Assembly: GCA_044226015.1 (NCBI GenBank)
Contig: JBGAHS010000004.1
Location: 736,001-800,000 of the forward strand
Source: Candidatus Obscuribacteraceae bacterium
GTDB lineage: Bacteria; Cyanobacteriota; Vampirovibrionia; Obscuribacterales; Obscuribacteraceae
Reading direction: 5' to 3'
Length of the DNA: 64,000 bases
In this document: piece after piece, positions 1 through 64,000 of the stretch
Layout: each line of letters begins with the position of its first letter
Position numbering within the stretch: position 1 is the stretch's first letter
Notes under the pieces: generated by a model
What the model was told of the DNA's origin: nothing
The model's database searches: none
Seen by the model: only the letters and a program-made list of their open reading frames with translations
Position numbers and translations under genes: made by a program

Positions 1-2
1 TT

Positions 3-497
3 TTACTAGAGTTGAACAGGGACGATGATTGCTTGAAAGACCTGAACAAGCTGGTCAAGCTTCGACCTCAGGATCCACAAAGTTATATGAGTCGGGCAAG
101 TTTTTATGCAAAGAAAGCCGACTGGACAAAAGCAATTCACGACCTCGACAGTGTTATTGATTATGCTTTGATGGGACCGCTCAGCAATCAAGCCTTGATT
201 TTGCGAGCTCAAGCACAGCGAAAGATTGATAATTTTGTCGAGGTCGAAACAGACTATTCGAGCCTTTTGGCTGGCTATCCTCGAGATGTTGATTACTTGT
301 ATGGAAGAGCGGAAGCTCGATATAGGTTGCAGAAGTTTGAGAGGGCGTTGAAAGACATCAATGCCGCAATTGATGTAAATCAACTGCAGCCCCGCTTGTA
401 CGAATTACGCGCATTGATTTATGAAGCACTGAATATGAAAGACAAGGCTGCTCAAGACCGGGAGAAAGCTAGTGCATTATCCACAAAGAATAGCTAA
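3..497 (+). CDS. TPR-repeat protein, 5'-truncated by window edge
   Basis: Frame open from base 3; tandem TPR-like helices (SYMSRASFY..AIHDLD, YLYGRAEARYRLQKFERALKDINAAI, LYELRALIYEAL). Confidence 0.85.
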   Translation, partial: LLELNRDDDCLKDLNKLVKLRPQDPQSYMSRASFYAKKADWTKAIHDLDSVIDYALMGPLSNQALILRAQAQRKIDNFVEVETDYSSLLAGYPRDVDYLYGRAEARYRLQKFERALKDINAAIDVNQLQPRLYELRALIYEALNMKDKAAQDREKASALSTKNS

Positions 498-612
498 GTT
501 ATCCCCGTTTCAGTATTTAATCTTTTTCCTCGAATTTTAATCTGTTTTGATTGAACTTTTTGGGTCGATTTAGCGTTACTAGTTTAGTCAGGAATGATCG
601 TAAGGAGCCCTT

Positions 613-1872
613 TTGTCTGGTTTAGAGAAAAACTGTTTCTCTCGGGGCTCCTGCTTGAGGCGGCTCCTTTTCCTGGCTGTCGGATTATCGGCAGCTTCTG
701 TCGTTGTAATTCCTACTTTGGCTGATGAACGAATGCCCTTAGCCGCGCCAGATTTCCGCAATCAAGCTAAGTCAGACGCTGTTGATTCAACGCAAGTGTC
801 GAGTCTTCCACCGCTTCAGGGTCGTGTCGGTTCCTTTGAAATCCTCATAGACGAGCTACAGCGGCGATTTGGATTCAGATGCAGAGAAGATCAAAGAGGT
901 GGGCTACATGTTGAGTCGGCTTCCGTTGATTCCGTCGCCTATCAGAGTGGTTTGCGTGACGGCGACTCCATAACTGATGCAACTCGTAAAGGCAATTCGT
1001 TTGAACTAACAATTGAGCGTAATGGACAGAGATCCATGATCATGCTCACTCCTAAGGCCGATGCCCAATCAGACAAATTCCAAATGCGAATTCAAAGACC
1101 TTCATTTCCGTTACAAGCAGAGAAGCAGCAGCACAACTACTCAAAGCCGCAGATGCCCAACTTTGATTTTGCAAAGAACCTAACCTTTAGTGCTTCAGTC
1201 ACAAAAAACGCAAAGGTACTGGCAAATTACAATCTTGAATTGATAGTGGATCGCTCAATGTCGATGCGTAAGCGAGACTGTCCTGGTGGAAGCTCTCGTT
1301 GGGGTTGGTGTGGCGAGCAAGCAGAAGAACTGGGCAAGCAACTTGCGGCTATCAACCATCAAGCTATTTCCATTACGACTTTTGCTGGTGATTATCTTGT
1401 GTATGAAAATCAATCACCACTGCAAATTTCAAATGTTTTTAGTAACAGTCAGCTGCAGTATGGAACACGCCTCGGTGAGCCTCTTGAGGAACGCATCGAC
1501 CGAGCTCTCCAAAAGAGCCGGCAGACGGGCAAGCCAGCTTTAATTGCAATTATCACTGATGGTGTTCCGGCTCCTCGATATGAACCACAACTTGTGGTTG
1601 ACGTATTGGTCGAAGCTACAAAGAAGTTGCGCAATCCACAGGAACTTAAAGTACTCTTCCTGCAAGTCGGGTCACAAGATCCGCGAGGGCAGTTCTTTCT
1701 CCATAATTTGGATCATCGACTGATTGAGGTTGGAGCCCGTTATGATATCGTGCAAACAGTCACATTTGATTACCTCGAACAAGTCGGACTCGGACAAGCT
1801 CTGGCTAATAGCGTTTCGTCCATTACTACAAAGACAGTACGGCAGAGTTCGACGTCGGGTTCTTTCAACTGA
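613..1872 (+). CDS. Exported PDZ-like + von Willebrand factor A domain protein
   Basis: N-terminal signal-like segment; PDZ-like SVAYQSGLRDGDSI..LTIERNG; vWA MIDAS motif LIVDRSMSM, GT(RLG), IITDG. Confidence 0.8.
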   Translation: MSGLEKNCFSRGSCLRRLLFLAVGLSAASVVVIPTLADERMPLAAPDFRNQAKSDAVDSTQVSSLPPLQGRVGSFEILIDELQRRFGFRCREDQRGGLHVESASVDSVAYQSGLRDGDSITDATRKGNSFELTIERNGQRSMIMLTPKADAQSDKFQMRIQRPSFPLQAEKQQHNYSKPQMPNFDFAKNLTFSASVTKNAKVLANYNLELIVDRSMSMRKRDCPGGSSRWGWCGEQAEELGKQLAAINHQAISITTFAGDYLVYENQSPLQISNVFSNSQLQYGTRLGEPLEERIDRALQKSRQTGKPALIAIITDGVPAPRYEPQLVVDVLVEATKKLRNPQELKVLFLQVGSQDPRGQFFLHNLDHRLIEVGARYDIVQTVTFDYLEQVGLGQALANSVSSITTKTVRQSSTSGSFN

Positions 1873-1877
1873 AAAAA

Positions 1878-4448
1878 CTAATCGACCCCGCGCAATAGTT
1901 GGCTTAAGCTTATGTCCATGGTTTCAACTACGCCCCGTAAGTCGTACAACATGCTTACTCTATCAGAAACAAGATTTCGACTCTCTGGTAGCATAAGCCG
2001 TTTCGCTCCCAGAGCGCAGACTCGGTCTATCTGTCTCTTGTTTTCATAGTTTCCTGCCAGCAGTTTCGTTTCACCCCAGTAGTTGTGGAGTTCCTCTTTC
2101 CATGATTTTGCGTTGCTCTCATCGCTTACCCGAGTATTGAGATATTGCAAGACTTGGGGAGAAAATCCATTCAACGCTGGACTATTACGATTAAAACAAG
2201 CTGATAGCATGCTTGGCCGAGGAACTGAATCAAGTCGAGAAGCTAGCTTGTGTTCTAGCAAGCTCAAGGTTCCTAGTCCAATAGAATTGAACCCAGCAAT
2301 TATTTTGAGTCTATCTGAAGCCCGATGTGATGCATCGGAGGAAGATAGTCCAAGCGGTCCGTAAAGGATAGTTCCCAGAATATAGCCCTGAAAGAAGTTG
2401 AGATTATTTGTCAAAAGTATTGCTCGGTCTCTAGCTCTGCTAATGCGATTCAAGCACTGGTTTTCTCTTGCTATTTCAGTCTCTATATTTGCGGCGGTGC
2501 TTTTAACGTTTAGCGTTGATACCATCACTTTACGCAATAGCGATAGTTTGGTTTCAAGAGACTCAGAGCCCTTACTGTTCGAAACCATTCGACTGTCCTT
2601 CAAGTTGAGAAGGTCATTCTTAGCACCAATCAGGCTTGCAGTTCTGTCGACAGAGTTTCCTTCAGTTGTGCTTGTGGATGTGGACGACTCTGATTTGCGT
2701 TGCGTTGTTTCAGTCAGGAGTTCGGCCAGGTAGTTATTAAAGGACGAAATCTTCACTCGTAAGGACTGCAGCAATGCGATCCGATCGGTCACAATCTTTA
2801 TCGTATCGAATCTTGAACTAGCAAAGCCCGCTAGCCTTTTCTGGTTCGCAGCATTCTCTGGATTTAGCGATGAAACATGATTTCGTTTCCAAATCTCTAA
2901 CAATTGTTCTTTGTTCGTTTTGCCGCTGCTCTCACCTTTGGCATTCAAAAACTGCCTAACAAGAGAAGGCAATTTTTGTGTTGTATCGGTTTGGAGTCCA
3001 AAAAATTCTGCCAGCGAATTCTCTGGTATATCAATAGTTCTTTTCTCTCCCCTGCTGGCGTGGAGGGCGAATGTTGATATCGCCATTCCTGTTCCATTCG
3101 CACAGATAAAGACTTCATCTGCTGCTTTTGTATAAGTTTTTAGATCAAGAAAACCGCCGATTGCGTTGAGCGTACCTTTGTTGATAAAGTTAGCTTGAGT
3201 GACTCTTTGCGAGACTTTGTTGCGACGGCTATTCAATTCAGCCAGAACTACGTCAAATGAATAGTTTAGTTCGCTATTGATTTTGCCAACCGCAGATTGA
3301 ACGCTGAGCATTGCGCGTAACGTTTCTTCGAGTATTTCTAGCTCATCTTCTAGTGCAGTCATATTGTTTTTGCCTGAAAATTTTTCGACTCGTCCCACTT
3401 GGGCCTCAATGCCGAGCAAGCTACTTGCAAGTCGAGTGTTTGAGCTCGCCATTGGCAAGTTTGAGGCTTGCGCTTGGTCTTCAGGTAGTCGCCTTCGCTG
3501 GTCTTTCAAAACGTCGAGCAAGGCGAGGAGTTCTCGATCAAATGTGTTGAGAAACGTGTGCAGAGACCAGAGCAATACTATTCGCTTCTTGATCAATGAA
3601 GGCGTTCTTGCCTTAGCACTCTTCAATCCACAAAGGCTGTTCTCGTCTTCAAGGCTGGCTGCATAACGCTTTTTCCAGAGCCCATTCATTTCTTGCTTGC
3701 GGGAAATGGTACTGGCATTCCATGCCGGTTTGTCCATGTAGCACTTTGGTATTTCCGACAAGTGACGCAAGCTCACCGGCTCACCATCGAGGGTGTCATG
3801 AAAGACTTTGGGAACGCTAAATTTCCCGACCCTGCTATGTTTGTTGTAAAGCAAATTTGCTGCGGGCAAAGCAGCCGAGAGACCTGCTCCTATGGTCGTT
3901 AGTATGTATGATTGCTTGTCCTGGTGGTGTAGCTTTGAGCGCCCTTCAATCCCATAAAGAGTTCCGCTCTGTAGAAAATTGACAAAGTTGAATAGTTGAT
4001 TGGCCTCATCTACCTTGTCTTGCTGTCTCTGCCCGAGTTCATATGCATAAGCAAGTTCGAGGTCGATCTTGCTGCAGTCCGCACGATTTTCCAAATAACC
4101 CAACAAGACCTTCTCTAATACTCTCGTCCTGCATCGTAAAAGCTCGGTCCTTTGAATGTCATTGGATACATCTCTTTGCGCCAAAATGCTCTGAAATTCC
4201 TGCTCTACCCCCAAGATTTCTGCCGCTTGTGCTGCTTCGAAATACTTTTGTGCGTTTGCTTCTTCCGCCTTCGCTGCCTGAATACAGAGCATTGATATGA
4301 GCGAAGCTAGCAGAAATCGAACTGTCTGTCTTTGCCGTTTTTCTGGGAGCCAAAAAGACTCTGGACTCATTTCTTGTAATCCTGCATTAGCGCATGGTTG
4401 CCATGCAGAGAAGCTCTCACCTGGCGTATGAATGCGATAGCCTATCAT
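1878..4448 (-). CDS. Hypothetical exported protein built from three ~260-aa helical repeats
   Basis: 856-aa ORF; signal-like FLLASLISMLCIQAAKA; three repeats of NF..G.L / KxxLxxxW / xRIxLLxxL motifs. True start probably downstream of 4448. Confidence 0.75.
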   Translation of the reverse strand: MIGYRIHTPGESFSAWQPCANAGLQEMSPESFWLPEKRQRQTVRFLLASLISMLCIQAAKAEEANAQKYFEAAQAAEILGVEQEFQSILAQRDVSNDIQRTELLRCRTRVLEKVLLGYLENRADCSKIDLELAYAYELGQRQQDKVDEANQLFNFVNFLQSGTLYGIEGRSKLHHQDKQSYILTTIGAGLSAALPAANLLYNKHSRVGKFSVPKVFHDTLDGEPVSLRHLSEIPKCYMDKPAWNASTISRKQEMNGLWKKRYAASLEDENSLCGLKSAKARTPSLIKKRIVLLWSLHTFLNTFDRELLALLDVLKDQRRRLPEDQAQASNLPMASSNTRLASSLLGIEAQVGRVEKFSGKNNMTALEDELEILEETLRAMLSVQSAVGKINSELNYSFDVVLAELNSRRNKVSQRVTQANFINKGTLNAIGGFLDLKTYTKAADEVFICANGTGMAISTFALHASRGEKRTIDIPENSLAEFFGLQTDTTQKLPSLVRQFLNAKGESSGKTNKEQLLEIWKRNHVSSLNPENAANQKRLAGFASSRFDTIKIVTDRIALLQSLRVKISSFNNYLAELLTETTQRKSESSTSTSTTEGNSVDRTASLIGAKNDLLNLKDSRMVSNSKGSESLETKLSLLRKVMVSTLNVKSTAANIETEIARENQCLNRISRARDRAILLTNNLNFFQGYILGTILYGPLGLSSSDASHRASDRLKIIAGFNSIGLGTLSLLEHKLASRLDSVPRPSMLSACFNRNSPALNGFSPQVLQYLNTRVSDESNAKSWKEELHNYWGETKLLAGNYENKRQIDRVCALGAKRLMLPESRNLVSDRVSMLYDLRGVVETMDISLSQLLRGVD

Positions 4449-4613
4449 GAAATCATCGACGTTATCAATGTATACGTCTTTAGCAACCGCGCGCAGTTGT
4501 TTCGAGATCCTAAATCACTCGACTAAATCAATGTCGCTTTCTTGCTGTGAAAAATGCGCCACTGCTGGCGGTGACACAAAGGATCGGAACAAACGTTCGA
4601 AATCAAGTCACAA

Positions 4614-5012
4614 TTACTTCATGCAAGCGAAATGCTTCATCTCGCCTTCAATCCAGGCGAGGTCTTTATCGACATTTTGCAATTGGACTACCTGATAATC
4701 AAAATTTTTCTGGTGCTTGATTTTCAAATCCATAAGATAGGAACGCGAGGACAGCAGCTTCTGTCTATCTACCATGGAATAGTTTGCAGTTAGTGCTCTG
4801 TCTACCTGTTTCAGCCAGGAGTCTACTTGATTCAAATTGCGAATAGAGTCGGCTCTGTCGTCCATCAATCGCTGCTTTTTGCCAAGCAGATTGTGGTACG
4901 CCGCTTCGTAACTCAAAGGGATATTGTTATCAGCTAAAGCTGACAAAGGACAAACGAATGTCAAAACGACAAACAGTTTTATCACTGTGTTTTTATGCAT
5001 GTGCTCTTTCAC
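4614..5012 (-). CDS. Small exported coiled-coil hypothetical protein
   Basis: Signal peptide ending ALA-D; heptad-like helical remainder. Confidence 0.7.
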   Translation of the reverse strand: MKEHMHKNTVIKLFVVLTFVCPLSALADNNIPLSYEAAYHNLLGKKQRLMDDRADSIRNLNQVDSWLKQVDRALTANYSMVDRQKLLSSRSYLMDLKIKHQKNFDYQVVQLQNVDKDLAWIEGEMKHFACMK

Positions 5013-5142
5013 CAGGCGCGAAAAATCAATCGTGGCTCAAACGACTACAAATCCCCTGCTGCATGTCATAATGACTAAATAGATTTAAGATGTCAAGTGA
5101 GTGTAAATGAAGAATCTATCAAGCCTGGTAGAAATACGAACT

Positions 5143-5730
5143 CTAGTTTTTCATTTCACATATTTCTGGAATCAGCTCTAATAATTCGTTCGCTTGCAAT
5201 GCCGTTGCAAATTCTTTGTGCAGGCTTGCAAGAGCAGATGAATGAATGTCGTCCGCTGACCAGAGACGCCCATCCGGACCGGTTTTTTCGAAAGTGGCCG
5301 TAGCATCGGTGACTATGAATGCTCTAAATCCAAGGTTTCCTGCCATGCGTGTAGAGGTAGAAACACAGTGATCGGTTGTTAATCCACACAGTACCAAATC
5401 TGTAATATTGGCGGCGCGCAGCTTCTTTTCTAAATCAGTTCCAATGAAAGCACTGTTTACATTTTTCGTGATTATTTCTTCACCAGCAGTAGGCGCAACA
5501 ATGGCTTTTATCGCAGAACCAGGGCGGTCTGGGCGCAGAGGTGATTGCTCTTCAGTCGATAAATGCTGAACGTGAAACACAGGCATTTTTTGCTCGCGCC
5601 ACTTGTTGAGAATTTTTGATGCAACCTGTTCCGCATCCTTATTGTTTCGCTTTCCCCAATATGCGTCATCGAATCCATCTTGAATGTCTATCAGAATGAG
5701 AGCAGCATTTTTACTTAGTTTGGCTGACAT
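5143..5730 (-). CDS. Isochorismatase-family cysteine hydrolase
   Basis: ALILIDIQDGF, K..NSAF.GTDL, GLTTDHCVSTSTR (Asp/Lys/Cys triad). ATG at 5730 chosen; it overlaps the 3' end of the upstream gene. Confidence 0.92.
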   Translation of the reverse strand: MSAKLSKNAALILIDIQDGFDDAYWGKRNNKDAEQVASKILNKWREQKMPVFHVQHLSTEEQSPLRPDRPGSAIKAIVAPTAGEEIITKNVNSAFIGTDLEKKLRAANITDLVLCGLTTDHCVSTSTRMAGNLGFRAFIVTDATATFEKTGPDGRLWSADDIHSSALASLHKEFATALQANELLELIPEICEMKN

Positions 5731-7267
5731 TTGTGGTTTTGTCTCCTTGGAAGAATTCAGGGTACTTCGAAAGCAAATCTTTCTCACGCTCGTTTACATC
5801 TTCCATAAAAGGATGTTTTGGATAGAACGAGCGTGCAATGTCATAACAGTTCCATGCGAAAACGTGCTTGTATTCTTTCTCGAGGTAATCACCGAGATCA
5901 TGATAAACACCAGCGATAAAAGGATTGTGCTCAAGGACACTCACAAACGCTTTGATAGGGCTTTTCTCAAGCGATGTGCTTACTTCTCCTGAACCATTCT
6001 TGTACATGTTGATAATCAAATTCGCTCTGAAAATATCAATTAGATATGATTTGTCTGACTTGCTGCGGTCTACCATATCCAAAGAACCAAGGGCGAGAGT
6101 CGCTTCTTGCTCATTTTGTGGCTCACCAAGTCCTGCCAGCATTTTTCTGCACTCGGGATCTTCTGAGAGTTGGTCTTTGATTCCAGCCATTTGCGCGCCC
6201 AGATTCTCTCCAGTTTGCAAACCGTATTCTGTAATCGTGAGCATAGCATCGAAGTAATTCTTTTCTTCGACTGACTTCTTGTATCTCATTATGGTCAGTT
6301 CTTTCAAGTTTTCTGGAGGCTTCTTCAACTCAGCGATCTTGGAGTAAACTGGCAGCAACGGATCATCAGGCAAATAGATTTTTGTATACCCAACTGGCAT
6401 TTTTACAACGCTATTGCCAGGCGTGTATTTCTTTAGGGAGTATGTAGCGCGTTCTCTTGATACGGGGTCGTTTATCAGGTAATAAGTCAGCTTCTGTGGA
6501 GCTTTAGCAAGTTTCTCTATATCTAGTCTGATTGCAGGGTGAATCTTCATTTCGGCGATTAGCCAGCGACTCAATTGCCTGTAAGTCTCGGGAGAGAGTG
6601 GTGTCGCAGACGGTGTCAGGCTCGTGACTATATCCTTATTGTACAAGTATTGGATTTCCGAGCCCACTTTAGTTTTCACCGGAACATATCCCGACGTTAT
6701 GGCTTCCTTCCCACTGCTTTTTAGTACCAGCGAAAACATTGCTTCATTGAAGAATTTATCGAAAGTCGACGATTTTTGTGCTTTGAATGCTGAGCCGAGT
6801 AATTTGCCAAGAAACATTCTGTTAGCTGTTTCAGCCACGCGGAATGCGAGCTGACCCATGATAGGCGTTTCAGAGTAAGTCTTCTTCTCATGATTTATTT
6901 CAATGCACTTCCTGCTTTTGAAATTGAAAATTGTGCTGCCATTCTTATCATCAACTTGAACTGTGTCTGCACCAGTCGAGACGGTGATGGTGTCCCTCAG
7001 TGGTGGCTGCCAAACTGGTTGAGCATTCTTCGAAATGATATTGCCCATTTCACCTGGGTTAAATCCACTTTCAGAAAGAATACCCTTTGGTGCTGCCATT
7101 CCTTTTGACGGACTTTTGGCTATTTCGATTACTCTCTCGAAAACGTAGGTGTCAGCCTCTGCACTTGCCTGTGTCCACAGCCAGGCGGACAAGAGGCAGA
7201 GGACTGGCAAGCAAGCTCGGCCCGCTGAAAGCCTGAGCCGATATCCGCGCCATGATATAGGAAGCAC
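5711..7267 (-). CDS. Exported hypothetical protein with C-terminal TPR-like helices
   Basis: Signal peptide (LSAWLWTQASA); C-terminal NPFIAGVYHDLGDYL..AWNCYDIARSFYP. Confidence 0.7.
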   Translation of the reverse strand: MLPISWRGYRLRLSAGRACLPVLCLLSAWLWTQASAEADTYVFERVIEIAKSPSKGMAAPKGILSESGFNPGEMGNIISKNAQPVWQPPLRDTITVSTGADTVQVDDKNGSTIFNFKSRKCIEINHEKKTYSETPIMGQLAFRVAETANRMFLGKLLGSAFKAQKSSTFDKFFNEAMFSLVLKSSGKEAITSGYVPVKTKVGSEIQYLYNKDIVTSLTPSATPLSPETYRQLSRWLIAEMKIHPAIRLDIEKLAKAPQKLTYYLINDPVSRERATYSLKKYTPGNSVVKMPVGYTKIYLPDDPLLPVYSKIAELKKPPENLKELTIMRYKKSVEEKNYFDAMLTITEYGLQTGENLGAQMAGIKDQLSEDPECRKMLAGLGEPQNEQEATLALGSLDMVDRSKSDKSYLIDIFRANLIINMYKNGSGEVSTSLEKSPIKAFVSVLEHNPFIAGVYHDLGDYLEKEYKHVFAWNCYDIARSFYPKHPFMEDVNEREKDLLSKYPEFFQGDKTTNVSQTK

Positions 7268-7269
7268 TA

Positions 7270-8523
7270 CTAACGCAGCCCATCTTTGGGGCTATTTTCG
7301 GGTTCGTTTTCGCTGCTTGGTGTGTATGATGGGTCGACGGGATGCAGTGCTTGTTCGATTTCGTGTGCTGGCACTTCGTGTTCTAAGGCAGACTTTGTTT
7401 CTTCCGCTTTCGTCGCATCAAACCGTTTCTGCTCGGATGTGTTTTTTAATTCTGCTCGTTTTCGTTCTACAACTTTATGTTCTGAACTTCGGTTGATATG
7501 CAGCTTGCTCTTATTCTTGTGAGCACGCTCTTCCGGTAGTTCGCCGGTGTAGTAATAGTCCAAAACAAGTTTGATGCAAGCCGCTACAGGAATGGCTATG
7601 AGCATTCCTAGACCGCCTGCCAGCGTTTCGCCGCAGAGTACGGCGAAGATTACTGCAAGTGGATGCAGTTCGACTGCGTGTCCGATTACCTTAGGCACCA
7701 CAACATAGTCCTCGATCCATCTTGCAAGAGTGTAAAAGATTATGATTTCCAGAGCAGCATGTGGTCCGAATTGGGCGATACCAACTATAGTGGCAGTGGA
7801 TGTTGCAAGAATAGGACCTAAGACAGGTATGATTTCGAGGAAACCACTGAACACAGCTACCGGCAATGCGTACTTCATATGCAGGAAGAAATGTAGGAAG
7901 AGCCAGGCAACCGACGCCATGATGACGATCAACAAGATTTGCCCCTGCACATATTTGCTCAGCATCTTGTTCATTTGACCAAAGAGTTCAATAACACCCT
8001 CTCGTCTGGTCTCTGGCACATAGCGCAAGAAGAATCGACCAACCGATGCCGAATCGAGAGTAAAGTATATCGAGGAAACAACGCATACAAGAATTGAAAG
8101 TGCCAGGTGCGAAATTTCTCCAACGCCTTTCTGTAGTTCTTCTGGTCTTGTGACTGAATGAACGATGCCAGAAAGAGCTTGTTCTGTCAGTTGGTCTATG
8201 TCTCCTTGATATTTGACCATTCCAACCAACTGTTCTATGGCTTTGTGCACTAGCTCGCGCTGATTATCAGGGTTGCTCAATTCTTTCAGTTCGCTCATTG
8301 CTGAGGGACCCATTAAATAGATTGAGCCAGCCATTGCAGCCAAAAGTGAGAAGTACACAATAGCGGTCGCTATTCCAACTGGAATTCGAATGCGTTGCGC
8401 GAGGGCGTGCACCACAGGCAGTATCAAGTAGGCGAAAATGCCGCCGACAATTATCGGAGGAAACACATGTCTTACCTGGTAAATAAACCAGAGAATTACA
8501 AAAATCGCTATCCAACGGAACAT
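7270..8523 (-). CDS. AI-2E (PerM/UPF0118) family transporter
   Basis: Multiple TM helices; AYLILPVV, KYVQGQI, IIPVLGP, PKVIGHAVELHPL, GMLIAIPVAA motifs. Confidence 0.92.
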   Translation of the reverse strand: MFRWIAIFVILWFIYQVRHVFPPIIVGGIFAYLILPVVHALAQRIRIPVGIATAIVYFSLLAAMAGSIYLMGPSAMSELKELSNPDNQRELVHKAIEQLVGMVKYQGDIDQLTEQALSGIVHSVTRPEELQKGVGEISHLALSILVCVVSSIYFTLDSASVGRFFLRYVPETRREGVIELFGQMNKMLSKYVQGQILLIVIMASVAWLFLHFFLHMKYALPVAVFSGFLEIIPVLGPILATSTATIVGIAQFGPHAALEIIIFYTLARWIEDYVVVPKVIGHAVELHPLAVIFAVLCGETLAGGLGMLIAIPVAACIKLVLDYYYTGELPEERAHKNKSKLHINRSSEHKVVERKRAELKNTSEQKRFDATKAEETKSALEHEVPAHEIEQALHPVDPSYTPSSENEPENSPKDGLR

Positions 8524-8648
8524 GCTAAATCTCCGCTTTCTGGAACATACTTAACTCCGCTCTTCTGAAAGAATTTAAAGCAGGAATGAACCAATGCCAC
8601 AACGGCACAGAGTCAAAATCCTGCTCAAATAATTCCATAGTTGTCTTT

Positions 8649-9893
8649 CTAGCGAGCTGCAACCAGATCCTGGCTCATTGCCTTAAAATCGTGAATGCCA
8701 CCACGAACGAGTTTGCGTAGCATCCAGGCTGCGCGGAAGCGTTCTCCATGAACAGCTTGTTCTGCTTCTAATTCGCTGAGGCACCATCCGAAGCCTTTCT
8801 TTTCTGCCAGGGTCAACAAGCCATTGCCCATGCCGCAACCGTATTGCATAGCTGTGTCAACGTCTTGCGGAGTGGCAACGCCCTCTTGTACAGCGTACAA
8901 GGCTTCATTGAACATCGGCAGAATTATGCGATGGACATCGAACGCTCGTGGCTTTGTGCTGCCTGGTTTTTCTTTGCGCGCTTGCTCAAGTAAAGCAGCA
9001 AGCTCAGGGTTGATCTTGCGTGGCTCGCCTTTCTTCGGAATCTGACCGGCTTCATGCATGTAGAAACCTGCGCCTGACTTTTGTCCGAGGAATTTCTTTT
9101 GCACCATCAAATGAAGCAAAGGTGCTGGTTCAAATCTCAAGCCGTATTCCTTATAAAGGAACTCAGTGACATGAGCACATACATCGATGCCTGTCATGTC
9201 GAACAAAGTGAAGGGACCCATAGGCAGACCGAATTCAACGGCAACTCTGTCTATCTCATTTGCGTCAACGTTACCTTCTTGAAGGAGATATAGCGCCTCA
9301 TTGAGGTAGGGGAAAAGAAGGCGATTCACCAGGAAGCCCGGGCACTCTTCTACTTTCACAGGGATTTTGCCAAGTTCTTTGCAGAGAACCATGATCTCAT
9401 CGATGATTTGCTTTGATGTTTTGACACCTGGAATAACTTCAACAAGTTTCATGCTCTGCGCCGGATTGAAGAAGTGCATGCCAAGCACTTTCTCTGGGCG
9501 CTTCGTGCACGCTCCGATTTCCGAAATGGAAAGTGCCGAAGTATTGCTAGCAAGCACAGCATGCGGCGGACAAATCTTATCCAATTGCTGGAATATATCT
9601 TTCTTGACTTCGATTGTTTCAAGCGCAGCTTCAATTACAAGATCAACATCATCAAAGCCCTTGTATTCCGTTGAGCCCTTGACGTTTGCCATCAGGTAGT
9701 CTGCTTCAGCCTGAGTTAACGTGCCCTTCTTTACGCGCGAATCATACATTCTCTTAATGTTGGAAACACCGCGCTCAACAAATTCTGCGCTGACATCTTT
9801 GAGAATTACCTCTATGCCAGCCGCACTGAGCACCTGTGCAATTCCTGCACCCATCGTTCCCGCACCTACAACCGCAGCTTTCTGCACCTTCAT
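8649..9893 (-). CDS. 3-hydroxyacyl-CoA dehydrogenase (NAD-binding domain + duplicated C-terminal domain)
   Basis: VVGAGTMGAGIA Rossmann motif, DLVIEAALE, ASNTSAL, GMHFFNP, PGFLVNR, PMGPF. Confidence 0.93.
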   Translation of the reverse strand: MKVQKAAVVGAGTMGAGIAQVLSAAGIEVILKDVSAEFVERGVSNIKRMYDSRVKKGTLTQAEADYLMANVKGSTEYKGFDDVDLVIEAALETIEVKKDIFQQLDKICPPHAVLASNTSALSISEIGACTKRPEKVLGMHFFNPAQSMKLVEVIPGVKTSKQIIDEIMVLCKELGKIPVKVEECPGFLVNRLLFPYLNEALYLLQEGNVDANEIDRVAVEFGLPMGPFTLFDMTGIDVCAHVTEFLYKEYGLRFEPAPLLHLMVQKKFLGQKSGAGFYMHEAGQIPKKGEPRKINPELAALLEQARKEKPGSTKPRAFDVHRIILPMFNEALYAVQEGVATPQDVDTAMQYGCGMGNGLLTLAEKKGFGWCLSELEAEQAVHGERFRAAWMLRKLVRGGIHDFKAMSQDLVAAR

Positions 9894-9983
9894 GGAAGCA
9901 CCTCAGAAACTCATTCTAACTCTCAAAACCACACGTTATGCTAGCATAGCCAGGTTACTAATAATCCCCTACTCTGGTGCAGG

Positions 9984-11420
9984 TTGAAACCCGTGGCCGA
10001 TTTCATGTCAACGCTTTTAAGACGAATGCCCGCTGTCTCGTCAGACGGAGGGGGCGATCAAAAAAATAAGCATTTAGGTTGGTTGATGCTAACCGCTCTC
10101 GGTATTGGTGCCACTATAGGTGCTGGCATCTTCGTGATGCCCGGGCGCATCGCTCTCATGGCTGGTCCTGCCGGGATATTGTCATTTCTGATAACTGGAT
10201 TTGTTTTCTTGTTCGTCGGAATCTGTTACGAGAAATTCGCCAGCGTCGTGCCTGAAGGCGTGTCTGCCTACAGTTATGTTTATTATTCCGTCGGTGAAAT
10301 ATTCGCCTGGATTGTGGCTTTTGGACTCTTCCTTGAATACAGTTTCGGTGCCTCCGCCGTTGCCATTGGTTGGGGTGAGTACCTTAAAAAGGTTTTGAAA
10401 GACACGCCGTGGAATCTTGATGCATTGCCATCGATTTTGCGGGGCAGCACGCTCGAAAATGGAAACTTCCACTTTGGCATTAACATTGTTGCTTTGCTGG
10501 TTGTTGGAGTTGTCACCCTTATCCTCATATATGGCGGTGTGCAAAAGTCAGCCAAGCTCAATTTCATCCTTGTATGTTTGAAATCCCTTTTGCTATGCGT
10601 CTTTATGATAGGAGGCATCAAACACGTAAACCCAGCAAACTGGCAGCCGTTTATGCCTAACGGTTGGGATGGTGTGATTAAAGCCGCTGCTATCGCAGTT
10701 TTTCCTTACGTCGGTTTTGACGCGCTCTATACTTTTGCAAGAGAATCTAAGAGTCTGAAAGACACCCAGCGTTCTACTTATTTATGTATAGGGTTGGTTG
10801 CTTTCCTCTACGTGGCAGTGATGGCTATTGCCACAGGAATGGCACCGGTTTTCATGCCTGGACCTGATGGAACAGTCGTGGGCAACCCCCTGTTCAAAGG
10901 AACGGAAGCCTCCGCACCTCTAGCAACTTTGATGATTAATGCTGGCGAAGACTGGGCGGGCAAGCTAATTGCCGCTGGTGCCGTAATCGGTATCTTTAAT
11001 GTATTGCTTGTTCTATCAATGGGCGGACCGAGAATATTCCGCAACATGGCTGAAGACGGACTTTTGCCTCCTATCTTTGCTAAGGTCAAAAACGGAAACC
11101 CTGTAATTGGCTTAGTTCTCAACGGAATCATTGTGGGAGCAGTTGCTGGTTTCGTCCCCTTTGAGAGCGTCACCGACATCATGGTTCTGGGAACTCTCGT
11201 AGCTTTCACTTTCGTTTGTATTGGAGCCTTGCGCCTTAAGCTGGTTAATCCACTCGTCGCTATAATGGGCGCCGTTGGCTGTATCGCCCTGGCGGCAAAG
11301 CTCGACGCACTCGTCTGGCAAGTTTATGCAATTACCTGTCCAGTAGGGTTACTTTTTTATTTCAGCTACGGACGCCATCATTCCCGTTTGTCAAAGCCGG
11401 CCAGTGATTCAGGCACTTAG
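9984..11420 (+). CDS. APC-family amino acid permease (cationic amino acid transporter-like)
   Basis: LGIGATIGAGIF, SAYSYVY, PFMPNGW.GV..AAAI..F.YVGFD, RIFRNMAEDGLLP. Start may be ATG 10005. Confidence 0.92.
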   Translation: MKPVADFMSTLLRRMPAVSSDGGGDQKNKHLGWLMLTALGIGATIGAGIFVMPGRIALMAGPAGILSFLITGFVFLFVGICYEKFASVVPEGVSAYSYVYYSVGEIFAWIVAFGLFLEYSFGASAVAIGWGEYLKKVLKDTPWNLDALPSILRGSTLENGNFHFGINIVALLVVGVVTLILIYGGVQKSAKLNFILVCLKSLLLCVFMIGGIKHVNPANWQPFMPNGWDGVIKAAAIAVFPYVGFDALYTFARESKSLKDTQRSTYLCIGLVAFLYVAVMAIATGMAPVFMPGPDGTVVGNPLFKGTEASAPLATLMINAGEDWAGKLIAAGAVIGIFNVLLVLSMGGPRIFRNMAEDGLLPPIFAKVKNGNPVIGLVLNGIIVGAVAGFVPFESVTDIMVLGTLVAFTFVCIGALRLKLVNPLVAIMGAVGCIALAAKLDALVWQVYAITCPVGLLFYFSYGRHHSRLSKPASDSGT

Positions 11421-11438
11421 AGCCTTTTTCTGTCACTA

Positions 11439-11467
11439 TTGACACCCTGAAGTAGATGAATGATAAT
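11439..11467 (+). promoter_or_regulatory. Sigma70-type promoter for the TadG-like gene
   Basis: TTGACA (11439-11444), 17-nt spacer, GATAAT (11462-11467). Confidence 0.65.
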
Positions 11468-11571
11468 TAATTAAAGGGAACTAATCTTTGCCCTTTTGGG
11501 TTGAGCATACGACTTTGTTCGTGTGCACAGAGGCTGAACCTCTGATCGACGTTACTAGTGGGAGGCTTTTT

Positions 11572-13728
11572 ATGAAGCTCAGGCAAAAACGGGGTGGCAC
11601 ACTAGCACTTGTTGCAGCGGCTACTATCACTCTCATCCTGTTGGGAATCTGCTTTTATTTCCTTGCAACACTCTTTGGTGGCGAGCGGGAAATTCAGCAT
11701 GCAACCGACTCCGGTAACCTGAATGTTGCGAAAAACGCTCTTCGCCACCCGACAATTACTTTGAAGCCCGGAGCTGAGCAAGAGACCTTTGGGCAATTAG
11801 GCGACCGCTCACTCATAAACGAAGCGCCTCCACCGGCTGTCCCACCGGTCAACTTGTTGACTTATGATCGACTATTCGGGCATACCTTACTCTCTGCAAT
11901 CAACGTACAGAATGACGAAACTGCTGACGGGAAAGCTCACGTTGCAGCTATGGTTAAGATGCTTCAAGAGGGAGCCGATTCAATCGGTGGTCGCTTGAGC
12001 GAGAAGCTATCCGCAAAGCAAAACAATGAGTTGTTCACTAACTTTGGTGAAACAGCTAATCAAAATTCATTGAGAATGCTGGGAAATCAATCGACCCTTA
12101 CTCACAATGACAGTGATTTCGCCGTTGCTTATCTTGAGCAAACCAATCAGGATATCGGCGCAACTAACATAGAAGTTCCGTCTTCGCTTCGTAGCCTTTT
12201 TGACACTGGACTTCAGTCCTCCTTATTTACGTCCAAAGGTGGGAAAACCTACATCAGAGGCTATGTGAAACCTGGTATCACTGCTGGTGCTCCGGTTGGG
12301 GTTCCTTTGCAGCCGGGAGATCAGCCTCACCTTGTTTCGAACAGAGTTTTCTCTACTCAGACTTCGCGCGGTAACACCTTTGCTGGTACTGAAGTTCCTC
12401 CAAACGGATTTAGATCTCATACAGCTGCAGCAGCTGAGAAAGCAGGACAAAATGCCACCACGCTGTCATGCGCTGAGGTCGGTTCTTTGAACATGTCCTT
12501 CCCATTGTCGATTCCATACGGATATATCAAAATTCAAAATGGTCCTGACGGCGGTGGCTCGGCAAGTGTAAACGGTCCATTCGTGGGTCTAAATCACGTT
12601 TTGAACAATGAACTTATCACAGGTATATCTGTTGCCGGTCCAGTCTTCGCTGATACTGACGACAAAAAGACAATGGAAGAGTGGGCTAAATACAATTACA
12701 ACCAATCAAAAGGTATTACTCCAAATCCAGAGCCTTCAGCTGGTACTCAGGGACTCTTCAATCTTCAGGGTCAACCTGCTTCAAATGCTGATGCAAAGAA
12801 CATTCCGTTTGACCCCAACACTGGCGCTCTTGTCAGCACTACCTGTACTGATTTGAACTCCACAGGCTGGTCGAGAAGCGATCATGATGTAGTGGGACAA
12901 TGTTGGGACCTTCTCGGCGATGGTCATGGACCAGGTCCGTTCGATGCGGCTTTCCATCCTGATGCTTCGTACACAGACAGCAGTGATAATGTGGCAGGCG
13001 ACCTCACTTCGGTAGAGTGTGCAAAGTGCCAACTTCAGCATAAATTCAATGCTTGCGGTGGACTTACCGTCAACAGCAGCAACTGTGCAGTTACTGGTCT
13101 TAGAACCTTTGGAACAAAGACAGCTTCAGGCTTTGACAAGACTGGCGCGTATCCATCCGCACCTCCGATGGGTAGATGCAAAATCAGTCATGAATCTTCG
13201 ATCAAAGAGCTTGGAAATTTCGTCCATGATAGTTTCGGTTCCAGATTGATTGACCTGATTGCTGAAAGAGCCAGACAAATTCGACCAGAAGATGGTGAGG
13301 CACAGGTTCGAGCATTGATTGACGGCAGTCCTGCTAAGACCTGGACGCTCGGCGAAGTTGCTTACATTTACGTAGAAGAGCCAGACAATAAGACTGACCA
13401 ACACAAGAGAGAAACTCTGGTCATGAAGTCAAGCGCTCCTCCCTGGGCTGATGCAAACACTCAACCAGATGGAAATCCTGTCACCCAATCTTCGGGAAGC
13501 TACAACATTACTGGTGGTGGTGGTGCCAACGAACCTTGGATTGTTAACCCACACGGTGATGGTGGAATTCACGATATAATGTATCGCGAACATCCAAGCT
13601 CAGGTATCAATGCGGTAGATACAGCAACCTGGACTCCTTCATCTGGCTTCCAAAATCTGCTCGGTAAACTCCAATTCACAAACAGTGCAACGGGTACAGC
13701 AGCAGGATCATTCTGTAAGCCGGACTAA
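11572..13728 (+). CDS. TadG-like (Flp/Tad pilus) large pilin/adhesin
   Basis: GGAGG RBS before ATG 11572; basic N-terminus KRG then TM helix, then EIQHATDSGNLNVA (TadG-like LQxAxDxxAL); Gly/Cys-containing extracellular C-terminal part. Confidence 0.65.
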   Translation: MKLRQKRGGTLALVAAATITLILLGICFYFLATLFGGEREIQHATDSGNLNVAKNALRHPTITLKPGAEQETFGQLGDRSLINEAPPPAVPPVNLLTYDRLFGHTLLSAINVQNDETADGKAHVAAMVKMLQEGADSIGGRLSEKLSAKQNNELFTNFGETANQNSLRMLGNQSTLTHNDSDFAVAYLEQTNQDIGATNIEVPSSLRSLFDTGLQSSLFTSKGGKTYIRGYVKPGITAGAPVGVPLQPGDQPHLVSNRVFSTQTSRGNTFAGTEVPPNGFRSHTAAAAEKAGQNATTLSCAEVGSLNMSFPLSIPYGYIKIQNGPDGGGSASVNGPFVGLNHVLNNELITGISVAGPVFADTDDKKTMEEWAKYNYNQSKGITPNPEPSAGTQGLFNLQGQPASNADAKNIPFDPNTGALVSTTCTDLNSTGWSRSDHDVVGQCWDLLGDGHGPGPFDAAFHPDASYTDSSDNVAGDLTSVECAKCQLQHKFNACGGLTVNSSNCAVTGLRTFGTKTASGFDKTGAYPSAPPMGRCKISHESSIKELGNFVHDSFGSRLIDLIAERARQIRPEDGEAQVRALIDGSPAKTWTLGEVAYIYVEEPDNKTDQHKRETLVMKSSAPPWADANTQPDGNPVTQSSGSYNITGGGGANEPWIVNPHGDGGIHDIMYREHPSSGINAVDTATWTPSSGFQNLLGKLQFTNSATGTAAGSFCKPD

Positions 13729-13758
13729 ACAAGAACTCTTCCCTGAAAGGATGAGAAG

Positions 13759-14265
13759 ATGACCGGTAAACAAACAAAATTCGAACATGGTTGGCTTACA
13801 ACGTCAACCATTTTCGCTTTGGTCTCACTTTTGACGTTTTTGCCAATAGCAAATGCTCAGCCGAAATTTCAGTTTATTCGGCAGGCACCAAAGAAAAAAT
13901 ACGTCAATGATAACGAGTTTGTTCCGGATACATTGAAGCAGCCTCCTGATTTGCCGTTTCTACCTCCTTATAGCGGTCAATCGCAGCCCAAATTTGATAA
14001 TCTTCTCGTTTTTAAGAAAAAGCGGAATGGACCTGGATACACTGAAACATTTCACGTAAAGGAAACTCCTCAACAGGTGATGGACTTTTACAAGAATGCC
14101 TTCAGGGACAATCGCTGGGTTTTGGACAAAAATGCCGAGACAAGCAATATGGTCGGAGCTACAAGGAAAGGCGCCGTTTGTACGGTGACCGTGATGAAGC
14201 CTATTTACAAGGGCTACAATGCCCAAGTGTATTTGATTTATAAGATTTCCGGAAACGTTCAATAA
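13759..14265 (+). CDS. Exported hypothetical protein
   Basis: Signal peptide ending ANA-Q; PQQVMDFYKNAFRDNRW segment; 30 nt after the upstream gene. Confidence 0.75.
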   Translation: MTGKQTKFEHGWLTTSTIFALVSLLTFLPIANAQPKFQFIRQAPKKKYVNDNEFVPDTLKQPPDLPFLPPYSGQSQPKFDNLLVFKKKRNGPGYTETFHVKETPQQVMDFYKNAFRDNRWVLDKNAETSNMVGATRKGAVCTVTVMKPIYKGYNAQVYLIYKISGNVQ

Positions 14266-14280
14266 CCTGGTGAGACAAGG

Positions 14281-15720
14281 GTGAATTTGAAATCGGCTCT
14301 GATTTGGACTTCTCTGCTCTTGTTGCCGATTGCTATTTATCTTGGAATTTGTGTCTATTACAAATCCACTGGTTTGAGTCAGGTAGCAGTCGACGCCAGC
14401 AGTTCGTCGACAAGCGTAGTGCCAACGAAGGATTTTGGCGCAGCAAGTGAAGTGAGCGCAGCTGCAAATGCCGAACCCGAGGCGAGCGCGCCCGAATCAA
14501 ATACAGCTGAATCTACCACGCTTTCATCGAAAGGTGGTTCTATAACGCTGAAGACCACGCATCAACCGGCTGATCCTGAAGTTGAGAAAGCGCTCGCGTC
14601 CGTAGAAGAGCACATTGCTATGTTTACGGTTACGCAGGCAGATTTTGAAGCTCTGCAAAAGATACTTGAGAAAGACCCCAACAATTATTTTGCTCACTTT
14701 CTACTCGCTCGTTGTTATCAGAGATTTGGCTTAGATGGAATGGCGGTCCAGCAGATACAAATCGCAGAGAAGCTGGCTGTGCATCCTGAAGACTTGCTTC
14801 GGCGTTTGAAGCACCATATAGAAGCTGGTGAGTTTTCCGAAGCCTTTAGCATGAAACAGTTTGTTTTCGAGAAAGCTCCGAAAGATCCATCTCTGCTTTT
14901 TTTACATGGGCTTTTTTATCTTGAGCACGGAGCGATTCCTGGAGCAGAAGACGTCTTTAAGAAGCTCTTGAAGCGTCCAGATTGTCCCCTTGGGACGGCC
15001 ACCGCCCTTGGTACCATTCGGATGGATCAGCATAAGTATCAAGAGGCAAGCGATCTTGCAGATTTCGACTTGAAGATAAACCCAAAATATGTGTCTGCTT
15101 TACTGTTGAAAGCTCAATCTCGACTAGCTGTTGGTGATGCCCGAAGCGTAATCTCTTTGTTAAAGACGCCGGTAGCTCAGCATCCATTCAATCGACGACT
15201 GAATGTCCTTTTATTTGAGGCTTACAAGCATGAAGGCATGAATGAGCAAGCGCTGGCGAGTGCCCTCTATGTAATGGCTGGCTCTGATTACGTCTCATTC
15301 TTTGAGCCAGCCATGAATAATGTTAAAGAGCTTTTGCAAGTTTTGCCTCACTCAGTGTCTAGCAAAATCGTTAGTGAAGTGTCAAAAGAAGTTGATCGCA
15401 CAGACTACGCTATGAAATTTCACTTTTACTTGGGCTGGTGCTATTACGACTTGCGCATGAGTTCCGATGCGATTCGCGAGACCCAGCACGCGCTTAATCT
15501 GGACAATGAGTTTGAGCCTAATTGGTACCAGATGGGATTGATCAAAGAGAAACTGTTGGGAGACTTGCCTGGGGCGCTCGAATTTTATGAAAAGGCGCAT
15601 CAGCTTGAGCGCTCGGACAGTAAGACGGTGCGAGGCATCAAGCGGGTTAAATACCGGCTGCGCAATGCGAATATTGATATTGCTCGTAAGATAAAGAATG
15701 CCTTGAGAGCGCGCCACTAG
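14281..15720 (+). CDS. Membrane-anchored TPR protein
   Basis: N-terminal TM; TPRs such as DPNNYFAHFLLARCY and NWYQMGLIKE..GALEFYEKA. Confidence 0.85.
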   Translation: MNLKSALIWTSLLLLPIAIYLGICVYYKSTGLSQVAVDASSSSTSVVPTKDFGAASEVSAAANAEPEASAPESNTAESTTLSSKGGSITLKTTHQPADPEVEKALASVEEHIAMFTVTQADFEALQKILEKDPNNYFAHFLLARCYQRFGLDGMAVQQIQIAEKLAVHPEDLLRRLKHHIEAGEFSEAFSMKQFVFEKAPKDPSLLFLHGLFYLEHGAIPGAEDVFKKLLKRPDCPLGTATALGTIRMDQHKYQEASDLADFDLKINPKYVSALLLKAQSRLAVGDARSVISLLKTPVAQHPFNRRLNVLLFEAYKHEGMNEQALASALYVMAGSDYVSFFEPAMNNVKELLQVLPHSVSSKIVSEVSKEVDRTDYAMKFHFYLGWCYYDLRMSSDAIRETQHALNLDNEFEPNWYQMGLIKEKLLGDLPGALEFYEKAHQLERSDSKTVRGIKRVKYRLRNANIDIARKIKNALRARH

Positions 15721-15746
15721 ACAAAGATGAGTTCGCATATCCGAAC

Positions 15747-18731
15747 TTATTTTGCATCCATCCAGTTTTTACCAACTCCAACGTCGACACGAAGCGGCAC
15801 TTTCAATGGGTCTCCCATGCGCATTGCCCCGACTAAGACTTCCTTTGCAAGCTCAATCTCTTCTTCTGGTACATCTAGAAGAAGTTCGTCATGAACCTGC
15901 AAAATGAGCTTCGACTTCATATCTCGTTTTCTCAGTTCATCATCCAGTCGAATCATGGCGAGTTTCATCAAATCCGCTGCACTTCCTTGCAGGGGGGCGT
16001 TGAACGCAGCTCTCTCATCAGCTTTGCGAATTCCTTCGTTGCGATCATTCAAATGACTGAAGTACCTGCGTCTTCCCCAAAGGGTCTGAACGTAGCCATT
16101 CTGTCTTGCATCTTGAATCACCCTATCCATAAATGCACGAACTTTCGGGAAGCTGGTGAAGTACTTTTCAATGAATGCTTGAGCTTCACGAGTGCTTATG
16201 CCTAACGACTGACCTGTGGCAAATGCCCCTTGTTGATATATCAGCGCGAAATTTAGTGTCTTACCAACACCGCGCTTATCTGGGTCAAGCCTGTCTATTG
16301 GCACATCAAAAATGAGTGCAGCCGTTCTAGAGTGAATGTCTTCGTCTTTCTGGAAAGCTTCGATGAGATTCTCATCGCCAGACATATGAGCTAAGAGGCG
16401 AAGTTCGATTTGAGAATAGTCAGCCGAAATCACCTGACTCGTATCATTTGCTGCAATGAATCCGCGTCTTATTCTTCTGCCCCAATCTGTCCTGATAGGT
16501 ATATTTTGGAGGTTGGGGTTGGTGCTCGATAGCCGACCTGTCGATGTAGTTGTCTGATTGAATTCACCGTGCAGGCGATGGTCAAGCTCGGAGATTTGCT
16601 TAGGTAGAGCTTCAACGTAAGTTGAATTCAACTTTGTCAGATGCCTATAGTCAAGAATTTTAGGAATGATGGCATGTGAATCTATCAGTCCTTCCAGCAC
16701 TGCTGCATCAGTCGAGTAACCGGTTTTTGTCTTCACTTTTGCTGGCAGCTTCAACTCGTCAAAAAGGACCTTTTGCAGCTGAAGTGGCGAGCCGATATTG
16801 AACGGATGCCCTGCAAGTTCATAAACTTCGCTTTCCAGGCGGCTTATCTCGCCACGCAGTTCCTTGTTTAAGTCCTTGAAATAAGGAATGTCCAGGCGCA
16901 CGCCATTCTGTTCCATGCGTGCTAAAACCTGACTAACAGGCAAGTCCATTCCGTAAAGCAACTCTCGTTGATCATCATCCATAGATTTCGAGAACTTTGT
17001 GCTTAGTTCATCAACTGCACGAGCCTCTTCTGCCGTTAATTCAGCCACTTGTCTGATTGGCAGCATGTCCAACTCAACAGCCTTTTTGGAGCCAGAGCCA
17101 GGAAGTTCTGATAACCGGCGTTGTAGAATTTCGGCTATTTGTTGCTGCAATCCATGATTTGCATCGGGATTCAAGATGTAGCTCGACAGCATAGGGTCGA
17201 AGACAACGCCTTCAAGTCTTACATCAAATAGAGAGAAGATGTTTGAGGCATATTTTGCATCGAATATCATCTTTCCGATGCTAGCGTCTTCTAATAATGG
17301 TTTGAAAAGTTGAACTACTTCTTCCCTGGAAAGAGGCGCTTCACCAGCCGCCTCAAGTGGAACGTAAACTGCGCGTTCAATTGTTTTTTCTTCCTGGAAG
17401 CTAAGGCGCTTCAAGTCTTCATCGAACTCCAACGAGTGTGAGTAGGCGAAGGAGAGACCATGAATTTGGCTGTCAAAAGCATGAGTGTGACTGGCTCGTA
17501 GCGACATTGCAAAATACTTTGCTTTTCGCAAGTCTTCAATAAGTGCTTCTAGATCTTGCCTTGTTTTTAGTATTTCTAGCTTCAGGCTATCTTGGGTTAA
17601 CACTGCTACTGCTGCTCCAGATTCATCTGTCTTCGGAGCAAGTGCATCTAGCAAACTTAACTGGCGACCGCCTCCAACAACAGGTTTGGGTGCAGGCGCA
17701 GATGCTGATGAACTGGAACGTGATGAGCTGAAGCTCAGCTGTCGGTCACCACCAGCAGTGGCTCCACCAACTGTTGCGCCGCTCTTCATTCGAGAGCGAG
17801 CTGGAACCTGAAGCAAGTCGGCGGGGATGTCTGGTTCGACTCCGTTATTGAAATAACTTAGGACTTTCGGCAATCTGCGCAGAAGGTTCCGCAATTCCAG
17901 ATAGCGGAATATTTCGCAAATTTTTGCCGGGTCTGGACAGCTAAGTTTACAATGATCGAAGTCGAATTCCAGTGGTACATCAAGTCTGATGGTTGCAAGA
18001 TCTTTGCTCTTAATAGCGCTGTCTTGTCCCTCTATCAGCTTGTTTTTCTGTGAACCCGCTTTGAGATCATTGATGTGTTCGTAGATGCCTTCGATAGTTT
18101 TGTATTGACTCAAGAGTGTTACAGCTGACTTCGGACCGATGCCTTTTACCCCAGGTATATTGTCCGATGCGTCTCCGCAGAGTCCTTTGTAATCAATGAC
18201 TTGTTCTGGCCATACTCCTAGCTTCTCAAATACTTCATCTCTTCCGTAAGTCTTTAAGCCTTCTTTTGTCGGCATCAGGACTTGTATGTGATCATCTAGC
18301 AGCTGAAAAGCATCCTGATCGCCCGTGAGAATAACTGTGGATAAGTTTCTTTCCTTTGCTTTCTTCGCAACCGTTCCTATAACATCATCAGCTTCCCAGC
18401 CTGATAATTCGTATACCGGAATAGCCAGAGCTTCCACCGCTTGTTTGATTATTGGCCACTGCTCTGCAAGGTCGTCAGGCATCTCTTCACGGTTTGCTTT
18501 GTATTCTTCAAACTGTTCATGACGAAAGGTTGGCTCCGAAAGGTCGAAGCAGACAGCCATTGAATGCGGCGCACGTTTTTCAATAAGGTCAAATAAGGAG
18601 GCAAAGAAACCGTAAACTGCCTGGGTCGGTTTCCCCTCGGCATTTCGCATTCCTGTCGTCAACAAAGCGTAGTAAGACCGAAACGCCAGTGAACTTCCAT
18701 CGACAAGAAAAAGTGTGTTGTTTTCCGGCAT
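15747..18731 (-). CDS. polA: DNA polymerase I
   Basis: 5'-nuclease LVDGSSLAFRSYY, EADDVIGT, GDASDNIPGV; polymerase motifs TGRLSS.NPNLQNIP, ADYSQIELR, QGSAAD, LQVHDEL. Confidence 0.98.
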   Translation of the reverse strand: MPENNTLFLVDGSSLAFRSYYALLTTGMRNAEGKPTQAVYGFFASLFDLIEKRAPHSMAVCFDLSEPTFRHEQFEEYKANREEMPDDLAEQWPIIKQAVEALAIPVYELSGWEADDVIGTVAKKAKERNLSTVILTGDQDAFQLLDDHIQVLMPTKEGLKTYGRDEVFEKLGVWPEQVIDYKGLCGDASDNIPGVKGIGPKSAVTLLSQYKTIEGIYEHINDLKAGSQKNKLIEGQDSAIKSKDLATIRLDVPLEFDFDHCKLSCPDPAKICEIFRYLELRNLLRRLPKVLSYFNNGVEPDIPADLLQVPARSRMKSGATVGGATAGGDRQLSFSSSRSSSSASAPAPKPVVGGGRQLSLLDALAPKTDESGAAVAVLTQDSLKLEILKTRQDLEALIEDLRKAKYFAMSLRASHTHAFDSQIHGLSFAYSHSLEFDEDLKRLSFQEEKTIERAVYVPLEAAGEAPLSREEVVQLFKPLLEDASIGKMIFDAKYASNIFSLFDVRLEGVVFDPMLSSYILNPDANHGLQQQIAEILQRRLSELPGSGSKKAVELDMLPIRQVAELTAEEARAVDELSTKFSKSMDDDQRELLYGMDLPVSQVLARMEQNGVRLDIPYFKDLNKELRGEISRLESEVYELAGHPFNIGSPLQLQKVLFDELKLPAKVKTKTGYSTDAAVLEGLIDSHAIIPKILDYRHLTKLNSTYVEALPKQISELDHRLHGEFNQTTTSTGRLSSTNPNLQNIPIRTDWGRRIRRGFIAANDTSQVISADYSQIELRLLAHMSGDENLIEAFQKDEDIHSRTAALIFDVPIDRLDPDKRGVGKTLNFALIYQQGAFATGQSLGISTREAQAFIEKYFTSFPKVRAFMDRVIQDARQNGYVQTLWGRRRYFSHLNDRNEGIRKADERAAFNAPLQGSAADLMKLAMIRLDDELRKRDMKSKLILQVHDELLLDVPEEEIELAKEVLVGAMRMGDPLKVPLRVDVGVGKNWMDAK

Positions 18732-18819
18732 GCTTTCAGCCCCTCGTCATTTGCTTCCGCGCAATATAAGCAAGGTATTTTAGCAAATATGCTTCGCTCC
18801 TACATTCAATCTCCTTATG

Positions 18820-18857
18820 CAAAAAGACCGGGAAGGCGCATTCTATCGCCTTCCCGC
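18820..18857 (-). terminator. Intrinsic terminator after the alkaline phosphatase gene
   Basis: Perfect 10-bp stem CGGGAAGGCG/CGCCTTCCCG followed on the minus strand by GTCTTTTT. Confidence 0.75.
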
Positions 18858-18883
18858 AAAAATCTAATTTAGAATCTAAGAAC

Positions 18884-20656
18884 TTAAGGTTGGGCTACTA
18901 GCCCCAGAGGTCTGGCTGGACCGTAGAACGGCGCTATCGCTTCGCTGAGTGCACGCCCCTCGCAGAGAGATGGTGCGTTGATGTGCAAGAGTGACGCCAG
19001 TGTCGGAGCGATGTCTGCTGGGCTGCAGTCTTGTGCGTAGCGTCCTGACCTGATGCCCACACCCATCATGATGAGAGGCACTTGCGAGTCGTAACGATAA
19101 GGGCTGCCATGGCTGGTGCCGTTGGGTTCTCCGCTGTATATATATCCCGGTTTCGGTGTGATATATACGTCTCCGCTTCTGCTTGTGAAATAGTTCTTCT
19201 TCACAGCGTCGATGCTGGGCGAAGGTGGCATCTGTCCCATGTAAAACTGATATGCAGTGTAGACATCTCCGACGCCAGGCACTGATTCAGCGGCTTGTGC
19301 TGCGATGTCTTCAACGTCTTGCTTTCTGACTTTTTGTTTTGCAATGGTGTTTCGGTTGAAATAGAGGTTTGGTGGCTGGAATGATGCAATCCAATCATCA
19401 GGACCAAGCTTTTGATCTAGCTGTGATTCCAGAAGGGCTGTCATCGCTTTAGGGTCGATTCTGCCGGCGTCAAGTCCCTTATCTCTGAGAAATTCGGGAA
19501 TCGGCGCAACTCCGTGGTCACTGCTCATGACCACAAGGCACTTGTCCATTCCAACTTTTTGGTCCACATACTGAAATAGATTTGCGAGGGTTTGATCTAG
19601 CCTCAGCATCATGTCTTCGCTTTCTTGACTGTTTGGGCCGAAAGCATGACCAACAAAGTCGTTGGCAGAGAATGAAATTCCGAGCAAATCAGGGCTCTCG
19701 TGAGCTCCTAGATTCTCTTTCTCGATTGCGTCTTTTGCAAAATCTGCAAGCATTTGATTTGCAAATGGTGTCATCTGAAAGTTGGTGTAATAGGCTTCAT
19801 TTGGTGTCGATGCCCCACCTGTTATCTGGTGTGGGAATGAACGCCCGTCGGCTGGCATTGGGCGTTCGTAAGTGTAGTCATCTTTCGTTGACGCGTTATA
19901 CAAATTCTCTGGAAGAAGTCTTTGCCAGGGTTTGCCAAAATAGGCATCTGCATAACGCTTGTCGTTGAATGCAGCTACCCATCCCGGAAGTGTTCCACCG
20001 AATTGCGATGAGCTGACAAAATGTCCGTTTCTTTGATCGTACCAATAGGCTCCGTTAGCCATTCTTCCTGCAAGGAAAAGCGAGCCGCGATCTTTCAGCG
20101 AGCAGGCAATTACCTTGCTTCTTCCGTTTGTAGCAAGTCGCATTTCGTCGCCGATGCTGCTTCCTGCCATGCTGCGGCAGCTGGCGCCTGGTCCATTACC
20201 ACCGACCAACTGAACGGTATCATCTTCGGTGGCTTCAATTGCTTTCTCTTTTCTTTTGCTGTACCAGGTGTTTGAGATCACACCTGTTGCCCAGGGATAT
20301 GCGCCCGATGAAATGACTGAATGCCCAACTGCAGTAACCGTATTCGCCTGCTTGTACTTGCAATTTACGAAATTTGCTCCATTCTCCATCAAGTATCTGA
20401 AGCCACCATTGCCGAATCTATCGTTGAATCGGCTTAAATAGTCAAAGTTGAACTGATCAATAACAATCATCAGCACCAGTTTCGGTTGAACATTGATTGC
20501 TGATTGAGCAGTTGCTACCTGAGCGAAAGCTGTTGAGAGAGAGATGCTCGCAAGTAAAATTGAACTTGTTAGTTTTCGGAGAAACTTAGACGCGCTCAAA
20601 GCTGGCCTCCAATTTGGTCGGGAACGGACATACATATAATGATTTATGATTGACAA
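18884..20656 (-). CDS. Alkaline phosphatase, PafA/nucleotide pyrophosphatase family
   Basis: PKLVLMIVIDQF, TVTAVGH (Thr nucleophile), SLKDR, DFVGHAFGP, SSDHG, TSHGSPY.YD; signal peptide. Confidence 0.92.
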   Translation of the reverse strand: MSIINHYMYVRSRPNWRPALSASKFLRKLTSSILLASISLSTAFAQVATAQSAINVQPKLVLMIVIDQFNFDYLSRFNDRFGNGGFRYLMENGANFVNCKYKQANTVTAVGHSVISSGAYPWATGVISNTWYSKRKEKAIEATEDDTVQLVGGNGPGASCRSMAGSSIGDEMRLATNGRSKVIACSLKDRGSLFLAGRMANGAYWYDQRNGHFVSSSQFGGTLPGWVAAFNDKRYADAYFGKPWQRLLPENLYNASTKDDYTYERPMPADGRSFPHQITGGASTPNEAYYTNFQMTPFANQMLADFAKDAIEKENLGAHESPDLLGISFSANDFVGHAFGPNSQESEDMMLRLDQTLANLFQYVDQKVGMDKCLVVMSSDHGVAPIPEFLRDKGLDAGRIDPKAMTALLESQLDQKLGPDDWIASFQPPNLYFNRNTIAKQKVRKQDVEDIAAQAAESVPGVGDVYTAYQFYMGQMPPSPSIDAVKKNYFTSRSGDVYITPKPGYIYSGEPNGTSHGSPYRYDSQVPLIMMGVGIRSGRYAQDCSPADIAPTLASLLHINAPSLCEGRALSEAIAPFYGPARPLGLVAQP

Positions 20657-20790
20657 CTTCTCTGAGATTACTGATCCTTAATAAGCGCGCGTTTGTTGGT
20701 TTCTTGCTGATTCTGCATTGGTAATATGACAGAGTGCATTCTTAACATGCCAATAGTTGCGATTTATTTGAGCGGAAACCAAGACAGATA

Positions 20791-22089
20791 ATGGCCTTTT
20801 CAAGAAAAGTTCTAACAAGTTTATTGCTTGTGCACCTGGCGACTTTCTCGGTTGCAGTCCTTGCTGATGAAGAGAAAGACAATCATCAGGCTATGAACTC
20901 GGTGACAGAAATTTCGGCTCTTTCAACAGATCAATCTGTTATAAGGGCTGCAATTCCTCCTGTTATGGAGAAGTTAGCTGAAATTTTGCAAAAGAATCCC
21001 AAGAACTTCAGAGCTCATTTCTTGCTGGCTCGTTGTTATGAAAAGATGGGAATGGAAGAGCTTGCTAATGCTGAAGACGCGCTTGCAGAGCAAGGCGGAG
21101 AAGAGTACAAGCGCTTTATACTTTCTTGCTTGAAAGATCAGGTGCAGTTCAATCACTTCGATGCTGCCGTCGCCTACAACGTTTTTGCCGAGAAGTACTA
21201 TCCGAAAGACCCAACAGTTCTCATTACTAAAGCCTTTCAATTGCACAAAGAAGGCAAGCTTGATGAGGAAGAAAAAATTCTCAGTGGCGTTTTGTCAAAC
21301 CAAAAGCCCGAGCCCGGTGTTTACAGCGCCATTGCCTCGCTAAAAGTGAGAAAAGGCGATTACAAAACGGCAATTTCACTCTTCGACAAAGAGTTAGCTC
21401 TTTACCCAGAGTACGAACCTGCTTCACTCGGAAAAGCCAAAACTCTTGAGCTTATGCATCACTATAAGGAAGCTCTTGTTATAGCTACTCCCCTCTATTT
21501 GGAAGCCATTTTCCATTATGACCTTGCCACCCTAATGGCAGACTCATTCTTGCATCTCTCGATGTACTCCAATGCACTTGACCCGACTTTGGTGGCACTG
21601 GCGGTGGCACAAACTCCTGAGCAAATGAAACTTGCCAAAGAGCGAATTCGTTTCTTGTGGCCAAGATTGACGCCACAAGAGCGAACTGTGCAGTTAGATT
21701 CTGCAACTAAAATCATCGACAAAACCGCATTCGGTCCACGCCTTCATTTCGCCATTGGTGATGCTCTGGAGAAAGCTGGTTTGTACCACGAAGCGGAATT
21801 TCAATTCCGAAGCGGCTTGAAGCTAGAGCCAACGCATGCAAGTGCGTACCAGCATTTAGGCGAAATATATCAGCAGCAGTTTCACGATGATCGAACCGCT
21901 TTTGTTCTCTACACAAAGTATCTAGCCATTACGGATAGCCCTGCAATTCGAATGAAATGGCGCAGACTTTTGCAAATGAACAGCAAGCCGCCCGATCTTT
22001 CTCAGCTCATTAAGCGGCGATTCTTTTCAGCAAGCTCAGCACGGGTTGCCAGCCAATCTAAATCTGATTCGCCATCCGAACAAAAATAG
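20791..22089 (+). CDS. Exported TPR protein (paralog of 14281-15720)
   Basis: Signal peptide; NPKNFRAHFLLARCYEKMG closely matches the 14281 gene; several TPRs. Confidence 0.85.
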   Translation: MAFSRKVLTSLLLVHLATFSVAVLADEEKDNHQAMNSVTEISALSTDQSVIRAAIPPVMEKLAEILQKNPKNFRAHFLLARCYEKMGMEELANAEDALAEQGGEEYKRFILSCLKDQVQFNHFDAAVAYNVFAEKYYPKDPTVLITKAFQLHKEGKLDEEEKILSGVLSNQKPEPGVYSAIASLKVRKGDYKTAISLFDKELALYPEYEPASLGKAKTLELMHHYKEALVIATPLYLEAIFHYDLATLMADSFLHLSMYSNALDPTLVALAVAQTPEQMKLAKERIRFLWPRLTPQERTVQLDSATKIIDKTAFGPRLHFAIGDALEKAGLYHEAEFQFRSGLKLEPTHASAYQHLGEIYQQQFHDDRTAFVLYTKYLAITDSPAIRMKWRRLLQMNSKPPDLSQLIKRRFFSASSARVASQSKSDSPSEQK

Positions 22090-22120
22090 CGCGTGCATGC
22101 CAGATTCATGCACTCAGGCA

Positions 22121-22153
22121 AAAAGAAAGGGACCACTTACGGTCCCTTTTCTT
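22121..22153. terminator. Bidirectional intrinsic terminator between convergent genes
   Basis: AAAGGGACC/GGTCCCTTT stem with an A-run on one side and a T-run on the other. Confidence 0.8.
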
Positions 22154-22174
22154 AAACTCTATGATTGCCTGTTT

Positions 22175-22675
22175 CTACGGAGCAATCGACACAATCGGCT
22201 CAACATCTTTCGATTGGAAGTCCCATTTCGACGGAAGGAAGGGGAATGGTACTGGCAGTGTTACACGCATAGAGGTTATGCATGCCACCTGTCCGCTAGC
22301 TGGTGCGGGTGGGTTCTGGTTTCCTGTGATGGGTCCTGGCCACGTTCCGCCGCCAGAATCAGCTGTTCCAGTTGCGTTATAGCTGAACCCGGTAAGGAAG
22401 GAATCGCCCGATTTTCCTATGATAGAAGAGGAATTGAAGCTATCTGCCACTTGCTTAGCTGATTGGAAAGCCGATGGTGCATCTCCAGTGCCCGAACCAT
22501 TTACAGCACTTGCCGCGGCGCGGCATGAACTCTTGGCGAGATTATCGTTTGCCGTGTTGCACAACACAAGAACCGCGATGTCGAAAAGGAAAAGAACAAT
22601 CGGTACCAGAAACATGATGCCAACTACGGTTTCAATAATACTCTGTCCACGTTTGCGGTTTGACCTGGCAGTCAT
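22175..22675 (-). CDS. TadE-like minor pilin
   Basis: Prepilin-type RKRG|QSIIE followed by a hydrophobic helix; GGAG RBS. Confidence 0.8.
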   Translation of the reverse strand: MTARSNRKRGQSIIETVVGIMFLVPIVLFLFDIAVLVLCNTANDNLAKSSCRAAASAVNGSGTGDAPSAFQSAKQVADSFNSSSIIGKSGDSFLTGFSYNATGTADSGGGTWPGPITGNQNPPAPASGQVACITSMRVTLPVPFPFLPSKWDFQSKDVEPIVSIAP

Positions 22676-22742
22676 GTTTGGAATCTCCAAAAAATTAGGG
22701 TTTACGTTTGTGACACCTTTGCTCGTCGCTGCGATGGCGGAC

Positions 22743-23198
22743 TTATTGGGTTACTTCGCGCGGGCGAGTGCTCTGAATAATGAATTTCATCGGAGCATTC
22801 ATGCCAGGGACAGTTCCCCACCAGGGGATGCTGATGAACGGAGTGGCGTTAATGTTCGAGGTGCAAGTCACCATCGGCTGCATACCGCCTGATGCTGGAG
22901 TATATTGAGCTGAGTGAACCATATCACTTTTGCTCTTAACCCCAATGAATGGGACGATGCCGCTAGAGAAGAGCGCATCATTGACCTCGTCGTAGACTTG
23001 GGATTCGTCGGCTTGTTTGCGGACCGAAAGTTCTCTACAAGCCATAAAATTGCAATACCAGCCTGCGCCGTAGGCGGCAGCAAGTCCCAGTACGTCCAGC
23101 ATTGGGAAGAAGATGATCACGATGAAAAGGAACATAGCCGGACCAAATTCGGTTATGGCACTTCCCTTCTTCCGGCGCATATTTGTCCGAGCATCCAT
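22743..23198 (-). CDS. TadE-like minor pilin
   Basis: RKKG|SAITEF + TM helix; GAGGA RBS. Confidence 0.8.
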   Translation of the reverse strand: MDARTNMRRKKGSAITEFGPAMFLFIVIIFFPMLDVLGLAAAYGAGWYCNFMACRELSVRKQADESQVYDEVNDALFSSGIVPFIGVKSKSDMVHSAQYTPASGGMQPMVTCTSNINATPFISIPWWGTVPGMNAPMKFIIQSTRPREVTQ

Positions 23199-23394
23199 CT
23201 TGGTTCCTCGCTGATTAGTAAAAGCGCGTTCCCCCGAACTAGCGCTATGGTTCTATTATACCCACGCAGCTCTACCTGCCAACAGGTAGGCTGCCGATGA
23301 TGCCTTTCGCATCATATTTGCTTCAAGTCTCTAAATCTTTATCTCACGGGGGCTTAGAGCTGGCATACCCAATGGATGTCGGATAAATATAGGG

Positions 23395-23868
23395 CTAGTT
23401 GCGCCCTTTCTCTTCCTGAGGTCTCTGAGAGCTGATGATGAAAGGGAAAGCGGCGTTAATACCGGGCACAGAACCCCACCAGGGAATACTGATGAAAGGT
23501 TTCACGATGCAGGTTGTGGTGCATTGAACGATATTTGGATTTGATTGGTTCGGAAAATACTGAATGTTTGAAACCTGTAAATCTCCAGGTTCCATCTTGA
23601 GGAATTTGAAGAAAGATGAGTCTTTGAACTGATTGTTTACTTTAGTAATTGCAGCAGCTTGAGTCTGAATCGCAGGGTCCGGCGTCACACCAGGCGGCGC
23701 TGACATTGCTATTTCTCGAATCATGTAATCATGGTAAATGCCGGACATAATGTAGCCAACGGCCATCTCCAGCAGGTCTAACATTGGAAAAAAGATGATA
23801 ACGAAAAGAAGGAACAGGGCTGGACCCGTTTCCGTAATTGCGCTTCCTCTAGAACGGCGTTGTAACAT
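23395..23868 (-). CDS. TadE-like minor pilin (tandem paralog of 22743-23198)
   Basis: RSRG|SAITE + TM; shares IIFFPMLD and PFISIPWWG.VPG.NA..FII.S.RP.E with its neighbour. Confidence 0.8.
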   Translation of the reverse strand: MLQRRSRGSAITETGPALFLLFVIIFFPMLDLLEMAVGYIMSGIYHDYMIREIAMSAPPGVTPDPAIQTQAAAITKVNNQFKDSSFFKFLKMEPGDLQVSNIQYFPNQSNPNIVQCTTTCIVKPFISIPWWGSVPGINAAFPFIISSQRPQEEKGRN

Positions 23869-24061
23869 AGTTTCTTGACCTTTGTAACGGAACAAGCACT
23901 GATAGGATTATATCATTCAGGATTTTACTTGAATCTGTGTGAATTACCAGTGATTTCTTTTGCCTGGATGCGGACAAGATGACAGCAGCGGTAAATGATT
24001 GGTAAATAGTTTAAGATGTACTTGCGAAGTCCTGGTGTCGTTTTGCAAAGGAGTCAGTGTG

Positions 24062-24577
24062 ATGAAGTCGCTCAAACTAAGCCTTGTAGGTCTTCTTTTC
24101 TTTTCATTGCTGAATGTGAGTGCCATGGATGCGATGTCCGCGCCTGTTAAGGTGTCTAGTGAAACAAAGGCAGTGAGCAGTGCTCCTGTTGCAGAAGATA
24201 AAGACACCAAAACGAATTCAAATCAGAAACTTCACCGAGCCGATTTTCGTGTGACAGGTGCTAGCTGTGTAGCTTGTTTGCGAAGAATTGGCAAAACTCT
24301 CAGAGAACAGCATGGTGTTCTGAAAGCTGACATATCTATTTTCAAGCCTTACTGGGCAATTGTCGTTTATGATGCCAATGCCACCAACATGGACAAACTC
24401 TACGAGGTTGTTAAAGCTGAGAAAGTGAAGTTTGAGGAGATGGAAGACAAAGCGATTTCATCGCTTCCCTTGATTATCATTCCCAAAGGTATGGCACCAG
24501 CTCCGGGCGCCACGAGTAGCGCGCCGTCCAGCAGTGGAAATTCTGGCGCTACTAGCGGTGGCAGCTCAGTTCACTAG
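24062..24577 (+). CDS. Exported heavy-metal-associated (HMA) domain protein
   Basis: Signal peptide; FRVTGASCVAC metal-binding loop (GMxCxxC variant). Confidence 0.8.
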   Translation: MKSLKLSLVGLLFFSLLNVSAMDAMSAPVKVSSETKAVSSAPVAEDKDTKTNSNQKLHRADFRVTGASCVACLRRIGKTLREQHGVLKADISIFKPYWAIVVYDANATNMDKLYEVVKAEKVKFEEMEDKAISSLPLIIIPKGMAPAPGATSSAPSSSGNSGATSGGSSVH

Positions 24578-24629
24578 CTTCTTTTGCCAGCTTGAAAATA
24601 AAGATTTCTATCAGAGCGGAAAGTCAGGT

Positions 24630-25487
24630 TCAGGCTTTGCTTGCCAGGCTCTGGCTGCTTCCTGCCTCAACCATGCTCTGCACATACGCTTGAAGTTCGT
24701 CCAGTGTCGATTTTTCCATCCTTATAGAGTTAATCCACTCAATTATTTTGCTGCCGGTAATCACAGCTGAAGCATTTATGGCGTACATTTTCTTTGCTTG
24801 CTCTGGAGTTGAGACCCCAAAGCCAACAGCTACAGGCAGCTTAATCTTCTCGCTGGCTTTCCTTATCAATTCTGAGAGCTGACTGTCGTATCGCTCTTCC
24901 ACTCCCGTTGTGCCGAGTCGTGAGACAGCATAGAGAAAACCACCAGCTCGTTTAGCTATGAGGTTCAGTCTCTCTTCAGTTGTTAAAGGCGAAATTATAA
25001 AGATCAATTGCAGTCCATTATTCTTCGCTTGAATCAAAAGGTTGTTTTTTTCGTCGTTGGGCTGCGCGTCCATTAATAATTCATCTGGAGGCAAATCAAC
25101 TATTAAAAGCCCATCTACTCCAGCCTCTGCAGCGTTCTTGCAAAATTCTTCCGCACCATGAGCGAGAACTGAATTGTAGTAACACATGAGAGTGATGGGA
25201 ATGGTTTCGCTTATTTTGCGAACTCGACTTATTAACTCGAATGCTGTCTGGGTTTTGAATCCAGATTCAATGGTTTCTGCTGAAGCCTGCTGTATCACAG
25301 GTCCATCCGCCAGCGGATCTGAGAAAGCCAGGCCAAGTTCGAGTGCTGCAGCCCCGCCTTTTATCATTCGTTCCATAGCCTGAAATGACAATTCAACGTT
25401 TGGGTAGCCCAACAATGTATAAGGAATGAACGCCTTCTTCGCGGACAACTTTAGCTCGGCGAACAGTTTGTCATATCTATTTTCCAT
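24630..25487 (-). CDS. trpA: Tryptophan synthase alpha chain
   Basis: [42 protein letters not shown]. Confidence 0.97.
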
Positions 25488-26646
25488 AATTCATCACCTG
25501 TTCTAAATCTTTGTCTCCACGACCAGATACGTTGATCAAAATGTCTTTATTTGCGCCCTCTGCAGCTGCTAATTTTTTTGCATAAGCAATCGCATGCGAG
25601 CTTTCCAGTGCTGGAATGATGCCTTCCTTGCATGAAAGCTCGTGGTAAGCGGCTATAGCTTCGTCGTCAGTTACAGAAGAGTAAAACGCTCGACCGCTTT
25701 GTTGAAGGTAAGCGTGTTCAGGACCAACAGAGGGATAGTCCAGACCAGCTGCAATGCTGTAGGTCTCATGGATTTGACCATCTTCGTCTTGCAATACTTT
25801 ACTAATCATTCCGTGGAGGCACCCGTCAGTACCTTTGGACAAAACAGCGCCGTGATGGCTCGAGTCCAGTCCTCGTCCGGCTGGCTCGACCCCAATGAGT
25901 TTTACTTCGAGGTCATCGATGAATCCATTGAATATACCGATTGCATTAGAACCTCCTCCAACACAAGCCACTACATAATTGGGGAGGAGTTGGTAATCAT
26001 TCAGCATCTGAGTTCTTGCTTCTTCTCCGACAATCGATTGGAAAAATTTGACGATTGTGGGAAACGGGTGAGGACCCGCAGCCGTTCCAAGCAAATAATG
26101 TGTGTCTCGCACTGAAGCAATCCAGTCTCTCATCGCTGCGTTGATCGCATCCTTCAGTGTCTTGCCGCCTGTGCTGACAGGATGAACCGTAGCACCGAGA
26201 AGTTTCATGCGCATCACATTGGCATGTTGACGCTGCATATCTACTTCCCCCATATAGACCTCGGTTTTCATGCCCAGCAGGGCTCCAGCCATTGCAGTAG
26301 CGACGCCATGCTGTCCTGCACCGGTCTCAGCTATGATGCGAGTCTTGCCAATTTCGCGGGCAAGGAGAGCCTGTCCGATGGCATTGTTTGTTTTGTGAGC
26401 GCCACCATGCAGCAGGTCTTCTCTCTTAAGGTAGATATTTGCACCCCAGCTGCGAGATAGGTTGCTGGCGAAAGAAACCGGGGTGGGGCGCCCAGCATAA
26501 TCGCGCATGACCGATTTGAATTTCTCGTTGAATAGATTGTCCATCTGCAGTTTCACAAATGCAGATTCAAGTTCTTCCAGGGCTGGCATGAGAGTTTCGG
26601 GGGCGTAAATGCCGCCATATTTGCCGAACCTTCCTGTTTTGAGCAT
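25477..26646 (-). CDS. trpB: Tryptophan synthase beta chain
   Basis: [16 protein letters not shown] (PLP lysine), [22 protein letters not shown]. Confidence 0.98.
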
Positions 26647-26648
26647 TT

Positions 26649-27254
26649 CTAATTTCCTCTTGCTGCTGCCAAAAAATTTTCGAGTTTAACGTGGTCCTTA
26701 ACGCCGGGGCTCGACTCAACACCAGATGCGGTATCAACACCATAAGGGTCTATGCTCAAGGCTAAGTTCAGATTCTCTGAATTAAGCCCACCGGCTAGAA
26801 AAAAAGGTCGCCATCGTTCTAAATATTCTTTGTGCTCTTTGACAGTTTTTTCGAGCCATAGCTTATCGTCGGATTTTGATTTGGGGCGGTCAAATAAGAA
26901 CGCGTGTACAAGGTACTCCGAAAGATCTGGCGTTGAGTTCTGATCGAGTTCAACAGCCTTGATTATTGGAGCGGTTATAGCTTTGCAATAATCAGGCGAT
27001 TCGGAGCCATGTAACTGGACGAAATCGAGTCTCAACGCGTCGGCGATATCATTTACGACTTGCAAGTCCTGGTCTTTAAACACTCCCACAATTCTGGCGC
27101 TGCTTCCGATACGCTTGCGAATTTGGCGTGCATCAGCCTGATCGATTTTTCTTGGGCTTTCAGCAAAGATAAATCCCAGATACTCAGCACCAAGCTCTAC
27201 AGCCCTTTCCGCATCTGCTAAGGAGCGAATTCCACATATTTTTACGACAGGCAT
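26649..27254 (-). CDS. trpF: Phosphoribosylanthranilate isomerase
   Basis: [33 protein letters not shown]. Confidence 0.96.
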
Positions 27255-28057
27255 TTCGATTCCTTCTTACTGCTCAAAAATCTTCTCTCTGCTTCCATAA
27301 ATTCTTCAAACTTTGTCTCGGGATTTTTTGTTTTCATTAAGGCCGAACCAATCAGAAAGCGAGAAGCATAAGGTCTCAGGTGCAGGAAATCAGATGCGTT
27401 TTCTACGCCACTGGCGGCGATAACAATCGCATCCGAATTTATGTATTTCACCAGCTGGCTCACAGTGTTTAAATCGATTTTGAGATCATCCAGGTTTCTG
27501 TTATTGATCAGGATGACCTTGGGAGAGACAGCAGATTGTACGAATTCAATTTCTTCTTTTGTTTGAACTTCCACTACAGGAGTCATTCTTAATTCCTGGC
27601 AGGTAGAGTAGAGTCTTTTCAGCTTTTGCTCATCGAGAATCTTGGCGATGAGCAAAGCTGCCTGTGCTCCTGCTGCACGCCCTTCGAAAATCTGGTATTC
27701 ATCGATGACAAAGTCCTTCAAAAGCGTTGGAGCTTTGGTTTTTCTGGACACATCTTTCAACAAATCGATGCTGCCTCCGAAATATTTTTCGTCGCAAAGC
27801 ACTGAAATAGCTTGAGCGTGTTTTTCATAGCAAAGCAGCCTGCTATCGAAATCATTGCTTCTGTCCAAATCGCCCAGCGCTGGCGAGCGTGGCTTCAATT
27901 CTGCTATCAATTTGAGCCCATTGCCTTCCAGAACTTTTGCAAATGATTCTTCACCCACTTGCAAACTGCCTTTGAGCGCAGAGATAGAGAGCTGATTTTT
28001 CTTAGCTTCTATTTCGGAAGTCTTGTGTGCCACCACTTCAGCTAGAAAGCTGACCAT
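27242..28057 (-). CDS. trpC: Indole-3-glycerol phosphate synthase
   Basis: LIAELKPRSP, ISVLCDEKYFGGS, LLKDFVID.YQI, INNRNL; GGAGG RBS before ATG 28057. Confidence 0.95.
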   Translation of the reverse strand: MVSFLAEVVAHKTSEIEAKKNQLSISALKGSLQVGEESFAKVLEGNGLKLIAELKPRSPALGDLDRSNDFDSRLLCYEKHAQAISVLCDEKYFGGSIDLLKDVSRKTKAPTLLKDFVIDEYQIFEGRAAGAQAALLIAKILDEQKLKRLYSTCQELRMTPVVEVQTKEEIEFVQSAVSPKVILINNRNLDDLKIDLNTVSQLVKYINSDAIVIAASGVENASDFLHLRPYASRFLIGSALMKTKNPETKFEEFMEAERRFLSSKKESKCLS

Positions 28058-29048
28058 AAAACCTCCTGCAAGTTTGAAATTGCTCGTAGACGGCTCTTGA
28101 TGCAATTAACTCTGCTGCCAGAGCGATGCCTTCGTCGATTGAGTTCGCTGCTTTCAAAAGATGCAGCGCGGCCCCAGAGTTGAGAACTATCATTTTGTAA
28201 GCGTGAGAACTGCTGTCTTCACCCTTGATGATTCGCATGAAACTCTCGGCGTTTGATTTGGCATCGAAACAGGCTGTGACTTGCTTCTGAGAAGGTTTTG
28301 AGAAAAGTGCTAAGGACAGTTTCTCAGGATGAATTTGATATTCAGATAAGACAGCGTTATCAATGAAGCTAACGTCGCTTGCTGTGTCTATGCAAATTTC
28401 GTCGAGTTTTCCTCCGCCTGTCACGAGCATTGCTCGATTGATGCGTGGATTACTCTGCAGATGCGTAGCGATGCATTTTCTCATGAAGTCTGAAGAGACA
28501 CCCATCATTCGATTGCCTGGGTGCACCGGGTTCAGCAATGGTCCGATGAAATTCAATACGGTTGGAACTCCATGCTTTTTGCGCAGTGGTGCCAGTCGCC
28601 GCAAATGAGGATAGACCGATGGCGCAAATATCAACGCGAGCCCACAAACCGAAATAGCATCAGCCACTCTCTGCAAAGGCAGGTCTGCTGGAAAACCGAG
28701 GCAATCAAGGAAATCAAAGCTGCCCGATTTACCGCTTGCTGCTCTCGAGCCAAATTTTGCTACCTTGAAGTCTGCTGCTGAAAGAACGAAAGCGACGCTT
28801 GTTGAGGTGTTGAAGTGTTCAATTCCACTGCCACCGGTGCCAGAGCAGTCTATCGAAAAGCGCCCCAACTCGTACAGCTCAAGCGCGAGGTCAGGGTGAA
28901 TGTCAGCCGTTAGCGAGATACGATTGACCGCTGTGTCCAGAACATCTTGCTTTAAGCTCTCAATGCCCAGATTTGAGAGAGCTGCCAGTATTTCGCTTTC
29001 TGATGCATCAGGGTTGAGTATTTTGTCTATTTCACTGGTTCCTAGCAT
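28038..29048 (-). CDS. trpD: Anthranilate phosphoribosyltransferase (divergent)
   Basis: DCSGTGG, FNTST, SGKSGS.D, TVLNFIGPLLNP, LDE; position in the operon. Confidence 0.9.
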   Translation of the reverse strand: MLGTSEIDKILNPDASESEILAALSNLGIESLKQDVLDTAVNRISLTADIHPDLALELYELGRFSIDCSGTGGSGIEHFNTSTSVAFVLSAADFKVAKFGSRAASGKSGSFDFLDCLGFPADLPLQRVADAISVCGLALIFAPSVYPHLRRLAPLRKKHGVPTVLNFIGPLLNPVHPGNRMMGVSSDFMRKCIATHLQSNPRINRAMLVTGGGKLDEICIDTASDVSFIDNAVLSEYQIHPEKLSLALFSKPSQKQVTACFDAKSNAESFMRIIKGEDSSSHAYKMIVLNSGAALHLLKAANSIDEGIALAAELIASRAVYEQFQTCRRFYGQLSS

Positions 29049-29635
29049 AACGAAACGTAATTCTCCAGTATTTTGATGCCGACGCCGGTTCCAACAGACT
29101 CAGGGTGGAACTGCACCCCGAAGAGCTTGCGACTTTTGTTTTGCACCGCCATTATGGTTTTGTCCGGAGTTTCAAGCTCTGCAACAACCTCAAGTTTGGC
29201 GGGAAGCGAACTTCTCTCTGCGATGAGAGAATGGTAGCGCATAACTTTTATACCCGAATCCAATCCCTTAAACAGTGGGCATTCGCTGACAAGATTAATA
29301 GCGCTCATTTTTCCATGAACTGGTTCTTGAGCCCTGATAACATTGCCGCCACTATGTTGAACAATGCCCTGGTGACCCAAGCAAACTCCGAGTATCACAC
29401 TATCCATTTCTTCAGCTGACTCTATAACCTGTTTGCATATACCAAAATCACGCGCGTTAGCAGGATGACCAGGTCCAGGCGATAGGACGATACCGTCGGG
29501 TTTGAGTTGCTTGATTTCTTTTAGACCTAATTCGTTGTTTCGCTTTACGATAACTTTGGCTGCCAGCATCGATAGCATTTGATACAGGTTGAATGTAAAC
29601 GAGTCAAAATTGTCTATTATCAAAATACTGCTCAT
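29042..29635 (-). CDS. trpG: Anthranilate synthase glutamine amidotransferase component
   Basis: IDNFDSFTFNL, LSPGPG, LGVCLGHQ, RYHSL, GVQFHPES. Confidence 0.96.
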   Translation of the reverse strand: MSSILIIDNFDSFTFNLYQMLSMLAAKVIVKRNNELGLKEIKQLKPDGIVLSPGPGHPANARDFGICKQVIESAEEMDSVILGVCLGHQGIVQHSGGNVIRAQEPVHGKMSAINLVSECPLFKGLDSGIKVMRYHSLIAERSSLPAKLEVVAELETPDKTIMAVQNKSRKLFGVQFHPESVGTGVGIKILENYVSLC

Positions 29636-31126
29636 TTACATACCCTCCGCGATGTGAATAGCTTTGAGAACGCTAAGAGCTTTGTTTCTCGTCTCTTCAT
29701 ACTCTGCTTCTGGCTCACTGTCTTGCACTATTCCAGCACCGGCACTGATGTGTGCAATACCATCTTTCACCAGGGCCGAACGAATCGCTATTGCAGAATC
29801 ACTATTACCCTTCAGGTCAAAATAACCTACCATTCCTGAATAGATACCCCTCTTTTCAGGCTCTAGTTCCGAAAGTAATTCCATTGCTCTTATCTTAGGT
29901 GCACCAGAGACGGTGCCAGCCGGAAAACAACTTTTGATGGCATCGAAGCAATTCAGTCCATCTGCCAGCGATGCGCTAATGTCTGTTGAAAGATGCATAA
30001 CCTGTCCGTAGCGTGTAACTCGGGCTATTTCGCCCCAGGCTACCGAACCGATTTTAGCGACTCTGCCGAGGTCGTTTCTGCCTAAGTCGACAAGCATATA
30101 ATGCTCAGCCAACTCCTTTTCCGACGAGCGCAGATCGGCTTCAAGAATCTGCTCTTCTTCCTCCGTCTTTCCTCTTGGTCTAGTGCCGGCAAGCGCCGTC
30201 AACGATAGTTCAGCATTTCTGCAAGCTAGCAATCGCTCTGGCGATGCGCCTAGATATGCGAAGTTTGGAAATTGCAGATAGTAACCGTAAGGTGATGGGT
30301 TGATGGACTGCAAAGCTCGATAGATGCTGAATGCATCACCTGCAAATGGATGAGCAAATCTCTGAGCAAGAACTATCTGGAAGACCTGACCTTCAGCTAT
30401 GAAATCCTTGCAGCGCAGTACCTTGCTTATGAAGTCTTGCTTGCTCATTGCGGGCTCTACTTTTGCGTGAAAGTCAGTGTTCGAGGACGGATGTTTGAAG
30501 ATGCTTATCTGATTTCTAATCTGATTTTTTTCGAGCTTTTCCACTATTTCTCGGCAGTGCGTTTCGCCTCGGAAAGAGAGAACTTTCATTTGTCTCTCTT
30601 TGTGGTCGAAAATTATTGCAGAGTCATAGAGGGCAAAGATGCCGTCGGGAACTTGCATAGCGTCGCTTTCTTGTGCTGCTATTTTGTCAAAGAACTGCGT
30701 GGCGCCGTAGCCTAAATAGCCGACGTATCCGCCTTCAAATGGTAGCTCGTTGGCACGATGGCTGGCTGAGTCAGGGACTTTACGCTTTAGCAGGGCAGAT
30801 CTTCTTGCCATGAAATCGAAAGGCGTAGTTGCTTCCTCGACCTTGACTGCTTCATATAGCCCGTTGTCCTGGCGCTTTTGAAGTGTAAGCCTGTCGCCTT
30901 CTATACTAATAACTTCGCATGGATCAAAGCCCAAAATGGAGTATCTCGCAAGCCTGCTATCGGATTCAGAGCTTTCAAATAAAAATGAATACGGAGACTC
31001 GTTGCGCAATTTTTCATACGCCAACACTGGCGTGATATGGTCAGCAAGGACGGCGATTTGGCTCATGCTCTTTATTGCTGGCAATGCGTCGTCGCTAAGG
31101 AAACTGTCAGTTGAGATAGCGGACAT
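29636..31126 (-). CDS. trpE: Anthranilate synthase component I
   Basis: FLFES, NPSPY, ASPE, LAGTRPRG, EH.MLVDLGRND, FPAGTVSGAPK, GAGIV.DS; GGAGA RBS before ATG 31126. Confidence 0.97.
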   Translation of the reverse strand: MSAISTDSFLSDDALPAIKSMSQIAVLADHITPVLAYEKLRNESPYSFLFESSESDSRLARYSILGFDPCEVISIEGDRLTLQKRQDNGLYEAVKVEEATTPFDFMARRSALLKRKVPDSASHRANELPFEGGYVGYLGYGATQFFDKIAAQESDAMQVPDGIFALYDSAIIFDHKERQMKVLSFRGETHCREIVEKLEKNQIRNQISIFKHPSSNTDFHAKVEPAMSKQDFISKVLRCKDFIAEGQVFQIVLAQRFAHPFAGDAFSIYRALQSINPSPYGYYLQFPNFAYLGASPERLLACRNAELSLTALAGTRPRGKTEEEEQILEADLRSSEKELAEHYMLVDLGRNDLGRVAKIGSVAWGEIARVTRYGQVMHLSTDISASLADGLNCFDAIKSCFPAGTVSGAPKIRAMELLSELEPEKRGIYSGMVGYFDLKGNSDSAIAIRSALVKDGIAHISAGAGIVQDSEPEAEYEETRNKALSVLKAIHIAEGM

Positions 31127-31142
31127 GGTTATTTTCTCCAGA

Positions 31143-31182
31143 ACAAACAAAAAGACCGCAGATTCTGGCAAGCCCGCGGTCT
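31143..31182 (-). terminator. trp attenuator terminator hairpin (3:4)
   Basis: Minus strand AGACCGCGG-loop-CTGCGGTCT followed by TTTTGTTTG, just upstream of the trpE RBS. Confidence 0.85.
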
Positions 31183-31230
31183 AACTACCTTTTATTTGTC
31201 TGAGCGATTCGCTCAACACGGCTTACCTGA

Positions 31231-31278
31231 TCAGTTTGACCAGCTCCACCAGTTGAATTGTAGGCTCTGACAGTTCAT
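31231..31278 (-). CDS. trpL: trp operon leader peptide MNCQSLQFNWWSWSN
   Basis: ATG AAC TGT CAG AGC CTA CAA TTC AAC TGG TGG AGC TGG TCA AAC TGA, preceded by GAGGA; three Trp codons; overlapping attenuator hairpins. Confidence 0.9.
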   Translation of the reverse strand: MNCQSLQFNWWSWSN

Positions 31279-31474
31279 TTGATTCAATCCTCAGTCGCTC
31301 GCAAGAGCGCCGTTCGTTTTTGAGATCTCGAATACTAACAACTGAGTAATCTAAAAGCAAGTTATCGTGTCAAAAAGTTTCACAAGGTTTTCAAAAAGTG
31401 AATTTAGTATCAAATCAACCTGAAATCACACCTGAATGAGATGCAACGCCCTGTGCATCTCTTTCTGGTTTGTT

Positions 31475-33997
31475 TCAAAGTAATTCTGCCGGTAATGGTG
31501 GGTAGAGTGTGGCTGGGGGTCCGCCGTCAGGATCTTGCAATTGCAGAGAATCGAACTTCTTATTCAGTCTGGGAACTGGAGTGCGAATCTGAATTTCCGC
31601 CGCCAAGCCTGGGCAAGAACTGTCTTTCATACCAAGGTCTGTGCACCAGTGAGGGCGATTAGACTGAATCGGCTGCCCGCTTTTTTCTTGGGTGGAATAG
31701 ACTAAGTTGCGAATCAGCATAGTCCAATCTGCTTTGCTTTCAACGCAATGAGGCGCAAAGAAAAGCAATTCGAACTTGCTTATGACACCTTCTTCAAATG
31801 GCGTGTGACGTGAAAGAAAAAGGCTGGCACCTTTTGCTTTCTGTATTTCAGCCGAGTTGAGAAGAACGTAGAGCGATCTGTTCAATGAGCTTATTGGGAT
31901 AGCCTGGAAGAATTCTACAAACGATTTTCCGTCAACTGTAATTGTGGGGTCGGGAATTCTGTTCACTTCAAACTGCTCAGACATCCATGATTCCTCTGCA
32001 GCTGAATTTTCTGTCTCGGGCTCAGCTGATTTTGTCTCAGCTGATTCGCTGCTCACGGCAGAAGCTTGCAGATCATATAGATCGTCCTCATCTACAGGTG
32101 TTGTATGAGGAACAAACATGACTGTGCGCCCAAGCAAGAAAGAACCCGCCGGAGGGCTGGCGCGGCGCAGTCCCTGTCGCCCGAAGCTTGCCATGTGCGA
32201 AGCAATTTCATAGCAGCTTCTTGCTGCTCGCCGTCCGTTGTTTTTTGCCAATAAGGCGCGAGCGCTTATCTTTTCATTCTTCTTTATGGAGTCTTTCTGC
32301 TCCTGGCGTTTTTCCATCAGTGCATTGATCTGGTCGCTGACCTTTTCTTTCAAGGTTTGCTCGCGTTTTTGATCCCCCTTCTCTGCGATGCCTTCGAGGC
32401 TGCGTCGCAGGCTAGCTATTTCTTCGTCGATTGAAGCAATATCTTTAGTTGATTGAGCGATATTTTTTTGCATGCGCTGCACTACTGTGTCAGCTACTTG
32501 CATTGTTTCAATTCCTGCTATGTTCGTTTGGTACAGCCTATTCAAGAAATCCATCAAAAGTTCTTGATCGAAATCGTTTGCATGAGGCATGCGAACAGAA
32601 CCATCGGAATCAATGAGCAGTGGAAATGTGGAGTCGGGCATGAGTTCGCTAATCTTTTTTCCGGAAAACGCGGCAGCGACGGCTTTTTGACCCAGTCCTC
32701 TGAATTGTGATTGCCGGTTCAACGTGAAGAGTGCAGCTCCGGTGTCCTTGAAAAAACCGCTGTTTAGTTCGTCGGATTCGTCAGCTTCATGATCCGCATG
32801 CAAGGAGACGCTCGATATGGGTTGCTTGAGAAGTTCAACTAATGTTTCTGGTACCAGACCAGGGCCAGCACTGAAAATAAAACTGTAGAAAGTGTCAAGG
32901 GCTGCCAGGTTAGGCGCTCTGTGTAAGCTCGGGTTTGGCTTTGCTGCAGTTAGATGTCCCGGTCCTGGAACCGCAGCAAAAGCTGCCTGAAGCCAATCAC
33001 CGTCTGTGGTGGTATAACGTTTGCTATCAAAAAAATCGCCAAGACTCGCAAAACTAGAAAGATAGCCTTGTGGAAAGCTAAACATCAGCACCGAGTTCTC
33101 TATGGCTAAATTAGGCGCACCTACGAGCGCACATGATTTCATCTTCTGCAGTTTTTGCGGGCTGCCTCGATCTGATACATCGAACTCCGCTTCTATGTAA
33201 ACTGCTGAGGCCACCGCTGTTTCACTTATAGGTACAAACTGCTCGGGGGGCACGAGAATAATCTGGTCAGCTTGCTCGTAAAATTCGTATTTGCTATCTC
33301 CGATTTCGACCGGAATATGGGTCTTGTAATTGCCTTTGAGTCCGTAGACCACTGAGGCTGGAGTTCCTGCAGGCAAAAGCGCTTTGCTGGAGAATTCCTG
33401 ATTGCTAATGCCCCCGAGGACAATCTTCAAATTGCGAAGTCTGTTTTCTGTTCCGCTTCGTGAAAAAACTTTGTGGGCCAGCGCTTTCAACGATTGATGA
33501 CCAAGGATGTTTTGTTGGGAGGTAGGTTTTGCCAGTTCCCTTTCCATGCGTGCAAAACTGCTAGCCAGTGAGGCGGCATCACTTATGTCATTTGCTACCA
33601 GCATTTTCAGGTGCGGAGAATGAAGTGAGTCTGCAATTATGTTGTCGAGCGCCAGGGTCGCATGAAGATAGTTCAGCCCTGTTTGTTGCCGCTGATTGTC
33701 CCGCACCTGTAATAGTCCTACGTCGCCAAACTTGCTGTGCTTTACAGTTAAAGTGCTCAGCTCGTTTGCCAATACCAACGCGGCTTTATCAAGATCGCTC
33801 TGGCTTGCCGCAGGGGCAAGGTGTTGTACAAGAATGATTGCATAAATGCTGATCAGCACACTTGACAAAATGACGTGCCAGCAAATTTGCAGGAACTCTG
33901 TTCGCCTTTTTCTCGTTTTGGCACGAGGGTCTGGCTCGCTGAAAAGCAAGTCTGAGGGAAGATTGGGAGTCTCTGGCTCTGGGCTGCTGGTTGTCAT
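31475..33997 (-). CDS. Large membrane-anchored hypothetical protein with TadG-like N-terminal region and a coiled coil
   Basis: TM helix then QSDLDKAALVLANEL; long coiled coil (DIASIDEEIASLRRSLE..); GGGAG RBS before ATG 33997. Confidence 0.65.
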   Translation of the reverse strand: MTTSSPEPETPNLPSDLLFSEPDPRAKTRKRRTEFLQICWHVILSSVLISIYAIILVQHLAPAASQSDLDKAALVLANELSTLTVKHSKFGDVGLLQVRDNQRQQTGLNYLHATLALDNIIADSLHSPHLKMLVANDISDAASLASSFARMERELAKPTSQQNILGHQSLKALAHKVFSRSGTENRLRNLKIVLGGISNQEFSSKALLPAGTPASVVYGLKGNYKTHIPVEIGDSKYEFYEQADQIILVPPEQFVPISETAVASAVYIEAEFDVSDRGSPQKLQKMKSCALVGAPNLAIENSVLMFSFPQGYLSSFASLGDFFDSKRYTTTDGDWLQAAFAAVPGPGHLTAAKPNPSLHRAPNLAALDTFYSFIFSAGPGLVPETLVELLKQPISSVSLHADHEADESDELNSGFFKDTGAALFTLNRQSQFRGLGQKAVAAAFSGKKISELMPDSTFPLLIDSDGSVRMPHANDFDQELLMDFLNRLYQTNIAGIETMQVADTVVQRMQKNIAQSTKDIASIDEEIASLRRSLEGIAEKGDQKREQTLKEKVSDQINALMEKRQEQKDSIKKNEKISARALLAKNNGRRAARSCYEIASHMASFGRQGLRRASPPAGSFLLGRTVMFVPHTTPVDEDDLYDLQASAVSSESAETKSAEPETENSAAEESWMSEQFEVNRIPDPTITVDGKSFVEFFQAIPISSLNRSLYVLLNSAEIQKAKGASLFLSRHTPFEEGVISKFELLFFAPHCVESKADWTMLIRNLVYSTQEKSGQPIQSNRPHWCTDLGMKDSSCPGLAAEIQIRTPVPRLNKKFDSLQLQDPDGGPPATLYPPLPAELL

Positions 33998-34154
33998 AAG
34001 TATGATTCTGCTCCCATCTATAATAGGAGAAATCCAACTATTTTTCAGCAAGTGCGGACTAATGATGATACCTGACTTGCAGAAGGAGGCAAAGTTTGGG
34101 TATTTCTCAATTCAACACAGCTAGTGCCATCTCTTTTCCTTGCTACTGTATATG

Positions 34155-34188
34155 GTGCCTTGCGGGGTCGCCTGCGGGGCGCTTTTTT
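34155..34188 (+). terminator. Plus-strand intrinsic terminator between two minus-strand genes
   Basis: 12-bp stem GTGCCTTGCGGG/CCTGCGGGGCGC with four G-U pairs, GTCG loop, then T6. Confidence 0.6.
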
Positions 34189-34218
34189 AGAGGCAAAAAC
34201 TAAAATGAACTAAGCTTG

Positions 34219-34758
34219 CTAGATTCGCAGGCTGCCGACTTTGCTAGCGCTCACTGATGTTTCCCCCTGCGCGATAGCTTTAGCGAAACTCTCCAGTTCT
34301 ACACTACTCAGCATGTACAGGGGATGTCTTGGCTGCAGCTGTTTTGTGATGCCCATGCACATTAGTTCTCTTGTGCTCAAGTATTTCAGAACAGACTTAG
34401 CGCGTTCTTGTCTGGCTATTGGCAAATTTCCCCAGGCGAGCACGCAAACCTGGCTATGGGAGACTGTTCTCTTTATGTGCATGTCATTGTGAGGACCGAC
34501 GGGATCTTCCGCTTGCCAGAGATCTCTGGGCTTGGTGCTGCGATAAGCAAACAGGTTTACCACTTCTAGCCCACCAAAGCCCCAGCTGTTAGCCATGTTC
34601 ACACAACGAGTGATTGTGGGGTCATTTGCGGTGGCATCTGCGGTGCTAGGGTTTAGCATAATCATGCAAACTGAGGGAAGTTTTGCGTTCCATCGGCGCC
34701 AGAGTCTATATCGGTATTTTCCGCTCTCATCAAATACGGCGCCGAATGATTCTTTCAT
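34219..34758 (-). CDS. DUF1643 family protein
   Basis: YRYRLWRRW, IMLNPSTADA..NDPTI.RC, VVNLFAYRST.P, LAWG, PRHPLY. Confidence 0.9.
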   Translation of the reverse strand: MKESFGAVFDESGKYRYRLWRRWNAKLPSVCMIMLNPSTADATANDPTITRCVNMANSWGFGGLEVVNLFAYRSTKPRDLWQAEDPVGPHNDMHIKRTVSHSQVCVLAWGNLPIARQERAKSVLKYLSTRELMCMGITKQLQPRHPLYMLSSVELESFAKAIAQGETSVSASKVGSLRI

Positions 34759-34851
34759 TTGCCTGTTCCGAAAGGATGCCGCTTAAACCATAACATGCCT
34801 TCAGAAAATTGAAAGAGTATTTGTTATGGATGTTAAGGCGAAAGTCCCAAA

Positions 34852-35508
34852 TCAGGTCCACAGGTGAGTATTTCGAAAGTAAGTAGCTTGTTGCTCTGGG
34901 TGTTTTTTTCGAAATTCTTTATAGCGTTTTAGTAAGCGCTGATAGCGTGCTTCCGGCGTGGAAAGGGAATCGTGTCTGATAGCCAGAAGGTATTTTTCGA
35001 GTTTCCAGAGGTTACGCTTTGAGAAGCGCCAATCATAATTGCCCAATTCGCTTAATTCGACGACCTTGAAACCAGTGATTCTTCCGGAGAAATCAACATA
35101 GGGGTCTATATAGCTTGCTGCCAGAGCCCGTGCTGTTTTGAAAACCGGTTTGCGCCCATGAAGTCCCTCATCACGAGATCTGGCGATAGAGCCCCATAAA
35201 CCATTCTTCTGATAAACATAAATAACGTGATCGAGATGATCGATCGATTCGAAACTTATTAGACGAGGTGGGTAGCCGTGTTGTTCAAGTATTGCAGCGG
35301 CTGTGAGTGCTGCTTCCAGGCAGTGAGCAGAGCCTTTGCTAACTACGGTTCGGAAAGATCTCTGGCTGTCACCCTCTTCTTCCTTGTTGTAGACCAAGCT
35401 TCGCAAGTACTTTTGCACCTGAAGCGGGGTTCTGTGGCTTTCAATGATTTTCCATTCTTTTCGTGTGAACGCTGATTTCTCTGGTTTCATTGTCATTGCG
35501 TCTTTCAA
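34852..35508 (-). CDS. Vasohibin-like transglutaminase-fold cysteine protease
   Basis: VQKYLRSLVYN, HCLEA (Cys63), DHVI (His94), GSIARSR (Ser111), RKPVFKT; start may be ATG 35496 or 35490. Confidence 0.7.
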   Translation of the reverse strand: MKDAMTMKPEKSAFTRKEWKIIESHRTPLQVQKYLRSLVYNKEEEGDSQRSFRTVVSKGSAHCLEAALTAAAILEQHGYPPRLISFESIDHLDHVIYVYQKNGLWGSIARSRDEGLHGRKPVFKTARALAASYIDPYVDFSGRITGFKVVELSELGNYDWRFSKRNLWKLEKYLLAIRHDSLSTPEARYQRLLKRYKEFRKKHPEQQATYFRNTHLWT

Positions 35509-36936
35509 TTATTGTCGGTACTTTGTCTGAAGATAAGGCATCAACGCACCCAAATCAGCTCTGATAATTTGAGTAACTTGTTCTCTACTTTCTATGTACG
35601 AGCGCGGGCGGAAATTGAACAATGCCGCCCAGCTGAGCCCGTTGCCCTGGTGCTCTACCAGCGCCATTGAGCCGGGCAGACTGCCATGTCTCGAAAAATA
35701 TAGCAAGTTTCCGTTTTCGTCTTTAGAGACTTCCCAACCTTTAGCGAAATACTCCGATGCATTTTTCCAGCATTCTATTTTTGGACGTTCAAACATTGTC
35801 TCTGTGGTCTTGGCGTTTAAAAGAGATGGAATCTCGCTGCTTCCTGAGACAATGTCGACAAGTTTGACCAGGTCTTCTGCGCTTGCAACCCAACCAATCG
35901 AACCCGGCGCTGATTCCAGTACGAAATAGCCACCGTAAGCTAGAGACAGTGGACCCCTCTCGTTAGGTAACATGCTATCTGATTTTTCGTCAGAATCGGC
36001 ATAGTACCTCACCTCATCAGGAAGGTGCTTTCTCTCTACTGTAGCACCGGGTTTGATACCACTAAGTTTCATCGGCTCAAGCACATTCTTGCTTATGAAG
36101 TCGTAGTAGCTCATCCCGCTGACTCTTTCAATTATCTTTCCGAGGATGATATAGCACGAGTTTGAGTACTCATAATTAGTACCTGGGTCAAAGTCCAGTC
36201 TGTCGTTTAGTAGATAGCGAATTATTGATGTTGGCGTCGGTCGTAGCGATCTCGAGCAATTATTAGCTGAGTCGCTGAGCATAGTTCCAAACATTGGGTC
36301 GCCATGCACATCCTGATTCCAGCCAGCGCTACATTCCAAAAGATGTCGTATTGTTATCAATTTTATGCGTGGGTCAGGCGGCACAGCCGGGTTGCAAGGC
36401 TTCATTTCATTGAGTATGTCAAAGGCTTTTTGATCAAGGGAGAGCTTTCCCTCTTGAACCAGGCGTAAAATGCCTATCGCCGTGATCGATTTTGAAATAC
36501 TTGCTAATCTAAAAAGGTCTTTGGTCTTAGCAAACCTTTTCGTCGACCAATCAGCCATACCAATGGCGCGGGCAAATAGTAACTTGCCGTTATATGAAGC
36601 TGCAATGGAAACACACGGTATGTTCCACCGGTTTAAGAAATCTCGCAAGTCAACATCAAGTCGTTTAATCTCCGACCGATTGTCTAGCGCATTGGGTTCA
36701 CTTTTCTTGTCTAGGGTTTTGCCCGCAGCTGTCGGTGCAGAATCAGTCGCCTCATCTGCCGGGACGGTGCCGGTCGTCCTTATCGGCTTTTTGAGAACTG
36801 CTGAGCTAGCTGACTTGCTCGCGCTTTTTGCAGTTGTATTTTTGTCTGCTTTGTTATCTGCTGCGTCTGCAGAGCTGAATCTCATGGAGAGACACAAGCA
36901 AATCATTGCAATAAGTTTTGGAGACCGTTGGTTCAC
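35509..36936 (-). CDS. Serine hydrolase, beta-lactamase/AmpC-like family
   Basis: Signal peptide; FRLASISKS (SxxK), YEYSN, HGSLPG. Confidence 0.9.
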   Translation of the reverse strand: MNQRSPKLIAMICLCLSMRFSSADAADNKADKNTTAKSASKSASSAVLKKPIRTTGTVPADEATDSAPTAAGKTLDKKSEPNALDNRSEIKRLDVDLRDFLNRWNIPCVSIAASYNGKLLFARAIGMADWSTKRFAKTKDLFRLASISKSITAIGILRLVQEGKLSLDQKAFDILNEMKPCNPAVPPDPRIKLITIRHLLECSAGWNQDVHGDPMFGTMLSDSANNCSRSLRPTPTSIIRYLLNDRLDFDPGTNYEYSNSCYIILGKIIERVSGMSYYDFISKNVLEPMKLSGIKPGATVERKHLPDEVRYYADSDEKSDSMLPNERGPLSLAYGGYFVLESAPGSIGWVASAEDLVKLVDIVSGSSEIPSLLNAKTTETMFERPKIECWKNASEYFAKGWEVSKDENGNLLYFSRHGSLPGSMALVEHQGNGLSWAALFNFRPRSYIESREQVTQIIRADLGALMPYLQTKYRQ

Positions 36937-37013
36937 TTCGCAGCCGACCTGCTAATAAAATTGCATCCGAGTTTAGGCTATTATAGTTGAGTTGTCTTGA
37001 ACTGAACGCCCCG

Positions 37014-37583
37014 ATGTTTTTCAAAATCAAAGTATTTGAAAAAAAAAGGCATTTTAAAGCAATGCTGTTATCTGCAGCCTTGCTGCTTTCGGCCGGGTGT
37101 TCGAACCATAGCAGCGAAGACCTTATTTCGAGAAATTCTGAATCAGACTATATGCGAGACGAAATTGTGCAACGCAACATGGCGAATGTACAAATTGCAG
37201 CAGAGCACTACTGCGCTGATCATGAGCCTGATAAGTTTCCGACAAAGCTGGACGATGCGTTCTTGACCTATCTTCCGGGCGGCACCGAAAATAAGGTGCC
37301 TTCAAGCACGGGTCAGCCCAATCCATTTACAGGCAAACTTGAATTTCCAATAGTCATTAAAGCCGGAAGCAAGGAATTTCCAGAACTTCCTGTGATTAGA
37401 ACCCCAGACGACGTTCGGCAATTACGCGATGGAAAGCGCTTCAAGATTGGTCAAGGTGTAATTGTGTACTTTGCACTCGAAAATGCTGCCGGTTATGCCA
37501 TCGTTGGTGGTGCTCATGATTGTTATTCTTTAATGGACCACCTTAACGATGGAAAGGTTCTGGTCTTTAGTAACATCGACTAA
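37014..37583 (+). CDS. Putative lipoprotein with a pseudopilin-like helical segment
   Basis: Lipobox LSAG-C; VQRNMANVQIAAEHY..D..FP and NPFTG resemble the globular region of GspG/PilE-type pilins. Confidence 0.6.
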   Translation: MFFKIKVFEKKRHFKAMLLSAALLLSAGCSNHSSEDLISRNSESDYMRDEIVQRNMANVQIAAEHYCADHEPDKFPTKLDDAFLTYLPGGTENKVPSSTGQPNPFTGKLEFPIVIKAGSKEFPELPVIRTPDDVRQLRDGKRFKIGQGVIVYFALENAAGYAIVGGAHDCYSLMDHLNDGKVLVFSNID

Positions 37584-37761
37584 TTCTGTCCTTGGTCACG
37601 AAACCTCCACTTAATTTTTGTACTTTTAAGGACAAATTGAGTGTCTTGAGATTAAATTACCAGTTGCGTTGTCAGGAATATGACCGCTTTTGTGTATATA
37701 AATTTTAAGACTCGGGGAAAAGACCGGTGCGGCTGAAGTCTTGGATTCTTTCGGAGCAGGA

Positions 37762-40700
37762 ATGAAAGAAACGAACAACGAATCCACAAAGTCTGAAAAC
37801 CTGGTTCCGCAAGCTAAAGCGGACGAGAGGCTGATTTCTGAGGTTCTTGGCGGGAAGACCGAGCCCGAGTCGACAGGCAAGCATGAAGGTACTGAAGGTG
37901 CCGGTCATTCCTTGTTTCTCAGCGTTATGATGAATAAGGAAGCTGGCTCTGGAAAGTCCGCTGAGACTGTCGCGGACGGAAAAGACGGTAAAGACAAAGA
38001 TTCGAAAACCGGCAAGGATAAGAAGCGTTCATCTGACCCTTCCGAGTCCATCGACGACAGAGAGCATGATAAAGACCCTTCCAGAGAGTCCAGAGAGAAG
38101 GATGAGAAAGCTAAGGACAACGGTCTTGGTTCGGTCGGCCCTAAGCCAACCGAGGTAAAGGCGGATAATTCCGGCGGTTTGCTCGCTCGAGCATCTCTTC
38201 TGGCTATGAATTCGGCGGGCGATTCGATATCTAGTGGCTCAGCAGTAATGAGAGCTGTCGCTTCCGGTGCAGCTGAAATCGCCAGTAAGCATGAGTTCGG
38301 GAAGAATGAAATCGCAGCTAGTCCAAATGAGGGAATTGCTGCTCCGAAAATTGACAATGTAAATATTCCACAAGCATCCGACAAGCATGAAATGCGCCAT
38401 GGATCGGAGATTGATAGCAAGCTGATTGACGTAACAGTTAAGACTGCCGCTCTGGATGTGATGGGAGGCGCTGCGGCATCCATTTCCATTTCAAGGTCTA
38501 TGGCTGCTGATCTCTCTCGAAAAGATGGTGGCGCGCTCGGTGAGCGGAAGATCACTGCACTTGAATCTAGTGTAAGTGCTGCCTTCAATCACGTTGAACC
38601 AAGCTCTAACATGATGAGCCATACGAAGCTCGTGGACGCTGTTGCTCCTGCCTCTGGTCCTGCTGTGGCTTTTCCACCTAAGGTGACTGAGCTAGTCATT
38701 CCTCGCCCGGACACAAAATCGTATAACGAAAATCTTTCGACTCTGCATGTTTCAACACCTAATGTCGGTGATTTCTCTCCCCACATGGTGCCGAAGTCAA
38801 TCGAATCGTCGCCCGCAGCGAATGTATTTGTTCCGCTGAGCAATTTTCATTCTGCAGACATGGGACCGTCTTCGGTGCCGCCAGCTGCTACGCGTGAGCT
38901 TATCGCATATAACTTTCACGACATTCGCGGCAGCGCAAACGATATTCATCCGTCGGTTATCGGTCCAATTATTAGTGGTCCGATTGAGAAACCTCCAGTT
39001 GTAGTGCATGTTCCGACGCCTGATGTGGTTCAGCCCATAGTAAAAGGCGGCACAACGGGCATAGTCGTCAGCGGAAATGGCAGCGACAATTCGTTCGGCA
39101 AAACTCAGATGGCTTTTATTCCCAACTCACAGAAAAACTTCTGGGAGCCAGACCGCCAGGCGGATCAGTACAAGGCTGACAAAGAAGCAGCTGATCGTCG
39201 AACACAAGATGAGAAGGCAAAAGAAGCAAAGGCTGCTGAGCAGAAATTAGCTGAGCAGAAGGCTCTTGAACTTGCAAAAGAGCAGAAGCAGCAAGATCAA
39301 ATAAAAGCACAAGAGCAAGCAAAGTCGCGCGACAAATCAGCTGAGCCAAAGCACAATGCTGAGCTTAAGAATGAACCGGCGAAAAATGAGCCGGGCAAGG
39401 TGCGTGAGGAAACGGTTAACAAAATTCTTGATGCTGCTGTGAAATCATTTCAGGCATCAAAAGCAGGTCATACAATTGATTCCAATAAGATCGAGAGCAT
39501 GACCTTAAATCTTGCGCACCTCAAGAATGCTGAGAATGCTCGCTCGTCTAGTTCTGGCGTGCCAATTTCACAGATAATTTCATTGGCTGGCGGAAAAGAG
39601 CCTGAGAAATCAGGAGTCCACAAGCCCGCAGATGCTGGTCAGCAACAAGCTAAAACTGAGTTGCCGATGGGTCCGGTTGCTTTAACCAAGAATGGTCTGC
39701 CTCAAGAAAAGTCGGCCGCGCCTCTTGAATCAAAAGCTGTGCAAAGCAACCTGGCTCAGTCCTCCGTTGTTTTGAAAGCCATTGAAGCAGGTGCTCGCGG
39801 AACGAACTTAAATATCGAGCAAGCCACTGCAAAAACACAAACAAACAAATCACTTGAGCAAGCTGCTGTTAGTCAACGCACCACTGATGGTATCTTGGGC
39901 GTCAAAAATATCGAGCCTCCCAAGACTCTCTCTGCCACCAAAAATGGTGAATCTAAGTCCGATGTTCTTGTGTCTAAATCAACGGATAGAGTATCTCAAA
40001 TCGCCAAATTTGCAGGCTTGACTGAGGCTAGCGCCAGGCTGTCCAGTGAAGTGAATATCAAGTCTGCTTTGCGTATTAGCCCAGCCGATTTATCTGGAAG
40101 CACTCTTCGTTCATGGATGGGAGACACGGCGAAGTTTAGACCAGATGCTCTGCCACGCGTGACAGAATCTACTCTTGCTGCGCAAAACAGCGCTTTGGGA
40201 CAGCTTAAGATGAACCTCTCTGTTCCTCCAGAGCAACGCAACATACTCAGCGGCAGCAACAAGCAAGTCAATGAACTGAACACGAAAGCTGCTAGCGCTA
40301 ATGCCTCTTCCGAGCTTGCTATCAACGCGGCGAAGAGGCTGAGCGAAGAGCCCCGCTTGCTCGTAAACAAATTGGCAGATGCCTTAAGCAATAGCAAAGC
40401 CTTTGACACATCACTTTCTGCAGCCTCGCCAAGCAACATTGTGCGTGCTAACTCATTGCGTGGCTCTGAGCTTCCAAGTTCTGCAGGATTGGTCAATCTG
40501 GATTACGTAAATCGCTCTCTGGATTCTCTGAAGACGTGGCAAGCTTGGGCTGAGCGAACCCAGGGTTCGCAAAGAAAAGTGAGTTCGAAAAATCGAATTC
40601 CTGAAGATAGAATCGACAGAAGCCTGCTCAAAACTGACTTTTACGACATACCTGAAATCGCCGGTATTGATGCAGAAGACCAGAAACCAGTTGTGCCCAA

Positions 40701-41253
40701 TAAATCTGCTTTCTTGATTGCTCTAATATTGAGCATGTCCGGAGTCAGCCGTCGTCGCGGTTCCACTGTGTCGGCTGAAAATGTGCAAGGACTGTTGAGT
40801 TCTTTCAGCAAAGTTACAGGTTCTGAGGACAACGGAAATTCGTTCAAAAATCTGCATCGTAGAACACACCTCGTTGAACCAGGAGACACCTTGCAATCGA
40901 TAGCTGAGCGCTACTTCAGTGATTCTAGAGTTGCCTGGCTAATTGCCGATTTGAATTCTGCAGCAATCGACGAGCATGGGCTTGACGTTAAGCGAGTAGT
41001 TGAATTGAAGGCAAGGCAATCGCTTGAGCTTCCTGAAGCAGAAGAAGTGCAAGTCTTTCTAGCTGGCATCCCCAGAGATTTCGATATCGATCAGCGGCTG
41101 GTTACTATCGTTAATGACACTATGATTAACATGGAAGTTCTGAAACAATTCCTTGGTCCAATTATCGGCAGTCTGAACGCACAAGACCAATCTGCTGATC
41201 AACAGAAGGAATTGCTTGGAGAATTCACTATCCTCGGAGCCGATTGCGCCTAG
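37762..41253 (+). CDS. Large low-complexity protein with C-terminal LysM domain
   Basis: THLVEPGDTLQSIAERYFSDSRVAWLIADLN LysM motif; long Ser/Lys/Ala-rich regions; GGAGCAGG RBS. Confidence 0.8.
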   Translation: MKETNNESTKSENLVPQAKADERLISEVLGGKTEPESTGKHEGTEGAGHSLFLSVMMNKEAGSGKSAETVADGKDGKDKDSKTGKDKKRSSDPSESIDDREHDKDPSRESREKDEKAKDNGLGSVGPKPTEVKADNSGGLLARASLLAMNSAGDSISSGSAVMRAVASGAAEIASKHEFGKNEIAASPNEGIAAPKIDNVNIPQASDKHEMRHGSEIDSKLIDVTVKTAALDVMGGAAASISISRSMAADLSRKDGGALGERKITALESSVSAAFNHVEPSSNMMSHTKLVDAVAPASGPAVAFPPKVTELVIPRPDTKSYNENLSTLHVSTPNVGDFSPHMVPKSIESSPAANVFVPLSNFHSADMGPSSVPPAATRELIAYNFHDIRGSANDIHPSVIGPIISGPIEKPPVVVHVPTPDVVQPIVKGGTTGIVVSGNGSDNSFGKTQMAFIPNSQKNFWEPDRQADQYKADKEAADRRTQDEKAKEAKAAEQKLAEQKALELAKEQKQQDQIKAQEQAKSRDKSAEPKHNAELKNEPAKNEPGKVREETVNKILDAAVKSFQASKAGHTIDSNKIESMTLNLAHLKNAENARSSSSGVPISQIISLAGGKEPEKSGVHKPADAGQQQAKTELPMGPVALTKNGLPQEKSAAPLESKAVQSNLAQSSVVLKAIEAGARGTNLNIEQATAKTQTNKSLEQAAVSQRTTDGILGVKNIEPPKTLSATKNGESKSDVLVSKSTDRVSQIAKFAGLTEASARLSSEVNIKSALRISPADLSGSTLRSWMGDTAKFRPDALPRVTESTLAAQNSALGQLKMNLSVPPEQRNILSGSNKQVNELNTKAASANASSELAINAAKRLSEEPRLLVNKLADALSNSKAFDTSLSAASPSNIVRANSLRGSELPSSAGLVNLDYVNRSLDSLKTWQAWAERTQGSQRKVSSKNRIPEDRIDRSLLKTDFYDIPEIAGIDAEDQKPVVPNKSAFLIALILSMSGVSRRRGSTVSAENVQGLLSSFSKVTGSEDNGNSFKNLHRRTHLVEPGDTLQSIAERYFSDSRVAWLIADLNSAAIDEHGLDVKRVVELKARQSLELPEAEEVQVFLAGIPRDFDIDQRLVTIVNDTMINMEVLKQFLGPIIGSLNAQDQSADQQKELLGEFTILGADCA

Positions 41254-41283
41254 TGCCAGGCTGTGTGAAAGCTAAGACTTTCT

Positions 41284-42471
41284 CTAGTTGCGGCTCGACG
41301 CCCGCAGCCCGTCTTGAATGGATGCGCCGAGGTCTTCAATTGATTGTAGCCTTTTGTTGGGATCTTTCCGCATAGCTTGCTGAACTATATTCACCATCCA
41401 TGGTGGTATGTTCAAGTCTGGAGGTATTGGTGCGGGCTCTGCATTCAAGTGCATAGAGAGTGTTTCGATAACATTCTTGCCCAGGAACGGAGGCTCTCCC
41501 GTCAGGCATTCATAGATGATGCAAGCGCAAGAGTAAACATCAGTGCGGCGGTCAACAGCTTGTCCCTGGCATTGTTCGGGAGACATGTACATCGGGCTTC
41601 CAAACACTTCCCCTGTTGAAGTAAGCCTTGCGATGTTGTCGGGGTCATTTACCTTCACCAGTCCAAAGTCCACCACTTTAGCGACAACGTTGCCCTTGTC
41701 GGGCACAAGCATAATATTTGCTGGTTTTAGATCTCGATGGATAATTCCCTTAGAGTGAGCATGACTCAAGCCTTTGCAAATCTGGACGAAAAAGTTGGCA
41801 GTGTCACGCCATGAAAGACGTCCGACGCGCTTTAATAGCTGCTCAAGGCTCTCTCCTTCGAGGAATTCCATCACGATGAATGGAACTCCATTTGCAGAGA
41901 CCATGAAATCTTCAACTGCCACCAGATTCTCGTGAGAGAGTGTGCTCAGCGCTTTAGCCTCACGCTGAAATCTCTGTACCGCAGTATCATCGTTGGCAAG
42001 GTGCGAGTGCAAGAGTTTTATAGCAACTTCTTTTCGACTTGAAATATGTTTGGCAAGAAAAACGTTGCTCAAACCGCCGCTGCCAAGGGGGCTGACTATT
42101 TCGTAGTATTCTGAAAACTTGCTTCCAGGTGCCAGATAATCAGTGATTCTTGAAAGTTCAAGACCATCTTCCGGGCACTTTCCTGAGTAATCATCAGGAA
42201 ATTCTCGCGCACATACCAGGCAAATCTTTTTGTATTTTCTGGGACCAGAGGACTGTGTTTTTGAGGGCGGACGTACATAGGACACTGTGTCTTTCGCACC
42301 CGGTTTGCTTACTTCACCAGTGGGCTTCGCGATTGCATGCACCGAACTCTGATTTTGATCAGTGACTATATTCGTAGCTTCTTCTTTTTTCTTCTTAAGC
42401 GAGATCACCAAAACTATTGCAATTACTACAACTCCAAGCAATCCGGCGATAATCGCTATTGGTAAACTCAA
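41284..42471 (-). CDS. Ser/Thr protein kinase with N-terminal TM anchor and Zn-ribbon-like segment
   Basis: GSGGLS.V, VAIK, HRDLKPAN, DFG, GSPMYMSPEQ, DVYS; CLVC..CPEDG before the kinase domain. Confidence 0.93.
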   Translation of the reverse strand: MSLPIAIIAGLLGVVVIAIVLVISLKKKKEEATNIVTDQNQSSVHAIAKPTGEVSKPGAKDTVSYVRPPSKTQSSGPRKYKKICLVCAREFPDDYSGKCPEDGLELSRITDYLAPGSKFSEYYEIVSPLGSGGLSNVFLAKHISSRKEVAIKLLHSHLANDDTAVQRFQREAKALSTLSHENLVAVEDFMVSANGVPFIVMEFLEGESLEQLLKRVGRLSWRDTANFFVQICKGLSHAHSKGIIHRDLKPANIMLVPDKGNVVAKVVDFGLVKVNDPDNIARLTSTGEVFGSPMYMSPEQCQGQAVDRRTDVYSCACIIYECLTGEPPFLGKNVIETLSMHLNAEPAPIPPDLNIPPWMVNIVQQAMRKDPNKRLQSIEDLGASIQDGLRASSRN

Positions 42472-42518
42472 AATCTTTTCCCTGACACCCCAATCAAATA
42501 TACTACATTAATGAGTGA

Positions 42519-44966
42519 CTAGCTTCGCTTTCTGGCAACTATCTCAAAAACTTGCCCGTGCCGAAATCCAGTTGGAACAATCGGGATCGGACCTTCAACT
42601 TCATTGAACCATTCAAGTTCAAAATCAATAAAAAGCTCTTTTACTTCTGCTTGAGATAAAAATGTCATTCTCTTATTAACTGACCAATCGTCGTTTTTGC
42701 CGAAGAAGTGTCCACTAAACCTTCCGCCTGGCTTGATTGCCCTGCACACATTTTGCCAGAGCCTGCCGAAGTCTTCTGGTGCGCAAAAGGGCAGCGAAAC
42801 ACCAGCGTTTACTAAGCTCACCTCTGGTAACTCGGCGTCCTGCATTTTTCCGAGCCATGTGTCTAGCTGTGCTCGCTCCCAGCTTCCCGTGGCTTCTAAG
42901 AGGCAATTGAGCGCATCCTGGCTTTGATCAACAGCCAGCACCTTCCAGCCCTGCCGGAGCATCTCTTTTGCGTCTCTACCAGAGCCACAACCAAGGTCAA
43001 CTGCATTCTGTGCTTTGTCGAACTTGCTCAATGCGACGATAATCGTGTTATGAGCTTCCTCTCTGGCGACTGCTTTGCTGTATTCGGCCCAAGAGTTCTT
43101 GTATTCAGCAGGTATGCATGCTGTAAAAATCTTCTCGTCATGCAGTTCCTGAAAGCGTTGTATGTAAATTGCAATTGCCTGCACAGAGTTGCGTTGCTCG
43201 TCACTCATTGCTTCTGCAATCAATTGAGAATAAGACCTGCTGCAGCTTCTAGCTCGGTCTATGAGCCATAGCGACAGATGATCTAGTTTCAAAACCCTGG
43301 AAGACCAACTTCTCGGCAGGAAGGCAAAGACTTGTGGAGCTGCTGTAGGAGCAGTGTTGAACTCCGTTCCCGCTTTGATGGCATCGCATATGGTATCAAT
43401 CGAATAGGTGAAACTCTTGATCATCAATTCGGGGTTTACTATTGGCTTAAATGACTTAATTTGTTCTGTTTTTCCGAGATAGATGTCACCAGAAAAGTCG
43501 GTATGTTGATGAATTCTGCCTGCTTCTTGTTTCATTTGTTCGAATTCTGCAAGTTCAAAAATGTAAGGGAAGCTGGCTTGATATTGCTTGCCATGACGGC
43601 GCAGAAATTCGGGAAATCTATCGCCCATTTTCGAATTGTCATTGTAGCGATTTTGAAAAGTGTGAAAAAACTGCAAAAGAATCTCGGACCAGTCGTCCTT
43701 AAGTAAGGCGAAGCACGCAGGGTAGAATCTGCGCATTAATGAATCTCTATTACTATCTCTCAGCCAGGAATAGATGCTGATTGCACGCAGGTCGTATCCA
43801 TCAGTTTCATCTAGCAGCCTGGACGAACGAGGTGCAAATTCAGGTTTGTCCGCTTGTATAGGATCGGTTCCTATAAGTTCGTTCCAGAGAGTAAACCACT
43901 TTCTCTCGTAATTTCTGAGCGTATGCCTCTTAATGTTTGCATCTGTCCCAGGGGGCTCTTGAGAGCTGCTTTTATCTGCCTTTGTTATATTCAAGACTTC
44001 AGGCGCTGCAGCCAGGCTGGCTAGTTCTGCTACTGCAGGTGGTGGCGCTACATCGAACTGTACCTGCGTTGATATTTCGATAGGGCGCTCACGCTCAGGT
44101 TGAATCTGATTGGCTTCAGAATTAGAGTGCTTCTGCCAGATGGACCTGATCTTCTCTAATTCAAACAACAAGTCGGCAAACGAGGGAAAATACTGGTCTC
44201 GTTCAACCATTATGGCTTTAGGTTCAATCATTTTTGAAAGGGCGTGCTCAAGTAAATCGAAAACCGTGTCTGGCACAGGCGAGCCATGTGTATCAATTAT
44301 GCGATTGCCAAATCTTCCAGGACCTGCCAGGTGAATCTGTACAGTTCTTTCAAGCGGTATTCTGTCCAGAAATTCTCTGGCATCAAAACCATGATTTATT
44401 GAATTGACGAAGAGATTGTTGAGATCTAAAAGCAAGCCGCAATCAGCTTCCTCCAGTACTCTGCTAATGAATTCGGCTTCGTCAAAATCGCCAATTGGCA
44501 TCTTTGAGTAGTAAGGAATGTTTTCCAGAATCAGCGGAAATTCAACTGTTTCTTGCGCTTGCTTGACCCGTGCGGCGACATGTTTAACAGCTTCATCAGT
44601 CCATGGTAAAGGGAAGAGATCATTTCCCATCATACCGTCCACGCCGGAAAAACAGAGGTGATCGCTCCACCATTTGAGCTTGAAGTTCTTTGCAAAAAAT
44701 CGGGTCGTCTTCAGCAGTTCTTTGTCGAGTGGGTCAACGCTGCCTATGGAAAGCGAGACGCTGTGCGAAACCAGTGGGAAGTACTCGGCGAAGCTCGCCA
44801 ACCAATTGATGGTGGCATTGTTGGCACGATAATTCTCTGGGGTGAATTCCAGAAAATCGATTGCACTTCTATGTGCGAACGTTTCCTCGCATAGTTCGCC
44901 TCTTAAACCAAGTCCGACTCCAAGTACCGGCATTGCGGACTTCAGTCGCAAGAACTCGCTAACCAT
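42519..44966 (-). CDS. Fusion protein: DUF692/MNIO oxidase + DUF2063-type partner domain + class I SAM-dependent methyltransferase
   Basis: aa ~1-280: GVGLGLR, EFTPENY, SHSVSLSIG, SDHLCF, LENIPYY, LLLDLNN, QIHLAG, IDTHG, VERD. aa ~345-620: IY..L.RFYP....L...W....QFF..FPEFL..ELAEFE. aa ~626-815: VDLGCGSGRD, LAVD, IKPGG.F. Confidence 0.88.
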   Translation of the reverse strand: MVSEFLRLKSAMPVLGVGLGLRGELCEETFAHRSAIDFLEFTPENYRANNATINWLASFAEYFPLVSHSVSLSIGSVDPLDKELLKTTRFFAKNFKLKWWSDHLCFSGVDGMMGNDLFPLPWTDEAVKHVAARVKQAQETVEFPLILENIPYYSKMPIGDFDEAEFISRVLEEADCGLLLDLNNLFVNSINHGFDAREFLDRIPLERTVQIHLAGPGRFGNRIIDTHGSPVPDTVFDLLEHALSKMIEPKAIMVERDQYFPSFADLLFELEKIRSIWQKHSNSEANQIQPERERPIEISTQVQFDVAPPPAVAELASLAAAPEVLNITKADKSSSQEPPGTDANIKRHTLRNYERKWFTLWNELIGTDPIQADKPEFAPRSSRLLDETDGYDLRAISIYSWLRDSNRDSLMRRFYPACFALLKDDWSEILLQFFHTFQNRYNDNSKMGDRFPEFLRRHGKQYQASFPYIFELAEFEQMKQEAGRIHQHTDFSGDIYLGKTEQIKSFKPIVNPELMIKSFTYSIDTICDAIKAGTEFNTAPTAAPQVFAFLPRSWSSRVLKLDHLSLWLIDRARSCSRSYSQLIAEAMSDEQRNSVQAIAIYIQRFQELHDEKIFTACIPAEYKNSWAEYSKAVAREEAHNTIIVALSKFDKAQNAVDLGCGSGRDAKEMLRQGWKVLAVDQSQDALNCLLEATGSWERAQLDTWLGKMQDAELPEVSLVNAGVSLPFCAPEDFGRLWQNVCRAIKPGGRFSGHFFGKNDDWSVNKRMTFLSQAEVKELFIDFELEWFNEVEGPIPIVPTGFRHGQVFEIVARKRS

Positions 44967-45027
44967 TTGTCTTCTCGTCTCGTGCAGCTGAAGAGGCTAT
45001 GCCCTGAAACTCGTGGCTGGAAACGCC

Positions 45028-45456
45028 CTAAATGTCGTTGTAACGATGGCTGAGCCCAGCACGAAGCGGTTTGTTTTCGTCAGTTCTTTCATTGCGGCGC
45101 GGTGGGCGCTCGTCGCTGCCTGTTCCTATTCTAAGTGGCGGTAACTTATCGTCAGTTTTAGGAGGTTCCGGTTGTGTCGCTGACTTAGCTTCAGTCCCTT
45201 GAGCAGGTTTAGCCTCTGGCTTTGCTGGAAAAGCTGGTATTGACCATGAAAATTGTGGAAGAACGTCAGTCTTGCTCTCTTGCTTGTTTTCAGAAGGCTT
45301 TGGACGGTTCGAACGATCTTTGAACAAATCTCGGAGATGTCCAGAGCCGGTTTCACTTGAGGACTCAGTTCTAGCGGGCTTGCCCCATGCTTCTGCGGCC
45401 AGTCCTGTGGGCGCTTCGCTGGTCTTATTTCCGCCAAAATTGAAATTTGAGTCCAT
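45028..45456 (-). CDS. 142-aa disordered protein; candidate RiPP precursor/substrate of the MNIO fusion
   Basis: Strong GGAGG RBS; same strand and 61 nt upstream of the MNIO gene; Pro/Glu/Lys/Ser-rich, no Cys, ends in GLSHRYNDI. Confidence 0.65.
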   Translation of the reverse strand: MDSNFNFGGNKTSEAPTGLAAEAWGKPARTESSSETGSGHLRDLFKDRSNRPKPSENKQESKTDVLPQFSWSIPAFPAKPEAKPAQGTEAKSATQPEPPKTDDKLPPLRIGTGSDERPPRRNERTDENKPLRAGLSHRYNDI

Positions 45457-45591
45457 ACTAAACCTCCGAGGGGTTATATTTTACCCTACGCAGCCCATTG
45501 GTGACCCTTAATTGGAAATATCCGGATATCCAAGGTTTTGGACAGAATGACAAAATTTGCTAGCATAAACAAAGTTATATCTTGAGACCCC

Positions 45592-46629
45592 ATGGAAGTT
45601 ATTCGACGCTTTTATTCGCCACTGTTAGCTTTTTCGGTTTTTTTGCTGGGTATCGCACCAGTTTCGTCCACATTCGCGCTCGACCATAGTGATGCAAGGA
45701 AAATGGCTAATACCTCTGCTGCCAGTTCGTCGAAAGAGAATAGAGGCGCAGAGAGCGTTGCTACAGAGCCGGAAAAGTCCGTTGACTTAAGCACTGTGAC
45801 AAAGTGGATAAAAGACCATCACTACAAACAAGCTGAGTCTGCCCTTACCGCAATGATTAAGGCGAAGCCTGCTGATGCGGTCGTGCATCAAACCTATGGG
45901 CTACTTTTGCGCGAAACAGGGCAAATCGACAAAGCTTTAAGTGAGTATGCCAGAGCTGCTGAACTGGATGCGTCGAGCTCTGTTCCTTTAATAGCGCTCT
46001 CGGAACTGTCGCTCAAACAACTAGATCTTGATGGCAGCTTGAGTTATGCAGAGCAAGCCGTTGCCTGTGAGCCCGCCTCTAAAGCAGCGAGAACAGCTTT
46101 AATTGAGGCGTTGCTTCAGAGTGAACAAATCTCAGAGGCAGAACGTCAGCTCAAGTACATTCAAGAAAAGGATTTGCGAACTCCGTACATGGAGATGCTT
46201 CAATATAGATTGATGCAGAAGAAGGGTGATTACCTATCTGCTAGAAAGCATATGCAAGCGGCACTCGAGTCGCCGGGTAATGAAGTTCCTGTGTCGTTGC
46301 GTCTTGAGCAATCTGACTTGCTTCAAACTCTGGGCGAATATGCTGCTGCAAAACGTGAGCTGGAGAAAATTCTTGCTGGTGATCCTGATCTACTTGAGGG
46401 GCGGCTAAAGTTGGCTCGCCTTATGGAAACACAGTTTCATGATTACGCAGCAGCAATGCAAAATTACAATGAGGCACTCAAGTTAGATCCACTGTCGGCA
46501 GCTGCCATGGCTGGAATCGAACGCTGTCAGACAAAACGGCAAAATCTGGCTCTGCAACTGAAAATTTGCTTTCGTGATTTCTGGGCTTGGTTAGATGCCC
46601 AATCACGCTCAAATAGCGATAAAAAGTAG
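45592..46629 (+). CDS. Exported TPR protein
   Basis: Signal peptide; TPRs (VHQTYGLLL..GQIDKALSEY, GRLKLARLME..DYAAAMQNYNEALKLDP). Confidence 0.85.
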   Translation: MEVIRRFYSPLLAFSVFLLGIAPVSSTFALDHSDARKMANTSAASSSKENRGAESVATEPEKSVDLSTVTKWIKDHHYKQAESALTAMIKAKPADAVVHQTYGLLLRETGQIDKALSEYARAAELDASSSVPLIALSELSLKQLDLDGSLSYAEQAVACEPASKAARTALIEALLQSEQISEAERQLKYIQEKDLRTPYMEMLQYRLMQKKGDYLSARKHMQAALESPGNEVPVSLRLEQSDLLQTLGEYAAAKRELEKILAGDPDLLEGRLKLARLMETQFHDYAAAMQNYNEALKLDPLSAAAMAGIERCQTKRQNLALQLKICFRDFWAWLDAQSRSNSDKK

Positions 46630-46635
46630 TTTGCT

Positions 46636-46917
46636 CTATTGTAGTCGCGAGCGACGTGTTGCCTTTTGTTCTGGGCAGAATGGCAGCGTTCCGTCTTGGG
46701 GAATTAGCATTACACATCTGCATGCTTCTTCTGGAATGAGTGCAATGCATTTTGCATCAAGCTCTGGCGCAAGCTTACTCAAATCTGGCATAACTCTGGG
46801 GTTTCTGCTGTTCTCCATAAGCAAATCAAGCGCTTGTTGAATCAATGCGTTTTCTAGATCACCAACGCCCACTCTTTCTGAATGCTCTCTTTCTGAGACT
46901 CTAGATTCTTGCTGCAT
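46636..46917 (-). CDS. Hypothetical protein
   Basis: 93-aa ORF from ATG 46917 with an AGGGG RBS-like sequence; no recognisable motif. Confidence 0.5.
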   Translation of the reverse strand: MQQESRVSEREHSERVGVGDLENALIQQALDLLMENSRNPRVMPDLSKLAPELDAKCIALIPEEACRCVMLIPQDGTLPFCPEQKATRRSRLQ

Positions 46918-47065
46918 TTTTCTGAACCCCTTTCCCTGCAAATGGATTTTGCTGGAAATTAACCCGTGTTCATATCTACACGCGAAGCGAAATTTGTAGA
47001 CAGTAAAACGCTTGTCCCGCAAGGATTTAAGCTGGGCCGCTAATTAATTGAATGATTCCCTGAAC

Positions 47066-47105
47066 GCAAAAATGGAGGGCTAAACTTTCAGCACCTCCAT
47101 TCTTT
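47066..47105 (-). terminator. Intrinsic terminator after purA
   Basis: Minus strand AATGGAGG(T)GCT..AGC-CCTCCATT followed by a T-run. Confidence 0.75.
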
Positions 47106-47140
47106 TGTATTGGATCTGTTGTTTGTGATTCAGCCCGAGC

Positions 47141-48493
<1,353 letters not shown>

Positions 48494-48594
48494 TTATCGC
48501 CTCAAGAAGTTAAAACAGCACAAGTTAAGTCAGCACCGAGCGGGAACTGCGTTCCATCGGACTTAGAGCCTCTGAGCCCAGTATTGACCGACAT

Positions 48595-48624
48595 AGTCTA
48601 ACGCCTTGTTCTCAACAGTGTCAA
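48595..48624 (-). promoter_or_regulatory. Probable sigma70 promoter of purA
   Basis: Minus strand TTGACA, 18-nt spacer, TAGACT. Confidence 0.55.
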
Positions 48625-48763
48625 ACCATTTGCAATTACATAATGTTCAGAACTTTCAACATGCAGGCTAGCCAATGAAATGCCTGTGTTGTTGCGTGAT
48701 ACGCAATGTGAAAAAGCAGTCCCTGATAGTCAAAAATGTTATCCTAAAAGAGGAGGATTGCGT

Positions 48764-49783
48764 GTGACTGAGACTCAGACCGCGTCGCATATATTTGACA
48801 GCGCTTTGCAAGAGCGTCAGCCTGTCGTATCCAGGTTGCTAACAGCCGCATTAGAGCGCAGAGCGCTAGGTAATGCTTACCTGCTAACTGGTAGAGCTCT
48901 TTCTGACAAGTGGGCTCTGACGCGGCAATTGGCTGCGTTTCTTAATTGTCTTTCTCGCAACGATTCGGAACATTTTTCTTGTCTCAGTAAAGGCGTAGCT
49001 ATACTTTGCCAAAACTGTCAGTGGATTTCTCAAGGCGAACATCCGCAAGCGTGGATGGTGCTTGAGGGGCAAGGCGCAAGCGGAATGATACCCGTTGATA
49101 AGGCTCGCCAGCTTGTTGAGGAAATGAATAAAACCTCCAGATATATGCGAGTCGTGGTGGTTCCGAATGCTGATCAGCAAGTCTTACATGCCGCGCCCGC
49201 AAACGCTTTATTGAAAAATATCGAAGAACCTCAAGCAAATGCGCTCTGGGTGCTTTTTGCAGCGTCCGAAAAGCAAGTTCTGCCGACAATAGTGAGTCGG
49301 TCTCAAGTTCTGCCAATGGTTGGGCAGTTCAAGCCTGGTCTGTGGATCGATGAAGAAGCCATTCTCAAGCAGACCAATGAAAACAGTTTGCCCGAGCGGG
49401 CCATGGCTATCAAGTCTGAATTTATTCATGCCGGACGCAAGCGATTGCAGGGCTCATCGGGCTTGCATGGTTCCTTGATTAAAGCTGTCACGGAAAGCCA
49501 GGAGACAAGCAGTCGTTTCCTAGAACTTTGTGATGACGATTCGATAGAAGCTGAATTGCTTCTAGATATATTTCTTGCTGCCGAAATGGAAGTTCTAAAT
49601 GCTGAGTCTGGTGGAAACCCGCAGCTGAGCTTGTATTTGAGCAAATTAGCAGAGCTGACCGAAAGTGCAAAAAACGAACTGTCACACTACGTCAAGAAGA
49701 ACAATGTGCTAGAAACATTTGCATATTCTCTGACAGAATTGAGATTGAAATATCTAGGAGACTTTCATCTTGCAAAGAACTGA
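48764..49783 (+). CDS. holB: DNA polymerase III delta-prime subunit-like (clamp loader)
   Basis: AYLLTG, Zn-module C..C.NC....GEHP, ANALLKNIEEP, VLPTIVSR; GGAGGA RBS before GTG 48764. Confidence 0.85.
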   Translation: MTETQTASHIFDSALQERQPVVSRLLTAALERRALGNAYLLTGRALSDKWALTRQLAAFLNCLSRNDSEHFSCLSKGVAILCQNCQWISQGEHPQAWMVLEGQGASGMIPVDKARQLVEEMNKTSRYMRVVVVPNADQQVLHAAPANALLKNIEEPQANALWVLFAASEKQVLPTIVSRSQVLPMVGQFKPGLWIDEEAILKQTNENSLPERAMAIKSEFIHAGRKRLQGSSGLHGSLIKAVTESQETSSRFLELCDDDSIEAELLLDIFLAAEMEVLNAESGGNPQLSLYLSKLAELTESAKNELSHYVKKNNVLETFAYSLTELRLKYLGDFHLAKN

Positions 49784-50798
49784 ACGCGGACAATCTTTAA
49801 TCTCGGGAATTCTGTCGATTCAAAGTTTGCTGGCTATTTTTGCCATGATCTTATTTGGAATGAGCATTTCACATCCTGATAAAGCGACGATAATTGCTTC
49901 AAGTGCTCCGGTGAAACCAGGCATTGACATAAATAGCTATGAGGTCATCAAAGAAGCGCGCAAAATGAAGGCATACCAACTCATGGAAAAGCACAACTTA
50001 ACAGGTGCTGTTACCGAGTTGAACAAAATGATGGAATCCAGTCCCAATGATGTTCCAAGCATTTATTGTTCTGCTGTGGTTTTACTAAAAACTGGCAGCA
50101 AAGACCGCGGCTTTACTCAGATGAAGCGTGCACTAGCAATGGCACCGCAAAACAAAGAGCTGCGCTTGGAGTATGCCCGTTTCCTGGTTGAGCAAGCAAT
50201 GACAGATGATGCTGTTATGCAGTATCACATGGTGATTAACCAGGCACCGAAAATGGGTGATGCTCGAATGGAGCTTGCGCAATTATTCCTGAGTTTAGAG
50301 AAAAATGATGACGCTGTGCATGAGTTGGAAGAGCTTGTGAAAGTTTATCCGAACAATGCATTAGCGCATAAAGTGCTCGGCGTAGCCCTCGCCAGAGCGG
50401 GTAAGCCACAAGAGGGGTTAGACGAGTACATTGCGGGCATCAATGCTGAAAGTATCGGTGGGCAGCCTGAAGCCGTTAAGTTCATTGTTTCATCCTGGGG
50501 AAATATCGATAAGGCTAAGTACAGTCTTGAACAAGAAGCTAACCGAAACCCAGATGATGCATTGCCAAAGCTGAGGCTTGCTGAAATCGCACTCTACAAT
50601 GGCGATCTCGCAACGGCAAAGACGTATTTGATCGATGCGCGCAAATTGCAGCCGAACAATCCGGAAGTGCACCGAAGCCTGGGCGTTACCTTCAAGCGTC
50701 TCGGAGACAACAGGCAGGCTTTGACTGCGTTTATGCAATCAATTGCGCTTGAGCAAGAACAAAACAAGAAATTGAAGTCCAAAGTTTTGATGAACTAG
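49770..50798 (+). CDS. Membrane-anchored TPR protein
   Basis: N-terminal TM; TPRs (PNNALAHKVLGVALA, PNNPEVHRSLG). Confidence 0.85.
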   Translation: MQRTERGQSLISGILSIQSLLAIFAMILFGMSISHPDKATIIASSAPVKPGIDINSYEVIKEARKMKAYQLMEKHNLTGAVTELNKMMESSPNDVPSIYCSAVVLLKTGSKDRGFTQMKRALAMAPQNKELRLEYARFLVEQAMTDDAVMQYHMVINQAPKMGDARMELAQLFLSLEKNDDAVHELEELVKVYPNNALAHKVLGVALARAGKPQEGLDEYIAGINAESIGGQPEAVKFIVSSWGNIDKAKYSLEQEANRNPDDALPKLRLAEIALYNGDLATAKTYLIDARKLQPNNPEVHRSLGVTFKRLGDNRQALTAFMQSIALEQEQNKKLKSKVLMN

Positions 50799-51014
50799 TT
50801 TTCGATTTCCAGTGAGTCGTTTCTGTGAGAATTGCGCTGTTTTGCGCTTTTGAGCCAATCTGCAGATGAAACTAAAGCTAGTTAGTGCACCGCATTTGGT
50901 GCAAACCACTAATTGCATTAGCTGTTGTTGGGGCGAACTTGGGCCGCCGTCGAATCGGACCTTAGCGCGGTGCTTCCATCCGCGCTGTCATGATAATTCC
51001 GTGTGTGTCAACTC

Positions 51015-51980
51015 TTAAGGAGTTCCTTCGGTCTTCTTATTCTTTTCGCTTTGCAAAATCTGCTCCCATGCAGCCTTTTCTTCGGGGCTCAATGCAGCGC
51101 TGGGCAAGCTGATTCTCAGCTTCACGAGATGGTCGCCGCGAACTGATTGTTTCAATTTAGGCAGACCACGCTCTCTCAGGCGCAACAATCTGCCGGGTTG
51201 GCTAAGCGGTGGCACGTTGATGGTGACGGAGCCATCGAGCGTGTTTACTGTAGCTTCGCCCCCAAGAACTGCCAGAGCAGCGCTTATCTGCAACTCGCTG
51301 ATTATGTTATCGCCTTCGATTGTCAGATAGGGATGCGGCTTCACGCGCACCTTTAGAAAGAGGTCTCCAGGTGCTGTACCCATGCCAGCCGTGGGCGCCT
51401 CGCCAGGCACTCGAACCTTGCTACCAGGACGTACCCCAGCGGGAATTTTGACCTGCAGGGTTTTCATTGCTTGACCTGGTCTAGTGATTTGAATATTTCT
51501 TGCTGTACCGCGAGCTAACTCTTCGATGGTAAGCTCAATGTCTGCTTCGTGGTCGGCATTTCGAGCCTGTCTTGCTTGCTGCTGTGCAGCTGCTCCGGGG
51601 TGCCCGGCACCTTGTCCGAAGGTCTGTCCGAACAAGACATCAAAGAAATCGGAAAATGGCGAGGATGCACCTCCAGGTGCGCCTTTTCCAAAACTACTGA
51701 AGTCGAAACTAAAGCCCCCAAAGCCAGGCGGCGGTGTGAAGTCAGAGCCAGCTTTCCAGTTGTTGCCCAACATGTCATAACGCTTGCGTTTGTCGGGGTC
51801 TTTCAACACCTCGTAAGCTTCTGTCAGCTCCTTGAACTTTTCTTCGGCTTGCTTGTTTCCAGGATTTGCGTCTGGATGCAATTCACGCGCCAACTTACGA
51901 TAAGCAGTTTTGATCTCCTTATCGGTGGCGGTTCTGGCGACTCCGAGGGTTTGATAATAGTCTTTGTACTTTACGGACAA
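51015..51980 (-). CDS. Class B J-domain protein (DnaJ/CbpA-like, no zinc finger)
   Basis: KDYY..LGV, HPD, EAYEVL.DP, G/F region, C-terminal DnaJ_C motifs; GAGGAG RBS before TTG 51980. Confidence 0.93.
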
Positions 51981-52301
51981 ATTGAATGCTCCTCGAGCTA
52001 TTTTTGAGGGGACATTTTTCGCCTGTGTTTCAGGCTGGCTAAACATAATTCTAGTACGATCAATATGGTGCTGCTTGAATTTTTTGCATTCCAAGTGCTC
52101 AATCGATTCTTTTCTACAAGAGTTTAGATTAAGCCTTGGTTTTCTCAAAAGTTTTTAGCTTGGAAACCGAATGAAATACGCCAATCAGGGTAAATAGATC
52201 GCGGGGAGGTTCTTGACATCAATTCATCTTTGGGTCTGAAAAGGTGAGCTGTATATCTCGGAACCTTGGGGCGATTGCAAAAAGGAATTGGAAAATTCTG
52301 C

Positions 52302-53303
52302 ATGGCAACCAACTTAAATTGGACTGACCTCAGCCGAACCGGTTATGAGGCGCTGACCCAGGGAAATTTCGAGAAGGCAGAACTGCTTTTTCGGCGCGCA
52401 ATTGACCATTGCGGGTTCGAACAAGAAGACCTGCGCCTGGCATACAGTTTTTTGGTACTTGGACGCTGCCTGTCACAGAAAGGTGATTGGGTTGGCGCTG
52501 ATCCTATGTATCAGAAGGCGATGGTAATCTACGAGAAGGTTCATGGACCCGTCCATGAAGACGTGGGCTACTCTTTGTCAGGTCAGGCTAAGTGCAAACT
52601 TCAGACAGGCCATTATGAGGCTGCGTCGAATTTGTACAAACGTGCTGTGACCATTTACGAACAAGTGCGTGGTCCAGAACATGAGGACACAGGGAATGTG
52701 TTGGACAATCTCGGTCAGAGCTATATGGCTCAGCGAGAATATGAGAAAGCAATCGAGTGCTATGAACGTTCGGTGAAGATTTTCACCAAGGTTCGTGGAC
52801 CTTACGACGAGAAAGTTGCTGACGGTTTGTTCAGTTTGGGTCGCTGTCATGACGAACTGAATGAAGACAAATTGGCTGCTCCACTTTTTCATCGTGCGCT
52901 AGAGATTTATGAGCAGCAGGCAGAGCCCGATCGCGAGCAGTTAGCGAATTGCCAGTACAACCTGGCGCGTTGCTATCAAGGCTTGCGTGAGTTCCTGAAG
53001 GCTGAACCCCTTTATCATCGAGCGTTAGATTATTTCTTGAAGTCAAAGGACAAGAGCCTAGAGCGCAGTGCGGCATACTGCACTTTTGCCCTATCAACAT
53101 GCTACATGGTATCTGGTGATTATCGTGCGGAGGAGTATTTGAAGAGAGCTAAAATGCTCTATGAAAAGATCTTTGGACCTAATCATTTGCAAACCGCATA
53201 CCTTTTGGATGCGTATTCACGTCTGTTGAGCAACACGTGTCGCTCAGCTGAAGCCAAAAGACTCGAAGAGCGAGCTCGCGAAATTCGCGAAAAGTTCAAT
53301 TAG
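52302..53303 (+). CDS. TPR protein (kinesin-light-chain-type 42-aa repeats)
   Basis: Repeats of A..LY.RA..IYE...GP.H.D....L..LG. Confidence 0.88.
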   Translation: MATNLNWTDLSRTGYEALTQGNFEKAELLFRRAIDHCGFEQEDLRLAYSFLVLGRCLSQKGDWVGADPMYQKAMVIYEKVHGPVHEDVGYSLSGQAKCKLQTGHYEAASNLYKRAVTIYEQVRGPEHEDTGNVLDNLGQSYMAQREYEKAIECYERSVKIFTKVRGPYDEKVADGLFSLGRCHDELNEDKLAAPLFHRALEIYEQQAEPDREQLANCQYNLARCYQGLREFLKAEPLYHRALDYFLKSKDKSLERSAAYCTFALSTCYMVSGDYRAEEYLKRAKMLYEKIFGPNHLQTAYLLDAYSRLLSNTCRSAEAKRLEERAREIREKFN

Positions 53304-53447
53304 GAGTTTTTTCCGTAGTGACGGCAAGAGTCCCTTCCTCAACAGAAGGGGCTCTTTCTCTTTTTGTGCTGGGTTTGAAGCGCTAGCAAAGCCGAGAAGG
53401 TAGAAATCAAATCCTCCTCCGGGTGCGACGCTTTGGCACTGCGGTTT

Positions 53448-53723
53448 TTACTTAGCGGATGTTTCTTCCTTGCAAGCTTTGTCTCTGGCTTTCGCCATGG
53501 GGTTAAAGTTGTCATACGAAAGATAGATGCTAATTGACTCGTAGCCTGTGCCATCGTTTCCTTCTGAGGACATGGTTATCCCAAAAGGTGCGTTCCGTTT
53601 TGCCGACTCAAATACTTCCGACCAGTGACAGGAGCCAACTGATTGCATCAATCGTGATGCATCAAGCCCATTTTTTCTTACTAAGGCGTCGCCTAGCTCG
53701 TTACCTTTTTGCTTGTAATCCAT
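53448..53723 (-). CDS. Hypothetical protein
   Basis: GGGGAAAG RBS before ATG 53723; 91 aa; no motif recognised. Confidence 0.55.
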   Translation of the reverse strand: MDYKQKGNELGDALVRKNGLDASRLMQSVGSCHWSEVFESAKRNAPFGITMSSEGNDGTGYESISIYLSYDNFNPMAKARDKACKEETSAK

Positions 53724-53929
53724 ATTTCTTTCCCCAACCAACCAGTTACATATTAGGGTAATGCTGTCTACCCTTGGATGTGGATGACTCCACTTTTGGT
53801 CTGCACTTATGTGTGATGCTCTAAATCAAACTTTGGACACGATGCGTTTACTAGTGTGAGACTGCCTGCTATTCTGTTCAGCACTTTGATTAGCTCGCGA
53901 GTAGCTTTTCTCATAGGATAGGCTAAAAA

Positions 53930-55009
53930 ATGGATTCCATTCAAAAATTGCAAGATGCGCTTGAACTCAGCTTTGACCCCAACAGTCTTGCTCAAAAAGA
54001 CTCCAATATTTTCGGATTGCCTTTCACAGCACAAACTGCTCAGCAGGTGATAATTCCAGTGCCTTGGGAAGTGACAGTATCTTACAATGCAGGCACTGCG
54101 GAAGGTCCTGCGTCCATATTCGACGCTTCCAAGCAAGTTGACCTGTATGACCCCGATGTGAAAGATGCATGGAAGCTTGGGCTCGCTATGCTCGATATGC
54201 CAGAACGGCTAGTGGAATTGAACCGGGAGATGCGCTGCAAGGCCGAAGAGTACATTGATGCGCTTGAGGATGGAAAATCTGCCACTACAGATGGTGCGTG
54301 CGCTGGTCTGCTGCAAGAAATAAATGAAAGCTGCGAGCAGATGAATACCTGGGTTTTTGAACAAGCTGATGGCTTGCTCAAGCAAAGCAAGCTCGTTGGC
54401 TTGATTGGTGGCGACCACAGTACTCCGCTTGGATTAATGCGAGCGCTTGCGCTGAAGTACAAGGAGTTCGGCATTCTACACTTTGATGCGCATGCGGATC
54501 TCCGTGATGCTTATGAAGGGTTCAAATACTCGCACGCATCAATAATGTTCAACGCTCTCAGTATTGGTTCTCTAACTAGACTTATTCAGGTTGGTATCAG
54601 AGATTTTTGTGAGCAAGAAGCTGAGCTGGTCAAAGATTCACAGGGACGTATAGTCTCGTATTATGACCGCGACATAAAATCGCGAATGTATGGTGGCGAA
54701 AGTTGGAAGCAAATCAGTGACGAGATCGTGAGCCATTTGCCTCAGCATGTCTATGTAAGCTTTGACGTTGATGGGTTGGATCCGAAACTTTGTCCGAATA
54801 CCGGAACGCCTGTGCCGGGCGGCTTGGAATTCGAGCAAGCTGTTTATGTAGTGAAATGCCTGGTTGAAAGCGGAAAGTCTATTATCGGTTTTGATGTGAA
54901 TGAGGTCGCACCGGGTGAAGATGAGTGGGATGCCAATGTAGGTGCGCGCCTTGTTTATCGATTGGCGAACCTGGCAGCATTGAGCCGTGGACTAAAACCT
55001 ATAGTCTGA
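53930..55009 (+). CDS. speB: Agmatinase / ureohydrolase family protein
   Basis: GGDHS, HFDAHADLR, SHAS, SFDVDGLDP, TGTPVPGGL, GFDVNE. Confidence 0.88.
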   Translation: MDSIQKLQDALELSFDPNSLAQKDSNIFGLPFTAQTAQQVIIPVPWEVTVSYNAGTAEGPASIFDASKQVDLYDPDVKDAWKLGLAMLDMPERLVELNREMRCKAEEYIDALEDGKSATTDGACAGLLQEINESCEQMNTWVFEQADGLLKQSKLVGLIGGDHSTPLGLMRALALKYKEFGILHFDAHADLRDAYEGFKYSHASIMFNALSIGSLTRLIQVGIRDFCEQEAELVKDSQGRIVSYYDRDIKSRMYGGESWKQISDEIVSHLPQHVYVSFDVDGLDPKLCPNTGTPVPGGLEFEQAVYVVKCLVESGKSIIGFDVNEVAPGEDEWDANVGARLVYRLANLAALSRGLKPIV

Positions 55010-55133
55010 GCTACTCGTTGACCAGCATTGGAAGTAAAGACCGCAGAGTGAATATTAGTGGTTCTAAATGCAATGGTTTGCCTAATTTTGCCGAGCTAAG
55101 CGTAGCCCAAATACACTACATCGGATTGGTCTT

Positions 55134-55616
55134 ATGAGCACGCGAAAAAAGAAAGGGCAGTCTCTAGCAGAATTGGGTGCTGGCATGATGGTCTTCGTCC
55201 CAGTGATCCTTCTACTAATAGATTGCGCCGTCATCATGATCGGAGTTTCAACAAACGAAGCGCTCTGCCGAGACGCGGCTCGCGCTGCTTCGTCTGGACC
55301 ACCAGGTGCCATGTCCTCTGGAAATCACACAGTTGGCTCATCAGGATTGCCATATAAACGAGCACTAGCTGTTGTAAAAGATATCTACAATCTCGGTGGA
55401 ATGGTCAAAGTAAAAGAAACGCTTCTGGTTAATGAAGAGCTTCACGAGCCACTTCCGCAGGTTCCTCAAGGAGGACCAGTAATTGGTCAGGTTACAGTCG
55501 AAACAACGATTGATGTTTTCCCGCCATTCTTAATCAAGATCTTTGCGGAAAATGGAACTTATCAATTTAAGAACACGCAGTCGTATCCTTACACTTACGT
55601 GATGCCTAGCAGCTAA
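55134..55616 (+). CDS. TadE-like minor pilin
   Basis: KKKG|QSLAE + TM, then CRDAARAAS; resembles 22175-22675. Confidence 0.8.
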   Translation: MSTRKKKGQSLAELGAGMMVFVPVILLLIDCAVIMIGVSTNEALCRDAARAASSGPPGAMSSGNHTVGSSGLPYKRALAVVKDIYNLGGMVKVKETLLVNEELHEPLPQVPQGGPVIGQVTVETTIDVFPPFLIKIFAENGTYQFKNTQSYPYTYVMPSS

Positions 55617-55731
55617 CGATCATAGCTGAATCCACCAAATATTTTGCTTGATGGATCGCTCATGAACGACCCATCAAAATATGATTGTGCCTGAAAATTT
55701 GCGAAGGCACATGGGGCAATCAACCAATCAA

Positions 55732-55959
55732 CTAACTGAAGTAGACGCCGACGGCGCCTGTGACTCGACGCAATAGTCTAACTGAATCAACTTCAAGTTC
55801 TTCGCCATAATCAAGCTCTTGCTGTCCTCGAAGTTTCAATAAATCAATCAACGCTTTCCGCTCTTGCTCGGAAAGTTCGATTCTTTTGTTGTGATTGTCT
55901 GCTGCGACTCTCATCAGATCAGTTGTGCTCATACTTGAGTCATAGGTGGCCACTAGCAT
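55732..55959 (-). CDS. Small hypothetical protein
   Basis: GGAG RBS; 75 aa. Confidence 0.6.
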   Translation of the reverse strand: MLVATYDSSMSTTDLMRVAADNHNKRIELSEQERKALIDLLKLRGQQELDYGEELEVDSVRLLRRVTGAVGVYFS

Positions 55960-56213
55960 AATTTCTCCAAGTCCTTGCGAACATCAAACCCCATAATGGA
56001 ATCATTATGTATACGACTTTCTTGCTCTGCAAGATCAAATGACCGCCTGAGCCTGGGATTTCCACGAGCAAGATCGACCTGCGCGTGGTGAAAACCACAA
56101 TCATGCCCAGAAAAGACCGTAAACACTCAGTACCCCTTGGAAAGGTTGCGGGGCGCGTCCCCCCGGAGCACCACCCTCAATCCACGTCGTGCTGTCACTC
56201 AACACGTACACTT

Positions 56214-57038
56214 TTAGCAAGCAACGAACTCATCTTCCTCGTCAGAAGCGTTATTCTGTTGGCGAACTTGAATCTTTGTTTCTTCGATTAGTTTCTGGAA
56301 CAACTCCATGCAGGTGAATTCCACCATACTTGGTGTCAACGATTTTCCATCTTCCAGTTCCCAGAAAACATGGTTGCCGACTAGTCGGGTGTTCAATTTT
56401 GCGATTGTATGAAAGTGTTTTTCAGTTTGGCTGAGACCCAGTGCACGTTCCACTGGAATGAGATAGAACTGGATGCCTTTCTTGTCGCCGCGCAAGACGA
56501 GGCTGAAAGAAGGTGTTGAGAGGCGAGCACGGTAGTAAGTTACAGTTTCTTCTGCCTGTCGCAGTTTGTTGAATTTAACTACTTCTGTAACTGGTTGAGG
56601 GCTAGTTCCTGCAACGTGAAGAGGTCCGTATCCTAGAGCGCTATTAAGTTCGTAGCTGTATGCTTTCAAGATTTCAAAAACATGTTCAATCATCGCTGCC
56701 ATTGAAGCTTGACACAGTGTTTCTTCGCGATGCGCTTTTTCCATTTTGGTGCGCTGTTCTTTGATGAAGTTCATTGAGTCAGAAGCCATCTGATTCAAGA
56801 ATTCGCCGCGCTCTTCGCTTGCTTTGGTTTGTGGTTTGGCTTTGTAGAGAACAAGAATTTGTTCGTTGATCTCAGCAGTGCCATCAGGCGTTTCTTGCGT
56901 GTAGTCTGCTCTGTCGATTGTTTTTTTGAATGCGGCATTGTTGCCCCATTGTCTGTCGAAAAACGGCTCCTTGGTGATGTGCGCTTTCTTCGAATTTTTA
57001 GCAATAGCCTGAATGTTATGTAGTAATGCGTGCAACAT
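56214..57038 (-). CDS. Cytoplasmic hypothetical protein carrying the same unnamed domain as the kinase at 57823-59310
   Basis: ETVTYYRARLSTPSFSL..IQFYLIP...LSQTE aligns by eye with ETITYTRWRASTGSWAL..IELFLLP...LSQAE of the kinase. Confidence 0.75.
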   Translation of the reverse strand: MLHALLHNIQAIAKNSKKAHITKEPFFDRQWGNNAAFKKTIDRADYTQETPDGTAEINEQILVLYKAKPQTKASEERGEFLNQMASDSMNFIKEQRTKMEKAHREETLCQASMAAMIEHVFEILKAYSYELNSALGYGPLHVAGTSPQPVTEVVKFNKLRQAEETVTYYRARLSTPSFSLVLRGDKKGIQFYLIPVERALGLSQTEKHFHTIAKLNTRLVGNHVFWELEDGKSLTPSMVEFTCMELFQKLIEETKIQVRQQNNASDEEDEFVAC

Positions 57039-57324
57039 GATTCCAAACCCCAGAAAAGTAATGCCAATCCATTCCTGTCAGCAAGATCCTGCCTAATGGA
57101 TCTCGTTGAAGCCCTTAACTGACTAAGCAGTATTCAAATTCCCGAACTTTCTAGTAAATTCTGCCTTTTGGGCAGATGTCAATATCATAGCTTGACCATA
57201 AATCCGTGTAAATTAGCTAAAGCGCGTAAGCATTGTTGAGTTGTTTCGCTCTTCAGATTTGACTCAGTTTATTGATCCTTTCTGAAAAAAAGTTGAGTGG
57301 ATCGGTTTTAATTGCATCGGTTCC

Positions 57325-57368
57325 GGGTACTGCCCAGTACCCTCGCTATGAAGCGTATCAGATAGGTT
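57325..57368 (+). promoter_or_regulatory. Palindromic operator plus -10 element (GTA-N8-TAC-N22-TAN3T architecture)
   Basis: GGGTACTG-CC-CAGTACCC (57325-57342); TAGGTT begins exactly 22 nt after the TAC. Confidence 0.5.
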
Positions 57369-57423
57369 ATATTTGAGAAAGAGCAAATATGCCCAATTTC
57401 GATAAAAAATCAGGAGCATCTAA

Positions 57424-57624
57424 GTGAAAAAGTACAGTCCCTATATCTTTGGTGTGCTAGCTCTGGTGCTCATTGTGACCTCATTTATACTTCGAAATGG
57501 ATCACCAGACGTAGATCTTGTGATCACCAATCTTGCCAGCACGTTCATGCTTTTTGGTGGTGGCATATGTGTGATCGTGGCTGTGGTAGCTTTCTTCAAG
57601 CGTGACGATCCTGAGGAGTGGTGA
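57424..57624 (+). CDS. Small two-TM membrane protein
   Basis: AGGAG RBS before GTG; two hydrophobic helices; charged tail KRDDPEEW. Confidence 0.75.
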   Translation: MKKYSPYIFGVLALVLIVTSFILRNGSPDVDLVITNLASTFMLFGGGICVIVAVVAFFKRDDPEEW

Positions 57625-57822
57625 AACTTCGTGCCATCGCTGCCGGTGAAGCGTGCTGAGAGTATATGTACTAGCGTAGTGCGTGAGCTGCGCTAACCGT
57701 TACGCGGCGGAGCTGTGCACTCTCAGCTTATAGCTCAACCGGTACCGTTTCAGTTTCCGGGAAAATCTCCGTGCAAGTACTTGCGCAGAGAAACCTTAGA
57801 ACTCAAACGCTACCGTTTCGGC

Positions 57823-59310
57823 CTAACCGAATCTGGACAGGCTTATCTCCAGAGTTACCCTGGTGCCTTTGCCCGGGGCCGATTTTATTCCGAACTTGGT
57901 TGGGAAAAATGAACGAATCAGGTCCGCACGTTCTTTCAGGCTGCCCATTCCATATCCGCCTTTTCTATTGCTTTTATCGCTAGCTGCTTCCATATCAAAG
58001 CCCTTGCCGTTGTCGGCAACAGTGACCATAAAAACTTCACCTTCTCGTTCCATGGTGACTACCACGCGGCTGGGTTCCGCATATTTGGTGGCATTGTTTA
58101 CCGACTCTTGCACAATGCGGTAAATGTGTAGTAGCACCGCAGATGGCATCACTGGAATATCCATTTCGCTGATTAATTCGCAATCAATTCCTGTGCGCTG
58201 CGAAATTTGATCCAACATGTCCTCAATAACAGTGGAAAGCCCCCAGTCGCTGAGGTCTCTGGGAGAAAGGTCATAACAGATTTCCCGCAGCTTTCGGACT
58301 ATGCCTTCAAGCGAGTCCATCGTTTCGTGTACAGAAATTCTTGAACTAGAACTCAAATTTCGCTTAAGCGCCATCACATCCGAAATCACTGCATCATGGA
58401 GGTCTCGCGCTATGCGTTTTTGAATTTCTTCCTGTTGAATAACTACTTTTTGTGCAAGGTGCTCGCGCTCGATTACAAGCTGCTCGATCGATCGTTTCAA
58501 TCGTGGATCGTCCACTCCTGAGCCGTGCCCCATCTGGGTAGGTTGTTCTTGTTCTTGAGTTGCTGAAACAAGATCGCGAAACAACATTCTCATTTTTGAG
58601 CGCAAATCTTCAGCTGAAATAGGTAAGCCGTCACTGGTCCATACGCGCCTGCCACCAACTTTTAATAACTCAAGCCTTACCTTCAGTCGCAACGGAACTT
58701 CTGCTTGTGACAGAGCCATAAGATCTGACGAAGGCAAAAGAAAAAGTTCGATAACCGCGCGTCGTGATCGGCAGGAAAGAGCCCATGAACCGGTGGACGC
58801 GCGCCATCGAGTATAAGTTATTGTTTCTGTGATTTCTGAGCCAGGTCCCTTCATGACCTTTCTGCGCTCATTTACATCCGAGGGTGGTGTCATGCTTATG
58901 ACAACTTGTTTGCCAATATCGTTATATTCAGCAGCCAGGTGGGAGGTGAAATCGCATAGTCTGCTAGTCAGTAGTTGCACCGAGAGCATTGCTGGTTTCT
59001 TGTCAGATTCATCGAGTTGCCTCATGATCTGCCATTGATCAACTCCTCGCAGGCATGCGAGCCAGCCTCTATCCTTAAAAACCCGCGTATCAAGAGTTTC
59101 AGCAAGCTGCTCATAACCCTCTATTTCGCTTAAACCGCGAACATCAGCACTCGATGAATAGGGACCCGACCCTTGAGGAGTTGATTGCGGTGCAAGCGAC
59201 TGACTGCTTATCGGTGCCCTGGCATCTTTTCCTGAGCGATTGCCTGAGTGCCTTATTCTTACACCGAAGAACCAGAGTACCCTGTCAACAGCCTTGACTA
59301 CGGGGTTCAT
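57823..59310 (-). CDS. Soluble sensor histidine kinase, HisKA_3 (NarX/UhpB-type)
   Basis: RIARDLHD H-box, YRIVQESVNNA.KY, DNGKGF, GYGMGSLKER, SAPGKGT; no clear TM. Confidence 0.93.
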   Translation of the reverse strand: MNPVVKAVDRVLWFFGVRIRHSGNRSGKDARAPISSQSLAPQSTPQGSGPYSSSADVRGLSEIEGYEQLAETLDTRVFKDRGWLACLRGVDQWQIMRQLDESDKKPAMLSVQLLTSRLCDFTSHLAAEYNDIGKQVVISMTPPSDVNERRKVMKGPGSEITETITYTRWRASTGSWALSCRSRRAVIELFLLPSSDLMALSQAEVPLRLKVRLELLKVGGRRVWTSDGLPISAEDLRSKMRMLFRDLVSATQEQEQPTQMGHGSGVDDPRLKRSIEQLVIEREHLAQKVVIQQEEIQKRIARDLHDAVISDVMALKRNLSSSSRISVHETMDSLEGIVRKLREICYDLSPRDLSDWGLSTVIEDMLDQISQRTGIDCELISEMDIPVMPSAVLLHIYRIVQESVNNATKYAEPSRVVVTMEREGEVFMVTVADNGKGFDMEAASDKSNRKGGYGMGSLKERADLIRSFFPTKFGIKSAPGKGTRVTLEISLSRFG

Positions 59311-59930
59311 GTTGTGGAATCCAGGTTGCCATAGCCGTTTTGCACCGCCCAGGCAATAAGTTCCTCACGTGTTTTCAAACCCAGTTTCAGCAATAACAAT
59401 TCACACTGTTTTCGGACCGTAGCGGGCGAAGTCAAGCGCTCTTCTGCCATGTCCTGATATTTCATTCCTCTGGCAAGCATTCGTAGCACTTCTTGCTCAG
59501 ACTTCGTCAATTTTGTGTCATCGCCTGTAGCAAGCGAATCGGAAACTATTGGATGCTTGCCATTGGATATTTCGCGGATTACTTCGGCAACCCGTGAAAC
59601 GCTTTCTGATTTTAGCAAGTAGCCGTAGGCGCCGATAGCCAGAACCGCTTGAACGAAGGCAAGGCGGCTCTCACCAGAAAAAACAAGAACCCTTGATCCT
59701 GGCAGATCGCAGAACTCTTTCACCATGCTTTTTGGTCCAAGCGATCCGGGCAAATGCAAGTCAAGCACTATGATTTGCGGTTTCAGTTCTCTGGCGAGCC
59801 TGAGTCCTTCATCGGAATTTGGCGAAGCTGCCACCACCTTGATGTCTGCTTCTTGGGAAAGCCCAAACCTCAAGCCGTCAAGAGTCACCTGGTGGTCTTC
59901 GAGTATTAAAACTGTGATTGGTTCTGACAT
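59307..59930 (-). CDS. NarL/LuxR-family response regulator
   Basis: LEDH, VLDLHLP (phospho-Asp), GYLLK, LTKSEQEVL...ARG HTH; 4-nt overlap with the kinase gene. Confidence 0.95.
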   Translation of the reverse strand: MSEPITVLILEDHQVTLDGLRFGLSQEADIKVVAASPNSDEGLRLARELKPQIIVLDLHLPGSLGPKSMVKEFCDLPGSRVLVFSGESRLAFVQAVLAIGAYGYLLKSESVSRVAEVIREISNGKHPIVSDSLATGDDTKLTKSEQEVLRMLARGMKYQDMAEERLTSPATVRKQCELLLLKLGLKTREELIAWAVQNGYGNLDSTT

Positions 59931-60073
59931 GTGATTATTATAGGATGCGACTTAGAAAAGAGTAATCTTGGCAAGATAATGCATTTGCTTATCTCCGGGT
60001 CATATTCTCGCAGAAACCTTACGCTAAAATGCTTTTCGAGGCAGTTGCTTTCAGGAAACTTTCGAGGTTATTC

Positions 60074-61057
60074 ATGCGTACTATTTTCTCTGTTGTCTCA
60101 TTGGCTCTGACCTTATTGTTTGCATCTCTTCCATCCGTTGAAGCTGAAACCACCAGTGGCGAACGTCGACCGAAGATCGGCCTGGCGCTTGGTGGTGGTG
60201 GCGCCCGTGGTGCTGCCCATGTTGGGGTACTGAAAGAACTCGAAAAAGAAGGCATTCCGATAGACGTTATCGTGGGTACCTCCATTGGCTCTGTCGTCGG
60301 TGGGCAGTACGCTGCCGGTGTTCCTCTCGATCAAATCGAGCAAGAGTTTACTTCCACCTCATTGATGCATGCATTTATGACAGTTCCGCTCTGGTTTAGA
60401 GTTGTCGTGGCGCCAGTGATGGTGCTTCCTCGACTTCTCGGGCATCACCCGTATGATGGCTTGTATAAAGGAAACAAGTTTAGAAACTACCTTCTGAGTG
60501 AGGTTCCTTCGTCTGAGCGGAATATTGAAGAACTTAAGATTCCTTTTTCGGCAGTTGCAGTTAACCTGGTCGACGGAAATCCTAAGCGTATCACCAAGGG
60601 AAACCTGGGATATGCCATGCAGGCTAGCTGTGCAGTTCCAAGTTTGAGAAAACCCGTAGAAATTGAGGATGGATTGTATTGCGATGGGGGCATAGCTGCT
60701 AACGTACCTGTGCGACTTTGCAAAGAAGCTGGCGCTGATTTCGTTATCGCTGTTGATATTGATGAACGCGTTCTTCCAGTTGAGAAGGATAGTTTCAGAA
60801 AGATTGGTAGCGTCGCAGAACGCCTTCTCAAGCTTCAACTTCGTGACACTGATTCTCCCCAGATTTCGGAAGCCGATGTTGTAATTCATCCAAATGTAGA
60901 TGGTATCAGTCTAATCTCTACCAAGAAAGTAGATGCATTCCGTGGTCTTCAATCCGGCAGGGATGCTGCCCGAGCGGTGCTTCCAGGTTTGAAGAAAAAA
61001 CTAGCTGAAAGGGGCATCAATCTCAGCGGCGTAGCCTCGTCTACAACACCTAACTAA
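60074..61057 (+). CDS. Exported patatin-like phospholipase
   Basis: LALGGGGARG, GTSIG nucleophile elbow, DGG; signal peptide. Confidence 0.92.
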   Translation: MRTIFSVVSLALTLLFASLPSVEAETTSGERRPKIGLALGGGGARGAAHVGVLKELEKEGIPIDVIVGTSIGSVVGGQYAAGVPLDQIEQEFTSTSLMHAFMTVPLWFRVVVAPVMVLPRLLGHHPYDGLYKGNKFRNYLLSEVPSSERNIEELKIPFSAVAVNLVDGNPKRITKGNLGYAMQASCAVPSLRKPVEIEDGLYCDGGIAANVPVRLCKEAGADFVIAVDIDERVLPVEKDSFRKIGSVAERLLKLQLRDTDSPQISEADVVIHPNVDGISLISTKKVDAFRGLQSGRDAARAVLPGLKKKLAERGINLSGVASSTTPN

Positions 61058-61089
61058 GGTCGGCACAAGATGGTAGACGTGAAATAGAT

Positions 61090-61764
61090 ATGTTCAGAAA
61101 AACAGCTTTCAGTTTCGTAGGATTTCCAGTGATACTGAGCTTGTGTTGTTCGTATCCCATCTGTGCGAAGAAATCGTCAGAAGATAGCAAAGCTGCAAAG
61201 TCACACTCATCAGAAAAAGCAAGCAAAAAAAAGTTGCCTCAAAAGGCGCTCAAAGACCTCTCAGGCAAATCGATTCAACTCCTGGTCGATACTGAAGATG
61301 TCGTCGTAAGAGGCAAGCACGGGCTGAGAATTCATGTGCAGAACAAGTCAGACCGTGCAGTGATTTTCAATGGCGACGATGCCAAAGCAATACTTAATGG
61401 TATGGAATACCCAAGCAACATAATGGGTGAGTTCGAGGACCTTTCTGGCAGTCAGCCCACTTTTATTAGTGACCTTGATGCGACAGATGGCGGCAATCCC
61501 ACTGCTATCTCCATAAAAGGAATTCAGTCATATAACGACCTCCTGAGGAAACCCAAGCCAACGCTTGATCGCTTTAATCGAGACGACTACCAGCGTAAAG
61601 CGGAAGATCAAACTCGGTTTGGGCAACGTATTCTCTGGCCCGGCGACTCCTCGTCAGGCACCATAATATTCCAGTCTTCAGAGGCTCTGGGCAATGCTCA
61701 AGTAAAGATACCAATTTGTTCTTTCTTTGATGCTGCCGATAAGGCTGAGGCAAGCAATAAATGA
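61090..61764 (+). CDS. Exported hypothetical protein
   Basis: Signal peptide; Ig-like pattern (LRIHVQNKSDRAV..ILWPGDSSSGTIIF). Confidence 0.7.
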   Translation: MFRKTAFSFVGFPVILSLCCSYPICAKKSSEDSKAAKSHSSEKASKKKLPQKALKDLSGKSIQLLVDTEDVVVRGKHGLRIHVQNKSDRAVIFNGDDAKAILNGMEYPSNIMGEFEDLSGSQPTFISDLDATDGGNPTAISIKGIQSYNDLLRKPKPTLDRFNRDDYQRKAEDQTRFGQRILWPGDSSSGTIIFQSSEALGNAQVKIPICSFFDAADKAEASNK

Positions 61765-62663
61765 ATTTTGCGAATAACTCAAGGCTTGTCTTTTCTGTTT
61801 TTGCAGCATCTTTGTTGAATAGCGCACCATGTAATGCAGAAACAAGCGAGCTGCCTTTTACTTATCGCGGCGGCCACATAATTTGTATTCCTGCGACTCT
61901 TAATTCAAAAAAACAGAGTACTTTTATTCTTGATACCGGGGCTGGTGTCAACATTCTTTCTGATAAGTTGCAGAAAGAACACGCCTCCGCAGCCACTGCT
62001 CGTCATTCAGGCAAACGAATGTCTGGGCAGGCGCTGCAGATGAAAATAGCAACGGTTCCGGAGATCAAAGTTGGAGCTGTGCAGCAAAAACTCTCGAAGG
62101 TGGCAATCTGGAATACAGAGGATTTGTTTGGGCACAGCAAAGAGTTTGCTGACATAGCCGGAATTCTCTCGCTGAACTTTTTCAGAAAAGTTCCATTTAC
62201 TCTGGACTATAAGAGAAAGGTACTCATTCTCGAAGATAGCGAATCGTTGAAAAAACGTGTCGCAACCGGCATACGGGTGCCGGTCAAAATCGAGAGCAAG
62301 GGTGATGTGGAACTTTCAATCAAAGTACCAATAAGCATTGATAAAAATCCTCGGCTGTTCGCTGAAGTCGACACCGGCAGTGATTCTCTTATTCTGGATT
62401 TGAGATACATGAAATCTCTCAACATACGCAATGCGAAAATCAAACGGGTCGTCGGCAAGGACGAAACGGGGCACAGTTTTATTCGCTATTTTACTGAACT
62501 TCCTGGGAATATATGCTTAAAGGACGCCCCATCAATCTCGCAGAAGAAGCCCGACGTCATGTTTCAGAAGATAATTCATGATGGACTCATTGGGAATTCG
62601 TTCTTGAAGCAATTTACGGTTACCTACGACCTGGCCCATTCCCAGATGATTTTCAGCAACTAA
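61761..62663 (+). CDS. Exported retropepsin-like aspartyl protease with two protease domains
   Basis: FILDTGA..GILSLNFF and VDTGS..GLIGNSFL; 4-nt overlap with the upstream gene. Confidence 0.88.
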   Translation: MNFANNSRLVFSVFAASLLNSAPCNAETSELPFTYRGGHIICIPATLNSKKQSTFILDTGAGVNILSDKLQKEHASAATARHSGKRMSGQALQMKIATVPEIKVGAVQQKLSKVAIWNTEDLFGHSKEFADIAGILSLNFFRKVPFTLDYKRKVLILEDSESLKKRVATGIRVPVKIESKGDVELSIKVPISIDKNPRLFAEVDTGSDSLILDLRYMKSLNIRNAKIKRVVGKDETGHSFIRYFTELPGNICLKDAPSISQKKPDVMFQKIIHDGLIGNSFLKQFTVTYDLAHSQMIFSN

Positions 62664-62670
62664 TTCATTG

Positions 62671-64000
62671 ATGAGCAGCTTAAAAGTTGGCGAGCTATTT
62701 CAAGAGCGATACTTGATCAAAGCACGTCTCGGCGCTGGCGGAATGGGTGATGTATATCGCGCTACTCAAGTTGATGTAGGACGAGATGTCGCGCTGAAGC
62801 TTTTGCGTTCCGACAGTATTGGCGATGATGAAACGGTGAAGCGGTTCTATCGTGAGTTCAAAATTTTGTCGAGACTGCAACATTCTCATATCGTGACCAT
62901 TTACGGACTGGCGCTCGATGAGCAAAATGTTCCTTATGCCGTCTGCGAATTTATAGAGGGTAGGAGTCTTCGCTCTGTTTTGCAACAAGGAGCACTCGAT
63001 TGGCAGAGAGCTTGCAAATTACTGATTCAAATCTGTGATGCAATGCAATACGCTCATGAACAGCAGGTTGTGCACCGAGATCTTAAGCCTGACAATATCA
63101 TGTTGCTTGATAAACCTGAGGCAGACTTCGTCAAAATAATTGATTTTGGATTGTCTCGTGCCGCCATCGTTGAACTTGATGAGTCACAAAAGCTTACTTT
63201 CACAGGGCAACTCTTGGGCACCCCAAACTATATGAGCCCAGAAATGACGCCAAACAGCTTAAAGGCTGAGATTTACTCTCTGGGATGCATTATGTTCGAA
63301 ATGCTTGCTGGAGAGTTTCTATTTGACGCCGACACCGCTGTTGGAACCTTGTATTTGCATGCAAATACTGACCCGGCGACTCGTTTTGGAAAAATCAAAG
63401 CTGCACCTTTTGCACTTTACCATGTGATGAAAAAGGCACTCGCGAAAAGTCCTGACGAGCGGTACGCTTCAATGAAAGACTTTCAAAAAAGCCTCGAAGA
63501 AATCATGAAAGACCCAAGCAACATTATTGCTGGAGCGGCTTTTAATGAGCACAAACGTGCGCCCCTAAGAATCAATACAAAGCTTCTTGTTGGTGCTTTG
63601 ATAGTAACTTCGATACTAGCAATTGGCTCTCTCGCTCCCAGAAAAAATGAAAATGTAAGCAAGATGTCCGAAGGATTTGGTAGTTTGAAATACACACCAA
63701 TTTCCAAATTACCATCAAGGCTTTCCAATAACATCGATCTTATAACCAGCGAAACATGGATTAAAGAGAATCTCCAATCGACCCGCGCGAGTTATGAGGA
63801 CATCGCGACGATTGCTTGGCACAGCCTCAGATATCGAAGAAATCATGGAATGTCAATTTCTCCTCCCTATGCTGAGGAGCTGCTTGTGAAAATCCATGAT
63901 GCTGCAAGGCACGTGAGAAATTCAAAGCAAAAAATGCTTCTTATTCTGCGCGAGGCTCGTCTGTGTGTACTTCTAAAGCAACCTGATAAAGCACTGGAAT
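62671..64000 (+). CDS. Ser/Thr protein kinase with downstream TM segment, 3'-truncated by window edge (absent from the ORF track)
   Basis: Translated by hand: MSSLKVGELFQERY..LGAGGMGDVY, VALK, HRDLKPDN, DFG, GTPNYMSPE; TM LLVGALIVTSILAIGSLA; no stop seen before 64000. Confidence 0.92.
   Translation, partial: MSSLKVGELFQERYLIKARLGAGGMGDVYRATQVDVGRDVALKLLRSDSIGDDETVKRFYREFKILSRLQHSHIVTIYGLALDEQNVPYAVCEFIEGRSLRSVLQQGALDWQRACKLLIQICDAMQYAHEQQVVHRDLKPDNIMLLDKPEADFVKIIDFGLSRAAIVELDESQKLTFTGQLLGTPNYMSPEMTPNSLKAEIYSLGCIMFEMLAGEFLFDADTAVGTLYLHANTDPATRFGKIKAAPFALYHVMKKALAKSPDERYASMKDFQKSLEEIMKDPSNIIAGAAFNEHKRAPLRINTKLLVGALIVTSILAIGSLAPRKNENVSKMSEGFGSLKYTPISKLPSRLSNNIDLITSETWIKENLQSTRASYEDIATIAWHSLRYRRNHGMSISPPYAEELLVKIHDAARHVRNSKQKMLLILREARLCVLLKQPDKALE

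Follow-up and report, generated by a model that had tools for sequence, protein, structure and literature searches.

A conserved MNIO-partner-methyltransferase fusion in Obscuribacterales and an undescribed family of signal-less Cys-repeat proteins as its likely substrate

New peptide chemistry is emerging rapidly from the MNIOs (DUF692), which are reported to turn cysteine into several different products (PMC13733907). The described systems closest to the one analysed here are the captophorins, oxazolins and bufferins (HvfABC, FonABC and BufABC; PMC13097082, PMC12452194), which share with it the closest MNIO models, an HvfC-type partner and a Cys-repeat substrate. In the aminopyruvatide pathway, the product of an MNIO (ApyHI) is likewise handed to a SAM methyltransferase, ApyS, described as an MppJ-like C-methyltransferase acting on an Asp-derived keto acid, but the genes are separate, the substrate is a C-terminal Asp, and a P450 and B12-rSAM enzymes are involved (PMC10635010). 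For chryseobasin, an S-methylated product of the MNIO ChrH/DybH has been seen; this sole reported S-methylation of an MNIO product now appears to be spontaneous, and ChrH has no SAM domain and goes with a CPACGMG motif (PMC13733907). The putative adjamnio-I precursors (PMC12452194, Table 2) are signal-less proteins of 122-293 aa with 8-21 Cys that adjoin an MNIO, as in our case, but adjamnio-I by its description lacks a methyltransferase, and its PME-type 2 partner is a separate protein. The available text of the same landscape paper mentions MNIO-nitroreductase fusions, contains ‘methyl’ once and never ‘Obscuribacter’.

Here, we analysed a window of 64,000 nucleotides from a Candidatus Obscuribacteraceae bacterium, in which a single gene (42519..44966, reverse strand) encodes an MNIO, a partner domain and a methyltransferase in one chain of 815 aa, where the captophorin, oxazolin and bufferin systems have no such single chain. 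An earlier, sequence-only reading had proposed this architecture on one uninterrupted ORF and knew of no described triple fusion. Both points stand: the domain models and an AlphaFold2 model (mean pLDDT 80.8) confirm all three folds, and neither the triple fusion nor the precursor family presented below is described in the literature searched, outside which lay bioRxiv supplements and subscription journals. The supplementary lists of PMC12452194 contain neither of two named fusion accessions nor their neighbours; there may be overlap with its adjamnio-I alignments (Fig. S3). The same two accessions are absent from the supplements available for PMC13097082. The Pro/Ala-rich linker that had been noticed between the first two domains is indeed disordered (aa 283-340; 43947..44120, reverse strand; pLDDT below 50), and the region of aa 283-345 has a mean identity of 20% among orthologues.

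The fusion is a genuine and conserved gene. An assembly artefact, the first thing that could have undone the claim, is ruled out, since the same architecture recurs elsewhere, in 24 other database proteins (25 full triple fusions with the query, among 36 proteins matched), and positions 42400-47200 are carried whole, with 6 differences, by a contig of run X2, which comes from an independent study. Strain differences within the fusion gene are all synonymous (9/9; 8 of these were seen in low-depth contigs of a single run).

The N-terminal domain (aa 16-277; 44136..44921, reverse strand) matches Pfam PF05114 with 289 bits against a cut-off of 25. In the AlphaFold2 model its TIM barrel is matched by the MNIO folds TglH (Z 29.3) and 3BWW (Z 26.6), while sugar-isomerase barrels reach only Z ~17. 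The xylose-isomerase-like barrel that had been named as grounds for refutation is ruled out by this score and these fold matches. The domain thus belongs to the MNIO (PF05114) superfamily and is predicted to bind iron and to oxidise peptides. The complete set of metal-ligand motifs that had been read from the sequence is intact, with H68, H103, E148, D181, N184, H212, D225, H227, E255 and D257 invariant in 24/24 aligned fusions (P0022 being left out of the alignment).

Among NCBIfam models, HvfB (254 bits) and BufB (245 bits) score highest, before ApyH (123), ChrH (58) and MbnB (46); all these scores are below cut-off, the curated values being 360 for HvfB, 310 for BufB and 400 for ApyH. By motif, N184, D225 and H227 would correspond to the HvfB ligands N175, D242 and H244 (10.64898/2026.07.17.739211), a mapping in which HvfB itself stands outside the alignment, and the Asp matching the base D249 described for FonB (PMC13097082) is kept. 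In these comparisons the oxidase is nearest to the thiooxazole-forming HvfB and BufB and to 3BWW. The top HvfB and BufB scores together with the kept Asp make conversion of Cys to 5-thiooxazole the default expectation, and we regard thiooxazole formation from Cys as likely.

The middle domain (aa 346-620; 43107..43931, reverse strand) had been called a DUF2063-like helical domain. Pfam DUF2063 alone matches it weakly (aa 394-455, 20.7 bits, below the cut-off of 27.2), but the NCBIfam HvfC partner model covers aa 388-614 (E 3e-11) and matches 26 of 28 aligned partner domains. Folded alone (pLDDT 89), the domain resembles NGO1945/3DEE (Z 15.4 over 198 aligned residues) and TglI (Z 13.4), which are the sole chains above Z 8 out of 48,161 compared. 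The earlier assignment is thus borne out by the HvfC model and the 3DEE fold, and the domain is, as modelled, a DUF2063 + RRE partner (PME type 1), here fused.

The C-terminal domain (aa 623-815; 42522..43100, reverse strand) had been placed at aa ~626-815 as a class I SAM methyltransferase, which Pfam Methyltransf_25/TehB models (aa 636-790) and a TehB-like fold support. Its SAM motif is intact and invariant in 24/24 aligned fusions; in all fused copies counted, D657 and G659, G661 and G663 of the GxGxG motif are present in 29/29 and D680, the acidic position behind strand 2, in 28/29. We assign the domain by its sequence to a separate, uncharacterised family marked by the motifs NAxxSLPFC and GHFFGxxDxW. 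This family is found widely in the absence of MNIOs: it counts 1103 representatives at an E value of up to 1e-10 and occurs in 20/300 other genomes of the phylum. Some stand-alone members are fused to an M19 dipeptidase or to DinB_2, and stand-alone cyanobacterial members adjoin molybdate-type ABC transporter genes in 4/9 loci, one of them also with TauE. DinB_2 proteins are thiol transferases. Together with the TehB-like fold, these fusions and neighbours point to sulfur or chalcogen acceptors. In gliotoxin biosynthesis, a dipeptidase and an S-methyltransferase are both described as serving thiol handling (PMC10086836).

The nearest solved fold is that of the tellurite methyltransferase TehB (Z 21-22; 21.9 for the C-terminal domain). 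This likeness, together with the transporter and TauE neighbours and the fact that the methyltransferase domain can be lost, is what speaks for a reading in which the peptide is an unmethylated poly-thiooxazole sponge for metals or metalloids, the methyltransferase acting in a TehB-like manner on captured tellurite, selenite or small thiols so that the fusion would channel detoxification. We consider it unlikely: identity to TehB is only ~20% and the NCBIfam scores are far under their cut-offs (39 vs 303 bits and 28.5 vs 218 bits), the core sequence of the precursors changes with the presence of the methyltransferase (see below), and the MNIO-linked copies have a signature of their own. Indeed, H639 is found in 28/29 fused and 3/3 adjacent copies but in 21/146 stand-alone ones, and H753 in all MNIO-linked copies vs 53/146 stand-alone ones. 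In fused copies a conserved Trp is moreover replaced by G804 and the loop is remodelled (G792-P793, G804); the change of Trp to G804 would suit a larger substrate.

Within the order Obscuribacterales, the triple fusion occurs in 10/107 genomes, complete in nine (G000, the genome studied here, G063, G068, G069, G079, G081, G087, G091 and G098) and split across two contig ends in G096. In five further genomes (G020, G024, G029, G066 and G082), representing about three lineages, an MNIO-partner fusion has a separate methyltransferase gene within two genes of it. The best 15 methyltransferase matches in the order are exactly these fused or MNIO-adjacent copies; of the 12 weaker matches, none of the 9 loci listed has an MNIO nearby, the range covered being mostly only 1.5 kb. 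The named database triple fusions are Obscuribacterales-type, none of 45 loci gave a full-length fusion outside records named Obscuribacterales, Melainabacteria or SZAS, and a metagenome scan matched only 2 loci, both unrelated methyltransferase loci.

Such linkage across 15 genomes, with several different gene orders and with the methyltransferase either fused or separate, argues against its being a passenger, that is an ordinary neighbouring gene fused by chance to an MNIO-partner enzyme that makes unmethylated thiooxazoles. The domain also keeps a mean identity of 53% among orthologues, above that of the partner domain (45%), and its SAM motifs are invariant. A passenger would suit the frequent stand-alone occurrence of the family, the loss of the domain in one lineage and the commonness of MNIO-partner two-domain fusions in the order, but we hold this reading to be quite improbable.

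The fusions make up a single clade (SH-aLRT 97) in a tree of 69 oxidase domains, and the adjacent-gene systems of G024/G029 and G066 lie outside this clade (90); both sit among the ordinary single-domain MNIOs of the order, with which the fusion oxidase also shares an ERDQ motif. This tree has long branches and a midpoint root only, and both it and the methyltransferase tree come from quick searches and have no bootstrap values. The fusion clade includes, as a nested lineage, G062 (a genome 70% complete) and P0023-P0025, whose chains stop after the partner domain. In the methyltransferase tree there are two well-supported fused clades, while the adjacent copies have no resolved position and fused and adjacent copies are not resolved as one clade, so that more than one recruitment of the methyltransferase is possible. 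An ordinary MNIO system with a secreted Cys-Lys precursor is also present in this genome (contig C10). Altogether, the data would fit a path from such a secreted copper-peptide system to an MNIO-partner fusion with a signal-less precursor, and then to an adjacent and finally a fused methyltransferase.

As candidate substrate for co-expression, the sequence-only reading had put forward the product of the neighbouring ORF at 45028..45456 (reverse strand), a low-complexity protein of 142 aa. This was not confirmed: it lacks Cys and does not match the precursor leader (score -9), and no homologue was found in the orthologous loci examined or elsewhere in the genome, which makes it an unlikely substrate. 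The analogy with aminopyruvatide that had been drawn at the same time is weak too, since HvfB and BufB outscore ApyH and no C-terminal Asp is common to the 17 precursor sequences. Hence, while the 45028-45456 gene is adjacent and co-oriented and ApyH/ApyS offer a precedent (PMC10635010), it is highly improbable that a non-Cys residue of this product undergoes an aminopyruvatide-like reaction followed by C-methylation. At the orthologous loci no homologue of the gene was found, the ApyH score is half of the HvfB score, and the fused domain resembles TehB, where ApyS is reported to resemble MppJ (PMC10635010).

The orthologous loci rather contain, usually just upstream of the enzyme gene, one or two genes for proteins of 160-370 aa made of a helical leader (D-L-x-x-x-L-I-x-Q-A-L-x-L) followed by imperfect one-Cys repeats. 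A Cys-repeat protein of this kind is present, near the enzyme or in trans, in 15/15 genomes (10 with the triple fusion, 5 with an adjacent methyltransferase), the set being completed by a copy in trans in G069 and by a leader match in G079, a Cys-repeat protein with its other end immediately upstream of the G079 fusion. The leader profile matched 19/107 genomes at E up to 0.01, and below 1e-5 only methyltransferase-linked genomes; most of the latter matches are training sequences, that of G079 being untrained. Cys-poor proteins can have this leader too (G089, G094 and G063:C215), and for a role as a genome-wide signal there is little support (15 N-terminal vs 5 internal matches among 5320 ORFs at a low threshold). 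No match to the precursor profile falls outside the Cys-repeat family in 251 genomes of the class, a search of the protein database with this profile returned 2 matches, and the ESM Atlas gave no usable match to the precursor.

In the window, the family is represented by a short member of 93 aa with 4 Cys (46636..46917, reverse strand), which has the leader and the core-like sequences KCIALIP and RCVMLIP and sits where G063 has a 12-Cys precursor. A first regular expression for the core motif found nothing over the genome, and a scan for periodic Cys revealed, amid many off-frame repeats, a full-length paralogue outside the window, on a different contig (G000:C1:887044-888081, forward strand). 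It has 345 aa, 11 Cys and the same leader, and its gene stands alone, away from the fusion locus. This 345-aa protein is probably the main substrate here, and the 93-aa local product a shrunken second one. More generally, we consider it very likely that this undescribed, signal-less Cys-repeat family is the substrate of the fusion enzyme.

The absence of a Cys-rich secreted precursor and of DoxX had also been remarked. No DoxX gene was seen among the 6 neighbours scanned, as opposed to captophorin, oxazolin and bufferin loci, but a Cys-rich family does exist; it is only that it lacks a Sec signal peptide. By a crude test, the best N-terminal stretch of 11 residues has a hydropathy of no more than 1.34 in the 17 precursors and of 2.64 in the secreted C10 precursor, which sets the family apart from captophorin and bufferin precursors. 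It differs from these also in having no EGKCG or DUF2282, and none of 11 precursors tested reached the cut-off of any NCBIfam model, known families such as DUF2282 included.

The core sequence differs as well, and its type tracks the presence of the methyltransferase. In the 17 methyltransferase-linked precursors, Cys is followed by a small residue (A/S/V/T/G/I) in 137/153 cases and by K/R in 1/153, so that there is no Cys-Lys repeat, and the median Cys spacing is mostly 15-27 residues. In methyltransferase-free MNIO-partner systems (4 precursors, two of them partial), Cys-K/R accounts for 52/58 and the spacing is 9; these counts are of repeats in related genomes and not of independent events. 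The G020/G082 oxidase groups with Cys-Lys systems (with weak support), yet these genomes have an adjacent methyltransferase and 13/13 small-residue cores. The contrary case is G062, where the methyltransferase domain is absent and an orphan protein, outside the 153-Cys count, has two small-residue cores.

These observations lead us to propose that the fusion is a one-chain maturase for cytoplasmic Cys-repeat proteins. First, the RRE-containing middle domain would bind the conserved leader. The MNIO di-iron site would then oxidise each repeat Cys to a 5-thiooxazole, as in its relatives HvfB, BufB and FonB, and the tethered methyltransferase would finally place the methyl group of SAM on the new aromatic thiol, leaving 5-(methylthio)oxazoles along the chain. 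The thiols of 5-thiooxazoles are reported to be readily alkylated (10.64898/2026.06.05.730506); this reactivity, the thiol-type context of the methyltransferase kin and the H639/H753/G804 signature make S-methylation the favoured last step, and we judge it somewhat probable. The whole sequence of events, thiooxazole formation followed by S-methylation, is our tentative favourite. It is likewise possible, if short of probable, that up to ~19 S-methylated thiooxazoles are carried by a cytoplasmic repeat protein and that this makes a new RiPP class confined to Obscuribacterales. Speculatively, the product could serve as a redox-quiet cytoplasmic buffer or signal for soft metals, evolved from the system of secreted copper-binding peptides that these bacteria have.

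Several observations speak against S-methylated thiooxazoles. Methylation would remove the thiolate that binds copper, the local precursor is very short and the leader is found on Cys-poor proteins too. The oxidase scores below the HvfB and BufB cut-offs and is of a family whose Cys-derived products vary, the methyltransferase is lost in the nested G062/P0023-P0025 lineage, its family is widespread without MNIOs, and fused and adjacent copies do not resolve into a single clade.

The same enzyme and substrate family could also support another chemistry, in which a neighbouring residue or N is methylated or an MNIO intermediate is trapped, a thioaldehyde or enethiol giving an S-methyl enamide or thioaminal. 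Indeed, a thioaldehyde is proposed as the common intermediate of Cys-modifying MNIOs, whose products diverge thereafter (PMC13733907), TehB-like folds include N- and O-methyltransferases, the domain weakly matches a daptide methyltransferase model (E 1.6e-9), and the remodelled loop of the fused copies would be consistent with such a change. We nevertheless find it rather unlikely, as the resident secreted-peptide MNIOs have the same ERDQ motif as the oxidase and the same place in the tree, and Cys is the sole conserved methylatable residue across 163 cores.

The proposed S-methylation of thiooxazoles is probably a peptide modification without earlier description; the literature searched yielded no methyltransferase dedicated to an MNIO product derived from Cys. 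If true, it would be the first case of an enzyme S-methylating an MNIO product, would give a widespread orphan methyltransferase family its first substrate, hence a function, and would establish a branch of thiooxazole peptides that are cytoplasmic and signal-less. The fusion also provides a natural single-chain MNIO for structural work and engineering and, since two genes comprise enzyme, partner, tailoring domain and named substrates, it lends itself to direct testing in E. coli.

Around the locus, no conserved protease or transporter is evident among the shared neighbours listed (by clustering only), so that the product may remain in the cytoplasm at full length. Promoter and terminator scans gave results at about chance level. 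Between the fusion and the short precursor gene lies a gene for a TPR protein (45592..46629, forward strand), which is syntenic only in G063, of the same genus, and is probably a bystander.

The main substrate of the 815-aa MNIO-partner-methyltransferase fusion is probably supplied in trans by an orphan gene of the same genome (contig C1:887044-888081, forward strand; L057:7045-8082). This gene encodes a 345-aa Cys-repeat protein that carries the same leader as the short precursor-family member at 46636-46917 in the window. This leader is also found in proteins of G094 (L120:943-1650) and G089 (L123:1000-1659), where it is combined with an Ala/Gly-rich middle; these proteins are devoid of Cys cores. 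Their locus resembles that of G087 and G091, and no MNIO gene was seen within about 1.5 kb; it is possible that cores and enzyme were lost jointly.

MNIO-partner fusions without the methyltransferase were identified in G063, G065, G068 and G069 (L049:8115-10993, L088:4317-7475, L092 and L103). Their precursors are signal-less and contain up to 25 Cys-Lys repeats spaced by 9 residues, and together they constitute a second, undescribed system. Another MNIO-partner fusion in G063 (contig C127; L089:5287-7059) lacks several iron-site motifs and is possibly inactive.

The genome under study also harbours an ordinary operon composed of a secreted Cys-Lys repeat precursor, an MNIO and a partner (C10:12098-14273), and similar loci recur throughout the family. 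Further MNIO genes are located at C8:703858-705147 and at C4:277738-280109, the latter preceded by a gene for a membrane protein, probably TIGR04222-like, whose tail is rich in Cys and Gly.

Elsewhere in bacteria, the methyltransferase family of the fusion is joined to M19 membrane dipeptidase, in many proteins, or to DinB_2 (P0191-P0204, P0066, P0085), which suggests a pathway breaking down thiol conjugates. In other cyanobacteria, stand-alone members reside within molybdate-type ABC transporter loci (L200, L201, L203, L204), one of which also adjoins TauE.

In the window, the low-complexity 1170-aa protein encoded at 37741-41253 (forward strand) gave no family match other than a weak C-terminal LysM match. 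Directly 3′ of the fusion lies a gene for a membrane-anchored Ser/Thr kinase (41284-42471, reverse strand), whose synteny is restricted to G063, from the same genus.
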